DNA of 64,000 bases. Source: Thermoplasmatales archaeon. GTDB taxonomy: Archaea > Thermoplasmatota > Thermoplasmata > Thermoplasmatales > GCA-001856825. How positions within the stretch are numbered: the first letter of the stretch is position 1; each line of letters begins with the position of its first letter. Positions 1-64,000 of this stretch are shown piece by piece. The notes under the pieces are model-generated. The model had not been told where the DNA came from. It saw only the letters and a program-made list of their open reading frames with translations, and ran no database searches. The stretch is from positions 2,122 to 66,121 of the forward strand of contig JAVYSX010000002.1 of the NCBI GenBank assembly GCA_038728965.1, written 5' to 3'. Both the position numbers and the translations under genes were made by a program.

Positions 1-404
1 AAGTCGTTGATTTCACCTTCATAAAACCACCCCGCGTCGGTAGATTCATCGTTCGTCCGGTAGAAATCGGAGTCGCTCAGACCCAGATAAATCATGTCGA
101 AGTGCTCATGTGGCTCATCTGAGTATGGTACTACCTCTTTCATTATGATCAAGGGATTTGGAAGGGTTGAGGCACCGTCTCCAGAGATCTCTTTTTTTGA
201 AGACGAGATTATACGAAAAGATGTAGCTGTCTCTTCTATCGTTTCCCTTATTGCACATTCGAGAGGATTCTCATCAGATCGCATATGGCCACCTGGGTAT
301 ATCCAAACGCCTAATTTTTTATGTTTGATTAGGAGAACCCTGTCTTTAGATTTATTAAAAAGGAGTATTCCTCCCACTATGCACTTCTTCAATGGTGTCA
401 CCAC
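1..404 (-). CDS. NUDIX hydrolase (partial; C-terminus runs off the left window edge)
   Basis: Manual minus-strand translation from a GTG near 404 gives VGGILLFNKSKDRVLLIKHKKLGVWIYPGGHMRSDENPLECAIRETIEETA, a clean Nudix box (GX5EX7REUXEEXGU). It is absent from the ORF track because no stop is reached before position 1. The listed + ORF 94..501 is its antisense shadow. Confidence 0.7.
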   Translation of the reverse strand, partial: MVTPLKKCIVGGILLFNKSKDRVLLIKHKKLGVWIYPGGHMRSDENPLECAIRETIEETATSFRIISSSKKEISGDGASTLPNPLIIMKEVVPYSDEPHEHFDMIYLGLSDSDFYRTNDESTDAGWFYEGEIND

Positions 405-472
405 ATTTGTCTATCTAAGATACCTAAAATACTTTTTCAGACAGAAAAATTATGGTAGCTTCATAACTCATT

Positions 473-1738
473 TCATCCAAACAACGGGGTCTTACCGGTG
501 ACAGCAGGTTTAGGCAGTATAAATGTTAAGATCGATGCCAGAAGGGCCAGTACGAGGAGTATTTCAAATACAATGGGCAGATTAGAGTAATTACCAATTA
601 TTGCAACTCCAACTATCAGAGGACCCAAGGCCTGTCCACCAGAACCCCCGACGTTCCATACCAATGCGTTGCTCGTTGTAGTTAAACTCTGCCTAGGAAC
701 GTAATCCGAAATCATCGACATCAGTATTGGAAAACTGCTGAAGTTAACTAATCCAAATATCCCAAGAAATACATACGAAGTTGTTCCAGACGTGATTATA
801 TATAAATACATGAAAGCTGCAGCAAGTACTGTTGTCATCGCAAGTATACGGCGCTTATCGTAGATTTCTACTAGTCTTCCAAATATCAGCTGACCAGCTA
901 TACCCCCAACATACATAAGGGACATAATCGACCCAAGAGCAAGGCTCGCTTTGAGTCCTTTATCAAATGAAAGGTATTCCGGTATCCATGATATAATACC
1001 GTAGAAAGCCATAGACCTTATCAGTGAGATCGCAGTTAGAAGAATAATACTAAAAGTCAATGTTCCTTTCCAAGAACCAATTTCCTTATTTTGCGTGGCA
1101 TGGCGTATCGAATATCCCCTGAGCCCAATGAAGATGGAGATCGCAGCCAATAATCCAATCGTGCCGAGAATTCCTATGCCTGTTATTTCAGAGGCGAAAA
1201 AAGCTATGAAAGCAAGTAGGAAGTAAGGATAAATCGCCCTCCCAATGCTTCCGAATGACCCATTTATTCCGAGATATCTCCCAAGCTTGTCTCTTCTATA
1301 ATGCGATTGTAAAATAGAGGTACCTGTAGGATGATAAAAGGAAGCGCCAAATCCTGAGATGATCGACGATATTATTATTATAACCGAGGTCATAAAGTCT
1401 GTAAGGGCTAGAATGAACATTAGCAAGCCCAACGACATCGTCAAAATTCCTAATGCCATTCCTGAAGATTGGAGAGCATTTCTATCAATGTAGCCGCCAA
1501 GAATTACTGCACTTACCGCCATAGTAAGATAGAAGAGAGTCAGAGACACAGTTATAACAATAGGTTCGACGTGTTTCACTACAGCCATCAGATCCAAGAC
1601 CACCGGTATCAGAAACATGGTACCGTCATTTATGAAGTGACCTAAAGAAGTAAATGAGATCACCCTTGCATCTCCAGAATTTCTTCTTGAATCACCGAGA
1701 GCGCCATTCACTATAGATTGGTTATTTCTGGTACCCAC
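473..1738 (-). CDS. MFS-type membrane transporter
   Basis: 421 aa and about 12 hydrophobic segments arranged as two 6-TM halves. Shows MFS-like loop motifs (YIDRN..., GRLVEIYDKRR). Confidence 0.7.
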   Translation of the reverse strand: MGTRNNQSIVNGALGDSRRNSGDARVISFTSLGHFINDGTMFLIPVVLDLMAVVKHVEPIVITVSLTLFYLTMAVSAVILGGYIDRNALQSSGMALGILTMSLGLLMFILALTDFMTSVIIIISSIISGFGASFYHPTGTSILQSHYRRDKLGRYLGINGSFGSIGRAIYPYFLLAFIAFFASEITGIGILGTIGLLAAISIFIGLRGYSIRHATQNKEIGSWKGTLTFSIILLTAISLIRSMAFYGIISWIPEYLSFDKGLKASLALGSIMSLMYVGGIAGQLIFGRLVEIYDKRRILAMTTVLAAAFMYLYIITSGTTSYVFLGIFGLVNFSSFPILMSMISDYVPRQSLTTTSNALVWNVGGSGGQALGPLIVGVAIIGNYSNLPIVFEILLVLALLASILTFILPKPAVTGKTPLFG

Positions 1739-2186
1739 TTCAAATCAGCTCCTCTCACTGTATCAAGAGATGCTTAATCTTTATTTTCCTTTGGGCCTAT
1801 GCAGGGTAATACAGGAAGCTTCTCTATAGTTATAAGTCAATGGACAACAACGCTCATTAACATTTGCAAGGCATGGCAGGACTTGCCTCGAAAAATTCGT
1901 TGAACTCAGAAATGTATAGGTAAAGATTTGTTAAAATTTTTAATGTGATCCAGAGTGCAACTGAAGAAATTGTCGTTTAATCTAGATCAATGTAACATTA
2001 GGAAGAGTGTTTTCGGATCCATAGGAATACCTTCCATATATTTGTTAATTAATTGAGTGAATCCGAGAAACCGGGTGACATTTAGCATTTGATCTAATCA
2101 AATGGTTATCTATGGCAAGAGGCAGCATTGCTATACTGACTAGCTCCTAAGAGGATCATTAAAATATAAACATTTGTTACTAAAAT

Positions 2187-3845
2187 ATGAACAGGACGAG
2201 GTTCATTACAACTCTAGGGCCATCTTGCTTCAATGAGACCACCGTTTCAGAGATGGTTAAGTTATCGTCGGTCTCTTTCAGATTGAACACGGCACATATA
2301 GAACCTGGATATATTACTAAAACTAAGAAGCTTCTGAGGAATATCACAATAGATGGGAAGATAAAACCGTCAATAATAGTAGACCTTAAAGGGCCCGAGA
2401 TAAGAGCAAGGTTCAAATCAGCCGGGTATTTCTCTGTTGTCAAAAATAAAACTTACACTCTGGGCTATGATAAATCCCAAGACATCTCTCTTAACATAAG
2501 AGAAGCCATTTCTCAGCTCGAAGAGGGTGATACAATACTCCTGAGTGACGGAAAGGTGAAAATGAAGGTTGTCAGAATAAATGGGGATAAGCTTTTGGTA
2601 AAGGCGTTTAACTCCGGGAAAATAAGGAACAATGCACGTGTAAACATTCCAGACAAGGAACTGAATCTTGGCATGATAACGGAACGGGACGAGATATTCC
2701 TTAAGGAAGGAATAAAGGAGAAGGTTGAGTTCTTTGCACTTTCCTTTGTTCAGTCCGTTAAAAATGTTGCGGAATTTCGAGAAAAGGTAGAGGAGTATGG
2801 AGGAGATCAGTTTGTTATATCTAAAATAGAAACAAGGACAGGTCTAAGAAATGCAGATGGTATCTGTAGGGCATCTGACATGATAATGGTTGCTAGGGGG
2901 GATCTTGGAGTGGAGCTTCCCTGGCAGGAAATATCAATAGTTCAGAAGGAGCTCATACACAAAGCGCACTCGTATGGGATTCCTTCAATAGTCGCGACTC
3001 AGATCCTGGAATCAATGGTAGAGAATGAAATGCCAACTCGGGCCGAGATCAACGATATAAGCAACGCGATCCTTGATGGTGCTGATATACTCATGCTTTC
3101 AGAAGAGACTGCAGTCGGTAAGCATCCCTTGCAGGCAGTGAGAGTCCTGAACTCAGTAACGAGGTATGTCGAATCAAAGCTTTCCGATTATCCGGAGCCA
3201 GGAGAATTTCAGGGAAACAGAATAGCCTATGCCGTCGCAAAATCCGCCAAGATTCTTTCATCTGATATCAGGAAAGACATAGTGGCATTAACAAGGTCAG
3301 GAAGTACAGTTAAAATGCTTTCTGCTCTCCGCCCATTCGGGAAGATTTATGTCCTATCAGATAACGCTGATCTACTCAGGAAACTTTACCTTTATAACAA
3401 TGTCTACCCCTTGGATCTCAAGATTAAGGGGAGATGCATAGGGGAGATAACTAACGAGATTATTGGATCAGGTATCTTTCCTAAGGGAACTATGTTTGTA
3501 TTGACTTCAGGAGAACCATATTTCCCGTTTGGAGGCACCAATGATGTTAGATGCATCGTAGTGGGTGATTTCATAGGCAGGGGTTTTGCTTTTGGGCCTT
3601 TCTGCGCAGGGAAGGCAACATATGGTCGTGACAAGAAAGGTGACATATTCATATCCTCAAAACCAGATGACGGTATTCCTCAACAGTCAAAGGGCGTCCT
3701 GTTTACTTACAGGCCTCCACTTTACAAAGTGGACTTATTAGTGAGGGATGGTAAAACAGTTGTATCTTCAGTGATCTTCAGGAGGTCTCCGAACGAGGGC
3801 GAATTTTTAAATATCGATCCCCACACAGGAATAATATACGCGTAG
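2187..3845 (+). CDS. pyk: pyruvate kinase with C-terminal extra domain
   Basis: Motifs RLNTAHIEPG, VDLKGPEIR, ISKIETRTGL, MVARGDLGVELP, ATQILESM and MLSEETAVGKHP. At 552 aa it is about 80-100 aa longer than a minimal pyruvate kinase. Confidence 0.9.
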   Translation: MNRTRFITTLGPSCFNETTVSEMVKLSSVSFRLNTAHIEPGYITKTKKLLRNITIDGKIKPSIIVDLKGPEIRARFKSAGYFSVVKNKTYTLGYDKSQDISLNIREAISQLEEGDTILLSDGKVKMKVVRINGDKLLVKAFNSGKIRNNARVNIPDKELNLGMITERDEIFLKEGIKEKVEFFALSFVQSVKNVAEFREKVEEYGGDQFVISKIETRTGLRNADGICRASDMIMVARGDLGVELPWQEISIVQKELIHKAHSYGIPSIVATQILESMVENEMPTRAEINDISNAILDGADILMLSEETAVGKHPLQAVRVLNSVTRYVESKLSDYPEPGEFQGNRIAYAVAKSAKILSSDIRKDIVALTRSGSTVKMLSALRPFGKIYVLSDNADLLRKLYLYNNVYPLDLKIKGRCIGEITNEIIGSGIFPKGTMFVLTSGEPYFPFGGTNDVRCIVVGDFIGRGFAFGPFCAGKATYGRDKKGDIFISSKPDDGIPQQSKGVLFTYRPPLYKVDLLVRDGKTVVSSVIFRRSPNEGEFLNIDPHTGIIYA

Positions 3846-4483
3846 CAAGAATCACAGGCTTCATTACCTTAATATATACGAGAGCTTCTTATGAATATGA
3901 AGAGCTTGAATCGTGATCCATTTACGCGTGAAAGCACTCTCACCCGTTTTTAAAGTTATCCCGTTGAAACTAAGATGTCAGTTATGTTAGTTTCAAAGGA
4001 ATTAATACAGTAGCGTCTTTTTCCGAGCACAAGAAAAGGTTGAAATGATTTAAAACGGGAAAGCTGTTGCCTATAGTTGTTTTGAGTCATAAATGTAGTT
4101 ACTTGATTTTCTGTAAATCACATTTGTGCAGGGGCAGATTTGAAAAGGAAGTTGTCTTTTATATTTTCCTATTTTTGCACGGAATCTAAAAGGATTCTTG
4201 ACCAACATCGCGGCATACCCACATTCATAATGAAGGAATGAATGATTTAAAGTTAGTAAAGGATCCAAGAAAGACATATTTTGCAGCCATAAGAATTTGA
4301 AAGCCAGATTAAGGGATTATTCTAGCCCGTTAAAATAATAATAACGACCAGATTGATAAAACTCCTAAACCTTAGCGACAGCAGATAACAAACCTATGAA
4401 ATTCCTCCTAAGGCGATATCATTGGCTATATCCCCTCAAATCCAAGATATAATTAAATACCAGGCAGAATTAACGTCTAGTCT

Positions 4484-4870
4484 TTGGAGCTGAAAAAAGT
4501 GGTTAATGAATCGCCCAGTATTATAGTGGTCACTACCAACTACATTCCCGGAAAGAAAATAACGAAGCTGATAGGTACAATAATGGGAGTTACTGTGAGG
4601 AGCCGAGGTATAGGTGGAAACCTGGTTGCAGGTCTTAGATCTATAGCGGGTGGGGAAATAAAGGAATATGTAAAAATGCTAACGGATGCAAGGAACGAAG
4701 CAATGGAAAGACTGAAGCAGGCGGCGTCGGCCGTTGGGGCCAATGCAGTAATTGACCTGAGGTTCGATTCTTCGGAACTTGGACAGACAATGAGCGAAAT
4801 TGTTGCCTATGGAACTGCCGTTTTCGTTGAGGATGCAAACGAAAATATCCAGAGAGTTTCCCTCTCCTAG
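4484..4870 (+). CDS. YbjQ/UPF0145 family protein
   Basis: 128 aa with TTNYIPGKKI..GTIMGVTVRSRGIGGNLVAGLRSIAGGEIKEY...AR.EA..RL...A...GANAVIDLRFD, the typical YbjQ_1 layout. Start is TTG/GTG. Confidence 0.7.
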   Translation: MELKKVVNESPSIIVVTTNYIPGKKITKLIGTIMGVTVRSRGIGGNLVAGLRSIAGGEIKEYVKMLTDARNEAMERLKQAASAVGANAVIDLRFDSSELGQTMSEIVAYGTAVFVEDANENIQRVSLS

Positions 4871-4887
4871 ACTCGAGGAGACAAACA

Positions 4888-5547
4888 ATGAAGGGTATCC
4901 CTACGGCTATTTTGATAGGTATCGCCTTCATGATAATAGCCTTAATAATAGAATCCGCTATCGAAAGCATACCGGCCTTGCTAGAAATCTTGAAATATGG
5001 GACCAAGGATTACGTCACTAAACTGGCCTCATTCGAACTTTTAAACCCGGTTGTGTATTCGGTCTTCATAGGTCTTGCAGCTGGTGTATCGCAGGAAACC
5101 ATGAAATACATCGCTGTTGATACCAGGGGAAAAGAGCTAGCGTTCTGGATAGGCTTGGGATTTGCCATTGTGGACATCGTATTTTTAATGAGTGAGGAAC
5201 TTCTATCGGGAAGCCTCTATAGGTTGACCGCAAAGCTAATCATACTGACATCACTGAACATCGTTTTTTCATTACTATTCCATCCAGGGACCGCTGAGTT
5301 CCTAAAAGCTGGAAGAATAATAGGAAAGGGCATTTACTATCTTGCCGAAACGTTCTTGATTCACGGTCTAGTTGACGGAGGTCTCGTTTATGCTGACATA
5401 GAGGCCATATTGCATCCCCATGAGACCCTTATAATCATACTGTACTGGGCTTTAGCGTTTCCCGTATCCATCGCAATGATTATTGTTGGCAGTTATTATC
5501 TCTCTAAAAGCAAGGAAGTTAAATCAGTCGATGCAACAGTCTTCTGA
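4888..5547 (+). CDS. integral membrane protein (possibly a YhfC/CPBP-like intramembrane protease; weak)
   Basis: 219 aa with about 6-7 TM segments and conserved-looking E..K and E...H..D positions inside the TM segments. Lies 17 nt downstream of the YbjQ gene. Confidence 0.45.
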   Translation: MKGIPTAILIGIAFMIIALIIESAIESIPALLEILKYGTKDYVTKLASFELLNPVVYSVFIGLAAGVSQETMKYIAVDTRGKELAFWIGLGFAIVDIVFLMSEELLSGSLYRLTAKLIILTSLNIVFSLLFHPGTAEFLKAGRIIGKGIYYLAETFLIHGLVDGGLVYADIEAILHPHETLIIILYWALAFPVSIAMIIVGSYYLSKSKEVKSVDATVF

Positions 5548-5615
5548 AAAATTAGCGCGTCCAGCTAGGAGAACGGTATATTGGTTTAAAATGAAAACTG
5601 ACAATGATAGATTTG

Positions 5616-6761
5616 TCAGTATTTCTCCCTTTCACTTCTGAATCTGAAGAATATTAAGAGGTCATACAAAATCTTAATGATCCCCCCACTGATGAAGGAA
5701 GCAGACCCCGCACCGATCGAAATAAGATAGGAAGATATATACGGTGTTGCACCATTAGACAGATTTCTGGAGGCGTTGGACGTTCCTGTAACGTAGCTCC
5801 TGTCTTCTTTGTCAACGACGCTGTTGAGGTAGGACTGCCTCGTGGGCACATCCATCTGACTTAGGCTCTGCCTGAGAAACAGAAATATCAGGGATGCGTA
5901 GAGATTTGGAACGATTGATATTAAGGCTAAAAAGACGTTAGATGGGATGTGGGTGAAAACCATTGTATTAATTAGGCCTATTCTAGAAGATATTAATGGA
6001 GTAAAGAGGACGCTTAACGCAGTAATTATATCTACAATAGTGAACACGTACCCAAGCTCGCCAATATTGAAACCGTATCTCACTTTGAACCAGTACGCCA
6101 TGAGACTTTGAAGGACGAAACCGCCCCCTATTGCGTCAATCGAAAACAGAACGCTAACGTCCCTGGCGATTACCCTGCTCTTACGGGAAACGGGGGCGGA
6201 GAATATTTTCCCCTTCCCCTCTATATGTGGAAGGAAGGCGTATGAAACCAGAATGAATAACGCAAGAATGATTGAAATTATGACCACGTTGTTGATGCCG
6301 AGTCGAAGGGTAATTGCTCCAAATGACGATGCAAGATACCCCGAGAAAGAATATGCTGAGAACAACCTATTTCTAGAATTCTGATCTTCCTTAATTCTGG
6401 ATATTATTGGTTGCTCAAACGATGAGAAAAGGGTGTTGTCCGAGGGGTTGACCCCCAGTGAACCTATTATAACGGACAGCGCCTTAATGAAAGGATTTGA
6501 AGACAGGTAAATTCCCGCGAGGCCAAGAATTAGAAGAGCTGAAAATATCGTAAGGAATAACTTAGAATAGCCAGCGCCATAACGGGTGGATATGTAAAAA
6601 GTTAGAAGAGAGCTTGTAGCTATGGACCCGGTGACGACGAGGCCTGCAATTATCGGGTTTATTCCACTGTCTATAAGAAGTATCAGTGTTATGACTGAGA
6701 AGGCCCCGTAAATATAACCCCGAAACGCTCGCGTAAAGAATAGAACATACCTAGAATCCAT
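5616..6761 (-). CDS. MFS-type membrane transporter
   Basis: 381 aa and very hydrophobic, with 10-12 predicted TM segments and a central charged loop. Confidence 0.6.
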   Translation of the reverse strand: MDSRYVLFFTRAFRGYIYGAFSVITLILLIDSGINPIIAGLVVTGSIATSSLLTFYISTRYGAGYSKLFLTIFSALLILGLAGIYLSSNPFIKALSVIIGSLGVNPSDNTLFSSFEQPIISRIKEDQNSRNRLFSAYSFSGYLASSFGAITLRLGINNVVIISIILALFILVSYAFLPHIEGKGKIFSAPVSRKSRVIARDVSVLFSIDAIGGGFVLQSLMAYWFKVRYGFNIGELGYVFTIVDIITALSVLFTPLISSRIGLINTMVFTHIPSNVFLALISIVPNLYASLIFLFLRQSLSQMDVPTRQSYLNSVVDKEDRSYVTGTSNASRNLSNGATPYISSYLISIGAGSASFISGGIIKILYDLLIFFRFRSEREKY

Positions 6762-6911
6762 GATTCTAGGCCGATAAATTGCCTACGACTTATAGTTATT
6801 TCTATCCATTAATCTTATTCGCAGGTATTTGAATTTATGGGAAGCATGAAAATATTATTTGATCAACAACGATGAAAATGAAGTAACTTGATTATACTAA
6901 GAATTCTGATC

Positions 6912-7907
6912 TTACTTGTTTTCGCCCCCGATGTTTGCGATTGGCATCTCCCTTGGAACAGAGCCCCTCCTCCGTACGGCAAGCGCATATAGAAAGATCA
7001 TGACTGCCAGTACGATACTTCCCAGAGCTGTTATTGGAAAGAAGGATTCTGCGACCGGGCCCGTGTTAGTTATTGAATCAACCTTAATCGCGCCACCCAG
7101 TATGGTGGGGTATGCCATGAAATTTAAGAGAAAGGATGCGATGGAAACTAGAGCAATAAAAACTGCCTTGTTTGTTACAACCTTTCTCGTTGAAGGTAAG
7201 TAGTAGAGGAATGATAAAAGAACTGCAAGTATGTCCGGTATCACGACATAGGGAGTTAGATGCCAGTTTTTGAACATCTCAAATGATATCGTTGAAACAA
7301 TAACTCCAGTAATTACCAAGATTACAGACGCATTCTTCAGGGATAAGTCGTTATAAAATATTGGAGCCAACCCGATAACTAGAAGAATGGCGCCTACTAT
7401 GAAGACAATGCCGTCGGGGTGCATAATCCACGAATATGCACTGAACGTGAGATTGGAAAGATTTATCCCATTCCCACTAATAATGACTGAAAGAACGACC
7501 AGAACCACGGTACTCATAAGGACCGATGCGATCGCGTATCCCTTGTACAGTTTTTTCTCATCGAGCCATTTCTTTTTTGTAATGAATTCTGCAAAGGATA
7601 TAGCCGTATTTCTTGCTACAAACAATATCAGAAACAGCACTATCGGGAACGAGAAGATCAAAGCTACGGGTACAAGAATGGAAGGGTAAGCCAGATCACT
7701 GGCAACAACCCAGAAAGCAGCGAATGTTCCAGTGACCTCCCATACTGGCACGACGTACGAAAGCACTGCGGCTTTATACCTGTCGTACGCTATCAAAAGA
7801 AGAACAGATCCCATTAGTTCCGTTATCACCAGAGTTACGAACACTGAGAATATTGCAAAGTCTGTGTAGAATATTAGATTAATGTCGACCACCTCCCGCG
7901 CTTGCAA
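6912..7907 (-). CDS. cydB: cytochrome bd ubiquinol oxidase subunit II (divergent)
   Basis: 331 aa polytopic protein that overlaps the cydA stop by 29 nt. VPVWEVTGTFAAFWVV and ARNTAISFAEF resemble the CydB P.WdgNEVWL and RgvafEFR motifs. Confidence 0.7.
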   Translation of the reverse strand: MQAREVVDINLIFYTDFAIFSVFVTLVITELMGSVLLLIAYDRYKAAVLSYVVPVWEVTGTFAAFWVVASDLAYPSILVPVALIFSFPIVLFLILFVARNTAISFAEFITKKKWLDEKKLYKGYAIASVLMSTVVLVVLSVIISGNGINLSNLTFSAYSWIMHPDGIVFIVGAILLVIGLAPIFYNDLSLKNASVILVITGVIVSTISFEMFKNWHLTPYVVIPDILAVLLSFLYYLPSTRKVVTNKAVFIALVSIASFLLNFMAYPTILGGAIKVDSITNTGPVAESFFPITALGSIVLAVMIFLYALAVRRRGSVPREMPIANIGGENK

Positions 7908-9249
7908 TTGAATTTACCTCATTCTTTCGATCTTTTACTGGAGAGGAGTTGAAAATTCTATCGAAGAAGTAGAATGTTGATGGAATTACCACTAAGTAAA
8001 AAGCAATTATGAAATATCCCGGAATCAGAAGACCTGAAGAATTGCTCGCAGCCTGAGACACTGTCATTACGTTATATATGATCCACGGCTGCCTGCCTGC
8101 CTCATCTGTTACCCATCCTAACTCATAGACTATAAATGCAAAAATTCCAGCTATGATCTGAACGTAAAGGATGCCCTTATACTTCATCACGTCTCTCTTA
8201 AGTATCCATATGAGAAATGAAATGAAGAGAAAAAGTCCGAGAATAAGCCCTCCTACCACCATTATGTCGAATGTCGTATGGATCACAAGAGGCGGCCATT
8301 CAGAAGAAGGGAACTGTGTCAGGCCAGGTAGACTTTTTATTCCCGTCTCAAGTGTTGCGAGGAATGACTGAAGTCCTGGTATCGTAATAGCACCAACGAC
8401 GTGCCCATTTACTATGGTCCCGAAGATCTTTTCTGGCAGGTTTGTCCCCGGGTAATAATTTAGGTCTGCTGCCGCATACTTAAGAGGTTGTAGCTTGAGT
8501 ATTGTGGTCATTTCATTAGACCCGGTAATTCCTGCCAGGACTATAGTCACTATGGAAACTATACTTGTCATTCTTACCATAATCGCGTAGAGATTTTTCA
8601 TGGCTGTATCTTTAACCCTTATATATTTATATGAAAAATATGCACCTAGAACCATGGCACCTGCGAAAACTGTCGTTGCTAGGACGTGAGCTACCTCCGA
8701 AAATGTTGACGAGGTGATAAAAGGTGCAAACGCATTGACTCCAGTAACTTTGCCTGTAGTTAGGAATGCTGCTAAATTAAATCCGTTCGGCGAATTCATC
8801 CAGGCGTTGACCATCGTTATAAATACCGCCGATAACAGGGTGCCAAAGAGAATTGTGAAAGATAGCGTGATGTTCGTGTATCTCCATTTGTAAACGTCGT
8901 CAAAGTAAATGTATACTACAAGGGCTATAGTTTCTAGAAAGAATGCGAAGATCTCAGCGTAGAATAGATTTATGGCGCCGGTTTCTGAAACGACGGTCAT
9001 GAATTTTGGGAACAGTGCAACTAACTCAACGGCAAGCACTATTCCGCTAGCAGTGCCGATTCCGAACGATATGACAAATATCTTTCTCAACCTGACTATG
9101 AGGTCATGATATTCTGGGTTTTTCTTGAAAAAGTGGAGAATTTCCGCCGAGAAAATCATTAGTATGATTGAAATGCTCATTGAGACTAATATAATATGAG
9201 AGCCTATCGTAAACGCGAATAGGAATCTATCGAACGTTGCCAACGACAT
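7879..9249 (-). CDS. cydA: cytochrome bd ubiquinol oxidase subunit I
   Basis: 456 aa. N-terminus FDRFLFAFTIGSHIILVS, a Q-loop region, and the C-terminal GWVTDEAGRQPWIIY (the GRQPW signature of CydA). Confidence 0.85.
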   Translation of the reverse strand: MSLATFDRFLFAFTIGSHIILVSMSISIILMIFSAEILHFFKKNPEYHDLIVRLRKIFVISFGIGTASGIVLAVELVALFPKFMTVVSETGAINLFYAEIFAFFLETIALVVYIYFDDVYKWRYTNITLSFTILFGTLLSAVFITMVNAWMNSPNGFNLAAFLTTGKVTGVNAFAPFITSSTFSEVAHVLATTVFAGAMVLGAYFSYKYIRVKDTAMKNLYAIMVRMTSIVSIVTIVLAGITGSNEMTTILKLQPLKYAAADLNYYPGTNLPEKIFGTIVNGHVVGAITIPGLQSFLATLETGIKSLPGLTQFPSSEWPPLVIHTTFDIMVVGGLILGLFLFISFLIWILKRDVMKYKGILYVQIIAGIFAFIVYELGWVTDEAGRQPWIIYNVMTVSQAASNSSGLLIPGYFIIAFYLVVIPSTFYFFDRIFNSSPVKDRKNEVNSIASAGGGRH

Positions 9250-9907
9250 CTCTTTCCTTCACCTCCTTCGAACTAAAGAGATAACGAAAATCTACGAAAC
9301 CAAACCAGAGAAGGAGGATTCCTACAAATTCAGCTATGTACAGGAATGACGGGAAGGATGCTATGTAGAGCGTGCCTGCAATGCTGACAACTATAACCCC
9401 TGCTACTATGCTCATTAATTTCCAGCTTTTTGATCTGGCATAAGATAGCAGTGATACTATTATCAATATGGCGGCAGCTGGGAATGTAACAAGTGAGGAG
9501 GACACAACAACTAGCATCGGGAGGGGCCCGAACACAACGCCCCCCGATATTATATCTCCAGTGTGCGTAAGCAAAAGAGCTACTATTAGGAAGGAAGCTG
9601 TAAACGCAAAATACAGGACGTAAGAGAGAAAAAGTATCTTCCTAGACAGAAGAGACATCGACCCAAGAGCCAGAAACCCTACCAGCACGGCAACGATCAG
9701 GGTATAAACGTCAATCAATACCTCGTTGAAAACACCTACAGAAAATGCTACCTCAAGAGCAACACCCATTGAAAAAAACCACATTCCGACCGACCAGAAC
9801 AGGTAACTCAGCCCACCTTTATTCAAAAAATTCTGTGACAGCAGGGTTGCAAGAAAAATACTCAAAACAAGGATCGTTGATGTCGATAGAATAACTTCTA
9901 GGTTCAT
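9227..9907 (-). CDS. polytopic membrane protein, first gene of the cyd operon (function unknown)
   Basis: 226 aa with about 7 TM segments. Its stop overlaps the cydA start by 23 nt. A TATA-like AATAATAAAATAT lies about 25 nt upstream of the ATG, suggesting a leaderless transcript. Confidence 0.5.
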   Translation of the reverse strand: MNLEVILSTSTILVLSIFLATLLSQNFLNKGGLSYLFWSVGMWFFSMGVALEVAFSVGVFNEVLIDVYTLIVAVLVGFLALGSMSLLSRKILFLSYVLYFAFTASFLIVALLLTHTGDIISGGVVFGPLPMLVVVSSSLVTFPAAAILIIVSLLSYARSKSWKLMSIVAGVIVVSIAGTLYIASFPSFLYIAEFVGILLLWFGFVDFRYLFSSKEVKERDVVGNVR

Positions 9908-9966
9908 TACATGTACCCCCCATATTTTATTATTTCTGAAAAACTAAATGATACTATATTAGATAT

Positions 9967-10016
9967 CGTGCATGTAAATGCGCATATGTGCGCATCTATG
10001 CGCACACATACACACC
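9967..10016. promoter_or_regulatory. alternating purine-pyrimidine tract with three TGCGCA palindromes at exact 10-bp spacing, upstream of the cyd operon
   Basis: TGCGCA occurs at 9979-9984, 9989-9994 and 9999-10004. The flanking sequence cgtgcatgta / atgcgcatatgtgcgcat / tatgcgcacacatacacac is almost perfectly RY-alternating. Confidence 0.4.
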
Positions 10017-10018
10017 CT

Positions 10019-11410
10019 TCAACATACACATCTTCTATACCTGTACCTCTCGAATACCATCTCAACTCCAGAATTCGTTAATCTGAACATAACCTCCATC
10101 CTCGCTGATCCCGATAGAGTGAAGAATCTGACCTCTTCACTTTGGCTTTCACCAACGTTGTCGGGGATCAGGATATGATCGCCTATATCTTCCCCAGAAA
10201 GCATAAGAAAATCACCATTTCTGGTTACCCTCGCAGAGAGCAGTCCCTTGTACGTTTTATAAATACCCTCAAGTTTTCTTAACAAATTCTCCATCCTGAG
10301 TGGAACAAGGGTGTCTTCAGGGTCCTCCCCTAACATCAGGCTCAGGCCATACAGGCATAACAGTACGGGATCATATGCTTCAGCATTCATCAATATTGAG
10401 ACACCAATCCCCCTCTCGGGGAGAAACGCAATAGCTGATGCGTAAACGGATACCGAGCCACCGTGGCACAAGAGCCTCTCCGAGTAGAATTTTCTAGTCG
10501 TGAAAAAGCCGTAGCCATAACCAATATCAGGGAATATTTTCTTTGGAGGTCTAGAGTACGGGAGCCACATTTTCTCGATCATATCATCCCCAACCACATT
10601 CTTCCCTGAAAATTTGCCCTTGTTTATATACATCATAACATAGTTTGAAAGATCTCTTACATTACTCATAATACCTCCGGCAGCAGGTTGGCTCTGCCAG
10701 GGAATTGAACTAGTCACAACCCTACCGTTGTCAAAAAGATAAGGTGTCGCAAAGTTACCGTCCCTTTCAACCTCTTCCTTTTTAAAAAACGTTCTTTTCA
10801 TATGGAGGGGTTTCAGAATGTTTTCCTTCACGTATTCTTCATAAGACTTACCACTCACCTTTGAGATCAATTCTCCAAGGAGAAAGTAGCCCTCGTTGAG
10901 ATAGAAGTATTTGGACCCAGGGGGCCCCTCCCTCCAGTCTGATACCTCATCGAGGAATGAGGCCATATCATCCGCAGTTGTTATGGGAAGCCAATTTTTA
11001 GTTTTTCCTGTAGCATAGTATATCAGCGTTTCCGCCCAACCCAACCCAGGAATTCCGCTAGAATGAGAAAGCAGGTGGTGGATTTCAACATCATCGAATC
11101 CCCTCCCTAATAATGATGGAAAGAAATCTGTTATCCTGTCGTGGAAATCTAGTAGCCCATCTTCCACTAGTTTAGATATTGCAAGCGAAGTGAACGACTT
11201 TGATATCGATCCTATCCCGTAGATCGTATCAATGTCTGCGGGAATAGCATCTGCCACATTCCTAAATCCAAAAGACCTGGCGTGAATTATTTGATTCCTG
11301 TTAAAGATGGAAACGGTCACACTTGGCATTTTACTCTCTCTGACCTTTGAAAATATGAAATCGTCAAATTTTTCAAACTCCCGAGCAAACAACCTATCTG
11401 TCATATACAC
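10019..11410 (-). CDS. serine hydrolase of the beta-lactamase/PBP (class C-like) family
   Basis: 463 aa with the S-x-x-K motif (GSISKSF), YLNEGY (a Y-x-N-like motif) and a HGG triad region. Confidence 0.8.
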   Translation of the reverse strand: MYMTDRLFAREFEKFDDFIFSKVRESKMPSVTVSIFNRNQIIHARSFGFRNVADAIPADIDTIYGIGSISKSFTSLAISKLVEDGLLDFHDRITDFFPSLLGRGFDDVEIHHLLSHSSGIPGLGWAETLIYYATGKTKNWLPITTADDMASFLDEVSDWREGPPGSKYFYLNEGYFLLGELISKVSGKSYEEYVKENILKPLHMKRTFFKKEEVERDGNFATPYLFDNGRVVTSSIPWQSQPAAGGIMSNVRDLSNYVMMYINKGKFSGKNVVGDDMIEKMWLPYSRPPKKIFPDIGYGYGFFTTRKFYSERLLCHGGSVSVYASAIAFLPERGIGVSILMNAEAYDPVLLCLYGLSLMLGEDPEDTLVPLRMENLLRKLEGIYKTYKGLLSARVTRNGDFLMLSGEDIGDHILIPDNVGESQSEEVRFFTLSGSARMEVMFRLTNSGVEMVFERYRYRRCVC

Positions 11411-11586
11411 TCAGATTAAAAATTGGTCTGTCTTAAATACCTTTTCAGAAAATTAAAAGGGGATTTTTGAGATCAAGGTCCACGGTACTCTAGCATCGAT
11501 TGGCGGTTTAATTAAGCGGTGCAGAATACAACCCAATCAGCAGGCTTACCAAACGTTTGAGCTTGTTTAGGTTTTGAAAAATGAAG

Positions 11587-12738
11587 TTATAACATCATTT
11601 TTCTAAAAGCATTATCGAGATCCTCTAGGAGATCAGAAACATCCTCCAGTCCTACGGAAAATCTCAGGAGGTTCTCACTTATGCCGGCCTTCCTTCTTTG
11701 CTCAGCTGGTATTCCCGCATGGGTCATCGAGTAAGGTTGTTCTATAAGCGATTCCACACCACCAAGGCTCTCAGCAAGAGAAATATATCTGAGATTTTTC
11801 AGAAAATTTTTGATTCCCCTCCCATTGGCCTTCAAGTAAAATGAAAGCATTCCCCCAAATCCTGACATCTGTGCAGAGGCGAGCCTGTGGTACTTGAAAG
11901 AGCTCAATCCTGGATAAAGGACATCATCGACTTCTTCCCTCTCCTCCAGGTACTTTGAAATCTCCATCGCATTCCTTTCATGTCTCTCCATTCTTATTGA
12001 AAGGGTCTTAATTCCCCTGACGGTGAGATATGAATCGAATGGGCTAAGTACGGCTCCAATCGCATTCTGATTGAATTTTATCTTATCATAGATTTCGCTG
12101 TCGTTCAGCATAACGGCACCCCCGAGCGAATCACTGTGACCGTTGATGTACTTAGTCGTACTGTGAATCACAATGTCAGCGCCAAGCTTCAGAGGGTTCT
12201 GAAAGAAAGGGCTGGCAAAAGTGTTATCCACAATAAGCAGAGAGCCATGTTCGTGAGAAATTTTCGCTATATTTCTTATATCGATTATTTTCATCAATGG
12301 ATTAGAAGGTGATTCTATCCACACGGCCTTTTCCCCCTGAAATATCCTTTCTTCGAAATCTTCCGTGAGATCCACGGATTTGAACTTGAGATCAAATTTT
12401 CTTAAGACCTTATCAAACAATCTCTTTGTACCGCCGTATAAGTCGTCAGAAACCAAGATCTCATCCCCCTTCTTGAGTATAGAAAGTAGGGTTGTGGTCT
12501 CGGCGGCAAGGCCGGAAGAGAAAGCAAGACCATATTTTGCTTCTTCGATTGCTGCGAGTTTCTTCTCAAGTACTGTTCTAGTTGGATTTCCAGTTCGCGT
12601 GTATTCATAGCCGGATGTTGGTAAGCCCGGTTCCCTCCTCGCAAATGTTGTGGAAAGGTGTATAGGCGCAACAACGTCTCCGCTGGAATTAAGATCAGGA
12701 TCCTCCCCTACGTGTATTGACTTTGTTTGAAATCTCAT
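11587..12738 (-). CDS. cystathionine gamma-lyase/gamma-synthase family PLP enzyme
   Basis: 383 aa of the Cys/Met-metabolism PLP family. Motifs YTRTGNPTR, DNTFASP and STTKYINGHSD (PLP lysine). Confidence 0.85.
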   Translation of the reverse strand: MRFQTKSIHVGEDPDLNSSGDVVAPIHLSTTFARREPGLPTSGYEYTRTGNPTRTVLEKKLAAIEEAKYGLAFSSGLAAETTTLLSILKKGDEILVSDDLYGGTKRLFDKVLRKFDLKFKSVDLTEDFEERIFQGEKAVWIESPSNPLMKIIDIRNIAKISHEHGSLLIVDNTFASPFFQNPLKLGADIVIHSTTKYINGHSDSLGGAVMLNDSEIYDKIKFNQNAIGAVLSPFDSYLTVRGIKTLSIRMERHERNAMEISKYLEEREEVDDVLYPGLSSFKYHRLASAQMSGFGGMLSFYLKANGRGIKNFLKNLRYISLAESLGGVESLIEQPYSMTHAGIPAEQRRKAGISENLLRFSVGLEDVSDLLEDLDNAFRKMML

Positions 12739-13703
12739 CCTTTCACCTCTAAAAAGTTATTTTTTATCATCCATTCGTCGTTGTATATCTTGCTTAGATA
12801 TCTATACCCGGAATCTGGAAATATAACCAGGATATTCTTTCCCCTGAATTTAGGTGCAATCTTTAGCGCGGCAACCATAGCAGATCCGCTAGAACCTCCA
12901 GCAAAAATACCCTCCTCACGTGCAAGTCTTCTGGCCATGAGGAATGATTCTTTGTCATTGACCTGTATCATATCATCGATAACAGAGAAATCAACTGCCT
13001 TGACAATATAATCCTCCCCTATGCCCTCGACTTTGTATGTATGCGGTTTAGTGATCTTGCCAAACTTGAAGTAATCGTAGAAGACTGACCCCTCAGGATC
13101 AACCCCTATTATTTTCACTTCAGGTTTTCTTTCTTTAAGGTATCTTCCGACCCCAGAAATGGTGCCCCCAGTACCAATCCCTGCTACAAGAACATCTACA
13201 TTGCTATCCATCTGCCGCCAAATCTCTGGGCCAGTCGTCTCATAGTGGCACCTGATGTTCTCCGGGTTGTTGTACTGATCTGGATAATAAGCATTCATTT
13301 CTTCGGATATTTTCTTGGCCTTGGAGTAGTAACTTTCGGGCGAATCGTAGGGGACGTCGGTTGGCGTCACTACAACGTCAGCACCAAATGCCTTCATGAG
13401 GTTTATCTTCTCTTGGCTCATCTTGTCAGGGATTGTTATAATAGCCTTTTTCCCTTTTACAGCGGAAATCATGGCTATTGCAGCACCCGTGTTTCCAGAA
13501 GAATTTTCCACCACACAATCTTTCAATCTGCCCGTCCTTTCTGCTTCCTCTAGTATAAAGTATGCCATTCTGTCCTTTATGCTTCCGCCAGGGTTGAAGT
13601 ACTCCAGCTTCGCATAGATGTTATCGCCGGGTTGTGCGATCTTATTGATCCTTACTATGGGAGTATTTCCAATTGTTTCCAGAATACTTTTGAAAATTTG
13701 CAC
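12735..13703 (-). CDS. cysteine synthase / cystathionine beta-synthase-type PLP enzyme
   Basis: 322 aa with NPGGSIKDR (PLP lysine), SSGNTG and GTGGTISG. A 4-nt ATGA overlap with the downstream gamma-lyase gene indicates an operon. Confidence 0.85.
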   Translation of the reverse strand: MQIFKSILETIGNTPIVRINKIAQPGDNIYAKLEYFNPGGSIKDRMAYFILEEAERTGRLKDCVVENSSGNTGAAIAMISAVKGKKAIITIPDKMSQEKINLMKAFGADVVVTPTDVPYDSPESYYSKAKKISEEMNAYYPDQYNNPENIRCHYETTGPEIWRQMDSNVDVLVAGIGTGGTISGVGRYLKERKPEVKIIGVDPEGSVFYDYFKFGKITKPHTYKVEGIGEDYIVKAVDFSVIDDMIQVNDKESFLMARRLAREEGIFAGGSSGSAMVAALKIAPKFRGKNILVIFPDSGYRYLSKIYNDEWMIKNNFLEVKG

Positions 13704-13874
13704 ATTATCCTGAGGGTAAAGTTACATAAAACTATTTATGTGGTCCGTGAGAAGCCTTAAAAATCAATGGAAAAAGTAGAGGATTTTGAAATTCTTAAGG
13801 GGCCTTAAATTCAGAATATTGTTTGTAAATCCGCTCCTAAAGGATCATCACTATTTACGGCCACCAATTATTTA

Positions 13875-13982
13875 GATTTCCAGTTAAATGCGGCTCTAGA
13901 AATCATGGATCACCTTTTTATTGATTTTCCAGCTACATTAGATAGCTTTAATGGATACTATAACAAATTTTATGATTTCCAG
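13875..13982. repeat. three direct copies of a GATTT(T)CCAG-centred ~20-nt motif at ~50-bp spacing
   Basis: ttatttaGATTTCCAGttaaatg (13875), tttattGATTTTCCAGctacatt (13923) and attttatGATTTCCAGatacatc (13974). They sit in a 437-bp ORF-poor spacer. Confidence 0.4.
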
Positions 13983-14140
13983 ATACATCTCAGCTTACCT
14001 CATACGCCTTTCAGTTAAGTTTTTCCTTAGTCATGCGATAATTTCTCCTTTTTTATTAACTTTATCTGACAATGCCTGCAGCTTAGATATCTATTGTCTT
14101 AATCATCGTAAAGCCTGACAGTCACTCATCCTATGAGATA

Positions 14141-14236
14141 CGCCGGGGGGGAGATTTGAACTCCCGATCTCTTGCGAGAACAGGCTTTCTGTGAATTACT
14201 CCAGGCCTGCGCCTTACCGGACTGGGCCACCCCGGC
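14141..14236 (-). tRNA. tRNA-Ser(GGA) with a ~12-nt intron at the canonical 37/38 position
   Basis: Reverse complement reads GCCGGGG-TG-GCCC..GGC-G-CAGGC-CUGGAG[uaauucacagaa]A-GCCUG, then a long variable arm (UCUC-GCAA-GAGA), then GGGAG-UUCAAAU-CUCCC-CCCCGGC-G. The acceptor, anticodon and T stems all pair. Confidence 0.8.
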
Positions 14237-14284
14237 TTCAATTAACCTCAAGGACACAAGGTTTATTATTATTTCCACATTCAG

Positions 14285-15052
14285 ATGCGCATGGAACTCC
14301 TAGAGGGAACTATAGAATCCATAAATTTATTCATAAGGGAGTTCGTAGGGGAAAGGGACGTCGTTGTAGGCATATCTGGCGGGATAGACTCGGCTCTTGT
14401 CTCCTATCTTCTCAAAACAAATCTTAAGAAAGAAAGGGTTCATCTCTATTCTCTACCGTTTGGTGCCGAGAGCGGCGACGTCAAAAGGGTGGCCGACTTC
14501 CTAAAAATGAGTTATGAGACTGTTGATCTGATGCCTCTTCTTCAATTCTTCCTAACTAATACTAACGATAAGAAGGTTATAGGTAATCTCAAGTCAAGAC
14601 TACGGATGGTATTTCTATATTCGGTATCAAACAGGCTAAATGGTCTCGTTGCCGGAACATCCAATAAGAGCGAACTACTCACCGGTTATTTCACAAAGTA
14701 TGGGGACGGCGGTTCTGATTTTCAGCCTATTGGCGATCTTTACAAAACTCAGGTTTTCGCAATTGCAAGATCGCTTAACTTTCCTGCCTGGCTCATTGAA
14801 AAGAAACCTAGTGCTGAGTTGTGGGAGGGCCAATCAGATGAAGACGAACTAGGAATAACATACGAGAAACTTGACAAAATTTTGGAGTGTCTGGAGTATC
14901 TGAAAACTCCAGATAAATGCCCCGTGGAAGGGTGCTCCAAACAGGAAGTTGAAAGGGTGTATTCTCTAGTGGGAAAAAATGCCCACAAGAGGGTTAATTT
15001 TTATATTCCAAAAGTTGGCTTCAGATCTGTTGGCACTGACTGGCTAGAATAG
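14285..15052 (+). CDS. nadE: NH3-dependent NAD+ synthetase
   Basis: 255 aa with the PP-loop GISGGIDSA, plus NKSELLTGYFTKYGDG and PSAELW. Confidence 0.85.
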   Translation: MRMELLEGTIESINLFIREFVGERDVVVGISGGIDSALVSYLLKTNLKKERVHLYSLPFGAESGDVKRVADFLKMSYETVDLMPLLQFFLTNTNDKKVIGNLKSRLRMVFLYSVSNRLNGLVAGTSNKSELLTGYFTKYGDGGSDFQPIGDLYKTQVFAIARSLNFPAWLIEKKPSAELWEGQSDEDELGITYEKLDKILECLEYLKTPDKCPVEGCSKQEVERVYSLVGKNAHKRVNFYIPKVGFRSVGTDWLE

Positions 15053-15059
15053 GAGATTA

Positions 15060-15395
15060 CTAAACGAGTTTTAGATCGCCTGTTATGCTGTCAATCAAAT
15101 TGTCTTCATCTGGACCAAACCCTGCACAGGTCAGGGTATTGGGTTCAACTTGGGTTAGCCCCGCATCCCTGATCGGGCAGGTCTCTACGCCGATCGCTTC
15201 TGCTTTTCTTATGAGTGAAATCAGTTCATTCTCATCTTTTACCCACACTACTACCTTTTTCTGTCCTTCCTTTACCCATGTATCTTTTTTAATGGAAGGT
15301 CTTAAGGTACACTCCACAGCTGCATGAGCAACCTGTACTGCAATTTTTCCCCTGCCCATATCCAGGTCTTTCCTGACCGCTACGGCTAATTTCAA
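15060..15395 (-). CDS. pth2: peptidyl-tRNA hydrolase, archaeal Pth2 type
   Basis: 111 aa with MGRGKIAVQVAHAAV and IRDAGLTQVEPNTLTCAGFGP, as expected for the PTH2 family. Confidence 0.85.
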   Translation of the reverse strand: MKLAVAVRKDLDMGRGKIAVQVAHAAVECTLRPSIKKDTWVKEGQKKVVVWVKDENELISLIRKAEAIGVETCPIRDAGLTQVEPNTLTCAGFGPDEDNLIDSITGDLKLV

Positions 15396-15427
15396 CGGCA
15401 GAGAAATTATAATTAGTATATATTACA

Positions 15428-16081
15428 TTGGCTCACGTGAATTTCTATGCTGCTATTCTAATATCTCTCAGTGCATTCACAGTTCTCTTCTATATAAACT
15501 GGAACAGGATAGACAGGATAGTAGACGAGGGCACATTTGTAAAGTTTCTTCTTTATGGAGTCTTCCTTGGAATTGTTTATACTGTACTATTCCTCTACGC
15601 ATTCATCACATTATCATCGTACGTTGACCTTATATTCCTCGTGACGTTCGTTTTCCTCCCACTACTTTCAGCGGGGGAACAGACGTCTATGTTCACGGGT
15701 AAATATAAAAATAGGTCAGATCTTTATCAGCTTGGTTCCTCTCTGGGCGGTGCGTTCTCTTTCCCGGTCTCATTCGGGATAGCCATAATAACAAAGAACA
15801 GCATCGATGATTATTTTTTTGTTACCCTCATCGCAGCCTTTGCCTTTTTAACGAACATGATGTCAGGAATGCTCTTATCAAAAGGTGTAATGTTGAGGAA
15901 AATTCGTTTCTACTATTTTTTAGCGTTTCTCGTGCAGATGATGTTTTCCTCAGCAGTCTTTCTCGAACTCTACGAGGGATCCTATTCCTTAATTGCTGTT
16001 ATTCCTGAAGTTTTGGTTTCTGTGTTCCTATACTTCAGATTCTTTCACAGGGAGTTGGGAACCGTTAGGGCACCTGGTTAA
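15428..16081 (+). CDS. polytopic membrane protein, unknown function
   Basis: 217 aa with about 7 TM segments and a TTG start. No motif recognised. Confidence 0.45.
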   Translation: MAHVNFYAAILISLSAFTVLFYINWNRIDRIVDEGTFVKFLLYGVFLGIVYTVLFLYAFITLSSYVDLIFLVTFVFLPLLSAGEQTSMFTGKYKNRSDLYQLGSSLGGAFSFPVSFGIAIITKNSIDDYFFVTLIAAFAFLTNMMSGMLLSKGVMLRKIRFYYFLAFLVQMMFSSAVFLELYEGSYSLIAVIPEVLVSVFLYFRFFHRELGTVRAPG

Positions 16082-16145
16082 AAATCCTACAAAATTTTCC
16101 GCCTTAAAGAAAACCTATATCAACGTAGAGATAGTAAGGCATCTA

Positions 16146-16640
16146 ATGATAATACCGATGGTCACGATAAGAAGGAGGAAGGTGGTGGAATTAGATGCTC
16201 TGAATGATTACGAATCCGGTCCACTTTGGGCGGTCGATGATGACTTTAAGCACGGAAAAGAGCTGAACTTCGCATTATACGATGATCTGTCTTCCCTTTA
16301 TAATTTGTACCTGGATCTGGAAACAAGACACACGGACGATGTGGAAGATGCCCTCACCACTGGGGCCTCAATGGTGACGATAACAGATAGAATGAGTCGA
16401 GACAAAGTTAGAGAGATTTTATCAATAACGGAGTCTGTGATTCTGTACATAAGAGAGTATGAGTCGAAGACCCGATACTTTCTTGAGAGTGGGGGTTCTT
16501 ACGTTTTTTCCGATGTGGGGGTCGTAACAGGTGCAAAGGTGCAGTTCACATCCAAATTTAGGTGCAAAAACTGTTTTATGGTTATACCCATAGGAGAAGC
16601 GAATGACGGAAGAAATAAGGAAGCTCCTTCTTTACCTTGA
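16146..16640 (+). CDS. hypothetical protein (acidic, soluble)
   Basis: The track ORF starts at 15993 but overlaps the preceding gene by 88 nt. The internal ATG at 16146 (MIIPMVTIRRRK...) is the more plausible start. No family recognised. Confidence 0.4.
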   Translation: MIIPMVTIRRRKVVELDALNDYESGPLWAVDDDFKHGKELNFALYDDLSSLYNLYLDLETRHTDDVEDALTTGASMVTITDRMSRDKVREILSITESVILYIREYESKTRYFLESGGSYVFSDVGVVTGAKVQFTSKFRCKNCFMVIPIGEANDGRNKEAPSLP

Positions 16641-17064
16641 GAGGAGCACTGGGAAGTACGAGTTCTCAGAGACAGAGATTATGAACAACATATCGATAAA
16701 ATCCAGGTATCTGACCCCAGACCAGGTTAAGGAATTCCTGAGAGTTGCCGTGGAGGGAGGATATCTCACCCTTAAGAATGGTCTATATAGGATAACATGT
16801 TCCCTTGACGGGATCGACCTTGGGCTTGACTACAAACCGGATTTCAATATAATCATCGAGAATAAAGGCGAAAGGGATGACACGGACATCATTATAGAGG
16901 AAATAGTGAAAAAGACGGGAAAGACAAAGAAGGAGGTAGTTTCGGAGATCAACAGAATGATAGAGAGGAACCCATACATCAGGGCCCGGATAGCGGCGTT
17001 GATCCTAGCTAAGTTATCTGGCGTTGATGTCAACGGATTCCTTGAATCAGGAGGATCCCCTTGA
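16603..17064 (+). CDS. conserved archaeal hypothetical protein with an N-terminal winged-helix-like region (DUF2240-like; tentative)
   Basis: 153 aa, overlapping the upstream ORF by 38 nt. The layout LTPDQVKEFLRVAVEGGYL...G.Y is reminiscent of wHTH. Family assignment is from memory only. Confidence 0.4.
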   Translation: MTEEIRKLLLYLERSTGKYEFSETEIMNNISIKSRYLTPDQVKEFLRVAVEGGYLTLKNGLYRITCSLDGIDLGLDYKPDFNIIIENKGERDDTDIIIEEIVKKTGKTKKEVVSEINRMIERNPYIRARIAALILAKLSGVDVNGFLESGGSP

Positions 17065-17787
17065 ATATTCTAGGGGATCCTTGTTCAAATATGATGCATA
17101 TTTAGTTGCGGTGTCGTACATTTCAAGCTCCATAGCAATATCGGATGCCGCGTCAAAGATCTCAGAATAATTAGAAACATATCTGATCCTTTCCTCTTTC
17201 CTCTTAAGCTTGGATGCATTCTCAGTCACTCTTTTGATAGCATCATCGATTATTCTGAGAGCGTCGTTACCCCTTCCATTCTCAAGAAGGAGATAGGAAT
17301 AGTTGACAGTCGCCTGAGCTAGCATGTCAATGTTGCCCCCGCTATTGGCCTCTTTTATTGCCATCTCAAATAAAGAGGATGCCTCCTTAAAGTCATCAAT
17401 TATAGTGGCGATTGAGATCATGGAATAAATCTCATCGTCCTTATCACTCAATTCCTGATATATGCTTAATGCCTTCCTGCCAAATTCCTCTGCCTTCTTT
17501 GTGTCTTCTAGAGACAGAATCTGGCTCATAAGGAGGCAGGAATCAGCTATACCCCTCCTGTCGCTTATCTCGTTTGATATTGCTAAGGCTTCTTCCGCAT
17601 TCATTTTTGCATTTTCCTGGTCGGGTGTGTCCTGGTATAGGTAGCATTCCGCCTTTATTCTAAGGATTTCCGACTTTGACGCCTTCGATTCCAGATTTTT
17701 TATATTTTCTTCAATATAGGCAATGCAGCTCTTGAGATCCCCGTTGTCTTCAAGAACCTTGGCTCTTTCAACTATCTCGCTGTCCAT
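17047..17787 (-). CDS. TPR-like helical repeat protein
   Basis: 246 aa of repeated ~34-40 aa A..A/Y..A helical units (AECYLYQ..., ALSIYQEL..., AIKEAN...). Confidence 0.5.
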   Translation of the reverse strand: MDSEIVERAKVLEDNGDLKSCIAYIEENIKNLESKASKSEILRIKAECYLYQDTPDQENAKMNAEEALAISNEISDRRGIADSCLLMSQILSLEDTKKAEEFGRKALSIYQELSDKDDEIYSMISIATIIDDFKEASSLFEMAIKEANSGGNIDMLAQATVNYSYLLLENGRGNDALRIIDDAIKRVTENASKLKRKEERIRYVSNYSEIFDAASDIAMELEMYDTATKYASYLNKDPLEYSRGSS

Positions 17788-18445
17788 CTTTGCTCCCTTT
17801 CGTACTCATTTCAAGCAATTTAATATTTTCTTCTATGTTTCCGGAAAATATCGCGGATGCGCTGACTATTATATCAGGTCCAAGTTTTGCAATCGCGGAA
17901 ATATTTTCCTTTTTTATTCCCCCGTCAACCCCTATCATGAAGCTTAGACCTTCCTTATCCCTGTAGTCCCTCAGCAGATGGATCTTTTTAGTAGAATCCT
18001 CTATCATTTTTTGCCCGGAGAAACCCGGAAATACAGTCATTACTAAAACGTAGCCGATCATACTTAGGAGACCTTCTATTTTTGACACAGGCGTATCCGG
18101 GTTTATAGCTATTCCAGGAATTTTCCCTAACTTCTCTATCTGCGCTAAAACCCTTTTAGTCTGTACAGGAGATTCGTAATGTATCGTAACTATGTCAGAA
18201 AAAGAGGCATATTTTTCCACATAAACATCCGGGTTCGATATCATGAGGTGGCTTTCAAGCCTGACAGCAGGGAATCTGCTCCTTATTGACTGTCCGAACG
18301 GAATCCCCATAGTGAGATTCGGAACAAAATGCCCGTCCATGACATCAAGGTGTATCCACCTTATCCCCGAACCAGTGACGACCCTTATGCTGTGCTCCAA
18401 ATTCAGAAGATCTGCAGCAAGCACAGATGCCGATAGTTCTGCCAT
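17768..18445 (-). CDS. rpe: ribulose-phosphate 3-epimerase
   Basis: Motifs SVLAADLLNLEH, IHLDVMDGHFVPN, PGFSGQ and VDGGI. The track ORF extends to 18502, but the ATG at 18445 (MAELSASVLAAD) matches the usual RPE N-terminus. Confidence 0.85.
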   Translation of the reverse strand: MAELSASVLAADLLNLEHSIRVVTGSGIRWIHLDVMDGHFVPNLTMGIPFGQSIRSRFPAVRLESHLMISNPDVYVEKYASFSDIVTIHYESPVQTKRVLAQIEKLGKIPGIAINPDTPVSKIEGLLSMIGYVLVMTVFPGFSGQKMIEDSTKKIHLLRDYRDKEGLSFMIGVDGGIKKENISAIAKLGPDIIVSASAIFSGNIEENIKLLEMSTKGSKDGQRDS

Positions 18446-18536
18446 TTCTATCAGCCCCTGATTCAGTACTGTAGTAAAAATTGTTCCATAGGCGGGAATC
18501 ACACAATTACTAAATACTCTTTAAAATTCATACACG

Positions 18537-19001
18537 ATGAAAAGTGCATATGACTCGCTCGACATTAGAATACTGAACGTACTCAGGGACGACGCAACGA
18601 TTGGTTATAATGAGATTTCAAAGAAGGTGAAATCTCCCCCGACCACAGTCTTCCAGCGCGTCAAGAGGATGAAGGACAGAGAGATAATAAAAAAGATAGT
18701 ACCTCTCATTGATCACGAGAAGCTGGACTACAAAATGACCGCTTTCATTTTTATAGCAATAACAGATATAAAGGAGCTCGATAGGATTGCCAAAGAGCTT
18801 TCAAAGCTGGACGAAGTTCTTGACGTTCATCATGTTTCGGGGGATAATGATATACTGTTGAAGGTAAAGGTAAGGGATGCCAGCGAACTCAAGGATTTTG
18901 AGGTCGAGAAGGTCGGAGCAATCAGGGGGATAAGATCTGTAAGTACTGTTCTGAGTTTGGGTATTTTTAAGGAAGAGCACTCTGTCAAACTGAGGACATA
19001 A
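18537..19001 (+). CDS. Lrp/AsnC family transcriptional regulator
   Basis: 154 aa. LDIRILNVLRDDATIGYNEISKKVKSPPTTVFQRVKRM (HTH) plus a C-terminal RAM domain. Confidence 0.85.
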   Translation: MKSAYDSLDIRILNVLRDDATIGYNEISKKVKSPPTTVFQRVKRMKDREIIKKIVPLIDHEKLDYKMTAFIFIAITDIKELDRIAKELSKLDEVLDVHHVSGDNDILLKVKVRDASELKDFEVEKVGAIRGIRSVSTVLSLGIFKEEHSVKLRT

Positions 19002-19841
19002 ATGATCGAAATAGAGAATATTTCCAAAACATACGACAGAGTCTCTTACGCGCTTAGAAATATAAACTCAACTTTTAACGAAAGGCTCACGACAATCATA
19101 GGGAGGAATGGTGCAGGCAAAACTACTCTCGTCAGGATCCTCTCAACACAGCTAACGCCAACAGAAGGAGTTGCAAGGATAAACGGGCTCGATGTAATCA
19201 GAGATACAAAGAGAGTCCGCAAAATAATCAGCAGCATACCGCAGGAATCTCAATTGATCGGAATCCTTTCCCCCCTTGAGCAAATACAGCTTTACTTGAT
19301 CGCAAGGGGATACAGCGCGTCCGATGCTAGGAATCAGGGAAAGCAGGCGTTAGATGAACTTGAGATGTACGACTTCAAAGACGTCCCTTCAGATACGCTT
19401 TCTGGAGGTATGAAGAGGAAAGTATTTGTTGCGATGGCTCTTGCCTCGGGCGCCGATGTAATTTTCCTTGATGAACCCACCACGGGCCTCGATCCATTGT
19501 CTAGAGTTGAGGTCTGGTCAGCTATCAAAAGGCTTCCCTCCGACATTATACTTACTACGCACTACATGGAGGAGGCCCAGGAGCTTTCGAGGGAGGTTGT
19601 TGTCATTGATGGAGGGGCGATAATTGCGAAGGGAAAGATCAGCGACCTTCTATCCCCCTACAGAGGGAAGGTGAGGGCCGAGAAGGTAGACGGGAATGAA
19701 TTCGACATAAAGATTGCGAATATTGCTATAAGATACATAGAGGAATCCAGGATCGAAGAGTTCGTGAAGAGAGGGTACGACATCAAGAAGATAAGTCTGG
19801 ATGATATCTTTCTTTCCAAAGGTGTCATGCTTGAATCCTAA
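19002..19841 (+). CDS. ABC transporter ATP-binding protein
   Basis: Walker A GRNGAGKTT, signature LSGGMKRK, Walker B IFLDEPTTGLD and an H-loop TTHYM. Its start abuts the Lrp stop. Confidence 0.85.
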   Translation: MIEIENISKTYDRVSYALRNINSTFNERLTTIIGRNGAGKTTLVRILSTQLTPTEGVARINGLDVIRDTKRVRKIISSIPQESQLIGILSPLEQIQLYLIARGYSASDARNQGKQALDELEMYDFKDVPSDTLSGGMKRKVFVAMALASGADVIFLDEPTTGLDPLSRVEVWSAIKRLPSDIILTTHYMEEAQELSREVVVIDGGAIIAKGKISDLLSPYRGKVRAEKVDGNEFDIKIANIAIRYIEESRIEEFVKRGYDIKKISLDDIFLSKGVMLES

Positions 19842-20550
19842 GTTCATACTTTACTTCGCGTGGTATTATGGTTTCTACGTTATCATCAGGGGCCCATCAT
19901 ATCTACTTGCCTCCCTCTCCCTCCCTCTTACACTCCTCTTTATGGTTTACATTTTCTCTCATGGAACTCTCATCGCGTTTGCCGTTGCTGGAGGGCCCAT
20001 CGCAATAGTTGCGTCAAACAGCATAAACGGCGCCGCAGATGCTGCGTTTTTTAGATTACAGATAAGGATACAGGACCTTTTTGTGGCTACGAGCATATCC
20101 TCACAGGACTATATGCTGGCCCTATCACTCAGTTATCTGGTTTTCTCTCTACCAGGCATAGTCCTTTACGCATTCATGGGGGGCTATCTGGGTATATTCA
20201 CGCTTTCGTCTGCACTCCCAATAGTTGGTGTCCTAGTCCTGTTGACGCTCACAGTTTCCAATCTCTCATTTATAATCGCCGGGCTTCTAAAACACATAAG
20301 AAATGTATGGGGTATAACATCCATACTGTCAATAATAATGACAGTTCTCCCGCCAACATTCTATCCATTCTCATTCTTGCCGAAAGTTGCAATTTACGCC
20401 CTTTCAATTTCTCCTGTAACTCCCGCTGCTGTTCTACTGCAAGGGCTAGTAAAGCTTGAGCCGCTCCAGATCTCTATGATATTTATTCTTATATCTGAAA
20501 CAGTCATCCTCACAGTTCTCGGGAGAAGATTCATAAGGTGGAGGGAGTGA
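19801..20550 (+). CDS. ABC-2 type transporter permease
   Basis: 249 aa with 6 TM segments, overlapping the ATPase gene. Confidence 0.65.
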   Translation: MISFFPKVSCLNPKFILYFAWYYGFYVIIRGPSYLLASLSLPLTLLFMVYIFSHGTLIAFAVAGGPIAIVASNSINGAADAAFFRLQIRIQDLFVATSISSQDYMLALSLSYLVFSLPGIVLYAFMGGYLGIFTLSSALPIVGVLVLLTLTVSNLSFIIAGLLKHIRNVWGITSILSIIMTVLPPTFYPFSFLPKVAIYALSISPVTPAAVLLQGLVKLEPLQISMIFILISETVILTVLGRRFIRWRE

Positions 20551-20624
20551 CCAGACTAGATTTTTCTTGTTTGTATTTAAGGGCAAAACTCGCAATTTAG
20601 GTAAATGGTGGCGGATAATCGATA

Positions 20625-20645
20625 AGTTTATCTTAAAATATTGAT
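20625..20645 (+). promoter_or_regulatory. TATA-like promoter element for the SRP RNA
   Basis: GTTTATCTTAAAATATT ends about 10-25 nt upstream of the inferred SRP RNA 5' end. Confidence 0.35.
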
Positions 20646-20653
20646 AAGATAAA

Positions 20654-20961
20654 CCGCCAGGCTTGGCCGGGAGGATAGGCGTCTCCTGTGACTCGAAACC
20701 GTCTATATGCGAGGGCGACAACCGGTAGAGGTGGCAACAACGGCTACACATTCCCTGGAGGGGCTATGAAGCTCTGTCCTGTTGGATCCTGGTAGCGCAT
20801 CACCTTTCCGGAGGGAAAGGTGGTGTGAATGATCACGGGAACCCGCCAGGACCGGAAGGGAGCAACGGTTACGTGGACCAAGGATGCTGATAGGGGTGCG
20901 GAGCAGAGTGCCGAAGGGGGGAGATGTCATGCCGTTGACCTTCGATATCGGGAGCCTGGCA
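20654..20961 (+). ncRNA. ffs: signal recognition particle RNA (archaeal 7S / SRP RNA)
   Basis: Contains the helix-8 signature GGGAACCCGCCAGGACCGGAAGGGAGCAACGG. The 5' GCCAGGCT (20656) pairs with the 3' AGCCTGGC (20952-20959). Length is about 305 nt and the region is GC-rich relative to its flanks. Confidence 0.8.
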
Positions 20962-20996
20962 CTATCAGTTAAATATAACGTAAATATCTGATAGCG

Positions 20997-22088
20997 TTGA
21001 CAGATAGGAAGACTATTCACGATTCAATTTACGGGTCGATTGATCTGGACGGAACAGTATCAAGGATCGTGGAAACAAGGGAATTTCAGAGACTCAACTC
21101 CGTACGGCAGCTAGGGTTCACATATCTTGTATTCCCCGGGGCAACCCATTCCAGATTCGAACATTCGCTGGGAACTTATCATCTGTCCTTAAAGGCATCA
21201 GAAAACCTGAACCTGGGTGAAAAGAGCTCTAGACTTCTTTCACTTGCTGGTCTTCTTCATGACATCGGTCATTCACCGTTTTCTCATTCTCTGGAAAATG
21301 CTACTATCAGCCTCTATGGGAAGGACCACCTTGACGTCTCTCTCGACATAATAGAAGGAAAAACCCGCGACAATGAAATTTCTGATGTCCTGGGAGAGAT
21401 GAAATCGGATATATCGGACATACTCCGCGGAAAGGGCGGGATACTCAGTAGGTTAATCTCTGGGAATGGAGACCTTGATCAGATTGATTACCTGGCCAGG
21501 GATTCATATTACACCGGGGTTGCTCTTGGGGCGGTGGACATACCTAGAATTTTAAAGGTGCTGTGCATAAGCAGCACAGATCTATGCATTCTTGAGAAGG
21601 GTCTCCCCGCAGTAGAGGGTCTGATGGTCGCAAGGATGCTAATGTACAGGACTGTTTACAGGCACAAGACGGCACTTATTGCAGCGTCAGTTGCCAGTAA
21701 AGCTGTCGTAGAAATAAACCCTGACTATGATGACTTTGTTCAATGGAACGATTCAGATTTGATGTGCATTCTAAAACGAGAAAAGCCAGAGGTATACCAA
21801 ATGCTCAAATACAGGAAGCTGCCCAAGGGAATAATCTTGAGGAGGAATGAAACGGAGTTTGACGAGGTAGTTGCGAGCCTAGGCGGTCTGTTAATAACTC
21901 ATCAATATTTCGGATCACCTTACAAGAAGGAGCTATTGAAGATCAAAACTGAAGATGGCCTTAAGCTGATAACGGATTTCTCATTAGTTATGCAATTTCT
22001 AGAGAGAGAACTTGAGGGATTGGGTCTGATAGTCTTTAAACCTGAGGTGGAAGGCGAAGTGAGGAGAATGGTCAGCGAAGTAAAGTAG
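20997..22088 (+). CDS. HD-domain phosphohydrolase (dNTP triphosphohydrolase/SAMHD1-like, COG1078-type)
   Basis: 363 aa with THSRFEHSLGTYHL, LLHDIGHSPFSH and DQIDYLARDSYYTGV. Confidence 0.8.
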   Translation: MTDRKTIHDSIYGSIDLDGTVSRIVETREFQRLNSVRQLGFTYLVFPGATHSRFEHSLGTYHLSLKASENLNLGEKSSRLLSLAGLLHDIGHSPFSHSLENATISLYGKDHLDVSLDIIEGKTRDNEISDVLGEMKSDISDILRGKGGILSRLISGNGDLDQIDYLARDSYYTGVALGAVDIPRILKVLCISSTDLCILEKGLPAVEGLMVARMLMYRTVYRHKTALIAASVASKAVVEINPDYDDFVQWNDSDLMCILKREKPEVYQMLKYRKLPKGIILRRNETEFDEVVASLGGLLITHQYFGSPYKKELLKIKTEDGLKLITDFSLVMQFLERELEGLGLIVFKPEVEGEVRRMVSEVK

Positions 22089-22152
22089 TGTGCAAGATGG
22101 ATCTCTACCTTCGCCGGAGGGAAAGCATTTTAGCCATTAACCACTTTCAACT

Positions 22153-22713
22153 GTGCTCAAACCCGTAGGCAAGAGAGCTTCAGAACTATTTATGAAGGAT
22201 GTTGTGTCATTCAGCTCTTTCCCAGATAAGGAGATGTACCTCTGTTTCCTTCCCGAGGTGACGGGAGTAGAAGAGAACATGCTGACGGAATCTACCAATA
22301 ATTTCCTTGTGCTCGTATTTCCAATGGGCGTGGAATTTTCTGAGAATATAGTACAGAGTGAAAGTATACTAAGAAGGATGGAGAGGAGGAGATCTAGGAT
22401 TGTTATCTATGATGACGAAATGAGGAAATTCCAAAGTTATGCATTCTCAAAACTTTTAGAGATAAGGGATCACCTGATTTACCTTCTCCACCTCGCTTAT
22501 TCTCAGAGGAGCGATCTGTTCCTTGGGAGGGAGGCTCTCGGGTTGGCATACACCAAGATAAGGTATGATCCGGTTTCAGCAGTCGAAAGCCTGAAGTACA
22601 GCCCCTGGTATGCTGCTGGGAAAGAGGAAGTGTTCTCTTTCTCAAAATATAGAATTGGCCATATGGTTAGCCCTGATGTGAACGAAGTATTTGTTGTTAC
22701 ATTCAGGGAATAG
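22153..22713 (+). CDS. hypothetical protein
   Basis: 186 aa ORF with a GTG start (alternative start MKDVV...). No motif recognised. Its coding status rests only on length and the lack of competing ORFs. Confidence 0.4.
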   Translation: MLKPVGKRASELFMKDVVSFSSFPDKEMYLCFLPEVTGVEENMLTESTNNFLVLVFPMGVEFSENIVQSESILRRMERRRSRIVIYDDEMRKFQSYAFSKLLEIRDHLIYLLHLAYSQRSDLFLGREALGLAYTKIRYDPVSAVESLKYSPWYAAGKEEVFSFSKYRIGHMVSPDVNEVFVVTFRE

Positions 22714-22796
22714 CACGACGTAGGGCAACCTGTGCTACCATTATTCTCACCTTAAATTTAAGAAAATTAGATTAACAAATTCAAATTAAGGACACC

Positions 22797-23876
22797 ATGG
22801 ACGTTGAAAAGCTTTTTGACCTTAACCAGAACGTTGAAGGGATCCTTATATATAATAGAGACGAGAGCTGCACAGACCATTCATTTTTTTATTTCACCCA
22901 GTTGACAAGAGGTGGGCTATTTGAAGGTTCATACGTATTCCTTACAAGGAAGGGGCTCACCGTAATAACAAGTCAACTCGAGGAAGAGACAGCAAGACAG
23001 GAGGCCATAGACGTACAGGTTTTCTCTTCAGCAAAGGAGAGGGACGACATTCTGAAGAATGTAACTTCCGGTATCAGTTTTTTGGGCATCAATTTCTCCG
23101 GGCTCTCGCATAGAGATTTTGTTCAGCTCAGGGAAAAACTACCTGATAAGGAATTCATAGATGTTGGAGAGTCGATATCGAGTCTGAGGCAGGTCAAATC
23201 TGAGAGGGAGTTATCTAGGATCAAAGAGGCAGCCAAGATAGTCTCAAAAGTTGGCGAGAAAATACCAGAAATGCTGAAGGAGGGTATGACAGAGGGTGAA
23301 CTGGCTGCGCGGGTTAGTTATGAAATGATGAAGGAAGGCGCATCATCCCCAAGCTTCGATACAATTGTTGCATTCGGGTCAGATTCATCAGAACCTCACT
23401 TCTCCGGTGGCAGCAGGAAACTGAAAAAGGGGGATATAGTATTAGTAGACTTCGGGGCAAAATACGAGAGGTACTGCTCCGACATGACGAGGACATTCTT
23501 CTTTGGTAAGCCGGAGAATGAGATGATTGAGGTATACAATACAGTTCTTGAGGCTCAGAAGAAAGGTATAGATTCGATATCTGCGGGGAAAAACGGAAAA
23601 GATATAGACGCCGCAGCACGGAAAATCATAGATTCATCAAAGTTCAAAGGCAGATTTATTCACAGTTTAGGCCATGGGATAGGGCTAGAGGTGCATGATC
23701 ATTCTGCGCTCAACTCTTCGACAGACTTCTTCCTTAAGGAGAACATGGCAATCACTGTCGAACCCGGAATATATATACCGAAGAAGGGCGGGGTGAGGAT
23801 AGAAGACGACGTGATCGTGACATCTAATGGCTGTCAGGTGATCACGACTGCACCGAAGGAATTGTTAATAGTATGA
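22797..23876 (+). CDS. Xaa-Pro peptidase (M24B family)
   Basis: 359 aa with metal ligands in VDFGAKYERYCSDMTRT, HSLGHGIGLEVHD, ITVEPGIY and VRIEDDV. Confidence 0.85.
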   Translation: MDVEKLFDLNQNVEGILIYNRDESCTDHSFFYFTQLTRGGLFEGSYVFLTRKGLTVITSQLEEETARQEAIDVQVFSSAKERDDILKNVTSGISFLGINFSGLSHRDFVQLREKLPDKEFIDVGESISSLRQVKSERELSRIKEAAKIVSKVGEKIPEMLKEGMTEGELAARVSYEMMKEGASSPSFDTIVAFGSDSSEPHFSGGSRKLKKGDIVLVDFGAKYERYCSDMTRTFFFGKPENEMIEVYNTVLEAQKKGIDSISAGKNGKDIDAAARKIIDSSKFKGRFIHSLGHGIGLEVHDHSALNSSTDFFLKENMAITVEPGIYIPKKGGVRIEDDVIVTSNGCQVITTAPKELLIV

Positions 23877-24955
23877 AGGAAGAGATACTTGGAAAATATC
23901 CGTTCCTAAAAAAAGGTCTTATCCAATATCTGGGTGAAGGTATTCTAATTGAATCGTTTCTGAGGGATAATGAGTACTATGTAGAGAAGGCATCTGAGCT
24001 TCTTTACTCAATGGTGAACGGTGAAGAGGTCTCTTTCCCTTTGGAAGCAGAAGAGAGGGTAAGGCTCTATATCATAACCAAGATACTGTTGACATTCATA
24101 CGCGATTATTTCATCTCCGCGAGATACGCTATAAGGGAGAGAAAGGTGATATACGAAACCTTTGAGAGTGAAACGGATGAGAAAGTTATCAGGATGGTGT
24201 CAGGAGAACTTGGTATAGACATTGAGAAAACAGAAGAAAGATATTCCATACCTCTGCAAGCTTTCCTAAGGAATTCCGTAGTATTTAACGATAGGGAACT
24301 TCATCTCTGCAACCAGGAACTGAGAAATGGGATGGTGGTTGCAACAAAGCATGTTCTTGCAAAGATTGTCAGAGAGGCGTTTTACAGAAGGTATATGAAG
24401 GAAGTGAATGACCTGGTTGAATTTCCTGTTGGCGTGGAGGAATTTCTCAGGCCATTCGTTAGTAAAATTGTTGCCAGGGGAGATGAGATAAGGCAGGAAA
24501 GGGCGTATCTAGGACCACTTAATGAAAAATCTTTCCCTCCGTGTTTGAAGGAAATCATAGAGGAAATGAAGAAAGGAATGAACGTTTCCCATGCCGGCAG
24601 GTTCTACCTGGTAACATTCCTTCACAGGATAGGTCTTCCAAACGAAGAAATAATAAAGTATTTCGGGGACGTTCCGGACTATGCCGAGAAAGTTACACGG
24701 TACCAGGTAGAGCATATTACGGGAACAGGTAGGGGAAGGGAGTATAGCGTTCCATCGTGTCAAACGCTTGCATCACTGGGTCTTTGCTACAAGGAGCGCG
24801 ATCAGTTATGCAGTTCTGGGAGGATAAAGCATCCCCTGAGCTATTACAGGATCAGGAATCTAGCCGATAGATCTGTAGGACAGAACCGCCCTGTAAACGG
24901 AGTTGATAAGTCCGGCCACCCCCAAAATAATGAGAATCCACGAGGTAACATATAG
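23873..24955 (+). CDS. priL: DNA primase large subunit
   Basis: 360 aa. Fe-S cysteines are in FPPCLKEI and SVPSCQTLASLGLCYKERDQLC, followed by HPLSYY. A 4-nt ATGA overlap links it to the peptidase gene. Confidence 0.8.
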   Translation: MKEEILGKYPFLKKGLIQYLGEGILIESFLRDNEYYVEKASELLYSMVNGEEVSFPLEAEERVRLYIITKILLTFIRDYFISARYAIRERKVIYETFESETDEKVIRMVSGELGIDIEKTEERYSIPLQAFLRNSVVFNDRELHLCNQELRNGMVVATKHVLAKIVREAFYRRYMKEVNDLVEFPVGVEEFLRPFVSKIVARGDEIRQERAYLGPLNEKSFPPCLKEIIEEMKKGMNVSHAGRFYLVTFLHRIGLPNEEIIKYFGDVPDYAEKVTRYQVEHITGTGRGREYSVPSCQTLASLGLCYKERDQLCSSGRIKHPLSYYRIRNLADRSVGQNRPVNGVDKSGHPQNNENPRGNI

Positions 24956-25453
24956 CCCAAGGAATTTGAAATCATAAAGGACTGCCTGGAGGATGATACC
25001 GGCGAGGATAATAACGAGCCTGTCTGCCCTTCCCGGGAAACCGCCGTAAATCCTCTTAAGTCCTACTGCCTGAGATTGCGTTCCAACATAACTTGTCATG
25101 AAAGTTCCTGAGATACCGAGGATGCCAAGATAGGGATTTCCAAAATGGCTGACAGACAGTGCTGCAATTATCACGATGTCAGAATATCTGTCCAGCAGGT
25201 GATCGAGGAAATCTCCCCTCTTTGATGCCTTTCCAAATATGCGGGCAACTGCCCCGTCAAGAGCATCAAGGTAGGACGCGATTATGAGAATGAAGAACGA
25301 GCCAATGAGGTAATTTAGGTAGAACGCGACGCCGAATAATATTGAAATAATGAAAGCAAGCAGTGTGAGCACGTTAGGAGATATATTTGGTAAGCGTGAC
25401 GCAACACCTTCGGTCAAGAATGAAGCCTTCCCCCTCAATTTATCTAGTACCAA
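24860..25453 (-). CDS. CDP-alcohol phosphatidyltransferase (archaetidyl-serine/inositol-phosphate synthase type)
   Basis: DALDGAVARIFGKASKRGDFLDHLLDRYSD matches the D-x2-D-G-x2-A-R-x8-G-x3-D-x3-D motif. 197 aa with about 5 TM segments. Confidence 0.85.
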   Translation of the reverse strand: MVLDKLRGKASFLTEGVASRLPNISPNVLTLLAFIISILFGVAFYLNYLIGSFFILIIASYLDALDGAVARIFGKASKRGDFLDHLLDRYSDIVIIAALSVSHFGNPYLGILGISGTFMTSYVGTQSQAVGLKRIYGGFPGRADRLVIILAGIILQAVLYDFKFLGLYVTSWILIILGVAGLINSVYRAVLSYRSIG

Positions 25454-25929
25454 TCCAGTATCTCCCCCATTAGATCTATCTTCTCCCCCGGTGATATTTC
25501 TCCTTTAATTATTCTTTCTATCACGTCTGCAGTACGCCCTACATCATCATTCATCAGTTCATAGGTTTTCTCCGGATGAATAGATAGAGATTCTTCACCT
25601 ATGAGATCTATAGCCTCGCATTCCACATTTTCCACAACCTTTTTTCTATCATATCCCCTGTCAGCCAATCTTTTAGCAATATCCTTCAGGTGTGCCCTGA
25701 GAACTATGACCATATCGCACCTTGCGTAATGAGAAAGATGGCCGAAGTACATCCCCCTCTTCCTAATTCTCCTGATGCACTTTTCATCTATAATAGCTTC
25801 ACCATCTTCGTAGCTCTCGATGCAATTTGCAACCAGCTCGTCGAATTCGTGCACGTCGTACCCCCTTTTCCTCATCTCCTCCATCAAAGTGCTCTTACCA
25901 GCGCCAGGCGTCCCAGTGATGCATATCAT
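25444..25929 (-). CDS. adenylate kinase isoenzyme-6/Fap7-like NTPase
   Basis: 161 aa with the N-terminal P-loop ICITGTPGAGKST. Size and layout match archaeal AK6. Confidence 0.7.
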   Translation of the reverse strand: MICITGTPGAGKSTLMEEMRKRGYDVHEFDELVANCIESYEDGEAIIDEKCIRRIRKRGMYFGHLSHYARCDMVIVLRAHLKDIAKRLADRGYDRKKVVENVECEAIDLIGEESLSIHPEKTYELMNDDVGRTADVIERIIKGEISPGEKIDLMGEILDWY

Positions 25930-27197
25930 TTTATAACCCCCAGTTTAAGAGGCCTCGCAAGGTGTCTCCTGGCGATTATCGGTACCTCGTAAAAGCCCTC
26001 CGATATGCTTCTCTCCTCAACAGACTCTATGCCGTACCTAGATCTCGAACCACATTTTCTGCATCTGAAACCTGCATTTTTCCCCATGCTTTCCATCTTT
26101 TTCCCGCATTTTCTGCACGTCGGGGGTGATATAACCTTTACAGTTGAGAGTTTCTTTATCTGGATCTTCTCAACATTAATGTACCCAAGCCTGGTAATCC
26201 CGCCATATACTCTCACTAGATCCCCCTTTCTAAGGCTTGAGATAATTGAGCGAAATTGCTTAGTAGGTTCCATCGCAACAGCAACGATATTTCCGCTTTT
26301 ATCCTCCACGGGGAACTGAACAATCCCCCCTCGCATATGTATCGGATTATGATTCAGATAACCTTCTATTATTGATGATTGATAGATTTTCGAATCGCGG
26401 ATGTCTCTTTTCATTAAATGATCATCAGTACCCTGATTTGTCATATATATGATGTATGACCTGTAAGGTTCACTCTTAACATTGATCCTGTGTTTTGCCA
26501 GAAGTTCCGGATCAGTGCCCCGTAGTCCAAACAGGACCGGGGTCTTGGTAGAGGGCCTGATAGCACTGTACCTGTTTTCGAAATCGTAGCTATCAAACAT
26601 ATCGCTATAGTTCCTTTCCAGATATATGGCACTCTCATCATCAACGTAGTGCTCCCCGCTCCATCTGGTAGGTTCAAGATAGGCTATGAGCTCGTATGTT
26701 ACGGTTTCCGCCGGCCAGCTCATTGCGGCATTTGCCCCGACAATTCCAACATTTCCATTGATCGTACTGATTTTTCCGACTATTCTTCCCAAAACATTCG
26801 TGAAATCTACGAATTCACGGACTGCATCCCAGTAATACTGGGGATTTGGTCTCTCATCGGATACTATGAGGGCTGGATTGGTCTCCTTGTCCTGCGGCGA
26901 GAATCTTTCGATGACTGACATTATATCTACATCGATTTTCTCCGGAGCGTATTTTTCATAAGAATAAACCGGCTCATCATCTACCATTCCTACAATTCTT
27001 TTGCTTCCGTACCCCCTGCCAAGGAGCATAGAAATTGCCCCGTTACCCCTCGTCTTGATTGGTATATTGGGGTTCAGTCTAACAAGTTTTGGGAATCCTA
27101 TCAAGTCTAGGCTTGTCCTTTTTAATATCTCGACAGTTAGATAGGTTGTGCACATCTCTCTGCTTGAGTCTGTATCATCTATCCCGATAATTGGCAC
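25926..27197 (-). CDS. tiaS: tRNA(Ile2) 2-agmatinylcytidine synthetase
   Basis: 423 aa. N-terminus IIGIDDTDSSREMCTTYL plus a C-terminal zinc ribbon CRKCGKKM...CRKCG. Confidence 0.8.
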   Translation of the reverse strand: MPIIGIDDTDSSREMCTTYLTVEILKRTSLDLIGFPKLVRLNPNIPIKTRGNGAISMLLGRGYGSKRIVGMVDDEPVYSYEKYAPEKIDVDIMSVIERFSPQDKETNPALIVSDERPNPQYYWDAVREFVDFTNVLGRIVGKISTINGNVGIVGANAAMSWPAETVTYELIAYLEPTRWSGEHYVDDESAIYLERNYSDMFDSYDFENRYSAIRPSTKTPVLFGLRGTDPELLAKHRINVKSEPYRSYIIYMTNQGTDDHLMKRDIRDSKIYQSSIIEGYLNHNPIHMRGGIVQFPVEDKSGNIVAVAMEPTKQFRSIISSLRKGDLVRVYGGITRLGYINVEKIQIKKLSTVKVISPPTCRKCGKKMESMGKNAGFRCRKCGSRSRYGIESVEERSISEGFYEVPIIARRHLARPLKLGVIK

Positions 27198-27985
27198 TAC
27201 CTTCCGTACCTCCTACGTCGCTTCTGAAAATCTCCGATTGCTTTAAGCAGATCGAGCTTGGTTATTTCCGGCCAGTAGACATCGGTGAAGTATAGCTCGG
27301 AATAGGCAGACTGCCATAGCAGGAAATTGCTTATCCTCTCTTCTCCGGATGTCCTTATTATCAGGTCAGGGTCATCTATCTCGCCAGTGTAAAGGTACTT
27401 CTCAATAGTCTTCTCGTCTATATTCTCCGGTTCAATTTTTCCCCTCTTCACATCTCTCGATATGCTCCTAATTGCGTCGAGTATCTCTTCCCTTCCTCCG
27501 TAAGCAATGGCAACATTAAGTAGAAATTTATCGAAACTCTTTGTGAACTCCTCTGCCCTCATGGCCGCTTCTCTAACATTTTCTGGAAGGAGATCGATCT
27601 TACCTATTAATCTAACCCTTATCCTATTCTTTATGACCCTCGGGTCCCTCGTAATATCATCAAAACTATGAGCGTAAAGGTTCATTAGGTAGTGTATCTC
27701 TGAGGAGTCGCGCTTGAAGTTCTCTGTCGAAAATGCATAGACAGTGACAATCTTTATGCCTATGTCAAAGCACCAGTCCAGGAAGTTCTCCAGTTTTTCC
27801 TTACCTAATTCATGACCCTCGTCAGCAGATTTGTGTAACATCCTCGCAAATCTTCTGTTGCCGTCCATTATCACAGCTATGTGTTTTGGTAGCGGCTTCT
27901 TCTTTATCTCTTGCAAAAGGTTCTCTTCATATCTTTCTCTTATGGCAGATAATATGGAACTGAAGAGACCCTCCCTCGGCATCAC
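27197..27985 (-). CDS. uppS: cis-prenyltransferase (undecaprenyl/tritrans,polycis-polyprenyl diphosphate synthase)
   Basis: HIAVIMDGNRRFA, YAFSTENFKR, IRTSGEERISNFLLWQSAYSELYF. Confidence 0.9.
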   Translation of the reverse strand: MMPREGLFSSILSAIRERYEENLLQEIKKKPLPKHIAVIMDGNRRFARMLHKSADEGHELGKEKLENFLDWCFDIGIKIVTVYAFSTENFKRDSSEIHYLMNLYAHSFDDITRDPRVIKNRIRVRLIGKIDLLPENVREAAMRAEEFTKSFDKFLLNVAIAYGGREEILDAIRSISRDVKRGKIEPENIDEKTIEKYLYTGEIDDPDLIIRTSGEERISNFLLWQSAYSELYFTDVYWPEITKLDLLKAIGDFQKRRRRYGR

Positions 27986-28012
27986 TCATTAATAACTCAA
28001 AGGAATTAATCA

Positions 28013-28906
28013 TTACCCTTTGAGAAGACGGTAATAGACAAGGGATGAAGACGGAGAATAGCCATGGACTGTCAACCTTTCTAGCACATTCCAACCGTGG
28101 AGGGTCAGTGGCTTATCTTTAGACTCTATGCTAGTTAGATGTACGATAACACCCCTATGAAATTGTTTCAGGATATCCAGGGTGATATCCAAGGGCTGAG
28201 CGGGATTATTCATTACAACTTGACTGGCGTTTCTCCAGCAAGGGGACAGCAAGTAGGAATCACCGAGTATTATTTCCGGGGATGTGTGGTTTAGTCTCGA
28301 GTTTTCTCGCAGAAGTCTTATAGCATCTGGATTAATGTCTACGGAGATGACCCTTAATCCACTCTTTGACAGGGGGATAGAGATAGGACCAACCCCCGCG
28401 TACATATCAACAACAAGAGATTTTTCTCCGGATGACGTAATTCTATCAGCGATAATTCTCCTCAATGTAGATAACCTAGGTGAGAAATAAACCTTGTTTA
28501 AATCGACCAAGTACCTGAAACCGTACTCCTTGTGAATCCCGGTGGGAGAACCTGAACCATAAACAAGCTTAAGGTTCCTTATTCTTAGTCTGCCTTCTAC
28601 TCCGTAGTCTAGAAATACAGCCCTAGGTTTCTGCTTTCGAATAATCTCTGAAAGTATTAGCTCCCACCCCTCCCTCTCCCGTATAATAAAAAAATCAGCG
28701 ATTCTATCAAAACTTCCGACGTGTTTCATGTTTTCGTCTTTACTTTCATAAAATTCAGCGAGTTCCCCAGATTCAAAAACAGGAATTAGAACAGAATCCC
28801 CGTCCCTCATTATCCTATAGCCGGGTCGAATTTTCCCCTCTTTCCTCAGCTTCAAGATCTCATCTTTGGCCAGATCTTTATTCACTCTAAAGCATGGCAA
28901 TCTCAA
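28013..28906 (-). CDS. Trm5/Taw2-family SAM-dependent tRNA methyltransferase (Met-10+ domain)
   Basis: 297 aa with VVDMYAGVGPISIPL (motif I), ISVDINPDA and VVMNNPAQ (an NPPY-like motif). Confidence 0.7.
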   Translation of the reverse strand: MRLPCFRVNKDLAKDEILKLRKEGKIRPGYRIMRDGDSVLIPVFESGELAEFYESKDENMKHVGSFDRIADFFIIREREGWELILSEIIRKQKPRAVFLDYGVEGRLRIRNLKLVYGSGSPTGIHKEYGFRYLVDLNKVYFSPRLSTLRRIIADRITSSGEKSLVVDMYAGVGPISIPLSKSGLRVISVDINPDAIRLLRENSRLNHTSPEIILGDSYLLSPCWRNASQVVMNNPAQPLDITLDILKQFHRGVIVHLTSIESKDKPLTLHGWNVLERLTVHGYSPSSSLVYYRLLKG

Positions 28907-28946
28907 TGGGGAAAAATGTATTTATCTAATTTAACTTTGAGATACG

Positions 28947-29252
28947 GTGTTCTGCCCAAAATGCGGTTCGATGATGTTTCCCAAGGATAAAAACTGGGTT
29001 TGCCGTAAATGTGGGTATACCGTACCTATCAAGGACGAAGAAAAGGACGTTATTGTTGAGAAGGCGAAAACAAAGGAGACTATAGTTGTGGACAAGGAGG
29101 AAGTCAATCTCCCTATTGACAAAACTGTCCAATGTCCTAAATGTCACGAGTTTGGCGCCTACTGGGAAGCCATGCAGACAAGGGCTGCAGACGAACCTGA
29201 AACTAGGTTCTATACGTGCATACACTGCGGATACAGATGGAGGGAATACTGA
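28947..29252 (+). CDS. tfs: transcription factor S (RNA polymerase subunit M/TFIIS-like)
   Basis: 101 aa. N-terminal Zn ribbon FCPKCGSMM...CRKCG and C-terminal CPKC...QTRAADEPETRFYTCIHCGYRW with the acidic hairpin. Confidence 0.85.
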   Translation: MFCPKCGSMMFPKDKNWVCRKCGYTVPIKDEEKDVIVEKAKTKETIVVDKEEVNLPIDKTVQCPKCHEFGAYWEAMQTRAADEPETRFYTCIHCGYRWREY

Positions 29253-29254
29253 AA

Positions 29255-29647
29255 TTATCCAAATCCGATTACGTCTTTCTTTTTTATGGTGGGCACAGGT
29301 ATCGGAGGCGGGAGCCTGAGATCCCGCGCGACTAGTATAGTCTCAGTGATGCAGGTCGAGAAGATCGCGGCCTGTATCTCTGATGCAACAGGGTCCGGCA
29401 GTACTCTATCCTTTTTCCATTTCATCTCTATTTCCACGTCTCCTGAGTATAGGAGAGAACCCTCTATGCTTATCATCCCCAGGGTTGAAAATGAAGAAGT
29501 GAACTTGTATATTACCCTAAGATATTCACCTTCTACCCTAACATCGACTATGGTTAAATTTTGATCTATTCTAATCTCCTGGGGCTTCGAGTCAATCGGC
29601 ATAATTCTCTTGCCCTCTATTGATGTTATCTCCAGATCCTTTATCAC
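29255..29647 (-). CDS. hypothetical protein with a SecB-like sequence layout (tentative)
   Basis: 130 aa. Its stop is 2 nt from the convergent tfs stop. The C-terminus IQAAIFSTCITETILVARDLRLPPPIPVPTI resembles the SecB LFPYARE.I......G.FP...L.P.NF segment. Confidence 0.45.
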   Translation of the reverse strand: MIKDLEITSIEGKRIMPIDSKPQEIRIDQNLTIVDVRVEGEYLRVIYKFTSSFSTLGMISIEGSLLYSGDVEIEMKWKKDRVLPDPVASEIQAAIFSTCITETILVARDLRLPPPIPVPTIKKKDVIGFG

Positions 29648-29725
29648 GCATCTTCAATGCGATTTTCTTTAATTGTTTTTCCCGAGATAATTTAAGGTGG
29701 ATATTGCAGAACTTGAGAACTAACG

Positions 29726-30475
29726 CTAAATTTTCGAAGCCATATAGGTAGCGTAAAAATCAGGAAAAGTTTCGTACCTAACGGGGTCGATCTCTCCAGC
29801 CTCCATAAATCCCTTCAGTCTCAATTTGCAGGAATCGCACCTTCCGCAGGCAACATCTCCGCCCCGGTAGCAAGACCAGGTCAGCTCTAAGGGTACATTG
29901 AGCTCTTTTGCCAGCTTTACAATCTCTCCCTTTGTGTAACTAAGTAGCGGGGCTTCAACCTCAATGCTGCCCCCTTCAACCGTTCTCTTTGTTGCGAACC
30001 TGAATAAATTGTTCATTGCATCGAAATATTCGGGTCTACAATCTGGGTAACCTGAGTAATCGAGATGGTTTGCACCTATGAATATCTTCGAGGCATTAAC
30101 AACTTCTGCATATGCGAGTGCGACAGATAGAAGGATCGTATTCCTTGCCGGAACGTATGTTACCGGTATCTCAGTTCCTATATCTTTCAGGGGCACATCT
30201 GGAATAGGTAAACTGTCAGTAAGGGCGCTACCCCCTATAGTCTTCAAATCTATCTTGAATATTCTGTGCTGAACAGTGTAGTGAGAAGCAACATTCTTTG
30301 CCGATTTCAGTTCCCTTGAATGTCTCTGCCCATAATCAAACGTTAGCGCCGTAACATCGTATCCCTTTGATAAAACCAATGCTAGGAGGGTCGTGCTGTC
30401 AAGACCACCAGATAGAAGGCTTATGGCCTTAATTCCTCTTCCAGGCTGATTTTGCATATTGACCAGGCCCCTCAT
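29726..30475 (-). CDS. queC: 7-cyano-7-deazaguanine (preQ0) synthase
   Basis: PP-loop LLSGGLDSTT and a C-terminal Zn cluster CYRG...CGRCDSC. An alternative ATG lies at 30457. Confidence 0.9.
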   Translation of the reverse strand: MRGLVNMQNQPGRGIKAISLLSGGLDSTTLLALVLSKGYDVTALTFDYGQRHSRELKSAKNVASHYTVQHRIFKIDLKTIGGSALTDSLPIPDVPLKDIGTEIPVTYVPARNTILLSVALAYAEVVNASKIFIGANHLDYSGYPDCRPEYFDAMNNLFRFATKRTVEGGSIEVEAPLLSYTKGEIVKLAKELNVPLELTWSCYRGGDVACGRCDSCKLRLKGFMEAGEIDPVRYETFPDFYATYMASKI

Positions 30476-30899
30476 GAACCTCTATTTCTACTTCATTCAC
30501 TCTCTCGTCTACCGAGGAGACGAAGGATTGTATAAGATAGCCGCTGAGACATTCGGCAGTTGTGTCCTTAACCGGTATTATCCTGCACTCCTCAGAAGGG
30601 AAGCTATATGTCTTTCCATCCATTGTGATATTCTTATTATTTCCATTTGTGGAGATGATGATTCCCGGGTGGAGCTGAGGGATCAGAACCATATGGTCTA
30701 GGTAATCTGCGATCTCCCTCAGCTTGGCCTTAGCCTTCGAGAAATCCATAAAGTAGGATTCATCCCCCATATCGCCTTTAATTCTTACGGATATCGAATA
30801 GTCATGGCCGTGAATTCTCGAACACTTCCAGTCTCCGGGGATGAAATGCGCCGCAGAAAACCTAATGTTCGAGTAGTTTCCATCTATGTATATCTCCAC
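30429..30899 (-). CDS. queD: 6-carboxy-5,6,7,8-tetrahydropterin synthase (PTPS-like)
   Basis: 156 aa with FSAAHFIPGDWKCSRIHGHDY (Cys plus His Zn ligands). The GTG start is preceded by a GAGGT Shine-Dalgarno 4 nt upstream. Confidence 0.85.
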   Translation of the reverse strand: MEIYIDGNYSNIRFSAAHFIPGDWKCSRIHGHDYSISVRIKGDMGDESYFMDFSKAKAKLREIADYLDHMVLIPQLHPGIIISTNGNNKNITMDGKTYSFPSEECRIIPVKDTTAECLSGYLIQSFVSSVDERVNEVEIEVHEGPGQYAKSAWKRN

Positions 30900-30941
30900 G
30901 TTACCTCATTCATAATTTATGCAAAAATCCTTTGATGCGAA

Positions 30942-32600
30942 TCAAGACCGGTTACTTTTTCTTTCTATAAATTCAGGTTCAGATGAATCGCCGACAGGCG
31001 GAATTAGTAGCACATCGGAGCCTTCAGGAATCTTCCCCAGTAAAGAGGGAAATGTCGCAAATACTAGGTCTCCGTAGGTCGCAAGCTTCTCCTCCATTCT
31101 CTTCGGCGATTCAATATCTGAATATTCACATTCTACCGGCCTGACCAACCCGTCTTTCCTTATCATGAGATCTGGTCTCTTCCCTTTATATTCTATTCCC
31201 TCCGTCACGTCGTATCTGCGATTTTTGAAGAAAATATAAGCTCTAGTTATTAGATACCTGTGGAAAAAGGATTCATTGCCCTTCCTCCCCCTCAGTCCCA
31301 TCTTTTTAAAGTAGTCCTCACTCATCACGACCTTTCCGTTGATTACGAATGCCAGGCCCTTGGAAACTAGCTGTGAGACGTATGCAGACTCCATCTTATC
31401 TATTTGAATTTCCAAACAATCTTGAGGATCGTCGTCAAAATCGTAAAAATCCTCCGTTACATGAAAATCTCTCGCCGGGTTCATAGCTTTTAGGGTCCCT
31501 GAAAAAAAAGCCTCGTCACTTGGAACGTAACAGACAAACGAATGGAAGTCTCGCGGCTTAGTTATGCTCTCCTTAATATGTAAAATTTTCCTATCTTCTT
31601 CTGATGTCTGGAACAGGAAGAAATTGTGGACATTTGTTCTTATGGAGCTTGTCAAGTTGGGAGGAAGTGAGCTTAATGACTGAGTAGCCATAGCTGACCA
31701 GAGGGAAAATTTCCTTCCCTCGGATACGATCCTTACTAGTATGGAAGGGGATAGGGTCTGCAGCTCGTCCATTACAACAACCACGTTCCTCATCCTTTTC
31801 AGGATTACGTTGATCCATATCTTGTACAGGAGCATTATTGAAAAAGATCTGACGAGAGATTGTGCAGAATGTTCGCCAGAAAGGTCAAAATAAACAGTAC
31901 CTGAGAGTTTTGAGATATCAAAATAATCCCTCCTGGATGAGAAAAGGTTTTTCGAGGTGACCTCTGACAGCAGCGGAAGAATTTTGTTAACCGTGGAAGA
32001 AATGAAATCATAGCCCATGTTGAAGATCGAGTACAACTGTTTTTTCTCCTCAGGCTCCAGCGAACTCATGAAATCCCTCCTCTTGTAAAAGTCTAGAAGG
32101 ATGTCTGCGATGTCCTGCAGCGACGGTTCTATCCTGTATTTAAAGAGGAGCCTGGGTACGATCGTGAAGATGAGTTCGACCCTAGGACCCCATGTACCGA
32201 TAGAAAAGGCATCTTCTGTTGAAAATATATCCTTTAAATTGCGAATGACAAGATCCTCGATTATTAACCTTTCAGTCTCGTTCTGATATGGCAGAACAGC
32301 CATCATATTAAACCTAAGGTACCCTGTTTTCCTCCCAATAAATGGGGAAATCGTGACTATCTTTGCTTTTTCCCCTGAAAATTTCCAGAGTTCACCGTGA
32401 GGATCTAGAACAATGACTGTCATACCTAGGTTCTCGTAAGCGTTGATGAGTGATGCAAGAAGCCTTGATTTGCCGGTGCCTGTCTTACCGAGAACGAGCG
32501 AATGTGCGCTCAGAAATTCATCCGGGATAGCTATCCTCTTACCTGTGAGAGGCATGAGGATACCGCTTTCATAGGGCCAGTAATCGATCATCTGAACCAC
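30942..32600 (-). CDS. HerA/FtsK-superfamily P-loop ATPase fused to a C-terminal CoiA-like PD-(D/E)xK nuclease-type domain
   Basis: Walker A LGKTGTGKS (aa 37-45) is followed by VIVLDPHGE, then Walker B VVVVMDELQ (aa 273-281) and SEGRKFS. The C-terminus reads NESFFHRYL...VTEGIEYKGKRPDLMIRKDGLVRPVECEYSDI (aa 441-496). There is no N-terminal HAS barrel. Confidence 0.75.
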   Translation of the reverse strand: MVQMIDYWPYESGILMPLTGKRIAIPDEFLSAHSLVLGKTGTGKSRLLASLINAYENLGMTVIVLDPHGELWKFSGEKAKIVTISPFIGRKTGYLRFNMMAVLPYQNETERLIIEDLVIRNLKDIFSTEDAFSIGTWGPRVELIFTIVPRLLFKYRIEPSLQDIADILLDFYKRRDFMSSLEPEEKKQLYSIFNMGYDFISSTVNKILPLLSEVTSKNLFSSRRDYFDISKLSGTVYFDLSGEHSAQSLVRSFSIMLLYKIWINVILKRMRNVVVVMDELQTLSPSILVRIVSEGRKFSLWSAMATQSLSSLPPNLTSSIRTNVHNFFLFQTSEEDRKILHIKESITKPRDFHSFVCYVPSDEAFFSGTLKAMNPARDFHVTEDFYDFDDDPQDCLEIQIDKMESAYVSQLVSKGLAFVINGKVVMSEDYFKKMGLRGRKGNESFFHRYLITRAYIFFKNRRYDVTEGIEYKGKRPDLMIRKDGLVRPVECEYSDIESPKRMEEKLATYGDLVFATFPSLLGKIPEGSDVLLIPPVGDSSEPEFIERKSNRS

Positions 32601-33126
32601 CGTTTATAAGTGTTGATATTTCAGGATCAGTCAGTATCATAGGGTGTCCTTTTGCAAATGTAATCGATTGTCTGCCACTTGACGATGTATACCTCCTTAA
32701 CAGGATTGGGGTAAATATCTTGACCAGATACATAGGTCTGTTGGTTTTGAATCCCAGAGTTTTTTTCTTCCATGGGTTTAAAGTCCTGTAGCTCTCAGTC
32801 TTGACGAATATTCTTTCCCCGGTATTGAGACCTAGGACCGTCTCCAAGATGAACGGAAAGGCAACGAATAGGGCATACCTAGGTTTGTTTGAGAGGAATA
32901 CATTTTCACTCCATCTGAACTCGTAATAAATCCGCTCAACCCTGTTACCCAATATTTCTGAAAGCAACCTTGCAACATCATTGCCAATCTCCCCGTCAAA
33001 GAATGTTATGGACACCGTGTTACTCTTGGCAATCGACATCTCTATTTCTCGACCGACGAGAAGTAGGTTCAGTACTTCCCTGAGGTTGGTTGTATCAGTT
33101 ATGAACGTGCGCCAGCAAAGAGACAT
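32569..33126 (-). CDS. hypothetical protein, middle gene of the ATPase operon
   Basis: 185 aa counted from the ATG at 33126 (the track uses a TTG at 33144). That ATG overlaps the upstream ORF stop (TGATG), and the 3' end overlaps the ATPase start by 23-32 nt. No motif recognised. Confidence 0.55.
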   Translation of the reverse strand: MSLCWRTFITDTTNLREVLNLLLVGREIEMSIAKSNTVSITFFDGEIGNDVARLLSEILGNRVERIYYEFRWSENVFLSNKPRYALFVAFPFILETVLGLNTGERIFVKTESYRTLNPWKKKTLGFKTNRPMYLVKIFTPILLRRYTSSSGRQSITFAKGHPMILTDPEISTLINGGSDDRLLAL

Positions 33127-33263
33127 CAGGATCCTTCCTCGCAAAACAGATTCAAATATTTCTCCATTAGGCTCTCACTACCCCCACACTCAGCCCAAAA
33201 AAAGGTTCCGAATTTTCGAAACGGGCTAAAATAATAAAATTCTTTCAGAATTTTCTTTTCCAT
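33126..33263 (-). CDS. small ORF (45 aa), first gene of the ATPase operon (tentative)
   Basis: The ATG at 33263 is preceded by GGAGGG 6 nt upstream, giving MEKKILKEFYYFSPFRKFGTFFWAECGGSESLMEKYLNLFCEEGS. Its stop overlaps the next start. The track lists a longer TTG-initiated 74-aa version. Confidence 0.35.
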   Translation of the reverse strand: MEKKILKEFYYFSPFRKFGTFFWAECGGSESLMEKYLNLFCEEGS

Positions 33264-33506
33264 AGTGGTCCCTCCTACCCATTTTCGCTTTAGGAACGCT
33301 TGGGTATAAGACAAAGTACTCCTATAACCGGCATCACGCACGGTTTTCAACTGTAAATGCTGAATAATCCACGAAAACGGGCTATTCCAAATAGTTTAAC
33401 CCTCTATATAAATGTTTTCATGAATAACGGTTCCACGGTCCAGGTATGGGGTGAGAGAAATCGTCAAAAGGTTAATATCAAAATAAATAAAAATATAAAA
33501 TAGAAT

Positions 33507-33776
33507 TTACTTGTATTTAATTTTTGAAGATGCGCTGAAGTGCACTTTGTTCTTTGCCGGGACTTTTATTATCTGCTTTGTTCTTGGGTTCTTTGCGTTC
33601 CTCGCCTTTGTCATCTTTCTCGAAAATATTCCGAATCCAGCTATCCTCACCTTTTGGCCTTTGTTGATATTGGTCACGATTGTCTTGAAGGTTTCCCTGA
33701 TTACTGATTCAGCGCTTCTGACAGATACGCCAGAACTTTTTGCAACATCCCTGGCGATCTCGTTTATTCCGACCAT
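33507..33776 (-). CDS. hup: HU-family DNA-binding protein (HTa-like archaeal chromatin protein)
   Basis: 89 aa reading MVGINEIARDVAK...GQKVRIAGFGIFSRK..ARNAKNPRTKQIIKVPAKNKVHFSASSKIKY. This closely parallels the HU fold and Thermoplasma HTa. Confidence 0.9.
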   Translation of the reverse strand: MVGINEIARDVAKSSGVSVRSAESVIRETFKTIVTNINKGQKVRIAGFGIFSRKMTKARNAKNPRTKQIIKVPAKNKVHFSASSKIKYK

Positions 33777-33883
33777 ATTAAGAATATATTTATTTAATAT
33801 ATAAAGTTAACTCTATTTTTAGGAATGTGGAGGCAATGAGGATTCCTTATTATATTCAAAATACGATATAGAAGGTACGATAT

Positions 33884-34345
33884 TTAATTACCCAGGGACG
33901 GAACTACAAACGAAAGGTCTCCATTGCTTATCTTCTTGTGTGTTTCCATAATGCAAATTCCGTAAACAATATTCAGGTCCAGTTTAATCGCGATGTCTAT
34001 TACCTCTTTGCTTTCTGCCCCGAGTTGTAACCAGACAGCTTTTGGGGAAAGTTTAACCGCTTCCTTGACAACCTCCTTCGATGCCTCGGGGTTCCTGAAA
34101 ACGTCAACAATATCTATCTTGATACTTTTCGGTATATCGAGGATGGACGGATAAGACATTCTGCCGTATATTTTATTTACTGTTGGATTCACGGGAATGA
34201 CATTGTATCCCTTGTCTATGAGGTATTTGCCGACCTTGTTTGAGTCCCTCTCGGTATTCGGTGACATTCCGACAACAGCAATGTTCCTGCTCTCGTCTAG
34301 AAGCTTTCTTATGTCCTTTGGGTCGTTGATTATCATAATAAACAA
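33884..34345 (-). CDS. CoA-binding domain protein (YccU-like)
   Basis: 153 aa with IAVVGMSPN..R.SN.V..YL...GY.VIPVNP and a Rossmann-like CoA_binding_2 layout. Confidence 0.75.
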   Translation of the reverse strand: MFIMIINDPKDIRKLLDESRNIAVVGMSPNTERDSNKVGKYLIDKGYNVIPVNPTVNKIYGRMSYPSILDIPKSIKIDIVDVFRNPEASKEVVKEAVKLSPKAVWLQLGAESKEVIDIAIKLDLNIVYGICIMETHKKISNGDLSFVVPSLGN

Positions 34346-34348
34346 TGC

Positions 34349-35245
34349 CTAAAAAAGGAATAAATTTTTTCCTTCACTCAAAATTTCAGAGATCAATTTT
34401 CTAGCCTCATGAAGGTCTATAGGTGGTGAGAATGATATTGTCACAATGTTGTTGTCAATAGATGCTTGAAACATGGCTGGTCCGTAGGGTTGTTTAAACG
34501 CAAGGAGACCTCCGATATCGTAGAATGCATCGTAGAAGTTCCCATCCCTCCTCAGATTATAATAATTGCTTTTACCGGGAAAATCTTTCCTTGAAAAATC
34601 TATCCAGATTGTCCTACGCGTAAAATCTTCGCTAAATATTGAAATTCTCTGAACAATATTACCTCCCTCCGTAAGTGTTCCTACCGAGTCTGGTTTGAAT
34701 CTATCCCACCCCGCAGGCTCGGTAAGCGGAGTCCAGCTAAGGGACGCAATCCTTCGTTCTTCAAACCAGTCCGGTTTTCCCCCGCGCGCAAAGAACGACC
34801 TGTTGCAAAAACGGAGGTTTTTAAACCCATCCATTTTCATAACAGGTACCAAAGTTTTGCTCACCTCCTCCACTAATTTTCTGCTTTCCCCTTCGATCTC
34901 CACCTCCGTACCCAGGACGAAGGAGGAAGAGGCGTGCATATCTTTATAATCCTTTCCCACGAAGTAAACATACCCGCGCCCCGCTGCAGTTTCAACCCTG
35001 GTATACGTAGAGACAAAGGAGTTCATTAAATTCTTAGGGAACCCCTGATAGAACCAATCGAGGAAGAACTCCTTAACCCTTGCTTTTCCAGAATCAGTAG
35101 CTAGCTCAAAGCGAATAGTACTCCATTTCGTTCCCTCTGGTCTTAGCGTTGCATTGAAAATTTCACAACACGAAGGTTTGAATATCAGGAACGGCAGGGA
35201 TACCTGAACCGACTCAAGTCCCTCTACTTCCAGATACCTCTCCAT
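34349..35245 (-). CDS. hypothetical protein
   Basis: 298 aa soluble ORF, 3 nt upstream of the CoA-binding gene (probable operon). No motif recognised. Confidence 0.5.
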   Translation of the reverse strand: MERYLEVEGLESVQVSLPFLIFKPSCCEIFNATLRPEGTKWSTIRFELATDSGKARVKEFFLDWFYQGFPKNLMNSFVSTYTRVETAAGRGYVYFVGKDYKDMHASSSFVLGTEVEIEGESRKLVEEVSKTLVPVMKMDGFKNLRFCNRSFFARGGKPDWFEERRIASLSWTPLTEPAGWDRFKPDSVGTLTEGGNIVQRISIFSEDFTRRTIWIDFSRKDFPGKSNYYNLRRDGNFYDAFYDIGGLLAFKQPYGPAMFQASIDNNIVTISFSPPIDLHEARKLISEILSEGKNLFLF

Positions 35246-35292
35246 TTATTGGAAAGGTTACATCATCTATAAAAATATTCTCCGTTCTGTAT

Positions 35293-36228
35293 CTAGGTGG
35301 GATTGAGATTTCTTATCATATCTTCGACCGTTTCCCTTAAGTTGTACCTGGGCCTGAAACCCCACTCAGCAACAGCTGCTGACACATCCAGTGATTGCGG
35401 CCAGGAGTCCGCAATTTTTTGTCTGAAATCTGGTTCGTATTCAACCTCAAATTCCGGGTAGTGAAGCTTCAATTCTTTTTCGAGTTCTGCAGGGGTAATG
35501 GAGAAGGAGGTCACGTTAAAGTCCGTTCTGTGTTTCAATCTTGAGGCATCCGCTTCCGCAAGCTTTACCATAGACTCTAAAGCATCTGGCATGTACATCA
35601 TAGGAAGTTTAGTGTCTTTCCTGAGGAAACACTTGTATCTTCTCCCTTTCACGGATTCGATGATCATCTCTATGGAATAATCAGTTGTCCCACCTCCAGG
35701 TGGCGCTTTATAACTTATGAGTCCTGGGAAACGTAGACCCCTAGCATCTAGCCCGAATCTTTCATAATAGTATTGGCCAATCCTTTCAGCAAAGAGCTTT
35801 GAGATACCATAAATCGTAGACGGCCTTGTTATCGTTTCAATCTGAACGTTCTCCTTAGGAGTTTCTGGGCCGAACACCCCTATCGAGCTTGGGGTCAGGA
35901 CAAGCCCAACTTTGTGCTTTAGCGCCAATCTGAATATGTTGTACGTTCCCACAATATTAACTCTGTACGCCAGGTCAGGGTCCTTCTCACCCGATGCAGA
36001 GAGTATGGCAGCGAGATGGAATACTGTATCAACATTATATTTGTCCAGTGCAAGATCCAGGGCATCGCTATCTGTAACATCTAAATTAATGAAGGCAACA
36101 TCAGCTTTTGTCCCTCTGATGTCAGAGGAAATCACCCTTTCCCTTCCAAAAATGTTGGATAGGTATGGAACCAGCTCAGCTCCGATCTGACCCTTGGCAC
36201 CCGTGACAAGGATTTTTTCAAATGTCAT
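35293..36228 (-). CDS. tdh: L-threonine 3-dehydrogenase, UDP-galactose-4-epimerase-like (extended SDR) type
   Basis: ILVTGAKGQIGAEL (a GxxGxxG motif) and YGISK (a YxxxK motif). Divergent from kbl. This SDR-type TDH is characterised in Thermoplasma volcanium. The track start is a GTG at 36267, but the ATG at 36228 fits homologues. Confidence 0.75.
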   Translation of the reverse strand: MTFEKILVTGAKGQIGAELVPYLSNIFGRERVISSDIRGTKADVAFINLDVTDSDALDLALDKYNVDTVFHLAAILSASGEKDPDLAYRVNIVGTYNIFRLALKHKVGLVLTPSSIGVFGPETPKENVQIETITRPSTIYGISKLFAERIGQYYYERFGLDARGLRFPGLISYKAPPGGGTTDYSIEMIIESVKGRRYKCFLRKDTKLPMMYMPDALESMVKLAEADASRLKHRTDFNVTSFSITPAELEKELKLHYPEFEVEYEPDFRQKIADSWPQSLDVSAAVAEWGFRPRYNLRETVEDMIRNLNPT

Positions 36229-36339
36229 CCTGGATGAAGCCGCAATGCCATAAAAAATATTTCGCACTGATCAAGATCCTGGGTCCCGATCGACCGGCCG
36301 CTTAGATAAAATATATCACCGCTTAACACATGGCAGTTC

Positions 36340-37518
36340 ATGTCACGGATAGGATGGGTCAAGGAAGAGATCAGAACAATGAAGGAATCCGGAAGGTATG
36401 TTCCAATTAGGACAATTCAGTCACCTCAGGGAGCTTGGGTGAAAATTGAAGGTAGGAAGCTTTTGAACCTGTGCTCAAACAATTACCTCGGACTGGCGAA
36501 TAACGCGGAGGTAAAGAAGGCTATGCATGATGCGATTGATACGTACGGCGTTGGTGCGGGGGCAGTAAGGAGCATAGCGGGAACAATGGAAATACACATA
36601 GAACTGGAGGAGAAAGTTGCAAAATTCAAGCACATGGAAGATTCTATTGTATATCAGGGCGGTCTTCTTGCTAATTTAGGTACCATTCCAGCCCTAGTTG
36701 GAAAGGACGATCTCGTTTTCAGCGAGGAGTTAAACCATGCGAGTATCATTGATGGCGTAAGGCTCAGCTCGGCGAGAAGGATCGTTTTCTCTCATCTTTC
36801 AGTGAAAGATCTTGAGGAAAAACTGAAAAGTGAAAGAAAGAGTGGAAAGAGAGCATTGATTGTGACGGACGGGGTATTCAGCATGGACGGAGACATCGCG
36901 CCCTTAAAGGAGGAAACAGAACTGGCTGAGAGGTATGATGCAGTGATGTATGTCGATGATGCACACGGTGAGGGTGTTCTGGGGGATCACGGAAGAGGGA
37001 TAGTTGACCATTTCAAACTAGCAGGAATAGTGGATGTGGAGATGGGTACATTCTCAAAGGCAGTTGGCGTTATGGGGGGATTCGTTGCAGGTTCTGCAGA
37101 CCTCATAGACTATCTCAAGCAGAGGGCGCGTCCGTTCCTTTTCAGTTCGGCCCTCAACCCTGGAGAAGCTGCTGCTATAATGAAGAGCCTTGAGATTATG
37201 GAAAGGGACGACTCCCTACTCAGGAAACTATGGAACAATTCTGACTTTCTTAAGGAGAAGTTAAAGAACCTTGGTTTCAACACAGGTAACAGCAAGACGC
37301 CAATTACCCCCGTGATAATTGGAGGGGAGAGGGAGACTGTAGATTTCAGCAAGCAGCTCTATGAGGGCGGGGTCTTTGCCTCACCGATAGTTTATCCAAC
37401 GGTTCCGAAGGGAACAGCTAGAATTAGGCTTATGCCTTCAGCAGTTCACTCAAGGGAGGACCTTAAGTATGCCGGGGATAAGTTTGAAGAAATAGGGCGA
37501 AGAATGAAGCTCATATGA
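36340..37518 (+). CDS. kbl: 2-amino-3-ketobutyrate CoA ligase (glycine C-acetyltransferase)
   Basis: 392 aa alpha-oxoamine synthase with NNYLGL, DDAHGEG and GTFSKA (PLP lysine). Confidence 0.9.
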   Translation: MSRIGWVKEEIRTMKESGRYVPIRTIQSPQGAWVKIEGRKLLNLCSNNYLGLANNAEVKKAMHDAIDTYGVGAGAVRSIAGTMEIHIELEEKVAKFKHMEDSIVYQGGLLANLGTIPALVGKDDLVFSEELNHASIIDGVRLSSARRIVFSHLSVKDLEEKLKSERKSGKRALIVTDGVFSMDGDIAPLKEETELAERYDAVMYVDDAHGEGVLGDHGRGIVDHFKLAGIVDVEMGTFSKAVGVMGGFVAGSADLIDYLKQRARPFLFSSALNPGEAAAIMKSLEIMERDDSLLRKLWNNSDFLKEKLKNLGFNTGNSKTPITPVIIGGERETVDFSKQLYEGGVFASPIVYPTVPKGTARIRLMPSAVHSREDLKYAGDKFEEIGRRMKLI

Positions 37519-37528
37519 GGTGTGCCCA

Positions 37529-39040
37529 ATGTATATGGTAGAATGTGTCCCGAATTACAGCGAGGGGAGGGACAAAACCAAGATAGAGCGCATAGTATCT
37601 GCCATTAAGGAATACCCAGTTGAAGTTATAGATGTGGAGATGAATTACGATCACAACAGGTCAGTGATCACGGTCGTTGGTGATGGGAATTCAGTTTCCG
37701 AAGCCATATTCTCGTCTATAAAGAAGGCTGCGGAGATAATAGACCTGAATACGCACCGCGGTGAGCACCCCAGATTTGGCGCCACCGATGTTGTTCCCTT
37801 TATTCCCCTCCTCGGGGCTCCAATGGAATATTGTGTCGATCTGGCGGTGAGGCTTGCAAGGAGGGTAGGTGACGAGCTGGACATACCTGTGTACCTGTAC
37901 GGTCAGGCAGCCAGAAGTCCTGAAAGAAGGGAACTACCAGATATCAGGAACGAGAAATTCCAATACGAACAGCTGAAAGAATCAATAGTCTCAGACAAGA
38001 AATATTTACCAGATTTCGGCCCGAAAGTGGTTGGTTCGGCAGGAGCTACCATAATAGGAGCGAGGGAATTTTTGATAGCATTTAACGTCGATGTCAGGCC
38101 TGAAAACTTGAAGCTCGCGAAGGATATAGCAAAGAGGGCGAGGGAGAGGGGCGGGGCTCTTAAAAATGTAAGAGCTCTTGGATTTGATTTGAGCGAGACG
38201 AACGAGGCACAGGTATCAATGAATCTAATAAACTACAAGGAAACACCGCTACCAGAGGTCTTTGAATTCGTGAAAGGGGAAGCCGAAGCCAGAGGGCTAC
38301 AGGTCAGCAGATCGGAGCTTGTAGGTTTGATCCCATTGGGGGCTATGGAGGAGGTTTACAGATTTTACCTCAAAAATAGAGATTTCAGTATCGACCAGGT
38401 TATTGAAAAGAGACTACTAGACATATACAAAAGGGAAAGTCTGGCCTCATATCTCTCAGACTTAGCTAGCGACAAACCTGCTCCGGGTGGTGGATCTGCC
38501 AGTGGTATCGTCGGCGCATTCGGGGCAGCTCTCATATCAATGGTTGCAGGACTAACGATCGGAAAGAAGGGCTACGAAGAAAGTGCAGATATCATGAAAA
38601 ATGCGAAGGAAAGGGCTGAAAACGTGATGTGGAAACTTTACAGGCAGGCCGAAATGGATACGAGATCTTACAACGAACTCTCAGCCGCTCTTCAGATGCC
38701 CAAGGGTACAGAAGAGGAAAAAGCAGCCCGTGCGAGAACAATTCAGGAAAAATTAAAGGTCGCTACGGAGGTCCCCTATGAGACCGGAAGACTGGCAGCG
38801 TCACTTTTTGATCTCGTGCCGGTAATGCTCCAGAAGGGGAATAAAAATGCCATGTCGGATATTTACTGTGCCGGTCTATTCTTGTATTCCAGCGTAATGG
38901 GTTCGATGCAGAATGTAAAAATTAACATTTCGCTGATAAAGGATATAAACGTAGTTCAGGATTACAGGGCAAAGATGAACGACCTGATAAATAGTTCCCA
39001 GAGTATGATTGGAGAATTAATGAAAAATATGTGGAAATGA
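37529..39040 (+). CDS. bifunctional glutamate formimidoyltransferase / formimidoyl-THF cyclodeaminase (FTCD-like fusion)
   Basis: N-terminus VECVPNYSEGRD, ...HPRFGATDVVPF (FT domain). C-terminal ~190 aa has PAPGGGSASG... (cyclodeaminase domain). The start is ambiguous (37520 GTG, 37529 or 37535 ATG). Confidence 0.85.
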   Translation: MYMVECVPNYSEGRDKTKIERIVSAIKEYPVEVIDVEMNYDHNRSVITVVGDGNSVSEAIFSSIKKAAEIIDLNTHRGEHPRFGATDVVPFIPLLGAPMEYCVDLAVRLARRVGDELDIPVYLYGQAARSPERRELPDIRNEKFQYEQLKESIVSDKKYLPDFGPKVVGSAGATIIGAREFLIAFNVDVRPENLKLAKDIAKRARERGGALKNVRALGFDLSETNEAQVSMNLINYKETPLPEVFEFVKGEAEARGLQVSRSELVGLIPLGAMEEVYRFYLKNRDFSIDQVIEKRLLDIYKRESLASYLSDLASDKPAPGGGSASGIVGAFGAALISMVAGLTIGKKGYEESADIMKNAKERAENVMWKLYRQAEMDTRSYNELSAALQMPKGTEEEKAARARTIQEKLKVATEVPYETGRLAASLFDLVPVMLQKGNKNAMSDIYCAGLFLYSSVMGSMQNVKINISLIKDINVVQDYRAKMNDLINSSQSMIGELMKNMWK

Positions 39041-39057
39041 TAGAGGAAGGTGAGACC

Positions 39058-40686
39058 ATGAAAACAGTGGCTGATTTATCTAAGGAATTGGGGATAAATG
39101 AGGATGAACTAGAGCCCTACGGGAAGTATACGGGGAAAGTGGATCCGAAGGTGCTTAAAAGGCTCGCCTCAAAGAGTAATGGCAAACTAATTCTTGTAAC
39201 TGCTATGAGCCCAACCTCGGCTGGTGAGGGAAAGACAACAACGACTGTTGGCCTATCACAGGGTCTTAAAGCGTTGGGTAAAAAAGTGATGCTCACTGTT
39301 AGGGAGCCATCATTGGGGCCCAACTTTGGAATAAAGGGAGGTGGTACCGGAGGAGGGAAATGTCAGCTCATTCCTTCGGACGAAATTAATCTTAATTTCA
39401 CCGGGGACTTTCCAGCAATCTCAGCTGCTCATAATCTCCTTTCGGCTATCGTTAATAACCATATCTTCCAGGGTAATGAGCTAAAAATTGATGTAAGAAA
39501 GCTAACCTGGAACAGAACTATCGACATGAATGATAGAAGCTTGAGAAAAATCATAGTTGGCATCGGAGATCAGGGTGGGGCCATTGCCGAGGACAGTTTC
39601 CTAATAACGCCAGCGTCTGAAATAATGGCAATTATGGGTTTCGCTGAAAATTACCCCATGCTTAAGCAAATGCTTTCAAAAATTACGGTTGGCTATTCAT
39701 ACGACGGAAAGAGGATAACTGCCGGAGATCTGAAGGCGGAGGGTGCCATGGCCGCGCTTTTGAAGAATGCGATAAAACCGAACCTGGTGCAGACGACCGA
39801 GGGTGTTCCAGCATTTGTTCACATTGGCCCATTCGGGAATATAGCGCACGGCCACAATAGCGTTCTGGCTGACAAGATTGCATTAAAACTAGCTGATTAC
39901 GTTGTCACCGAGGCAGGATTCGGTTCAGATCTGGGTGCTCAGAAGTTCATAGACATCGTTATGAGACGTGCTGGTTATGATCTGAATTTAGTTGTAATCG
40001 TGGTCTCTATAAGGGCGCTTAAGCATCACGGCGGACTTAAGCCGGGTCAGGCAGGCAGCATAGAAAACATAGAAAAGGGTATGGAAAATCTGTACTACCA
40101 TATCTGGAACATAGAAAGGTATGGAATCCCTCTTGTGGTATCATTAAACAGGTTTAAGGAAGATACTGACGAGGAGATAGAGTTCGTTAGGAAGAAAGTA
40201 AAGGAAAAGGGGTATGATCTGGTCATCAACGAAGCATATTCCAGAGGAGGAGAAGGAGCACTCGAACTGGCCGGTAAGGTTATTGATTTGCTCGAGAAAT
40301 ATCAGCAAAGAAAACCAAACTTCACATACGAAGTGGGAGAGCCTGTTAAAACAAAGATAGAGAAGATAGCAAAGAATGTTTACGGAGCGTCAAAGGTCGA
40401 ATACTCAAAGAAAGCACTGAGGGCATTAAAGAGAATCAAGGACGAAGGACTGGACGGCATGGATGTGTGCATGGCGAAGACGCAGTACTCTATCACAGAT
40501 GACCAGACGAAACTGGGATGGCCAAAGAATTTCTCGATAAATATAGAGGACATAATGATCTCCTCCGGTGTAAATTTCGCAGTTCCACTCCTGGGCGAAA
40601 TCATGACGATGCCCGGTCTCCCTAAGCACCCCATCTCGGAAGAAGTTGACATAGATGACGACGGAAACATCACGGGGCTCTTATAA
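39058..40686 (+). CDS. fhs: formate--tetrahydrofolate ligase
   Basis: YGKYTGKV, PTSAGEGKTTTTVGL, GPNFGIKGGGTGGG, EAGFGSDLGAQKF. The ATG at 39058 (MKTVADL...) has a GGTGA SD-like element and matches the usual N-terminus. The track start is 39031. Confidence 0.9.
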   Translation: MKTVADLSKELGINEDELEPYGKYTGKVDPKVLKRLASKSNGKLILVTAMSPTSAGEGKTTTTVGLSQGLKALGKKVMLTVREPSLGPNFGIKGGGTGGGKCQLIPSDEINLNFTGDFPAISAAHNLLSAIVNNHIFQGNELKIDVRKLTWNRTIDMNDRSLRKIIVGIGDQGGAIAEDSFLITPASEIMAIMGFAENYPMLKQMLSKITVGYSYDGKRITAGDLKAEGAMAALLKNAIKPNLVQTTEGVPAFVHIGPFGNIAHGHNSVLADKIALKLADYVVTEAGFGSDLGAQKFIDIVMRRAGYDLNLVVIVVSIRALKHHGGLKPGQAGSIENIEKGMENLYYHIWNIERYGIPLVVSLNRFKEDTDEEIEFVRKKVKEKGYDLVINEAYSRGGEGALELAGKVIDLLEKYQQRKPNFTYEVGEPVKTKIEKIAKNVYGASKVEYSKKALRALKRIKDEGLDGMDVCMAKTQYSITDDQTKLGWPKNFSINIEDIMISSGVNFAVPLLGEIMTMPGLPKHPISEEVDIDDDGNITGLL

Positions 40687-41890
40687 GGTATCAGTTCACG
40701 ACATAGAGGACGCCTACGACAGGCTTAGGGGCGTGGTGAAGAATACCCCACTAGAGAGGTCAAACTCCGTTAGCGAGCTGAGCGGAGCTGAAATTTACCT
40801 GAAGCTGGAGAATCTGCAGAGGGGAGGCTCATTCAAAATAAGAGGGGCCTATAATCTACTCAGCAGAGAGGGTAAGGACGTTATAGCGGCGAGTGCTGGC
40901 AATCACTCTCAGGGTGTTGCACTCGCAGCTAAACTTCTCTCTTTGAAGGCAACGGTCGTAATGCCTCAGTTCGCCTCTCCCGTAAAGATACTTGCTACCC
41001 AGAAATACGGTGCGGAGGTAGTACTCTACGGAAACAGCTTCGACGAGGCTACCGAAAAAGCGAGGCAAATGTCGAAGGAGCAGGGGAAAGTGTTTGCCCA
41101 TGCGTTTGACAACAGGTACGTTATCGCGGGTCAGGGGACAATTGGAGTTGAGATTTATGATATCACAAGGGATTTTGATTTTATAGCAATACCGATAGGC
41201 GGCGGGGGGCTCATATCAGGGATAGCCACTTACCTTCGGGAGATGGGATACAGGGGCAAGATATACGGTATCGAGGCAGAGGCAGCGGCATCAATGAAGA
41301 GATCAATGGAAACGGGAAAGCTTACGAAGATTGAATCTGTCAAGACAATTGCAGACGGGATTGCTATCAAATCGCCGTCCGAAACAACATTCAGAATAAC
41401 AAGAGAACTGGTCGATGAGGTTGTAACCGTCAACGATGAGGAAATCTCGGCCGCAATGTTCACACTTCTTGAAAGAGGTAAGATAGTTGCGGAACCTGCT
41501 GGCGCGGCCTCTGTCGCCGCTCTGACAAGCGGAAAGTTGAATGTCAAGGACAAGAAAGGGATTGCCCTTGTTTCCGGAGGAAATGTGGATCTGGCCCTCC
41601 TCTCACAGATCATAGAGAGGAATCTAATGACGTCTGGTAGGATTTTCACAATAACATTTATCGTTGACAATATCCCCTCAGAAATGCGGAAAGCCGTGGA
41701 GTTATTCTCAGAGATGAAGCTAAACATAGAGGAACTGAAAACTGACCTTTACGACTACGATCTTGAAGTGGGCAAGCAGAAGATTACTGCAAGGCTGAAG
41801 GTATACGGGAACGAGGACCTGACCAAAATAAGAAAGAAGTTCAACGAGTATGGTTTCAGGATATTAGAGATCAAGGGTGCGGAAATTTGA
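40655..41890 (+). CDS. threonine ammonia-lyase (threonine dehydratase) with a C-terminal ACT-like domain
   Basis: TPLERS...YLKLENLQRGGSFKIRGA (PLP lysine), SAGNHSQGVA and GGGGLISG. Overlaps the fhs 3' end by 32 nt. Confidence 0.85.
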   Translation: MTTETSRGSYKVSVHDIEDAYDRLRGVVKNTPLERSNSVSELSGAEIYLKLENLQRGGSFKIRGAYNLLSREGKDVIAASAGNHSQGVALAAKLLSLKATVVMPQFASPVKILATQKYGAEVVLYGNSFDEATEKARQMSKEQGKVFAHAFDNRYVIAGQGTIGVEIYDITRDFDFIAIPIGGGGLISGIATYLREMGYRGKIYGIEAEAAASMKRSMETGKLTKIESVKTIADGIAIKSPSETTFRITRELVDEVVTVNDEEISAAMFTLLERGKIVAEPAGAASVAALTSGKLNVKDKKGIALVSGGNVDLALLSQIIERNLMTSGRIFTITFIVDNIPSEMRKAVELFSEMKLNIEELKTDLYDYDLEVGKQKITARLKVYGNEDLTKIRKKFNEYGFRILEIKGAEI

Positions 41891-41893
41891 TTT

Positions 41894-41946
41894 TCCCCGG
41901 AATTAACAAGGGAACTCATTATCATACCCTTTGACCCTTCCGGGGA
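41894..41946 (+). terminator. two-tier perfect hairpin immediately after the threonine dehydratase stop (possible terminator or RNA element)
   Basis: TCCCCGGAA (41894-41902) pairs perfectly with TTCCGGGGA (41938-41946). An inner AAGGG (41908-41912) pairs with CCCTT (41927-41931). Confidence 0.3.
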
Positions 41947-42092
41947 TCTGGGATTTCTTCTGGCCTTGGATTCACAGTAAGGTGACACACCACGCTCATC
42001 AAGGGGCCCAAAAATCCCTTTAGTTCCCTGTCGTCCAGACTCTCTCACTGATTCGAGAGCTATTCCATGTGGGAACAAAATAATATGAAAAA

Positions 42093-42485
42093 TTAGTGCT
42101 TAGCTTTTTCGTATCTACACACTATCCTCGTCTTCAATCCACCCCTCGGTTTGAACTCGCCTATCACCATCATACGTAATGGAGAAGCGCTTTTAACGAG
42201 ATCATTGAGTATCTTGTTGACGGCATTTTCCTGGAATATTCCTATGTTCCTGTATCTGTAGAGGTACATCTTTAATGATTTCAGTTCTATGATTCTTTTA
42301 TCAGGGACGTAGTGTATTGTAATTTTACCAAAATCCGGCATACCTGTCTTGGGGCAAACTGATGTGAATTCCTCCGTCTCGATCGTTATAACGCTCCTAT
42401 TCCTCTCGTACGGAAAAGTGATCGAATCCACGCTTCCGAGGTCAAGTTTTTCTATGTCATCCTGAAGGTGCTCGTATTCGCTCAC
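42093..42485 (-). CDS. queF: QueF-family protein (unimodular NADPH-dependent 7-cyano-7-deazaguanine reductase type)
   Basis: 130 aa with catalytic Cys in EEFTSVCPKTGMPDFG and a QueF motif IELKSLKMYLYRYRN. Closely parallels Bacillus subtilis YkvM. Confidence 0.85.
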   Translation of the reverse strand: MSEYEHLQDDIEKLDLGSVDSITFPYERNRSVITIETEEFTSVCPKTGMPDFGKITIHYVPDKRIIELKSLKMYLYRYRNIGIFQENAVNKILNDLVKSASPLRMMVIGEFKPRGGLKTRIVCRYEKAKH

Positions 42486-42554
42486 GCCTAAGTATGGATA
42501 TCACATAAATCAATGTTCCCAGTTGGAAAAGTAAAACTTTTTTAAAGAATAGCA

Positions 42555-43481
42555 ATGATGAGAATAATGAAATCAGCCGTTCTCCTTGTAATAGTTATCG
42601 TAGTTATAGTAGCCCTTTCACTTTTCATATACGGCGAATACCAGAACGGTAAGACTGCGAATCAAGGGTCGCACGTTTACATCGGTGCGATTTATGAAGG
42701 ACAGACAAGGTACAGCAACGGGGTTTCTGCCACAATCTCCTTTGGGGGAAGGAACAATCTCCAGGGTAATGTTTACTACGTTATTCTCTCCGTTTGGGAT
42801 ACTAATCGGAGCTATGACCAGGTCGGGGTATCTTCCCTCAACGGTAGTTACTTTTCCACTTACTCATATACGTATATAACCAAAAACGGGAGCATCAGAT
42901 ACGTATACGATCCTCACTGGTTTCGCATCGAACCCGGAGTTCACAGAGTATCAATGCACATCTATGGCGGAAATGTCACCTTCACTGTTGACGGAAGGTC
43001 ATTCGTGGCATTTACAGGCGGTAACGATTTCGTCATATCCTCAAATGAGGTCATAGGCAGCGTTTCTTACTCAGACTTGACTGTCTATGAAGAGATTTAC
43101 AAGTTCGGTGGTGTTCTGCCTGGGATATCGTACAACTTCACGGATGTATGCTACTCTATAGAAAATAAAACATACAGTGTTACCTCGTGGGCATATTTTA
43201 TCCATAATGCTTCAGTCTCTTACGAATCCATCGTATTTTATCTCGGAAACACTATCAACATATACAACAGGAAACCTTTGATGCTGCAGCTAGAGTATGA
43301 AAGTTCAAAATCATCTGCACTAGTTAGCATTGCAGATTTTAATTTCACGGCATCTGGAAACGCTAAGTACTACATCTATCTCCTCCCTGGAAATTACGAG
43401 ATGACGGTTCTGTATCAAGGTAATGCGGAGTATTATACAGTTGATCTTACCAAGAACTATACCCTGACAATACAGCCCTAG
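42555..43481 (+). CDS. secreted or membrane-anchored protein, sequon-rich, unknown function
   Basis: 308 aa with an N-terminal signal anchor MMRIMKSAVLLVIVIVVIVALSLFIY. Carries many N-x-S/T sites and ends in a PGNYEMTV beta-sandwich-like motif. Confidence 0.55.
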   Translation: MMRIMKSAVLLVIVIVVIVALSLFIYGEYQNGKTANQGSHVYIGAIYEGQTRYSNGVSATISFGGRNNLQGNVYYVILSVWDTNRSYDQVGVSSLNGSYFSTYSYTYITKNGSIRYVYDPHWFRIEPGVHRVSMHIYGGNVTFTVDGRSFVAFTGGNDFVISSNEVIGSVSYSDLTVYEEIYKFGGVLPGISYNFTDVCYSIENKTYSVTSWAYFIHNASVSYESIVFYLGNTINIYNRKPLMLQLEYESSKSSALVSIADFNFTASGNAKYYIYLLPGNYEMTVLYQGNAEYYTVDLTKNYTLTIQP

Positions 43482-43654
43482 CCTGCCCTTAAAGAAGGTA
43501 TAAACGCCTACAAGGCTTCATAGTGATCGCTGGAATTCTCCAGCTGGGCTGATCGATGAAACCCGTTTTCAATATTCCGGAAAAATCCACTAAAATATTT
43601 ATACCGTCGCAAATTACTGATAGACCAATGACCGAAAGGTGAAGGAGGTTAAAA

Positions 43655-44023
43655 ATGGCAGAAAATGTGTATGTTAGATTCCAGACACCGGATGATGTGA
43701 GGACAAAGACGCTTCAACTTGTTGAGGTTTCATCTGAGACCGGGAAAATTAAAAAGGGAACGAACGAGGTTACAAAGGTAGTGGAGAGGGGAGAGGCGAA
43801 GCTTGTTGTTATAGCCGAGGACATACAGCCGCCCGAAGTAGTTCTTCATATCCCGCTCCTCTGCGAGGAGAAAGGAATTCCGTATTTCTACGTTCAAAAG
43901 AAGGAGGAACTTGGTCAGAAAGTAAAGTTGAAGAGCTCTGCAACAGTGGCGGTTATAGATCCTGGGAACGGAAAACAGCTACTCGCAGAACTTTCCGACA
44001 AATTTAAGGAAATCAAGAAGTAA
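43655..44023 (+). CDS. rpl7ae: 50S ribosomal protein L7Ae
   Basis: 122 aa with KKGTNEVTKVVERGEAKLVVIAEDIQPPEVV.HIP.LCEEK.IPY. A GGAGGT SD lies 8 nt upstream. Confidence 0.95.
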   Translation: MAENVYVRFQTPDDVRTKTLQLVEVSSETGKIKKGTNEVTKVVERGEAKLVVIAEDIQPPEVVLHIPLLCEEKGIPYFYVQKKEELGQKVKLKSSATVAVIDPGNGKQLLAELSDKFKEIKK

Positions 44024-44034
44024 AGTGATGTAAG

Positions 44035-44247
44035 ATGCCAGAAAATGATGCCATTCCTTGCGAAGTTGTAGAAGTTGTCGGAAGGACAGGGATGGCCGGC
44101 GAGGCAACTCAGGTAAAAATCAAAGTCCTTGGAGGCGAAGATCAAGGTAGGGTACTCACAAGGAACGTAATGGGGCCTGTGAGGGTCGGGGACATCCTCA
44201 TGCTGAAGGAGACAGCGAGAGAAGCTAGAAAACTGTCAGTGAGGTGA
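44035..44247 (+). CDS. rps28e: 30S ribosomal protein S28e
   Basis: 70 aa with [24 protein letters not shown]...[28 protein letters not shown]. Confidence 0.95.
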
Positions 44248-44253
44248 ATCCTG

Positions 44254-44532
44254 ATGGAAACGAGATACTGCTCCTTTTGCGGAAAGAGGATAGAGTTCGG
44301 CACTGGAAAAATGTTTGTTAAAAAGGATGGTGCAATTCTCTACTTCGATTCCTCCAAATGCGAGAAAAATTACCTGCGACTTGGACGGGAACCAAGAAAT
44401 GTTAGGTGGACTAACGCCGGGAAAGAGGAAAAGTCACAGAGGTCGAGGGGTTCGAAAGAGCCTCCAGAGAACAGGGGAGATAAGAACGAACAGTCAGCTC
44501 AGGTCACAGGCGCTACTGAGTCTCAAGCTTAG
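44254..44532 (+). CDS. rpl24e: 50S ribosomal protein L24e (with a charged C-terminal tail)
   Basis: N-terminus CSFCGKRIEFGTGKMFVKKDGAILYFDSSKCEKN, the L24e zinc-ribbon fold. Confidence 0.9.
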   Translation: METRYCSFCGKRIEFGTGKMFVKKDGAILYFDSSKCEKNYLRLGREPRNVRWTNAGKEEKSQRSRGSKEPPENRGDKNEQSAQVTGATESQA

Positions 44533-44547
44533 GTGGTAAGGGGCAAA

Positions 44548-44988
44548 ATGAAAACATTGATATTAATAAAGCCTGATGGCGTTGTACGAGCCAAAATCGG
44601 CAAGATAATATCAAGGTTCGAAGAAAAGGGACTCAAGATCGTGGCCTTAAAGATGATCAGGGTAACAAGAGAGATGGCTGAAAAACATTACATGGTCCAC
44701 AAGGGCAAGCCTTTTTACGAATCTCTTTTGAAGTACATAACATCAGGTCCCGTCGTCGCTATTGTTCTTGAAGGCAAGGATGCCGTGGAGATAGCGAGGA
44801 ATCTCGTGGGTGCGACGAACGGCGCTAAGGCCCAACCGGGTACGATAAGGGGTGACTTCGCCGTGAGCATAGATTTTAACTTAATTCACGCTAGTGATTC
44901 AGATGAGTCTGCCTCTTACGAGATCCCGATATTCTTCGGGGAGAACGAAATTTTGGACTACGAAAGGTCAGACAGGGATTGGCTGTGA
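44548..44988 (+). CDS. ndk: nucleoside diphosphate kinase
   Basis: MKTLILIKPDGV, ...GATNGAKAQPGTIRGDF, ...NLIHASDS (active-site His). The track starts at a GTG at 44533. Confidence 0.9.
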   Translation: MKTLILIKPDGVVRAKIGKIISRFEEKGLKIVALKMIRVTREMAEKHYMVHKGKPFYESLLKYITSGPVVAIVLEGKDAVEIARNLVGATNGAKAQPGTIRGDFAVSIDFNLIHASDSDESASYEIPIFFGENEILDYERSDRDWL

Positions 44989-44994
44989 CGTCGT

Positions 44995-46725
44995 ATGTGG
45001 ATAAGGCAACCTATCGTGGGCGTACTTGGACATGTAGATCACGGAAAGACTTCCTTGCTGGACTATATAAGGGGGAGTATGGTTGCCTCGAGGGAGGCAG
45101 GAGGAATAACGCAACATATTGGAGCTACGGAAGTTCCAATCGAAGATATTGTCAGAATTTGTAAGGACATAATTGGGAAGAGGGAATTCAAGATACCTGG
45201 CCTTTTATTTATCGATACACCTGGGCATGAATCTTTTTCGAGCCTTAGAATAAGGGGAGGCTCCATAGCCGACATAGCCGTTCTCGTGGTTGACATACGT
45301 GAGGGAATAATGCCTCAAACAAAAGAATCCCTTGACGTACTCAAGCGTTTTAAAACGCCCTTTGTTGTTGCGGCCAACAAAGTTGATCTGCTCGAAGGAT
45401 TCTCGGGACTCAAAGGGCCATTCTTATTGGCGCTTGGGAAAATGGATGCAACGAGGATAGAGGAGCTCGATGAGAAAATTCTCCAACTTTCATCCCAGCT
45501 ATACAGGGGTGGATTCAGTGCAGACAGGTACGACAGGATAACAGATTTTACGAGGAATGTTGCGATAGTGCCAATTTCCGCTAAAACTGGGTTCGGGGTC
45601 CCCGATCTTATGATGGTCCTATCGGGTCTTGCTCAAACATTTCTAAGCGCACAGCTAAGGAACGAGGACGAGACTGCTGAAGGCACAATACTTGAGGTTA
45701 GGGAGGAGAAAGGGATGGGGGAGGTTGCAGATGCCATACTCTACAACGGAATAATGAAGAGGGGGCAAACAGTCTTCACCGGTACTGTGGACGGGATAAA
45801 GGCACTCCGGGTCAAGGGTATATTTAAACCAAAGCCCCTCGACGAAATAAGGGATCCAAGGGACAGATTTCAGCCAGTTAGCCAGGTAAGGGCTGCATCT
45901 GGTATTAGAATACTATTCCAAGGTGGGGGTGGCGTGATACCAGGCAGCCCGTTCAAGGAGGCCACAGGTGATCTTATAGATCTCAGGAGGTCAATAGAAG
46001 AAGCAATAAAGAGCTCCTTCAAACCGAGCGCGGAAGGTGTTGTGGCCAAGGCCGACACCGTCGGAAGTCTTGAGGCACTGGTTTATGAGCTAGGGAGGGT
46101 CAGTGTACCGATAAAGAAGGCTGAAGTGGGCCCTGTCTCCAAAAGGGACATAACTGAGGCAGGAACCAACTCGAAGCCCGAGGACAGGATAGTCGTCGCA
46201 TTCAACGTACCGATAGACACAGACAAGCTGGAAAGCGTAAGCATAGTGCAGGACAAGATCATATATTCACTTAAGGATAATGTTCAAAAGCTGAGAGAGG
46301 AGATAAAGGAAAGGGAAAATGAGGAGAGAAGAAGAGAGATAACCTTTCCCTGCAAGGTGCTCATCCTCCCCGGGAACGTTTTCAGGGCGTCAAAGCCAGC
46401 GATATTCGGGATCAGAATAATTGCAGGAAAGATCAGAGTTAAGACAGAAATGATGAAAGCGGATGGTACTCCAATTGGACCCATAAAGAGCATGAGGACA
46501 GGTGAAACTTCCCTCCAGGAAGCGAAGCAGGGAGAGGAGGTGGCTATCGCTATGGATTCAATAACCGTGGGTAGGCAGGTGAAAGAAGGCGACATACTTT
46601 ACAGCGACATAAAGGAGAGGGAATTCAGGGAGCTGAAGCAACAAGAGCTTAACGAGGACGAAAAGATGGCGCTTAACGAAATATGGGATATAAAAAGAAA
46701 GGGAAATCAATTCTGGGGTGTTTAG
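44995..46725 (+). CDS. infB: translation initiation factor aIF5B (IF-2)
   Basis: G domain with GHVDHGKTSLLD, DTPGHE and NKVD. 576 aa. Confidence 0.9.
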   Translation: MWIRQPIVGVLGHVDHGKTSLLDYIRGSMVASREAGGITQHIGATEVPIEDIVRICKDIIGKREFKIPGLLFIDTPGHESFSSLRIRGGSIADIAVLVVDIREGIMPQTKESLDVLKRFKTPFVVAANKVDLLEGFSGLKGPFLLALGKMDATRIEELDEKILQLSSQLYRGGFSADRYDRITDFTRNVAIVPISAKTGFGVPDLMMVLSGLAQTFLSAQLRNEDETAEGTILEVREEKGMGEVADAILYNGIMKRGQTVFTGTVDGIKALRVKGIFKPKPLDEIRDPRDRFQPVSQVRAASGIRILFQGGGGVIPGSPFKEATGDLIDLRRSIEEAIKSSFKPSAEGVVAKADTVGSLEALVYELGRVSVPIKKAEVGPVSKRDITEAGTNSKPEDRIVVAFNVPIDTDKLESVSIVQDKIIYSLKDNVQKLREEIKERENEERRREITFPCKVLILPGNVFRASKPAIFGIRIIAGKIRVKTEMMKADGTPIGPIKSMRTGETSLQEAKQGEEVAIAMDSITVGRQVKEGDILYSDIKEREFRELKQQELNEDEKMALNEIWDIKRKGNQFWGV

Positions 46726-46771
46726 GGTCAAACCAACAGGGTTTTTATTGATGAAATAATGAGGTCTCCTC

Positions 46772-46945
46772 ATGGAAGTAAACTCACTCGAGGTATGTTC
46801 GTCCTGCGGAGTAGGATTAGAGGACGCTGGTGCAACATCATTCAAATGTCCATCGTGCGGGCAGGTTGTGATAAGTAGATGCAGTAATTGCAGGGATCTG
46901 TCAGTTCAGTACGAGTGCGAAAAATGTGGATTCAGGGGGCCTTAA
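46772..46945 (+). CDS. small zinc-ribbon protein (COG2888-type, translation-associated)
   Basis: Not in the ORF track (57 aa): MEVNSLEVCSSCGVGLEDAGATSFKCPSCGQVVISRCSNCRDLSVQYECEKCGFRGP. It has four CxxC pairs and the classic position immediately upstream of aEF-1beta. Confidence 0.65.
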   Translation: MEVNSLEVCSSCGVGLEDAGATSFKCPSCGQVVISRCSNCRDLSVQYECEKCGFRGP

Positions 46946-46946
46946 A

Positions 46947-47216
46947 TTGGGGAAGGTAGCTGTTTCATTCAAAGTTATGCCTGCTGACGAGAATATGGAT
47001 CTGGTGGAGATTGAAAAGAGTTTAAAACAGGAGCTCTCCAGAGACTTTGTTCTGGGGAAATCAAGTATAGATGAGCTGGCATTCGGTATTAAGGTCCTTA
47101 AGTTTATCGTAATAATGGATGATGAGGGTGGGCTTATTGATTCCGTTGAGGAAAGAATAAGGAAGCATCCAGAGGTTGGAGAGGTGGATGTGGAGGAAGT
47201 TTCCCTTATAAGTTAG
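46947..47216 (+). CDS. elongation factor 1-beta (aEF-1beta)
   Basis: GKVAVSFKVMPADENMDL...ELAFGIKVLKFIVIMDDEGG..D.VEE.I. The TTG at 46947 lies just after the Zn-ribbon stop. The track uses the in-frame GTG at 46926. Confidence 0.85.
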   Translation: MGKVAVSFKVMPADENMDLVEIEKSLKQELSRDFVLGKSSIDELAFGIKVLKFIVIMDDEGGLIDSVEERIRKHPEVGEVDVEEVSLIS

Positions 47217-47222
47217 AACATT

Positions 47223-48068
47223 TCAGATTCCGAGTGCCCTCAGGCGTTTTATCCTCTCTTCTATTGGCGGATGCGTGGAAAAGAGATTTCTTATCCTCTG
47301 GCCCCCCAAGGGGTTCACTATGAACAGGCTCGCAGTTGCAGGATTAGCGTTTCTCATTGGTCTTTGGTTGTTCCACTGCTCAAGTTTCATGAGAGCGCTT
47401 ATCAGCCCCTCGGAAGAATTGTTAACTTTTGCCCCGTGCTCGTCTGCGTAAAGCTCTCTCTGTCTAGATATTGCTAGCTGGAGGAGTGTTGCTCCGAGCG
47501 CAGCAATCAGCAAAAGTATCATAATAACTAGATCCTGTCCGCTCCTTCTTCCCCCGAAAAGTGCGTCGAAGCCAAAGATCCTCGCACCGATCATAAGCGC
47601 CGACGCAATTGTTGCCGCTATGGTGACGACAAGAATGTCGTTATGCTTAATATGGCCAAGTTCGTGGCCGATAACACCTTTCAGCTCTCTGTCGTTAAGT
47701 ATGTTGAGGATTGTACCGGTGAAAACGATGTAGGCTGCTTTCTTGCTTCTACCTGTGGCGAATGCATTGGGTACGGGGATATCTGCAATTGCAACCTTTG
47801 GCATCGGAAGCCCCGCATTTTGGGCCACATCTCTAACCATTGAGAAAAGTTTCGGGTTCTGTTCCTCAGATATCACCTTGGCATGATAACTCCATAGGAC
47901 AAATCTGTACGAGAAGAAATATGTGATTACGTTCATAACTGCTGCGAAAGCGAGGAAAATAAGGAGCCAGAGAAGTCCATTACCGATGATCGCCCCTATT
48001 ATAATCCCCACCACCGCGAATATGATGAAAAGGAATAGGAATGCTAGGATCAGTCTTGTCCTGCTCAT
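47223..48068 (-). CDS. htpX: HtpX-type M48 membrane zinc protease
   Basis: HELGHIKHND (HExxH motif), downstream ELYADEHGA, and 4 TM segments. Confidence 0.9.
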   Translation of the reverse strand: MSRTRLILAFLFLFIIFAVVGIIIGAIIGNGLLWLLIFLAFAAVMNVITYFFSYRFVLWSYHAKVISEEQNPKLFSMVRDVAQNAGLPMPKVAIADIPVPNAFATGRSKKAAYIVFTGTILNILNDRELKGVIGHELGHIKHNDILVVTIAATIASALMIGARIFGFDALFGGRRSGQDLVIMILLLIAALGATLLQLAISRQRELYADEHGAKVNNSSEGLISALMKLEQWNNQRPMRNANPATASLFIVNPLGGQRIRNLFSTHPPIEERIKRLRALGI

Positions 48069-48227
48069 CCTACCGGTATTGGAAGCAGAAATTTAATTGT
48101 TTTCTTGCAGTACTGACTGTAAATATAATAATATTAAAATATAATGTTGAGAACTTGGAAAAATCATAACAACTGTTTAATAGTAATTATAATTACCAGT
48201 CCATCTCACTTAGGAGGTCTAGGCACA

Positions 48228-51131
48228 ATGCTTAAAAAAATCGGAAAAACAACTGCTCTGGTTGCCATTGCACTACTGCTTATGGCAGGAGTGTTGGGAG
48301 CCTCCTTCGGACAGGTGCAGGGGGCTCAGAAGGTATCGTTTAGCTTTAGCGTTATAGGTACCGGTTCAAATGGTACTGTATTTGCAAAAGGCGTAAGCGT
48401 GAGTTTATTGAGTGGCACGGGAGCAGTTTTATCCAACAGCACATCGACGCCCGTTGTAACGTTCAATGTATATCCTGGAAATTATTTCATTTATATCCCC
48501 TCCCAATACACAGCAGCCTCGGGACTAGTATATAGCGTATATGAGGCTCAAGTCTCTATCACTTCTAACGGCACGGCCATGAGCGCTGGTCACGTCTTCA
48601 AAGATGCTTATGTTAATTATTCGCTAGTGAATCGCCCGGTATACGTTATAGTCAAAGGTACAAGCGCAGTGTACTCCGTCTATGTGACCCTACCAAACGG
48701 TTTAAGCTTGACCGCAAGTTTAGTCAACTCATCAAATCCCAGCTCGGGGTACTCGCTTAAGACAATAGCTGGTAAACAGGTGCTCAATGTGGAGTACTAT
48801 TTCGGCACAACTGTAATCTACTCCACCCAGTTTAATGCCACTTCGACTGTGAACAACACAATAATTGCCAACGTAACGTCCTCCCAGAACGTGCTGGGTA
48901 CCGTAACGTCAAGTAACGGTGGCTACATAAGCAATATAGCAGTTTCAGTTTACAAGGGTGAAGAACTTCTCTCAATGGACAGCTTTGCTAACGGCTATTA
49001 CTCAATCTCTCTCAGCCCCGGTGTCTACGATTTAGTATTCTCTTCACCCGGCTTCATCCCTACTCAGCTAAACGTGAGTGTTGTTCCCGGAGGTAAGTCC
49101 ATATTCCAGCCAGTTGTACTCACGCCGATAAAGGTAAGAGATTCGGAGACAGTTACATTTGGTTCAGGTTTCCAGACAATAGTAATAGAGGGTGAAATAA
49201 CTCTGGCTAACTCTACAACGCTGCCATTTTTACCATACGCTAACGCCGGCTCACTGTATGATCAGCTCAGGCTGAATGGCCTAAGCGAGGGGGATCTTTG
49301 GTCCATACTCAATGGGACTGTGCCAACCAGTACACCAAACACAGTCCTGTACAACAACTACTCCTACAATTCAACAGGGTCCGTTACAACATCGCTTCTA
49401 AGGGGCACTGGTGGAATTTTGTACCAGTTTAACTTTACATCATCATACTCTCAACCTTTGATAACTGCAACCAACAGTAGCACAATTGATGTATACCTCC
49501 AGAGGAGTAACTCTACTTCTCCTGTACAGTATAGTGTGGAGATCAATATACCTCAGCAGTACCAGAGAGCTAACGTGATTAGCAGCGGTGTGGCTGACGT
49601 TTCCGGTTATTCCGGTTCCATTAATATATCAAATGCAACAACATCAGGTTTTATAACAGTAAAGCTCGCATTGAAGCAAAAGCCCGTTCTGAATCTCTCC
49701 GGCCTATCTGCTAGCTGGAGCGGCTGGTTCGAATCTACAGTTATTTCTTCCTCAACGGGAAACTACACCGCCCTCGTCCCGGTTGGGAAGGAGGTTACAT
49801 TGAATGCTAGCATGGTACCATATGACCCCGTGCTTAAGACGGACAACTATTACCAGATGAACTTCACCTGGAATATCGGGAGTGGCGTTATGCACGGCTA
49901 TACCGTAGAGTACAACTTCTCCAGCGGAGCGTATCCTGTCATGCTATCTATCGCTAGCTCGGCCGGTGTTACAAACTCTACAAACTTTACCATAATTGGC
50001 GATGCCATGAATCCCCAATTGAATCTCAACATAATACAGAACGGCGTAACGCTTAGGAATGTAACAGCATCAGGCAGTATTTCTACAGTTCTATGGGTAA
50101 ACCAGACAACCAATGTCTATTTTAATGCCTTAAAATCAAAGGATCTTCTGCCATCAGGTAAATCTACAGGCCTTCCACTCTCTTTCTCGTGGAATATCAC
50201 TGGCACAAAGCTCACAGGCTCAAATGTGTCATATTCATTCACAGCTCCAACTTTCAACAAGACTGACAACGCTACTCTGGCTGTCGAAAATGGTGTCGGA
50301 AATAGTTTCACGATTTACTTCACAATTCACGTCAACGATACCACCCCCCCAATAGCGACGTTCCAGATTCAAAATGAGGCTGGCGTAACAGTTTCCTCGG
50401 TAAAGGAATACCAGAATGTTACGCTGAACGGATCAAAATCTTATGCTCCTGACGGCGGGTACATAAAAACATATAACTGGAGCATTTCTTATTCTAACGG
50501 AACAGTTGCTAAGAAGAATGTGGAGTACAAGGTATATTACCAGTCGTCCAACAACTCTACTGTGAGGCTCGCCTTTATACAGTACGGAACGTTCAGCGTA
50601 AAGCTCAAGGTCACTGACCAGTCCAACAATACCGCAACCTACACGCTCAGTCTTGTTGTTAATGCGGTTGGGCCGGAAATCGAGATAACAAAGATAGTAT
50701 ATCCAAAATCATACACTGAAGGCAGCCCCTCAGTTCTAAACGTTACTCTAAAGAATGTGGGCCTTAGTAATGCAACCAAATTTTATCTAGTTGTGAAGAT
50801 AAATGGGGCAGTCGTCAAAAACCAGACATTCACAAATCTTACTTCCAATGGCACCGTCAACGAAATACTAACCGTAGTGCCACCTACGTCAGGTACATAC
50901 TCGATGGTCATTTCCGTGTATGCAGTTGGCCAACCTACGTTCTTCAACACGAATACATCTATAACAAAGGCAGTATCAATTGCACAGGCACCTTGGAAAC
51001 TCCCAGCACTGGTAGGAGGAATAGTCGTTGCAATTGGCGTGCTGGCCTTCATATACTACGACTTAACCGTTAGGAGAAAAAGACCTAAGGAACCCAAGCA
51101 GCAGCCGCCAAAGAAACAACTAAAGGTGTAA
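48228..51131 (+). CDS. large cell-surface glycoprotein (S-layer-like) with PKD and PGxY beta-sandwich domains and a C-terminal TM anchor
   Basis: Signal peptide MLKKIGKTTALVAIALLLMAGVLGASFG from the ATG at 48228, and about 45 N-x-S/T sequons by manual count. PKD-like YNWSISYSNGT...GTFSVKLKVTDQSNNTATY, C-terminal TM LPALVGGIVVAIGVLAFIYY and a basic tail RRKRPKEPK. Confidence 0.7.
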   Translation: MLKKIGKTTALVAIALLLMAGVLGASFGQVQGAQKVSFSFSVIGTGSNGTVFAKGVSVSLLSGTGAVLSNSTSTPVVTFNVYPGNYFIYIPSQYTAASGLVYSVYEAQVSITSNGTAMSAGHVFKDAYVNYSLVNRPVYVIVKGTSAVYSVYVTLPNGLSLTASLVNSSNPSSGYSLKTIAGKQVLNVEYYFGTTVIYSTQFNATSTVNNTIIANVTSSQNVLGTVTSSNGGYISNIAVSVYKGEELLSMDSFANGYYSISLSPGVYDLVFSSPGFIPTQLNVSVVPGGKSIFQPVVLTPIKVRDSETVTFGSGFQTIVIEGEITLANSTTLPFLPYANAGSLYDQLRLNGLSEGDLWSILNGTVPTSTPNTVLYNNYSYNSTGSVTTSLLRGTGGILYQFNFTSSYSQPLITATNSSTIDVYLQRSNSTSPVQYSVEINIPQQYQRANVISSGVADVSGYSGSINISNATTSGFITVKLALKQKPVLNLSGLSASWSGWFESTVISSSTGNYTALVPVGKEVTLNASMVPYDPVLKTDNYYQMNFTWNIGSGVMHGYTVEYNFSSGAYPVMLSIASSAGVTNSTNFTIIGDAMNPQLNLNIIQNGVTLRNVTASGSISTVLWVNQTTNVYFNALKSKDLLPSGKSTGLPLSFSWNITGTKLTGSNVSYSFTAPTFNKTDNATLAVENGVGNSFTIYFTIHVNDTTPPIATFQIQNEAGVTVSSVKEYQNVTLNGSKSYAPDGGYIKTYNWSISYSNGTVAKKNVEYKVYYQSSNNSTVRLAFIQYGTFSVKLKVTDQSNNTATYTLSLVVNAVGPEIEITKIVYPKSYTEGSPSVLNVTLKNVGLSNATKFYLVVKINGAVVKNQTFTNLTSNGTVNEILTVVPPTSGTYSMVISVYAVGQPTFFNTNTSITKAVSIAQAPWKLPALVGGIVVAIGVLAFIYYDLTVRRKRPKEPKQQPPKKQLKV

Positions 51132-51147
51132 TTTATTTTATATTTTT

Positions 51148-52758
51148 TTATATTTTATCTGATGGATTTATCCCTAGTATGGAGAACACCTCTTCCATCG
51201 TCCTTGCGAAGGCTTTTACTACCTCGGACCTCCTTCCCTGATCTTCCCCACTTCCTATAACTTCGCAGTCCCTGTAGAATTGATTGAAAGTACCTGCAAG
51301 TTCAAATGCGTATTTGGCAACTCTATCTGGCCTCAAATGCGAGGCCGCATCTTCGATTACCTCGGGGTAAAGTGCTATAAATCTTAGGATTGGGTATTCC
51401 TCTTTCTTGAATGAATATTTGATTTCATCCTGTTCTCTAATTTTGGAGAGGATTGACTTTGCTCTCGCGTAGCTGTACATCACGAAAGGTGCCGCATCAC
51501 CTTCGAAGTTCAGAGCCTCGCTCCAATCAAACACCACCGGCTTCTCAAGGGAATATTTTATTATGTTGTACCTTACTGCCGCAGTCCCTATCTTGGTGGA
51601 TATTTCCCTAAGTTCATCCTCGTTGAGGTCGCTGCGCCTTGCAATTATTTCGTTCCTTGCCCTGGAAATGGCTTCGTCTATAAGATCCCTTACGTAGATG
51701 ACGTTACCGCGTCTAGTGCTCATCTTCCCCTCCTTGGTCGATATGAACGAATAAAAAACTGTCTCTATACCTTTAAGGCCGAGCAGGTTGAAGACGTACT
51801 CCAGCTTCCGATAATGATCCCTATGATCCTCCCCCAGAACATCTATGGACCTATCGAACCCGGATGTCTTAAGTATGTGGTGAACCACGTCCCTAGTAAA
51901 GTAAACGGATGTACCATTAGACCTAATAAGGTATATCTTACCGTCTTCGGTTTCAATGTATTTGGCACCGTTGTCGTCTTTTATAACTCCTGAAAGTCTT
52001 TCGAGAAGTCTCTTAACAGAGCCGTCAAGGATAAAGTCACTCTCCCATATGAAAATATCAAATGAGATCGAAAGCTTTGAGAGATCAGAAAGCACATCTT
52101 CGAGAAATACGCTCAGTTTACGCCTGGATTCCCTTATGAAAGCTTCATCTCCAGATTCAGCCCTGAGCATTAGCTCTTCTACCTTCGCCTTATAGAGATC
52201 AAAATTCTCAAATATTTTCCTGTAGGAATCAGTGTAGTTCATGTCTTTGAAAAGATCCGTTGCGAGGAGGAGAGCCTCTACTTGCGTGCCTATGTCATTC
52301 ACGTAATATTCAGTCTTTACCTCGTATCCATACCTCCTAAGGAGCCTTGAAATTGTGTCCCCTATGATGGAATTCCTAACTCTACCTATGTGGAGGGGAC
52401 CCGTAGGATTTGCGCTTGTGTGTTCAACGAGAATTTTCTCTCTTCTTTTTTCAAATGAAAAGAGCTCCCCGCTGGATGCGCTCCTGAGTGTTTCAAGGGA
52501 GAATTTGTTATCATTATAAAGAACATTGACGAATTTTCCAACTGCCTTAAAGCTCAAGTTATCATCGCTGAGGGATTGAACCTCATTGCTGTCAATGCTC
52601 ACATTGCTTTTCTGGAAGTCAAATGTCAGATCTCCAAAGCCCTTTGGAGCCCTGTAGGACCTGTAAATTAAATTGAAATTGTGATTAGACAGGTACGAAT
52701 CCATTTTCATCTTTGCCATCTCATCAAATCTTGAATAGGGCTTCATTTCCAACTTCAT
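51148..52758 (-). CDS. argS: arginine--tRNA ligase
   Basis: SANPTGPLHIGRVRN (HIGH motif), MSTRRGN (KMSKS-like motif) and a C-terminal DALR anticodon-binding region. Confidence 0.9.
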   Translation of the reverse strand: MKLEMKPYSRFDEMAKMKMDSYLSNHNFNLIYRSYRAPKGFGDLTFDFQKSNVSIDSNEVQSLSDDNLSFKAVGKFVNVLYNDNKFSLETLRSASSGELFSFEKRREKILVEHTSANPTGPLHIGRVRNSIIGDTISRLLRRYGYEVKTEYYVNDIGTQVEALLLATDLFKDMNYTDSYRKIFENFDLYKAKVEELMLRAESGDEAFIRESRRKLSVFLEDVLSDLSKLSISFDIFIWESDFILDGSVKRLLERLSGVIKDDNGAKYIETEDGKIYLIRSNGTSVYFTRDVVHHILKTSGFDRSIDVLGEDHRDHYRKLEYVFNLLGLKGIETVFYSFISTKEGKMSTRRGNVIYVRDLIDEAISRARNEIIARRSDLNEDELREISTKIGTAAVRYNIIKYSLEKPVVFDWSEALNFEGDAAPFVMYSYARAKSILSKIREQDEIKYSFKKEEYPILRFIALYPEVIEDAASHLRPDRVAKYAFELAGTFNQFYRDCEVIGSGEDQGRRSEVVKAFARTMEEVFSILGINPSDKI

Positions 52759-52770
52759 ATTTCGCGGGTA

Positions 52771-53613
52771 TTAAAAAGCATCTAGACTAGTCTGGGGTTC
52801 CCTTCTGATTATCTTTATCCCGAGCATTCTCTGGAATCCTATTGCGTTTATAGCGGCCTTGGCCTGAGCGTGATTATTAAAGTATATGAATACATCCCCC
52901 TTCATGTTTCTTATTCTATCTATCCAGGGAAGCAGCTCGTCCTCATCGTACAGATAATCATATTTGTTTAGTCGCCCGTTCAGTTCACCCTTTCCGAACC
53001 AAAGATCTGCATTTCTCCCGTGAAATCTAACATAGGAGAAGTTTGCGGTTGTATAGTAAAAGTAAGGTAAACCCGGAGAATCGACGGATACAACTGCGAC
53101 ATTTGCTTCTCTGAAAGAATTTAGAACGATGGGTAACACTTCCTGGCTCAGAAAATTTTTATTTCTGAATTCCACGGACATCCTGTAATCAGAATGAATG
53201 GAGGATATCAGGTTGAATAGTCCAGTTAACACACTCTTATCCTTCAGAGGATCAAGGAAGGGTGAAAGCTGCAATAATCCGGATCCTAGGAGGTTTGAAT
53301 TCTGCAAAGGTTCTATAACCGCTTTGACAAAATCACGTGCAACCTTTACGGAGCGGTCTGTAATCCCCCTCTCGTCGTGTGTAACCTCTCTTGGAAACTT
53401 AACAGAAAAAAGAAAATTTTCCCTACCCTTCATTCTGTTGATCCACGAGTTCACGGTTCTCTCGCTAGGGAAGGAGTAGTATGTGGAATCTATCTCCACA
53501 GAATTGAAGAAATTGTAGTAATATAGAAGGAATCTATTCTCATCAAGCCCCCTCGGGTAGAACCTCTCCACCCAATCCTCGTACTGGAAGCCTGAGCAGC
53601 CCAGGTATATCAT
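52771..53613 (-). CDS. DUF72 family protein
   Basis: 280 aa with the N-terminus IYLGCSGFQYEDW...FYP and SVEIDSTYY, the characteristic DUF72 motifs. Confidence 0.75.
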   Translation of the reverse strand: MIYLGCSGFQYEDWVERFYPRGLDENRFLLYYYNFFNSVEIDSTYYSFPSERTVNSWINRMKGRENFLFSVKFPREVTHDERGITDRSVKVARDFVKAVIEPLQNSNLLGSGLLQLSPFLDPLKDKSVLTGLFNLISSIHSDYRMSVEFRNKNFLSQEVLPIVLNSFREANVAVVSVDSPGLPYFYYTTANFSYVRFHGRNADLWFGKGELNGRLNKYDYLYDEDELLPWIDRIRNMKGDVFIYFNNHAQAKAAINAIGFQRMLGIKIIRREPQTSLDAF

Positions 53614-53695
53614 ACCGCAATTATCATGATATATCGGAATAAAAGTTTTCCATGACCAGAAAAGATATTATCCGGGCTTTGAGTGATCAGATGGA

Positions 53696-53923
53696 ATGAC
53701 CATAGATGTTAGAACTTTGGATCAGGATACCTCATTCAGGGTAAGGATGGAGGCCTACCTTTACATTGATGCCCTATACATTCTTAACAAGGGTAAGGGA
53801 GACCGTCTAAAACTTGAAGACTACATGGAGAAAAGGATCAGGGCAATAGAGCAGATCCTAAATGTAAGCAGACCATTTACTATAGTTGAGGGAGAAAATG
53901 TGATATTGGAGGTGAAAAGATGA
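53696..53923 (+). CDS. small hypothetical protein
   Basis: 75 aa. A 4-nt ATGA overlap with the downstream CBS gene suggests translational coupling. No motif recognised. Confidence 0.4.
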   Translation: MTIDVRTLDQDTSFRVRMEAYLYIDALYILNKGKGDRLKLEDYMEKRIRAIEQILNVSRPFTIVEGENVILEVKR

Positions 53924-54459
53924 ATTTTATCTCCGTCTCCGACGTCATGTCTAAGAATCCGATATCGGTACTATCATCTATCACCGTAAGGGATGCCGCA
54001 GAAATGATGAGAGATAAGAAGGTAAGTTCTCTCCTCGTGACAGAAGGCGGGGAGTATGTGGGGATCGTAACTGAGAGGGATATAGTAACGAAGGTTGTAG
54101 CCCTTGGCCTCAGCTCATATGATATAAAAGTTAATGAGATAATGTCTCACCCGCTGGTTTATGTAGATGATGACAGTCCTCTTGAGGTGGCTGCTGAAAT
54201 TATGTGGAAGAGGAAAATAAGAAGGCTTCCTGTGAGGAGGGGTGGAAAAGTCATCGGGATATTGACCGAAAACGATATCGTAAGGATCAGCCCGGGACTC
54301 ATAGAAATAACAAGGGGAATAATGGGTGATAGGGAGGAGGGGTTGATAAAGGGGATTCACGGCATCTGCGATTCATGCCACGAATTCTCAGAAAATTTAA
54401 TTTACAAAGCAGGGAACTATTACTGCGAGAGATGTTATTCATCTAAGAGTTATCTGTAA
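53920..54459 (+). CDS. CBS-pair domain protein with a C-terminal zinc ribbon
   Basis: Two CBS repeats (VSDVMSKNPI..., VNEIMSHPLVYV...RRLPV) followed by CDSCHEF...YYCERC. Confidence 0.8.
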   Translation: MNFISVSDVMSKNPISVLSSITVRDAAEMMRDKKVSSLLVTEGGEYVGIVTERDIVTKVVALGLSSYDIKVNEIMSHPLVYVDDDSPLEVAAEIMWKRKIRRLPVRRGGKVIGILTENDIVRISPGLIEITRGIMGDREEGLIKGIHGICDSCHEFSENLIYKAGNYYCERCYSSKSYL

Positions 54460-54489
54460 ACTATATTACGATGAAATAATAAAGTAAGA

Positions 54490-55569
54490 ATGGCCGTCGG
54501 CAAGGAGCTCATATTAAGCCGGGGGAAGGTACAGCTTCCCATATTCCTCCCTGTGGCAACCAGGGGATTTGTCAAGGCTGTACCTATGCACAGGATCAAT
54601 GAACTGGGAATTACCACGCTCATCTCCAACTCAGTGCACCTTGCAATATCGCCAGGGATAGAAACACTTGAAAGATCAGGGGGGATTAACGGCTATACCA
54701 AATTCTCCGGTAACTATTTCACGGATTCAGGTGGGTTTCAGATAATAAAGAAGGAACTTGTCAAAGTAAATGACGGGGGGATCACCTTCCGAGACAGGAA
54801 ATCGGGGAAGAAGATCTTTGTAAGTCCAGAGTACAGCTCGGAAATTCAAGCAAAAATCAGATCTAGTGTTGCGATGATGCTTGACGACTGCCCTTCATAT
54901 GGTGATGGTCAAGAAAGAATAAAGCTCTCCGTCAGGAGGACATACGAGTGGGGGAGGATTTTTTCGGAACGTCGTGTCATTGGTCAGAAAAAGTTCGGCA
55001 TAATACAGGGAGGTTTTGATCCTGACCTTAGGAGGCAGAGCGCCAAACTTATGACAGGCTTGGATTTTGACGGATTTGCTATTGGCGGGTTGAAAATAGG
55101 TGAACCTGCAGAACTGACGGACAAGATCCTCATTAAGGCCCTTCCACTTATTCCAGAAGGCTATCCTGTTTACCTGATGGGTGTAGGTGATCCCTTATCC
55201 ATATACCGTTATTCATCTCTTGGGGTTGACATATTCGATTCAACTTATCCAACGCGCAACGCACGGCATGGTTTTGCCCTAACCTCCGTGGGGCCTGTAA
55301 ACCTCAAGAACGCGAAGTATATGGATTACCTGGGGCCCATTGATGATTCCTGCGACTGTGAGGCATGCAGAAACTACAGCAGATCAGAACTTAGAGAAAT
55401 GTATAGAAATGAAGATCCTGCCTTCCAGTACCTCGTCACAATTCACAATCTAACATTCATGAACAAATTTATGGAATATATAAGAAACGGGGACAGAAAT
55501 GCTATAGAGATAGCTAGTAAGTTCAGTAAAATCAATAACTCAGTAGATCATAGCGTTCAAGATGGGTAG
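54490..55569 (+). CDS. tgtA: archaeal tRNA-guanine transglycosylase, catalytic domain only
   Basis: FTDSGGFQ (catalytic Asp), GIIQGG, GFAIGGL, LMGVGDP and the Zn site CDCEACRNY...IHNL. 359 aa with no C-terminal C1/C2/PUA region. Confidence 0.85.
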   Translation: MAVGKELILSRGKVQLPIFLPVATRGFVKAVPMHRINELGITTLISNSVHLAISPGIETLERSGGINGYTKFSGNYFTDSGGFQIIKKELVKVNDGGITFRDRKSGKKIFVSPEYSSEIQAKIRSSVAMMLDDCPSYGDGQERIKLSVRRTYEWGRIFSERRVIGQKKFGIIQGGFDPDLRRQSAKLMTGLDFDGFAIGGLKIGEPAELTDKILIKALPLIPEGYPVYLMGVGDPLSIYRYSSLGVDIFDSTYPTRNARHGFALTSVGPVNLKNAKYMDYLGPIDDSCDCEACRNYSRSELREMYRNEDPAFQYLVTIHNLTFMNKFMEYIRNGDRNAIEIASKFSKINNSVDHSVQDG

Positions 55570-55635
55570 GTGGCAGAGTGGCTATGCACGGGACTGCAGA
55601 TCCCGACTATTGGGGTTCGAATCCCCACCTACCCT
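55564..55635 (+). tRNA. tRNA-Cys(GCA)
   Basis: GGGTAGG-TG-GCAG..ATGC-A-CGGGA-CTGCAGA-TCCCG-ACTAT-TGGGG-TTCGAAT-CCCCA-CCTACCC-T. All four stems pair. The first 6 nt overlap the tgtA stop region. Confidence 0.9.
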
Positions 55636-55942
55636 TATTTGAAACCTTGCACCAACTGGGGTTTTTTACACAGCTCATGAATACTGAAGCACAGCGTATA
55701 TTGCAGAACTGGGTGCTTAAGAACCTCACATTTAGCGCGAAGGTTTAAGATTCTGTTCCTCATTGCACAAGCTCTCTACTATTTTCATTTCCCTAGAATA
55801 TTGCACCAATTTTGCTTTGGCTGGCCAATCTAGGTGATCGCTCTCCATTCAAGCAGTTGTGGTTGTTCCGTCTCTGCATTTAGGCATCCAGTAACTCCAA
55901 AATCACAATAAATATTAATACGGGGTTTTACAATCTTATCTC

Positions 55943-56443
55943 GTGCCCCCCTATGAATATGGGGACCTGGTCCGAAGGTCTAGATTACGGCGGAGGATCA
56001 AGACATATATTGTCGCGGGCATAGTTATATCTGTAGTCATACTTTTAAGTTTTGGAATCTATCACGAGCATTCCGCTGAAAATAAGGTCTCTGTCAGTCT
56101 CACATATTTCACGGACACTGTAATAAGGAACAGCACGGTAATCGAGGTACCTGCGATGAATTACTCTGCATTCACTACCACGCTTCACTACGATTCCCTT
56201 TTCCAAGGTTCCTTTCATTCATCTGTTAACATTGTAATGTATGTTCTCACTCTCAATGAATTCCAGGCCTTTGCTGCGAGGGAAATATTTGGGTATCTTT
56301 ACTCGACAGGCTTGGTCAACAGTTCGTACTTCTCAATATCCCTGATACCCGGAACATATTACATCGTTTTTTCTGACATGGCAAGTGGGATATCGGCCAC
56401 CGTGATCCTGACCAGTCCTTTTTTGGTGAGCTACTTCCTCTAG
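55943..56443 (+). CDS. membrane-anchored extracytoplasmic protein, unknown function
   Basis: 166 aa with a GTG start, a basic N-terminus plus a single TM (YIVAGIVISVVILLSFGIY), N-x-S/T sites and a PGTYYIVF motif. Confidence 0.45.
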   Translation: MPPYEYGDLVRRSRLRRRIKTYIVAGIVISVVILLSFGIYHEHSAENKVSVSLTYFTDTVIRNSTVIEVPAMNYSAFTTTLHYDSLFQGSFHSSVNIVMYVLTLNEFQAFAAREIFGYLYSTGLVNSSYFSISLIPGTYYIVFSDMASGISATVILTSPFLVSYFL

Positions 56444-57595
56444 CTACCTCTCGTCTATTGGTATGTATTTATTCCCTATCTGCCCTGAATAATATTCAAG
56501 CGGTCTGAAGAGTTTGTTGTTGTTCCAGTATTCCAAAATGTGAGCTCCCCAGCCTGCCATTCTTGAAGATACAAATATTGGGGTGAAAAGTTCACTTTCT
56601 ATGCCCAAAACCCTGTAGAGGGGGCCAGAGAAGAAATCTATATTAGGCCAGATCCCCTTTGTTTTTCCCAATTTTTCTATCATAAGCTTCTCTGCCCTAA
56701 TTGCTATCTTTAAAAGGGTCTCCACCTCTTCCGTTGGTTCTCTTGTGAGGCTCTCATCAAGATACCTTCTAACAATTCTTGCCCTCGGATCGTACACCTT
56801 GTAAATTCTGTGGCCGAAGCCCATGATCTTCTTTTTACCTTCCAAAGCATCCTCGATGTAGCGTTCCGTATTGTCAGGATTTCCGATAGCATACATCATC
56901 TTTAGAGCGGCTTCATCAGCACCCCCGTGCAGCGGCCCCCTAAGGGTCCCTATTCCTGTTGTAACGGCAGAATAAACATCGGCAAGTGTGGATGCCGTTA
57001 CGAGAACTGAAAATGTAGATGCATTAGTACTGTGTTCAGCGTGCAAAATGAACATTAGATCCATCAATTTCGCATCAAAATCGCTCGGTTTCTTTCCTTT
57101 GAGCATGTAAAGGAAATTTGAAGGTATAGAAAGACTCCTGTCCGGATTGATGGGCGGTAGCCCCCTTTTGAATCTTCCTGTTAGTGCAGCGATGAGCGGG
57201 AGCCTAGCAAGCAGGGTGATTATCTTATCGAGCGTGGCATCCCTTTCCCTGTTCAGCGGATCCTGATCATAGACGCTCAACATGGAAGCTGCTGTCCTCA
57301 TAACATCCATGGGGTGCGTTCTCACCGAGATTAGCCTTACCAGATCAATGATCTCCTGCGGGAGTTCCATCCTCTCAGAAAGTTTTGTCCTGAATGAATT
57401 CAGTTCAGCTCTTGAAGGCAATTTTCCATATACTAGGAGGTATACAACCTCCTCAAAATTTGATTTATCCGCAAGGTCTTCTATGGAATATCCCCTGTAC
57501 CACAACTTCCCATTCAATCCATCAACGAGTGATATCGAGCTCTCATCAACATATACCCCCTCCAATCCATAATTTATAGTAGGTTTCTCAGCCAT
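56444..57595 (-). CDS. gltA: citrate synthase
   Basis: 383 aa with LHAEHSTNAST, GPLHGGA, GFGHRIYK and the catalytic-Asp region. Confidence 0.9.
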   Translation of the reverse strand: MAEKPTINYGLEGVYVDESSISLVDGLNGKLWYRGYSIEDLADKSNFEEVVYLLVYGKLPSRAELNSFRTKLSERMELPQEIIDLVRLISVRTHPMDVMRTAASMLSVYDQDPLNRERDATLDKIITLLARLPLIAALTGRFKRGLPPINPDRSLSIPSNFLYMLKGKKPSDFDAKLMDLMFILHAEHSTNASTFSVLVTASTLADVYSAVTTGIGTLRGPLHGGADEAALKMMYAIGNPDNTERYIEDALEGKKKIMGFGHRIYKVYDPRARIVRRYLDESLTREPTEEVETLLKIAIRAEKLMIEKLGKTKGIWPNIDFFSGPLYRVLGIESELFTPIFVSSRMAGWGAHILEYWNNNKLFRPLEYYSGQIGNKYIPIDER

Positions 57596-57886
57596 ATTGA
57601 TCGATATATAGAGACGTTACAATTATTTAATGCTATTTTTATCTAATGGCGCGTTGGCCATGATTAGTCTAAATTAATGTTTTTATGTTCGTTCAAATTG
57701 GTTGAATTAGCATCCCGGTCCTGGAATAGAGAGTTTTTATTGCGACGTTTTGTAACTCATCTTCCACTCTTTATAACGGTTTGAGATGGTACTGATAATA
57801 AAGTTATAACAAATAGCGACTTACTGCCCGCATAAATTCGGGGAAAATTTTAATCCGAAAATGAAATCCCATTTATCAATTCTTAT

Positions 57887-58624
57887 ATGAAAGGTAAAAC
57901 AAATAATGATATCAACGGAATGCATAAATACTGGCACTATGGTCTCACCGTCTTTACTCTCCTCGCCATACTAGCATCAGCTGCGCTGCTGAATGGGTTT
58001 TATCACTTCTATTCAGTCCAGTCTTACAGACTGAAAGATGTCACCATTCCTCTAGCCGGATTCCTTGCAGGTTACGCAGGAATATTCATCAGCATTCTGC
58101 TCCTTCCGATCCCAGATTACGTTCTGATACCGTCCTATGGTTACCTATGCTCGATCGGTGTTTTCAACCCTTACCTTACCCTGCTGGCAAGCACTGCCGG
58201 CGCAGTAATCCCAATCGAATTCATACTGGGTCTTTACGCAGGCTCCAGAATTCTTAAGAAGATCCTATCCCACATGAGGATCTCGGATGCAAGAATTTCC
58301 GTTGCTACAGACTGGGTGAAGAGACACGGTAATTTCTCAGTGTTTCTAGCAACTTTTGTGCCATTTTTCTACAGTGCTGCATCATTTTCGGCCGGAACAC
58401 TTAAAATGCGGTTTTCTTCCTTCATGATCGTCAGCACGGTAGGATTCTCACTCAGATACATAGGGCTTGAATTGATCGGCTACTATGGTCTGTACCTCTT
58501 CACGTCCCAGTATGATTACAAGTATAGGTATGTATTCGCGAGTCTTCTCGTGACATCAGCATTATACGCTATAGCATATTCTCTCAAAAGTAACCAGGCA
58601 TCAAAAGCGCCAATGCCTTACTAA
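57887..58624 (+). CDS. DedA/VTT-domain membrane protein
   Basis: 245 aa. LATFVPFFYSAASFSAGTLKMRFSSFMIVSTVGFSLRY resembles the DedA re-entrant motif. Confidence 0.55.
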   Translation: MKGKTNNDINGMHKYWHYGLTVFTLLAILASAALLNGFYHFYSVQSYRLKDVTIPLAGFLAGYAGIFISILLLPIPDYVLIPSYGYLCSIGVFNPYLTLLASTAGAVIPIEFILGLYAGSRILKKILSHMRISDARISVATDWVKRHGNFSVFLATFVPFFYSAASFSAGTLKMRFSSFMIVSTVGFSLRYIGLELIGYYGLYLFTSQYDYKYRYVFASLLVTSALYAIAYSLKSNQASKAPMPY

Positions 58625-58941
58625 TCGATTTTTACGCATTTTCTTGCGCCACCTACCCCGGGGGAATACCTGTGAGCCATACAATTTTATACTTTATAAG
58701 AAAACTGAACAATCTTATTTTGGAATGGGGCTCTGAAATTGAGGAGTGGCGGTGGAACTTTGTGAAGGATTTCTATATCAATAAAAAACCATAATTTTCC
58801 AACTTCTGGGCCAAAGATTTAAGAGGATTTCTGCATCCCTCGGCAACCTTATTGTGATACTTCCTGTTTAATCTACAAAAAGTCATTAGATAACTCCTGG
58901 CTATTACTGATAGTTAAGAATGGTACCGGCAGCATGCAGGC

Positions 58942-60315
58942 TCATTCAAGTCTAAATTGTCTGCTAACTTCATCAAGAATGGCCTTCTCTCGCTCGACTG
59001 CTACGTTGATCATACACTGTTTTGCACTCTCGTAGCCGTTGCTGCCAAGTTTATCAGGGTCACTTTTAAGCGCATTCAGGATTGCTTCAGCGGCTTTCTC
59101 ATAGTCGCCCGATGGGAAAACATATCCGTTCGACCCGTTGATCACCAGCTCGCTCGCACCAACTCCGCTACTAACAACAACCGGTTTCTTGTGCAACCAC
59201 CCCTCCAGAACCGTTATTCCGAAACCCTCTATGTTTGAAGTCAGAAGAACAACAGAAACCAGGGAATAAGCCGCCTTCAATTCTTCTTGTGTAGAATGAC
59301 CCAGGAAGAATACCCTGTCGGACACACCTAGCTCCCTGGATAAGTTTTCTAGCTCTCTCTTCCACTGTGCGCCCTTTCCGTAACCCAGACCACCCTTTTG
59401 GGAGGAGGAAAAACTCCCATCCCCTATAAGTAGGAGTTTCGATTTTACCCTCTTTGAAAGGATAGCAAAAGCCTTTATACCTATATCCTGGGACTTTATT
59501 CTATCCATGCGCGCGACCAAGAGAATGAGCTTCTCATCATCTTTTAGATCTATCCTTTCTCTAAGCCTCTCGATCTCCTCCCATCCTGCTGGAGGGTACC
59601 ATTCATCTGGATCAATGTACGGGTAGAGCTGGAATGCCTTTCCCCTGAAATCCGAGTTAACTAATCCTTCCAGATCACGCCTCGTGCTTACAATAACGGC
59701 ATCGAAACTTTCCATCCCCTTAATGATAATCCTTCTCGCAAAATCACCAAGGATACCCGGTACAAGCGGTACGTGCCACCTCAGTAGAGCTGGAGCAGGA
59801 GGGCCTATGAACGTTCCAGTGAGGAGCAGCTGGAAGTCCTGGATGTAAAATATGTCAACATCCTTTATATAATCGAACATTCTGCTAGCATTCACCCAGT
59901 TGTAATGTGCATAGGCCTTGAAGCCATCTGTTGTAAATTTACCGTTCTCGACCCCGTGGATCTCATTCCAGAGTTTTTCCTTGAACCAGGTGTATTCCCT
60001 TAGTATTTTTTCCTCTACCTCCACGTGCGACACTAAAATATTGTCAACTAGGACGTTAGGAGGGGAATTGATCCCCAGCGCGACCCATGTGACAGCGCTT
60101 ACGGATGAATCTTGCATCATTTTCTTAACTGATGGGAATATCATGTTTGTCACCCCACCGGGGGTAAACTCATAATCGATACCTTCCTCAAGCTCCGATA
60201 CGTTCACCGGATCTGAAAGGGTCCCATACTTCTCCAGGAGATTCTCGTAACTTAATTTGAATCTAACTATTGGAGTCTGGCTGTTTATGCAGATCTTCAT
60301 GGAATCATCACTCAA
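58942..60315 (-). CDS. GT4-family (GT-B) glycosyltransferase with an extended N-terminal domain
   Basis: The C-terminal half reads LLLIGDGS...FLGH...SNIEGFGITVLEGW...PVVVS..G, the EX7E glycos_transf_1 signature. Confidence 0.75.
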   Translation of the reverse strand: MSDDSMKICINSQTPIVRFKLSYENLLEKYGTLSDPVNVSELEEGIDYEFTPGGVTNMIFPSVKKMMQDSSVSAVTWVALGINSPPNVLVDNILVSHVEVEEKILREYTWFKEKLWNEIHGVENGKFTTDGFKAYAHYNWVNASRMFDYIKDVDIFYIQDFQLLLTGTFIGPPAPALLRWHVPLVPGILGDFARRIIIKGMESFDAVIVSTRRDLEGLVNSDFRGKAFQLYPYIDPDEWYPPAGWEEIERLRERIDLKDDEKLILLVARMDRIKSQDIGIKAFAILSKRVKSKLLLIGDGSFSSSQKGGLGYGKGAQWKRELENLSRELGVSDRVFFLGHSTQEELKAAYSLVSVVLLTSNIEGFGITVLEGWLHKKPVVVSSGVGASELVINGSNGYVFPSGDYEKAAEAILNALKSDPDKLGSNGYESAKQCMINVAVEREKAILDEVSRQFRLE

Positions 60316-60404
60316 TAATCATCTATTATATCTTTCCTTTTTCTGTTTTTGGCAAGTAACAAGCGCAGTGACGAAATACATTTATAAATTCATCCTAAGA
60401 ATAG

Positions 60405-61022
60405 GTGATGATCACCAATGAGTTCCGCATCGTCATGGATGGGCTAACTGGAAACAGTGAGCAAACATCAAGGATAATGAGAGAGAGCCTCGCTGTTTGG
60501 GAATACGTGCATAGAAAAATTGGAAGTGGGAGGTACTGGCAGATAACCAAGGATGAGGTCAGGGTCCTATATTCCTTAATCGCTGCCAGGAGGCCCAAGG
60601 TCGTGATAGAAACGGGCATGGGGCCCGGAGTTTCAACAACTTCAATTCTGTCAGGTCTAAAGGGTTCCGGAAAGGTAATTAGCATCGATCCTGGAGAGCC
60701 TTACGGTAAGGGAGACAGAGACATTGGTTTCGTAATTCCGGAGGAACTGAAAAAGGATCTCATATACGCGAAGGGAAGAACTTCAGATAAGCTAAATGAA
60801 GTATTGAAAAAAATCGGAAGGGTGGATTTTTTCTTCCACGATTCCGATCATTCGTATGAAAACGTGATCTTTGAACTTGAAACTGTATTTCCATACCTAA
60901 GTTTAAATTATTTAATCGTTATTGATAACTACAACTGGTCCGACGCCCCTGCTCACTTCGCCAAAAATCACGGTCTAAGATTGTTGCACATTGCAGACGA
61001 TATGGCATTGATCACAGAGTAA
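60405..61022 (+). CDS. class I SAM-dependent methyltransferase (CmcI/Methyltransf_24-like)
   Basis: 205 aa with VVIETGMGPGVST (motif I), ISIDP and FFFHDSDHSYENV. Confidence 0.6.
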   Translation: MMITNEFRIVMDGLTGNSEQTSRIMRESLAVWEYVHRKIGSGRYWQITKDEVRVLYSLIAARRPKVVIETGMGPGVSTTSILSGLKGSGKVISIDPGEPYGKGDRDIGFVIPEELKKDLIYAKGRTSDKLNEVLKKIGRVDFFFHDSDHSYENVIFELETVFPYLSLNYLIVIDNYNWSDAPAHFAKNHGLRLLHIADDMALITE

Positions 61023-61033
61023 TGCGCCCATTA

Positions 61034-61792
61034 TCACAAAGGTGCTTTTTCCAAGAATTCCTTTACAGAATTGTCCAGAAAACTCGACCATGCGATCAGC
61101 GGAAGAATCGAACTCCTTATCGTGAGAATCTTAGATGATGCATATGGAATGAAGGGGATGTTAGTTTTAACGTTCGCAAGAACAAGATTTTCTGGTCTAC
61201 CCTTGAACCTCGAAGTCTTCTTTCCACGTAGCATTTCCTGCCACTCCTCATCGGATACCTGTCCTATGCTTCTCCTGATAATTGTTTCAGCCGATATCCT
61301 AACAAAATTCCAGGAAAAAGATTTGCCAGAGAATATGAGGAGTGTATACGAATTCCCGTTAAAATTTGCAATCTTTTCGATCGCCACTCTCTTATTTCTG
61401 TCCCTTGAAAAATTGCTAAGATTCCCGTTTAGGAATTCATTTATGGCACAAGATAGCTTGAGTGGGTCAGTGGCGTGAGGAGAGACGTACCAGTATTCTT
61501 TTTCAATTCCAGATCTTAGGTTGATGAATTCGTTACTGGCAAAGTAGGCCGTTACTGCTATCCCGCTAAGAGAATCCACCACCTTACATAGCTTCAAAAC
61601 ATCGTCGTACTCGACTTCAATAACTGTAGCCGCAGACCTGACGTGCGAATCTGTCCTAGAGGAGGATAGTACTTTCCTTATTCCGAGTGGGTTAAGAGCC
61701 CTCAGGATTTCTCCCTGTACAGTTCTGATACCTGGCTGTGTCTGGAACCCATGGAATGTATCATCGTACGCTATTTTCAACAGGCAGAACAA
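61034..61792 (-). CDS. truA: tRNA pseudouridine synthase A
   Basis: LKIAYDDTFHGFQTQPGIRTVQGEI and SSSRTDSHVRS (catalytic Asp of the RTD motif). The track ORF starts at a TTG at 61825; the TTGs at 61792/61780 reduce the overlap with the upstream gene. Confidence 0.75.
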   Translation of the reverse strand: MFCLLKIAYDDTFHGFQTQPGIRTVQGEILRALNPLGIRKVLSSSRTDSHVRSAATVIEVEYDDVLKLCKVVDSLSGIAVTAYFASNEFINLRSGIEKEYWYVSPHATDPLKLSCAINEFLNGNLSNFSRDRNKRVAIEKIANFNGNSYTLLIFSGKSFSWNFVRISAETIIRRSIGQVSDEEWQEMLRGKKTSRFKGRPENLVLANVKTNIPFIPYASSKILTIRSSILPLIAWSSFLDNSVKEFLEKAPL

Positions 61793-62660
61793 AGTCCCTG
61801 TACCTCCTGGAAAGCCTGTCCGCAAGCTTCGTTTGCGGGAAATGGCCCTCCTTCATGAGTAGCTGCAGTGCCGTTTCAAGCGGCGTACCAAACCCGTAAG
61901 ATATTATGTATTTTCCGTATATTCTCGCGACCATCTCTCCACCGATGTAAACATTTTCCCCTTCAGTGTGGCCCATCAGCAATTTTTTTGCTATCCCCAC
62001 AGTTGAATTGTCCGTGTTGGCACCAGCAACCGTGGCAAGCCCCCTACCGAGCGGATGAAGGACGCCGTTACCATCCACGGCGTTGAGTCTCCCCTTCGAA
62101 AGGAGACACTCAACTATTTCCCCCTCGCGAAGATAGAGGTAGTTGGGAATGTATGGTGCTCTTACCTTTTTAACTGAAATCTCAAATGTCACCTCCTTTC
62201 CAAAATCAACAGCAACGCCCACCCCTATCCTACCTTTGTAAGATACATCTATTGCTCTCACAGATTCCGTCGATCCGTCACGCTTTGAAATATCAAGATT
62301 CTTAACCTGTTCATTGTATCTTTTAAGGGGGAATTCTGATTTGAACTCGGTGAATTTGACTCTTTCCATGTTCTCAACCCTTCCGTTTATGACAGGGATT
62401 CCGTCACTCCTCAATCTTCTTATCTTCTCACTGACCCCTCTCGGATGCGTGTAGCCACCGATGCGTCCGTCTGACATTACCACTCTGTAGCAGGGTATGG
62501 AATCGGGTTCCTCATTTTCTGACAGCATCTGCCCTACAGCTCTTGAGGCAACTATATCTCCCAATTGCATCGCAAGGTCTCCGTAGGTGGAAACGTACCC
62601 TTCTGGAATTTGCCTGACCAGCTCGTAGAATGCTTCGTAGATATCCGGCTTATCTATCAT
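61761..62660 (-). CDS. nfi: bifunctional O6-alkylguanine-DNA alkyltransferase-like / endonuclease V fusion protein
   Basis: N-terminus IPEGYVSTYGDLA...ASRAVGQ...IPCYRVV (AGT DNA-binding and active-site domain). C-terminus AIDVSY, YIPNYLYLREGE, VDGNGVLHPLGRGLATVAG and VGIAKK (EndoV motifs). Confidence 0.85.
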   Translation of the reverse strand: MIDKPDIYEAFYELVRQIPEGYVSTYGDLAMQLGDIVASRAVGQMLSENEEPDSIPCYRVVMSDGRIGGYTHPRGVSEKIRRLRSDGIPVINGRVENMERVKFTEFKSEFPLKRYNEQVKNLDISKRDGSTESVRAIDVSYKGRIGVGVAVDFGKEVTFEISVKKVRAPYIPNYLYLREGEIVECLLSKGRLNAVDGNGVLHPLGRGLATVAGANTDNSTVGIAKKLLMGHTEGENVYIGGEMVARIYGKYIISYGFGTPLETALQLLMKEGHFPQTKLADRLSRRYRDFVLPVENSVR

Positions 62661-63567
62661 TGAGACCTACTTCCATTTCCTGCAGCTCCTCAGCGGCCAA
62701 TACGTTCGGGAATACAGATTTGGCCTCACTCACGATAGGTGAAATATCGGCATATCTGGGACTGAAATGCAGCAAAATTAGTTTCCTGGAATTTGAGTCC
62801 CTTGCCTGAATGGCCGCGTCATAACCAGTCGAATGCCCGTAGGATACGACCTTATCTTTAAATGAGGTATCACCAGTCGCCTCGTGGATCAGAATAGTTG
62901 AATCCCTGAATAATTCTAGAAGTGCAGGATCTCTCCTCGTATCACCGGAATATGATATTTTCCTGCCCTTCCTTATTCCTCCGGAGATATCCTTCGCCTC
63001 TATTGTCCTCCCCAAATACTCAGCGCTACCGTTTCTCCTTATCTTTTCGAGGAGGTTCCTTGGAATTCCCAGGTTTTGTATTTTTACTTCATCGAATTTG
63101 GGAACATCTTTCTCTATAAATGCGTACGATAGCGCCGGTATTGTGTGATTTGCCTTGGCGGATTTTATCGTATAATCTCCAAAATCCAGGGTCTCGTCCC
63201 CGTAAAGATCCTTTATCCTGATGTCAAAGTTCAGAGAAAAATAGCCGATTGAGAGAAGATTGCTGAGTATGACGGATGAGCCAATCGGCCCATATATTTC
63301 CAGCGGATCGCTCCTGCCATAGAAACTCATCGTCTGAATTAACCCAGGTAAACCGAGGAAATGGTCTCCGTGATAATGTGTGATGAATATTCTCTTTATC
63401 TTCATCATTGAGAGGGAACTCTTCATCAAAGATGTCTGGGTGGTTTCCCCACAGTCGAAAAGAATAGCCTCCTCGTCAATCCTAAGCGCTATACTGAGTG
63501 TATTCCTCTGAGGTGTTGGCCAGGACCCCCCTGTCCCGAGTATATACAATTTAACCGTCGACAGCAT
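62650..63567 (-). CDS. rnz: ribonuclease Z (tRNA 3' endonuclease)
   Basis: 305 aa metallo-beta-lactamase fold with ILGTGGSWP, FDCGE, ITHYHGDH and LLHFSPRY. Confidence 0.85.
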   Translation of the reverse strand: MLSTVKLYILGTGGSWPTPQRNTLSIALRIDEEAILFDCGETTQTSLMKSSLSMMKIKRIFITHYHGDHFLGLPGLIQTMSFYGRSDPLEIYGPIGSSVILSNLLSIGYFSLNFDIRIKDLYGDETLDFGDYTIKSAKANHTIPALSYAFIEKDVPKFDEVKIQNLGIPRNLLEKIRRNGSAEYLGRTIEAKDISGGIRKGRKISYSGDTRRDPALLELFRDSTILIHEATGDTSFKDKVVSYGHSTGYDAAIQARDSNSRKLILLHFSPRYADISPIVSEAKSVFPNVLAAEELQEMEVGLNDR

Positions 63568-64000
63568 CAGGATCTTTCGAAGATTTTTTCCTCTACAATT
63601 TTGAACTCTTCTAGAGAGCTTCTGGTCCTTGGCCTGGGAGGTAGGAAGTAACAGTCACACGACGCCGTGTCTGAAAGGAATATATCAAATAATCCTATCT
63701 TCTCCGACAGTCCTTCTATTTCTATTTTATCGAATCCGATCAGCGGCCTGAAAACAGGCATCGATGTCTTCTCTTCGATCGTGCCCAGATTTTCCACAGT
63801 CTGGCTTGCGACCTGGCCGAGATCCTCCCCCGTTATTATTCCCTTTGCTCCAATTTCTTTCGCATACTTCTCCCCCTCACTGTACATCTTCCTCTTGCAG
63901 AAGATGCAAGTCCAGCGCTCTTCTCCGTTCTTTCTAAGCTCCATAACAGTCTTGCCTATCATTTTCCTGTGATCAACAATCTTAATTTCTATCGGGTAGG
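63567..64000 (-). CDS. thiI: tRNA 4-thiouridine synthase ThiI-like (partial; N-terminus beyond the right window edge)
   Basis: The frame stays open to position 64000 (..YPIEIKIVDHRKMIGKTV..). It contains CIFCKRKM, IITGEDLGQVASQT and RPLIGFDK.EI, typical of the ThiI PP-loop domain C-terminus. Confidence 0.75.
   Translation of the reverse strand, partial: YPIEIKIVDHRKMIGKTVMELRKNGEERWTCIFCKRKMYSEGEKYAKEIGAKGIITGEDLGQVASQTVENLGTIEEKTSMPVFRPLIGFDKIEIEGLSEKIGLFDIFLSDTASCDCYFLPPRPRTRSSLEEFKIVEEKIFERS

Follow-up and report, generated by a model that had tools for sequence, protein, structure and literature searches.

A Candidate Thermoplasmatota Operon Encoding a Coupling Protein-Like ATPase With a Putative Nuclease Domain and a Conserved Overlapping Partner

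Introduction

What work would a ring-type ATPase do in an archaeal cell when it carries a nuclease-like domain at its C-terminus and is encoded in a chain of overlapping genes? The question is raised by a locus within a 64,000-nucleotide stretch of Thermoplasmatales DNA (the window), which an earlier note on the sequence had described as a possible anti-phage system composed of a HerA-like ATPase-nuclease fusion and two orphan partners in an architecture that it did not recognise. To our knowledge the archaeal motors for recombination and chromosome segregation are incompletely known, with no clear FtsK and with the branch-migration enzymes still debated. Here the gene organization, domain anatomy, distribution and genomic context of the locus are described and the competing explanations for its function are weighed.

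Gene Organization of the Locus

Both the ORF listing and the sequence itself give three minus-strand ORFs chained by overlapping stops and starts (Table 1), in keeping with the earlier description. The start of the ATPase gene was set at the ATG at 32591 on the basis of homologue lengths and because this ATG is common to all homologues, such that the gene for the 185-aa partner (p185) ends 23 nt inside it. In 20 of 20 fetched loci of the 549-type subtype (one of two ATPase subtypes, see below) the p185 ORF was conserved and overlapped the ATPase gene, with an overlap of 20–37 nt kept in every 549-type relative down to 44% ATPase identity. The ATPase and p185 ORFs are true genes.

Table 1. Features of the locus and of the linked p298 gene, in window coordinates.
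Feature	Coordinates	Strand	Details and basis
ORF	30942–32600	−	552 aa counted from GTG
ORF	32569–33144	−	191 aa counted from TTG
ORF	33126–33350	−	74 aa counted from TTG
ATPase-nuclease gene	30942–32591	−	549 aa from ATG 32591; stop 30942–30944
ATPase module	31437–32591	−	aa 1–385; invariant columns of 44 sequences, AF2, hydropathy scan
Walker A GKTGTGKS	32466–32489	−	G35–S42; invariant columns
Helical insertion	31941–32279	−	aa 105–217; AF2 secondary structure
Walker B hhhhDE, within VVVVMDE	31764–31781	−	D275/E276; invariant columns
EGRKF	31707–31721	−	aa 291–295, with R293; invariant columns
Low-confidence linker	31272–31436	−	aa 386–440; pLDDT 37–61
PD-(D/E)xK-type nuclease-like domain	30987–31271	−	aa 441–535; invariant motif, predicted topology, weak profile matches
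p185 gene	32569–33126	−	185 aa; stop 32569–32571, 23 nt inside ATPase gene
45-aa leader ORF	33126–33263	−	ATG 33263; stop overlaps p185 start (TGATG)
Terminator-like hairpin GTTTCGAAAATTCGGAAC, then T-run	33195–33222	−	inside 45-aa ORF; terminator scan
Shine-Dalgarno AGGAGG(G)	33270–33276	−	7 nt upstream of ATG 33263; AGGAGG at 33276–33271
Archaeal promoter-like element, purine-rich stretch and TTTATATA	33405–33419	−	about 140 nt upstream of leader ATG
p298 gene	34349–35245	−	298 aa, KEFFLDWF motif; orphan linked to ATPase in both subtypes

The p185 start codon and the stop codon of the 45-aa leader ORF have one base in common (TGATG at 33128–33124), and the ribosome binding site and overlapping stop earlier reported for this ORF were found as described. 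Both the AGGAGG and the ATG are invariant in the window and three related loci. In 12 of the 15 relatives examined an ORF runs up to the p185 start, ending at that point or shortly ahead of it, with the encoded peptides poorly conserved. Compared with a relative of 90% identity, the 45-aa ORF has 69% amino acid identity, with six synonymous and 13 nonsynonymous codon changes, and between clades the nucleotide alignment and the reading frame disagree. For this ORF the start codon, the open frame and the Shine-Dalgarno sequence are maintained, but the peptide barely so. The ORF is possibly translated, represents no conserved protein family and is doubtful as a protein component, such that of the two orphan partners proposed earlier only p185 stands as a solid family. 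A candidate origin of the small ORF as the remnant of a third gene of about 170 aa, present in three relatives, gained no support from hhalign.

The stem of the terminator-like hairpin inside the leader ORF is kept in five related loci, with double-sided changes preserving the pairing at four of 15 pairs. Further upstream, the promoter-like element would correspond to a BRE/TATA sequence, with the candidate TATA at 33412–33405, and there is conservation of a AAAAAATTTATA block across four related loci.

The ATPase Module

The four motifs named as HerA/FtsK hallmarks in the earlier note (GKTGTGKS, VLDPHGE, VVVVMDE and EGRKF) are all present and are invariant or nearly so in an alignment of 44 homologues, with Walker A, D275/E276, R293 and Q304 invariant throughout. 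The protein exceeds the Pfam cutoffs for both DUF87 (51 bits, cutoff 23.2) and TrwB_AAD_bind (27.8 bits, cutoff 20.5), with one orthologue covering positions 12–333 of the 387 in the latter profile (6.5e-14) and relatives also matching TraG-D_C. The AF2 model of the 549-aa protein has a pLDDT of 83.7, and in Foldseek the ATPase model matched TrwB with an E value of 5e-12 and a TM score of 0.54–0.59 (target-normalised), HerA being level with TrwB. The core motifs, the DUF87 score and the TrwB/HerA fold match place the ATPase in the FtsK-HerA superfamily, and within it profile and predicted fold assign it to the TrwB/VirD4 coupling-protein clade rather than to HerA proper. The designation HerA-like is therefore imprecise. 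The NCBIfam HerA model NF040819 (33.3 bits, cutoff 970) and NF040937 (18.2 bits, cutoff 800) both fell below threshold. As noted earlier there is no HAS barrel, with only 34 residues preceding Walker A and only short strands in that region of the AF2 model. The match to FtsK_SpoIIIE (PF01580) likewise fell below its cutoff (17.1 bits against 24), and an FtsK/SpoIIIE-type membrane domain was absent by hydropathy.

The likeness to TrwB, VirD4 and TraG (PF10412, PF02534; PDB 1E9R/1E9S/1GKI) extends to the nucleotide-binding domain with its inserted all-alpha domain and to the Walker motifs as well as to the fold match. In contrast to these proteins, the 549-aa protein has no N-terminal membrane anchor, adds a C-terminal nuclease-fold domain, has what would be its N-terminal domain split off as a separate protein (see below) and is encoded in a chromosomal core context without T4SS or relaxase genes.

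The ATPase could on this basis be a domesticated coupling protein moving chromosomal DNA between the wall-less cells of the Thermoplasmatales, by export or import, functionally comparable to the Ced/Ted systems or a T4SS, in which case the nuclease would nick or process the DNA being passed on. Type IV secretion coupling proteins are the closest family by both profile and fold, CedD and TraD are the best NCBIfam matches of the ATPase, and the fused relatives in phage G adjoin a VirB-like gene. However, the hydropathy scan gave no transmembrane segment or membrane anchor in the ATPase of either subtype, nor an anchor in p185 or p298, and no gene for VirB4, VirB6/CedA, a pilin or a relaxase was found in the neighborhoods read. 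Identity with CedD itself was rejected, the top NCBIfam match (NF053655) scoring 35.2 bits against a cutoff of 600 and the architecture being different, since CedD has, besides a transmembrane domain, an N-terminal domain resembling VirB4 (PMC11868833). A role as a transfer or uptake motor is accordingly considered quite unlikely.

HerA-NurA (PDB 4D2I, 9X1L) offers a second comparison, in which a motor of the FtsK-HerA superfamily with a similarly folded ATPase core is paired with a nuclease through overlapping genes, with chromosomal DNA as the actual or predicted substrate and a hexamer predicted for the 549-aa protein. The two differ in that the 549-aa protein lacks the HAS barrel and carries a fused PD-(D/E)xK-type domain where NurA is a separate, RNase H-like dimer, and in that no mre11 or rad50 gene is linked; nurA, mre11 and rad50 are absent from the window locus and from the related loci read.

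The C-Terminal Nuclease-Like Domain

The ATPase module is followed by a linker of low model confidence, in which AF2 places a small helix-strand-strand-helix element (H402–410, E414–417, E420–423, H425–431), and then by the domain that the earlier note had called nuclease-like. In this domain H444, P473-D474, E487-x-E489, S491-D492 and K502 are invariant across both ATPase subtypes at about 25% identity. The AF2 model gives the order alpha-beta-beta-beta-alpha-beta (H442–457, E461–463, E475–479, E482–488, H496–506, E510–513) with pLDDT of 75–90, with D474 falling ahead of strand 2 and the ExE closing strand 3. Where the canonical site has lysine in the third catalytic position E489 is found, and the next helix carries the invariant K502.

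The weak profile matches of the domain are all to families of the restriction-endonuclease fold and remained below threshold, comprising REase_MTES_1575 in six of 21 members (best 1.4e-4), CoiA_nuc in two, YraN in two and an AHJR-like family in one. Alignment to the Holliday junction resolvase Hjc by hhalign (E 1.7e-3, probability 15%) brought the catalytic motifs into register, with PD474 opposite Hjc D33 and E487-x-E489 opposite Hjc E46-x-K48. In secondary-structure order and catalytic positions the domain resembles Hjc, YraN and REase_MTES_1575, from which it differs in its sub-threshold similarity, in having glutamate rather than lysine at the third position and in its predicted tethering to a ring ATPase in place of a free dimer. 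A PDB profile search with the domain returned only polyubiquitin, a spurious match through a short LEVEPSD-like motif. An HMM of the domain hit all of the proteins P0001–P0058 apart from the truncated P0029 and none of P0059–P0120. Taken together the invariant motif, the predicted topology and the weak profile matches give indirect support to the earlier reading, and the C-terminus is described here as a restriction-endonuclease-fold domain and putative nuclease of the D-ExE variant.

The glutamate in place of the ExK lysine and the lack of any profile match at family threshold could also be read as signs of a catalytically dead domain serving DNA binding or oligomerisation, leaving the protein a pure translocase such as a soluble FtsK-like segregation motor. 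Against this, all the acidic motif residues together with H444, S491, D492 and K502 remain invariant at about 25% identity, which would be unusual for a decayed site, and D-ExE sites are active in BamHI. Loss of catalysis is considered improbable.

The Partner Protein p185

Every 549-type ATPase has p185 upstream. Homologues of p185 align at 22–81% identity with 16 invariant columns, and the family is small, comprising only 10 clusters in 1.84 billion representatives; a 1486-aa repeat protein recovered in the same search was discarded as a repeat artefact. The AF2 model (pLDDT 86.4, pTM 0.83) has two alpha/beta lobes, the first being a predicted ferredoxin-like beta-alpha-beta-beta-alpha-beta unit. 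No PDB fold matched the p185 model below an E value of 0.06, with weak partial matches that include the small ferredoxin-like domains of S6, PII and Cas6.

A chain of profile comparisons links p185 to domains fused onto ATPases elsewhere. The p185 profile matches the 216–219-aa upstream partners found in other lineages (probability 83%, E 1e-5), and these in turn match N-domains that occur fused to ATPases (probability 84%, E 7e-6), with the direct comparison of p185 to the fused N-domains weak (E 2e-3 across 20 columns). By fold the p185 model also matches phage G gp156, a full-length homologue of the fused ATPases. The 206–208-aa upstream partner in Thermoplasma had no detectable similarity to p185, to the 216–219-aa partners or to the fused N-domains.

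The fused ATPases, an N-domain joined to a VirD4-like ATPase, comprise SPO1 gp27.4 and phage G gp156 of Bacillus phages (phrog_5156) together with proteins of DPANN archaea and bacteria (PF26449-containing). Their ATPase core is homologous to that of the 549-aa protein, and the N-domain is akin to the upstream partners encoded as separate proteins and, judged by fold, to p185. They differ in being single polypeptides of 700–900 aa, often with an N-terminal transmembrane segment, and in lacking the nuclease domain. Thus p185 is probably the counterpart of the N-terminal domain found fused in related ATPases of phages, DPANN archaea and bacteria, and for this reason is probably a subunit, to which the gene overlap conserved in all loci, the homology chain and the gp156 match all point.

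Distribution and Genomic Context

Among the matches listed, the ATPase-nuclease fusion is confined to Thermoplasmatota and is present at one copy per genome in at least 42 archaeal assemblies. There are two ATPase subtypes, 549-type and 650-type. The 549-type genes lie in a conserved setting with HTa and CoA-binding genes upstream and queD, queC, TFS, Trm5, UPPS and TiaS downstream, while the 650-type genes sit in a second stable arrangement. ATPase divergence correlates with that of flanking genes (Spearman 0.74–0.88), with mean identities to the window of 57% for the ATPase, 42% for p185 and 68–74% for the neighbors, so that the ATPase and p185 evolve faster than the genes around them. No phage match to the ATPase-nuclease was found, and plasmid matches were remote coupling proteins of at most 26% identity. 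Among the genes called in the loci read there was no integrase, no transposase and no defence gene, in agreement with the earlier observation that no mobile-element marker flanks the genes.

Under the anti-phage framing of the earlier note, a HerA-type motor and nuclease would degrade invading viral or plasmid DNA, as in SIR2-HerA, DUF4297-HerA, TdpAB or MADS, and p185 would serve as sensor or regulator. The ATPase core matches the PADLOC mad8 model (E 1.4e-12) and HerA models (to 6e-12), its PDB matches include TdpA, SIR2-HerA and DUF4297-HerA, the pairing of ATPase and nuclease follows a common defence logic, and the faster evolution of p185 and the ATPase would also fit a conflict-related role. 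The similarity is limited, however, to the generic ATPase core, with no PADLOC match for p185 or the small ORF and no meaningful one for the nuclease domain. No Sir2, DUF4297, methyltransferase or other known-system partner lies nearby, and no called neighbor carries the Pfam domains of mad1-7, TdpB, DndF/G, Sir2 or DUF4297. The HerA defence systems (SIR2-HerA/Nezha, DUF4297-HerA, TdpAB and MADS mad8) share with the locus the combination of motor and effector and the matching ATPase cores, with DUF4297 being, like the C-terminus of the 549-aa protein, of PD-(D/E)xK type. The effector of those systems is not fused to the motor but docks, as a protein of its own, on a HAS barrel, which the 549-aa protein lacks, and their occurrence is patchy and island-borne, whereas the fusion is syntenic and vertically inherited. 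Since it is single-copy (among the matches listed), sits in fixed order among housekeeping genes across deep divergence and co-diverges with them, a mobile defence island is unlikely, and the anti-phage framing is not upheld.

The proximity of queD and queC raises the question of whether the ATPase-nuclease could act together with 7-deazaguanine synthesis to modify and restrict DNA in the manner of a Dpd system. In the window queD begins 42 nt past the ATPase stop on the same strand, and wherever the downstream flank of a 549-type locus was recovered, queD and queC come after the ATPase. In many relatives, though, an opposite-strand gene of 113 aa intervenes between them and the ATPase, queC or queD was near none of the 33 650-type loci, and no DpdA-like gene was seen near the locus. 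QueC and QueD are needed in any case for the archaeosine of archaeal tRNA. Such a link is very improbable.

The gene pair of Thermoplasma volcanium is oriented divergently from arCOG07400-Vps4-ESCRT-III. This adjacency is missing in Thermoplasma sp. and in every other locus and was treated as coincidence, and it is not mentioned in a survey of ESCRT (PMC11188069). An adjacency to archaellum genes was likewise a single case.

Proposed Function

The reading preferred here, given about an even chance (a probability of roughly 0.5), is that the locus is a vertically inherited, Thermoplasmatota-specific chromosomal operon of promoter, hairpin-bearing short leader ORF, p185 and ATPase-nuclease, encoding a lineage-specific, ATP-driven DNA translocase-nuclease that acts on the cell's own DNA. 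By analogy with the coupling-protein clade, the 549-aa protein would assemble into a hexameric ring with the DNA threaded through it and would use ATP hydrolysis to travel along the DNA. A PD-(D/E)xK nuclease of the D-ExE variant would hang from every subunit on a flexible tether, and since the nuclease is tethered to each subunit, translocation would be coupled to DNA cleavage. Most probably p185 docks on the ATPase ring as a substrate-selecting or regulatory subunit, and p298 is a possible third component. Given that the gene is single-copy (among the matches listed), syntenic and co-diverging with core genes, the most likely substrate is DNA of the cell itself, with broken ends, stalled forks, Holliday junctions and unsegregated or dimeric chromosomes as candidates. 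In the neighborhood nothing singles out one particular pathway of repair or segregation.

The ATPase-nuclease with its coupled p185 gene matches no curated family above threshold and is undescribed in the searchable literature, although a passing mention of a Thermoplasma family in the FtsK-HerA survey of Iyer et al. (2004) is possible. The earlier suggestion of an undescribed fused architecture with two partners is to this extent borne out, but with one solid partner in place of two.

A more specific and tentative scenario, thought possible but the less probable outcome, is that a conjugative motor of the coupling-protein type was domesticated in the Thermoplasmatota, with its N-domain detached as p185 and a Holliday-junction-resolvase-like nuclease added by fusion, giving a lineage-specific core chromosome-maintenance machine. 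This would be a branch-migration-and-cleavage or end-processing engine in a single polypeptide, possibly working with p298, and if true would represent a previously unrecognised type of archaeal machinery for DNA repair or segregation.

An order-wide translocase-nuclease in single copy, descended from coupling proteins, would be an addition to the archaeal chromosome motors and would mean that motors of the conjugation type can take on core chromosome functions. The N-domain-bearing VirD4-like ATPases found in DPANN archaea, in bacteria and in Bacillus phages, SPO1-like ones included, would also gain a first functional handle. Thermoplasma species are culturable, which makes the predictions testable, and p185 and p298 define two orphan families for structural and biochemical study.

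The Linked Orphan p298

The p298 gene did not feature in the earlier note and is better conserved than the 45-aa ORF, with 28 invariant columns in its alignment. In 549-type loci it lies 1.7–3 kb upstream of the ATPase on the same strand, while among 650-type loci it was found in 16 of 33, directly adjoining the ATPase gene in most of those 16. Searches of Pfam, PDB and PHROG gave no match for p298, with hits to antibody heavy chains discarded as noise. Its recurrent linkage and conservation suggest that p298 is a probable further partner of the ATPase.

Coding Evidence and Control of the Operon

The three minus-strand ORFs proposed in the earlier note are present as described in the ORF listing of the window, and the reported stop/start overlap is confirmed, with the last base of the TGA of the 45-aa ORF serving as the first base of the ATG of p185 (the 185-aa protein). 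The start codon used by all ATPase homologues corresponds here to ATG 32591 (549 aa), which precedes the stop codon of p185 by 23 nt, and the motifs earlier read in the protein are all present, with little or no variation across 44 homologues. About 32 full-length relatives, each near 545 aa in length (549-type), share 44-100% identity with the window ATPase; those of a second group, near 650 aa (650-type) and including Thermoplasma volcanium TVG0369160, share 25-30%. In 20/20 fetched 549-type loci the gene immediately upstream of the ATPase encodes a p185 homologue (22-81% identity, with 16 columns invariant) and overlaps the ATPase start by 20-37 nt; since position and overlap are kept throughout, p185 and the ATPase are real, co-inherited genes and are probably translationally coupled.

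The claim of two orphan proteins beside the ATPase stood for p185, a conserved family, and is doubtful for the 45-aa ORF, whose peptide is poorly conserved. The AGGAGG and ATG of this ORF are unchanged in four related loci, and 12 of 15 relatives have an ORF whose end lies at the p185 start or shortly before it, the leader peptides themselves being scarcely alignable. Against a relative of 90% identity the 45-aa ORF retains 69% amino acid identity, its codon changes being six synonymous and 13 nonsynonymous; the corresponding counts are 44 and 35 for p185 and 119 and 58 for the ATPase. Its best-conserved nucleotides form a terminator-like hairpin and T-run falling in differing reading frames between clades. 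We take it to be translated as a leader or coupling ORF, or possibly to act as an attenuator, rather than to encode a protein component. The hairpin within this leader, together with the conserved Shine-Dalgarno sequence and ATG, suggests that p185 and the ATPase are expressed under attenuation-type control. A conserved purine-rich block looks like the archaeal promoter of the operon. Four related loci also share a further block within the predicted 5′ leader, where a regulator may bind.

Features of the window and of related loci in other genomes or phage
Sequence	Feature	Coordinates	Strand	Remark
Window	p185	32569-33126	-	
Window	Hairpin GTTTCGAAAATTCGGAAC and T-run	33222-33195	-	In 45-aa ORF
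Window	Shine-Dalgarno AGGAGG	33276-33271	-	Seven bases before ATG 33263, start of 45-aa ORF
Window	Block GTGCGTGATGCCGG	33328-33341	-	Putative regulator site
Window	Purine-rich/TTTATATA block	33419-33405	-	Candidate promoter
Window	HU-type chromatin protein (HTa)	33507-33776	-	
Window	p298 (298-aa orphan)	34349-35245	-	KEFFLDWF motif, 28 invariant columns
Window	p130 (130-aa orphan)	29255-29647	-	Just downstream of queC
Window	tRNA, 96 nt	14141-14236	-	Rfam, 46 bits
Window	Archaeal SRP RNA	20655-20961	+	Full length, 176 bits
L002	113-aa gene	7629-7970	-	Equivalents in related loci
L021	Frameshifted ATPase	6001-7618		
L023	Frameshifted ATPase	5467-7628		p185 also broken
L047	Frameshifted ATPase	651-2230		
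L025	Three-gene 650-type operon	2-1125		
L028	Three-gene 650-type operon	4809-5959		
L037	Three-gene 650-type operon	4788-5959		
L072 (Bacillus phage G)	N-domain plus VirD4-like ATPase gene	90448-93666		Between VirB-like and HNH endonuclease genes

A Soluble Coupling-Protein ATPase Fused to a Nuclease-Like Domain

Pfam matches above cutoff for the ATPase were DUF87 (51 bits) and TrwB_AAD_bind (27.8 bits), the 650-aa orthologues aligning to positions 12-333 of 387 in the latter and also matching TraG-D_C and T4SS-DNA_transf, while its scores to the curated HerA, TraD, CedD and VirB4 models fell far below their cutoffs. In the AF2 model (pLDDT 83.7) a helical block spans residues 105-217 and Walker A lies at residues 35-42, leaving no room before it for a HAS barrel, whose absence had been proposed earlier. 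In Foldseek, TrwB (E 5e-12, TM to target 0.54-0.59) and HerA structures ranked equally as matches to the model, and no TM segment is present. On the basis of the Pfam and Foldseek matches and the lack of a TM segment, the protein belongs to the coupling-protein clade of the FtsK-HerA superfamily, as a soluble member that conserves all ATPase residues. The label HerA-like is imprecise, and the protein falls outside the HerA family, since the HAS barrel is missing and the HerA score is far below cutoff. The ATPase has the core structure that defines coupling proteins but neither their membrane anchor nor their T4SS context; a role as a DNA transfer or uptake motor, second in confidence among the rival explanations, is doubtful with no membrane component or T4SS gene.

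Within residues 441-535, H444, P473-D474, E487-x-E489, S491-D492 and K502 are invariant in both subtypes (about 25% identity). The predicted order is alpha-beta-beta-beta-alpha-beta; D474 directly precedes strand 2 and ExE closes strand 3, a PD-(D/E)xK arrangement of residues and strands in the model. The D-ExE variant of this site is known from BamHI. Among 21 members, weak matches were obtained to REase_MTES_1575 (six members, best 1.4e-4), YraN (two) and CoiA_nuc and AHJR-like (one or two each), and hhalign against Hjc, with sequences verified, gave E 1.7e-3 with PD and ExE opposite Hjc D33 and E46-x-K48. These sequence matches are weak and point one way, and together with the invariant residues and predicted topology they give indirect support to the nuclease-like C-terminus claimed earlier. 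That the domain is inactive, the third-ranked rival, is improbable given the invariant catalytic residue set. A domain HMM matched all Thermoplasmatota members that are complete but no ATPase from further afield, such that the ATPase-nuclease fusion defines the family.

Partner Proteins

The AF2 model of p185, confident though built from only five sequences (pLDDT 86.4, pTM 0.83), has two alpha/beta lobes, the first a ferredoxin-like beta-alpha-beta-beta-alpha-beta unit, and retrieved nothing below E 0.06 in a PDB fold search. The family is tiny (10 clusters among 1.84 billion representatives). Its profile matches 216-219-aa proteins whose genes run into the start of certain 650-type ATPase genes (probability 83%, E 1e-5, 154 columns), and these in turn match the N-domain of fused 700-900-aa ATPases of DPANN archaea, bacteria and Bacillus phages (probability 84%, E 7e-6). 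Compared directly, p185 and the fused N-domains show weak similarity. In BFVD the p185 model matched large Bacillus-phage proteins including phage G gp156, which, like SPO1 gp27.4, is homologous to the fused ATPases over its full length. Because the 216-219-aa partners bridge p185 to the fused N-domains and the model matches gp156, this gene-fusion (Rosetta-stone) argument, each link of which is moderate, points with moderate strength to p185 as a subunit of the ATPase.

The uncharacterised phage family of N-domain plus VirD4-like ATPases (gp156, gp27.4, phrog_5156) is widespread in Bacillus phages (82 phage records). One 650-type clade carries three overlapping genes, in which the ATPase is joined by an orphan of about 170 aa with no Pfam match and by a p185-like protein of about 218 aa.

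A linkage absent from the earlier note is that to p298, found in 16 of 33 650-type loci, directly adjoining the ATPase in most of the 16; in ten related 549-type loci, as in the window, p298 lies on the same strand at a distance of 1.7-3 kb upstream. Pfam and PDB searches gave no match, and no relatives of known function were detected. The persistence of linkage in both subtypes suggests a functional tie, and p298 is probably a partner of the ATPase.

Distribution and Proposed Role

A scan of GTDB representative genomes found at least 42 archaeal loci, each in a different assembly and, among the matches listed, nearly all labelled Thermoplasmat- (including I-plasma, E-plasma, Oxyplasma meridianum and Aciduliprofundum), the other listed matches being only remote bacterial ones to the ATPase core. 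The 549-type order is always, in this or a variant form, p298, CoA-binding, HTa, leader, p185, ATPase, queD, queC and p130, followed by TFS, Trm5, UPPS and TiaS; many 650-type loci carry, in this order, a 116-aa protein, FAA hydrolase, ATPase, p298 and UDG. The divergence of p185, QueD, QueC and p130 is correlated with that of the ATPase (Spearman 0.74-0.88). A DNA modification system linked to queCD, the lowest-ranked rival, is very improbable, the linkage being clade-specific. A phage search gave no matches and plasmid matches were remote; in keeping with the earlier claim that mobile-element flanks are absent, no integrase or transposase was seen in the neighbourhoods read, nor any defence gene. 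Distribution, fixed gene order, co-divergence and the lack of phage or mobile genes together mark a core gene passed on by vertical descent rather than a defence island. The anti-phage framing first proposed is therefore disfavoured by distribution and context, and a defence system, although the highest ranked of the rivals, is unlikely.

Beyond the anatomy of the proteins we infer, with a probability of about 0.5, a translocase-nuclease acting on the cell's own DNA under gating by p185 and perhaps p298. A hexameric ring would thread DNA and translocate on ATP, six tethered PD-(D/E)xK domains would cut, and p185, perhaps p298 too, would pick or gate a substrate that might be ends, forks, junctions or unsegregated chromosomes. 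HerA-NurA and HerA-effector machines likewise combine motor and nuclease; new here are the fused nuclease, the split-off N-domain and the core chromosomal status. The view that the architecture was unrecognised is upheld: no description of the family was found in the searchable literature, which does not cover Iyer et al. (2004), and databases annotate the protein merely as 'DUF87 domain-containing'. The system is a real, undescribed, lineage-specific form of a familiar machine type.

Other Features of the Loci

Frameshifts interrupt the ATPase gene in three MAGs with identity still high, which could reflect assembly indel errors or recent pseudogenes. In ten related loci, though not in the window, the ATPase and queD are separated by a 113-aa gene on the opposite strand. 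The p130 protein has no Pfam match and is conserved in almost every related locus (61-89% identity). The HTa gene, 94-98% identical across related loci, identifies the organism as belonging to the Thermoplasmatales. An archaeal SRP RNA is also encoded in the window, and the tRNA found by Rfam and not reported by ARAGORN is probably an intron-containing archaeal tRNA.

Follow-up and report, generated by a model that had tools for sequence, protein, structure and literature searches.

TrwB, VirD4 and TraD are ring ATPases with an all-alpha insert in the nucleotide-binding domain, a membrane anchor and T4SS or relaxase neighbours. In HerA–NurA, a HerA-clade ring ATPase carrying a HAS barrel works on DNA with a separate nuclease of RNase-H-like fold, and in FtsK gamma and Streptomyces TraB the motor is followed by a winged helix. 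Among nucleases, the PD-(D/E)xK superfamily takes in enzymes with a variant motif, BamHI and BglII being accepted examples; the D...E-x-E site of BamHI is active with Glu in place of the canonical Lys. BglII has a D...E-x-Q site, and the active site of CoiA is PD-ExQ with a conserved basic residue after β3 (PMC1189080). In Streptococcus pneumoniae CoiA, D95 and E105 lie on β2 and β3 (bioRxiv 2024.02.06.579203). CoiA is the product of a competence gene and consists of an N-terminal C2H2-type zinc finger, the nuclease and a long C-terminal region (bioRxiv 2024.02.06.579203; PMC3424549). It has been reported as restricted to Bacillota, and the 2012 census of the PD-(D/E)xK superfamily has no HerA, DUF87 or FtsK entries (PMC3424549). 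The literature that we searched, with the FtsK–HerA survey of Iyer et al. (2004) lying outside it, describes no ring translocase of the TrwB/HerA type joined covalently to a PD-(D/E)xK nuclease.

Here we describe a protein encoded in a 64,000-nucleotide stretch of a Thermoplasmatales archaeon genome (the window). It is most likely an ATP-driven DNA translocase–endonuclease of a new, lineage-specific family, as predicted from sequence comparison and structure models.

The gene and its ATPase domain

The gene occupies positions 30942..32600 of the reverse strand (stop codon included), on which all features described below are located. Read from a GTG at 32600 it has 552 codons, and the translation is 552 aa long. 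The true start is probably the ATG at 32591 (M4), which gives a protein of 549 aa, because the orthologues (549 aa) begin with MDYWPYE. We retain the numbering of the longer frame. Residues 441 to 496 then correspond to positions 31280 down to 31113, an interval for which the peptide quoted in the first-pass annotation, GNESFFHRYLITRAYIFFKNRRYDVTEGIEYKGKRPDLMIRKDGLVRPVECEYSDI, matched the translated frame exactly.

Residues ~20–385 (31446..32543) were assigned by Pfam and Foldseek to a TrwB/HerA-type P-loop ATPase domain. Nearly all positions of its Walker A motif, GKTGTGKS (aa 38–45; 32466..32489), are invariant in 45 sequences, as are D278 and E279 of the Walker B motif, VVVMDELQ (aa 274–281; 31758..31781). 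The Pfam matches were to DUF87 (2.7e-13) and TrwB_AAD_bind (PF10412; 27.8 bits, cut-off 20.5). With Foldseek, the ATPase part matched TrwB (TMt 0.55–0.61), HerA, DndH-C, Cag-beta and VirB4, TrwB being the best target-normalised structural match. The proposed covalent link between an ATPase and a restriction-endonuclease-fold domain was thus borne out within a single open reading frame by the two Pfam matches and the TrwB/HerA structure matches. Database entries for this protein family at present read solely 'DUF87 / T4SS DNA-binding domain-containing'.

The protein resembles TrwB/VirD4/TraD in its above-cut-off match to TrwB_AAD_bind and in the all-alpha domain (aa ~105–217) inserted into its nucleotide-binding domain. 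Unlike these proteins, it has no N-terminal transmembrane anchor (the highest 19-residue hydropathy window, 1.61, lies at aa 249 inside the core), has no T4SS or relaxase neighbours and carries an added nuclease. With HerA–NurA it shares the combination of a HerA-clade ring ATPase, here with a structural match to HerA, and a nuclease expected to act on DNA. In contrast to that pair, the nuclease is fused and of predicted PD-(D/E)xK fold, and there is no HAS barrel: Pfam gave no match to one, and the P-loop is already reached at aa 38. Assignment to the CedD, CedB, HerA or TraD equivalogs of NCBIfam was rejected at 16–35 bits, far under the cut-offs (33 bits against 970 for HerA, NF040819).

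A flexible linker and a putative winged-helix remnant would join the two domains. Residues ~402–433 (31302..31397) were modelled by AlphaFold2 (AF2) as helix, β-hairpin and helix, with a pLDDT of 42–83. A short wHTH had been suggested at aa ~400–435; these three elements are indeed predicted, but a complete wHTH is not, and the pLDDT is low. Flanked by low-confidence linkers, the segment may at best be the recognition-helix-plus-wing remnant of a wHTH. It is missing in relatives of 620–685 aa, and a distant homologue (G187) has a fuller wHTH-like segment at the same position (weak Fe_dep_repress match, E 0.013). The order of motor, (w)HTH and C-terminus, with the fuller version in the distant homologue, recalls FtsK gamma and TraB, from which the window protein differs in that its winged helix is degenerate and is followed by a nuclease.

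Predicted fold and conserved residues of the C-terminal domain

The C-terminal domain (aa 441–535; 30996..31280) was assigned a PD-(D/E)xK, that is, restriction-endonuclease, fold with AF2 and Foldseek. The AF2 model of the C-terminal part had a pLDDT of 86.5, rising above 90 over the nuclease core, and the full-length model gave the same C-terminal fold. The predicted elements were α1 (445–460), β1 (464–466), β2 (478–482), β3 (485–491), α2 (499–509), β4 (513–516) and β5 (529–532). The first-pass annotation had named a restriction-endonuclease-like core as a check, and the model shows this alpha-beta-beta-beta-alpha-beta core over the ~95 C-terminal residues.

The top Foldseek matches in the PDB and BFVD were nearly all PD-(D/E)xK nucleases. 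The PDB matches included 3dnx (8.9e-5), Bax1, CdiA-CT, Hjc, YaeQ, Can2, an R2 endonuclease domain and DdmD, all eight of them PD-(D/E)xK folds; those in BFVD included MmcB-like proteins (rmsd 3.0–3.5 Å), a phage 'competence protein' (rank 5) and Hjc. The weak Pfam matches of the nuclease family's members also all fell within PD-(D/E)xK families. Searched by sequence with the nuclease-domain profile, the PDB returned noise (E > 0.5) and no relative with a solved structure. The nearest structural or weak-profile neighbours are MmcB-like proteins, Hjc, the Bax1 nuclease domain, MTES_1575, NERD and AHJR-like, all of them at sub-threshold or fold level only, and in none of these is the domain fused to the ATPase or marked by the signature H...PD...ExExSD...R...K.

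This signature was defined by two alignments. Among 24 orthologues (45–90% identity), G441, E443, S444, H447, R448, Y449, E467, P476, D477, L478, E490, C491, E492, S494, D495, R501 and K505 are invariant. In the alignment of 45 sequences, which takes in the 620–685-aa relatives at 20–30% identity, H447, D477, E490, E492, S494, D495 and K505 remain invariant down to ~20% identity, and P476 and R501 are at least 90% conserved. Across 17 wider loci, S494 is substituted in two, and a Methanomethylicia locus (L007) has K and H at the positions of R501 and K505. Judged from these alignments, chance does not account for the motif.

In the model, H447 (31260..31262) is at the N-terminus of α1 and the PD dipeptide, P476-D477 (31170..31175), directly precedes β2, with D477 at or just before the start of the strand. 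The segment E490-C-E492-Y-S494-D495 (31116..31133) is at the end of β3 and represents an E-x-E variant of (D/E)xK, while R501...K505 (31086..31100) lies on α2. The E-x-E variant claimed earlier thus stands, and the acidic residues D477, E490 and E492, whose conservation had been named as a further check, are invariant at the canonical catalytic positions. By its modelled fold and these acidic positions, the domain qualifies as a member of the PD-(D/E)xK superfamily. The proposed tetrad loses one member, since E467 is variable outside the close 549-aa subfamily; 'ES' (E443/S444) fails as a family motif for the same reason, being conserved only in that subfamily and variable in the wider family.

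The putative active site would therefore be D...E-x-E, in which the third motif position is Glu and not the Lys of PD-(D/E)xK. Because the canonical Lys is missing, the predicted activity depends on a BamHI-type arrangement. As in BamHI and BglII, an acidic or polar residue replaces Lys; both are type II restriction enzymes, dimeric and without a motor, and the likeness is one of active-site pattern alone. The conserved K505 and R501 lie on the helix that follows and, as candidates for a relocated basic residue, may stand in for the missing Lys; H447 together with R501/K505 are likely catalytic helpers.

Distribution and gene neighbourhood

A search of 1.84 billion representative proteins with the nuclease-domain profile returned only 65, about 48 of which represented this fusion, complete or in fragments. 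Of 61 Thermoplasmatales genomes, 35 gave one match each, and the matching frames were 540–675 aa long, the few exceptions being fragments at contig ends or from pseudogenes. Within the order, the domain is found only fused to the ATPase. All 18 genomes of the genus have the gene in single copy. It is dispensable, since two of these 18 (G311 and G316) carry disrupted copies.

The fusion is vertically inherited in a housekeeping neighbourhood of conserved synteny. The neighbours (queD/queC, HU and a CoA-binding protein) gave no clue to function. A Dpd-like link to queD/queC was rejected because the adjacency is confined to the close 549-aa subfamily; the long-type loci lack it. Directly upstream is an orphan gene of 185 aa (P0002; 32569..33126), the 3′ end of which overlaps the start of the ATPase gene by 23 nt. 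Homologues of this partner were directly upstream and overlapping in loci L001–L004 (phmmer 2e-52 to 1e-8). The partner matched nothing in Pfam, NCBIfam, PADLOC or PHROGs, and a word search of 5.8 billion proteins yielded close relatives and no distant homologues. In the long-type loci, the genes upstream gave no match to an HMM of the short-type partners. A 45-aa open reading frame that had been put forward as the operon's opening gene is not conserved in L001–L004 and is probably not a gene.

NurA was found neither in the genome of this archaeon, which is 61% complete, nor in any of the 15 genomes of the family to which it belongs. NurA and the fusion occur together in other genera (g6, g8, g9 and g147), which rules out a strict complementarity of the two. 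A simple replacement of NurA is not established, for the same reason.

Function and competing explanations

Our preferred reading, to which we assign a probability of about 70%, is that the protein combines a soluble TrwB/HerA-type ring ATPase with an active PD-(D/E)xK endonuclease of a family that carries no annotation. By analogy with TrwB, HerA and FtsK, a hexamer would pump DNA through its pore, and six nuclease domains, tethered by the linker and winged-helix remnant, would cut the DNA under translocation or loading. That the protein forms a hexamer, that DNA is threaded through it and that it cleaves in an Mg2+-dependent manner are all inferred here, as is what it does in the cell. For its cellular role, processing of chromosomal DNA ends, repair or recombination comes close to an even chance; a restriction-like defence against foreign DNA seems rather unlikely, and some other role is doubtful, if a little less so. 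A more specific proposal, in which a self-contained, soluble TrwB/HerA-like hexamer with six tethered PD-(D/E)xK nucleases and the lineage-specific 185-aa partner carries out end resection or DNA clearance in those Thermoplasmatales lineages in which NurA was not found, appears distinctly unlikely.

An affiliation with CoiA was suggested by the first-pass annotation. The order of the motif, H...PD...E-x-(E/Q)-x-S, is alike, but membership in the family was not supported. Pfam CoiA_nuc (PF06054; gathering cut-off 20.3 bits) did not match the whole protein or its C-terminal fragment at E ≤ 10, nor any of the six frames of its own genome. It gave two sub-threshold matches only in 251 Thermoplasmatota genomes, and it was not found in the five bacterial genomes to which the loci led; 81 genomes from the same phylum as one of these five likewise gave no match. 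Among relatives the best score was 17.1 bits (the G187 homologue, model positions 14–92). Sub-threshold matches recurred in a single family member out of 17 (E 0.0041), and three remote representatives gave them too, but MTES_1575 (3 of 17), Hjc, NERD and AHJR-like were matched by relatives at an equally weak level and no relative reached the cut-off. A divergent but true CoiA member, that is, a structure-specific D-loop-resolving endonuclease coupled to the motor, would account for these recurrent matches and for the fifth rank of the phage 'competence protein'. It would also fit the shared fold, the atypical third residue and the PD...E-x-(Q/E) logic with a basic residue after β3 (PMC1189080), as well as the AF2 positions of the invariant D477 and E490, which correspond to those of the catalytic D95 and E105 (bioRxiv 2024.02.06.579203). 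The third residue, however, is an invariant E492 in 45 sequences and not Q, and the D-to-E spacing is 13 residues against 10 in CoiA. The nuclease lies C-terminal to a 385-aa ATPase, with neither the zinc finger nor the CoiA C-terminal region. It is found in an archaeon of the Thermoplasmatales next to queD/queC, an orphan gene and HU, with no competence context, whereas CoiA is reported to be Bacillota-restricted (PMC3424549). We therefore consider this affiliation highly improbable; the domain resembles CoiA in motif order, and sequence comparison does not support family membership.

Two further explanations concern what the fusion does. Many PD-(D/E)xK domains lack catalytic activity, and the Glu in place of Lys, a position at which remote stand-alone relatives have L, I or Q, would suit a catalytically dead domain that helps the ATPase to bind DNA, recognise its substrate or oligomerise. 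Strict invariance of D477, E490, E492, H447, S494, D495 and K505 at ~20% identity is, however, typical of a metal-binding active site and not of a scaffold, and the E-x-E site of BamHI is active, so that a dead domain looks improbable. That the protein is an effector of restriction-like defence, its motor scanning DNA and its nuclease destroying invaders as in HerA–Sir2, HerA–DUF4297 or DndFGH, is suggested by the best PADLOC matches, all defence ATPases (mad8 at 1.4e-12, several HerA models and DndH), by structural matches to HerA–Sir2, DUF4297–HerA and DndH-C, and by the patchy occurrence in the order with its pseudogenes. Yet these matches are confined to the generic ATPase core, and neither the nuclease domain nor the partner protein has a PADLOC match. 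The single copy throughout the genus and the vertical inheritance among housekeeping genes, with no adjacent methylase, CRISPR or other defence gene, also make such an effector unlikely.

Were the more specific proposal of end resection or DNA clearance to apply, the protein would found a new PD-(D/E)xK family and would be a new archaeal means of processing double-strand breaks or of disposing of chromosomal or foreign DNA. If its role lies in repair, this would have a bearing on DNA-end processing in wall-less acidophilic archaea without NurA. In a conserved archaeal protein, a stretch of some 95 residues can now be described as a probable endonuclease, and its candidate catalytic residues are defined. 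An orthologue is present in a cultured organism, Thermoplasma volcanium (TVG0369160), and the prediction is therefore directly testable.

Domain organization and predicted fold

In this Thermoplasmatales archaeon, the ATPase-nuclease protein is encoded on the minus strand by an ORF at 30942..32600 (552 codons from GTG), with residues 441–496 running from 31280 down to 31113. The peptide that the first-pass annotation quoted for residues 441–496 agrees exactly with the translated ORF. Because the 549-aa orthologues begin MDYWPYE, translation probably starts at the ATG at 32591; we keep the numbering of the 552-aa reading. The nearest proteins, from Thermoplasmatales MAGs, are labelled only "DUF87 domain-containing" or "type IV secretion system DNA-binding domain-containing".

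The motor domain is conserved and intact. Residues ~20–385 form a P-loop ATPase with invariant Walker A (GKTGTGKS) and Walker B (VVVMDELQ) motifs, which matches DUF87/HerA (2.7e-13) and TrwB_AAD_bind (above its cut-off) and scores far under the equivalog cut-offs of HerA, CedD and TraD. With target-normalised scores, the best structural match of the full-length model was TrwB (TMt 0.55–0.61), followed by HerA, HerA-Sir2, HerA-NurA, DndH-C, Cag-beta and VirB4. The protein has no HAS barrel, the P-loop lying already at aa 38, and no membrane anchor; hydropathy peaks in an internal core helix. A possible wHTH had been placed in front of the nuclease domain. This proposal is borne out in part: the motor–nuclease junction (aa ~402–433) is modelled as a helix-hairpin-helix, although with low confidence, and a more distant homologue (G187) carries a fuller wHTH-like segment at this position. 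A similar arrangement of motor, (w)HTH and C-terminal module is known from FtsK-gamma and TraB.

AlphaFold2 was run on aa 396–552 with a 45-sequence alignment (mean pLDDT 86.5, core > 90); the full-length model (pLDDT 84) gave the same elements for this domain. The predicted C-terminal domain has the alpha-beta-beta-beta-alpha-beta restriction-endonuclease core, and its acidic residues occupy the canonical positions. It consists of alpha1 (445–460, with H447 at its beginning), beta1 (464–466), beta2 (478–482, with P476-D477 directly before it), beta3 (485–491, including E490, with E492 just after it), a short turn at S494-D495, alpha2 (499–509, bearing R501 and K505), beta4 (513–516) and beta5 (529–532). 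The top Foldseek matches in the PDB were almost only PD-(D/E)xK proteins, with 3dnx at E 8.9e-5; others were Bax1, CdiA-CT toxin, Hjc, YaeQ, Can2, the R2 endonuclease domain, DdmD and SfsA. Among viral models, MmcB-like proteins (rmsd 3.0–3.5 Å), a phage "competence protein", C2H2-domain proteins and Holliday junction resolvases were retrieved. The nuclease-fold reading of the domain is thus well supported.

The nuclease signature and its relation to CoiA

Across 24 full-length orthologues (45–90% identity), G441, E443, S444, H447, R448, Y449, E467, P476, D477, L478, E490, C491, E492, S494, D495, R501 and K505 are invariant. We then widened the alignment to 45 sequences with 620–685-aa relatives at 20–30% identity, including Thermoplasma volcanium TVG0369160, Cuniculiplasma, E-plasma and Oxyplasma (the long type). 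H447, D477, E490, E492, S494, D495 and K505 remained invariant, and P476 and R501 were at least 90% conserved. Invariance of H, D, E-x-E and the final D also extends to a broader set of 17 loci, one of them from a Methanomethylicia archaeon. At this depth of sequence conservation, the H...PD...E-x-E pattern is a conserved signature and not a product of chance. The domain has a complete, conserved acidic site in D477, E490 and E492, whereas two elements of the motif as first described, the fourth acidic residue (E467) and the leading "ES" (E443/S444), are specific to the 549-aa subfamily.

The domain had been called CoiA-type. Publications bear out the motif cited for this label: the CoiA site is described as "PD-EXQ" like that of BglII, with a conserved Arg where a relocated Lys would sit (PMC1189080), and the activity of CoiA as a structure-specific endonuclease that resolves D-loops depends on D95 and E105 (bioRxiv 2024.02.06.579203). 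Pfam CoiA_nuc matched neither our protein nor its C-terminal fragment, even at E ≤ 10, and found nothing in a six-frame search of the genome, while control genomes were matched correctly. None of the relatives reached its 20.3-bit cut-off; the best score, 17.1 bits, belongs to G187, an ATPase-wHTH-nuclease protein from another Thermoplasmatota family. Weak Pfam matches among 17 family members were to MTES_1575 (3), CoiA_nuc (1), Hjc (1) and NERD (1). Remote representatives collected with the domain profile gave a mixture of Hjc, MTES_1575, NERD, UPF0102/YraN, CoiA_nuc, AHJR-like, SfsA, MmcB-like and PDDEXK_9, with motifs of the form H...(P)D...E-x-(E/Q/L/I). Moreover, CoiA has a zinc-finger architecture, Q at the third motif position and a Bacillota competence context, all three absent here. 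Profile test, motif, architecture and context together argue against membership of the CoiA family, and what survives of the label is an analogy at the level of the motif. E-x-E is the BamHI arrangement. By analogy, we conclude that the domain would work in the manner of the Lys-less PD-(D/E)xK sites of CoiA, BglII and BamHI; we also conclude that it most likely forms a family of its own, absent from Pfam and NCBIfam. We found no description of such a motor–nuclease fusion in the literature searched, and HerA, DUF87 and FtsK contexts do not appear in the 2012 PD-(D/E)xK census.

Distribution and gene neighbourhood

Searched against 1.84 billion representatives, the nuclease-domain profile retrieved only 65 proteins (E ≤ 1e-3), ~48 of them the same fusion or its fragments. 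Of 301 genomes sampled phylum-wide, 20 have the domain; within the order, 35 of 61 carry it, at one copy per genome. Its covalent linkage to the motor is obligatory: copies in the order sit within 540–675-aa frames, save a few contig-end or pseudogene fragments. All 18 genomes of the genus carry it; two copies (G311:C5:22118-23747 and G316:C6:30668-32307) are broken by in-frame stops or frameshifts and, unless these are assembly errors, the gene is therefore dispensable in at least some lineages. Outside Thermoplasmatota, a Methanomethylicia archaeon encodes a 652-aa fusion (L007 1104-3074; motif H...PD...EAEYGD), again preceded by an overlapping orphan ORF (~216 aa), which has no detectable similarity to the partner protein in the window.

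The small partner protein (185 aa, 32569..33126, minus strand) is conserved. Within the 549-aa subfamily, a 185–217-aa orphan gene overlaps the ATPase start and queD/queC lie downstream, an adjacency specific to this subfamily; long-type relatives occupy other housekeeping contexts. A 45-aa ORF (33126-33263, minus strand), once suggested as the first gene of the operon, is probably not a gene: upstream of the partner gene at four loci (L001-L004) it has no conserved counterpart, tblastn giving only noise.

In E-plasma and Cuniculiplasma (L008 4981-5904, L031 5035-5907), homologues of a 298-aa orphan ORF of the window (34349-35245, minus strand; 30–31% identity, E 3e-35 and 2e-25) directly precede the long-type fusion. 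This ORF occurs in 20 of the 61 genomes of the order, all fusion carriers, and in 0 of 26 without the fusion. This may reflect a functional link or merely inherited synteny, related genomes not being independent. In one long-type subgroup, a 310–313-aa ORF overlaps the ATPase-nuclease end (L006 7877-8818, L005 3308-4249, L014 7827-8759); the L006 copy weakly matches calcineurin-like phosphoesterases (Metallophos, E 0.005), and the ORF could encode an Mre11/SbcD-like partner.

Proposed action and other motors

The ATPase may form a hexameric ring that translocates DNA, like TrwB, HerA and FtsK, while the tethered nuclease domains would cut translocated or loaded DNA in the presence of a divalent metal. 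Metal binding would fall to D477 and E490, with E492 acting as its counterpart in BamHI does; H447, R501 and K505 may assist. No defence or mobile-element genes adjoin the gene, and PADLOC and PHROG matches cover the generic ATPase core only. Vertical inheritance and housekeeping context make a role in chromosomal DNA processing or repair slightly more likely than one in defence.

NurA (PF09376) was found in none of the 15 genomes of the family, all of which have a HerA-like ATPase; such ATPases are nearly universal in the order. Neither was found in the genome under study, which is 61% complete. NurA is present where the fusion is absent (genus g5, family f2) and together with it in four genera (g6, g8, g9, g147); their inverse relation is incomplete, and phylogeny confounds it. 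The genome under study also has another, unrelated FtsK/HerA-type cluster (L081, contig C7 43000-48568), whose overlapping genes encode a hydrophobic, membrane-like protein of 193 aa, a VirB4/HerA-like ATPase of 534 aa and a TraD-like ATPase of 680 aa; a system for DNA transfer of the Ced/Ted or conjugation kind is suggested by this set. By eye, the 680-aa protein has no H...PD...ExE motif; most genomes of the genus have a ~679-aa paralogue.
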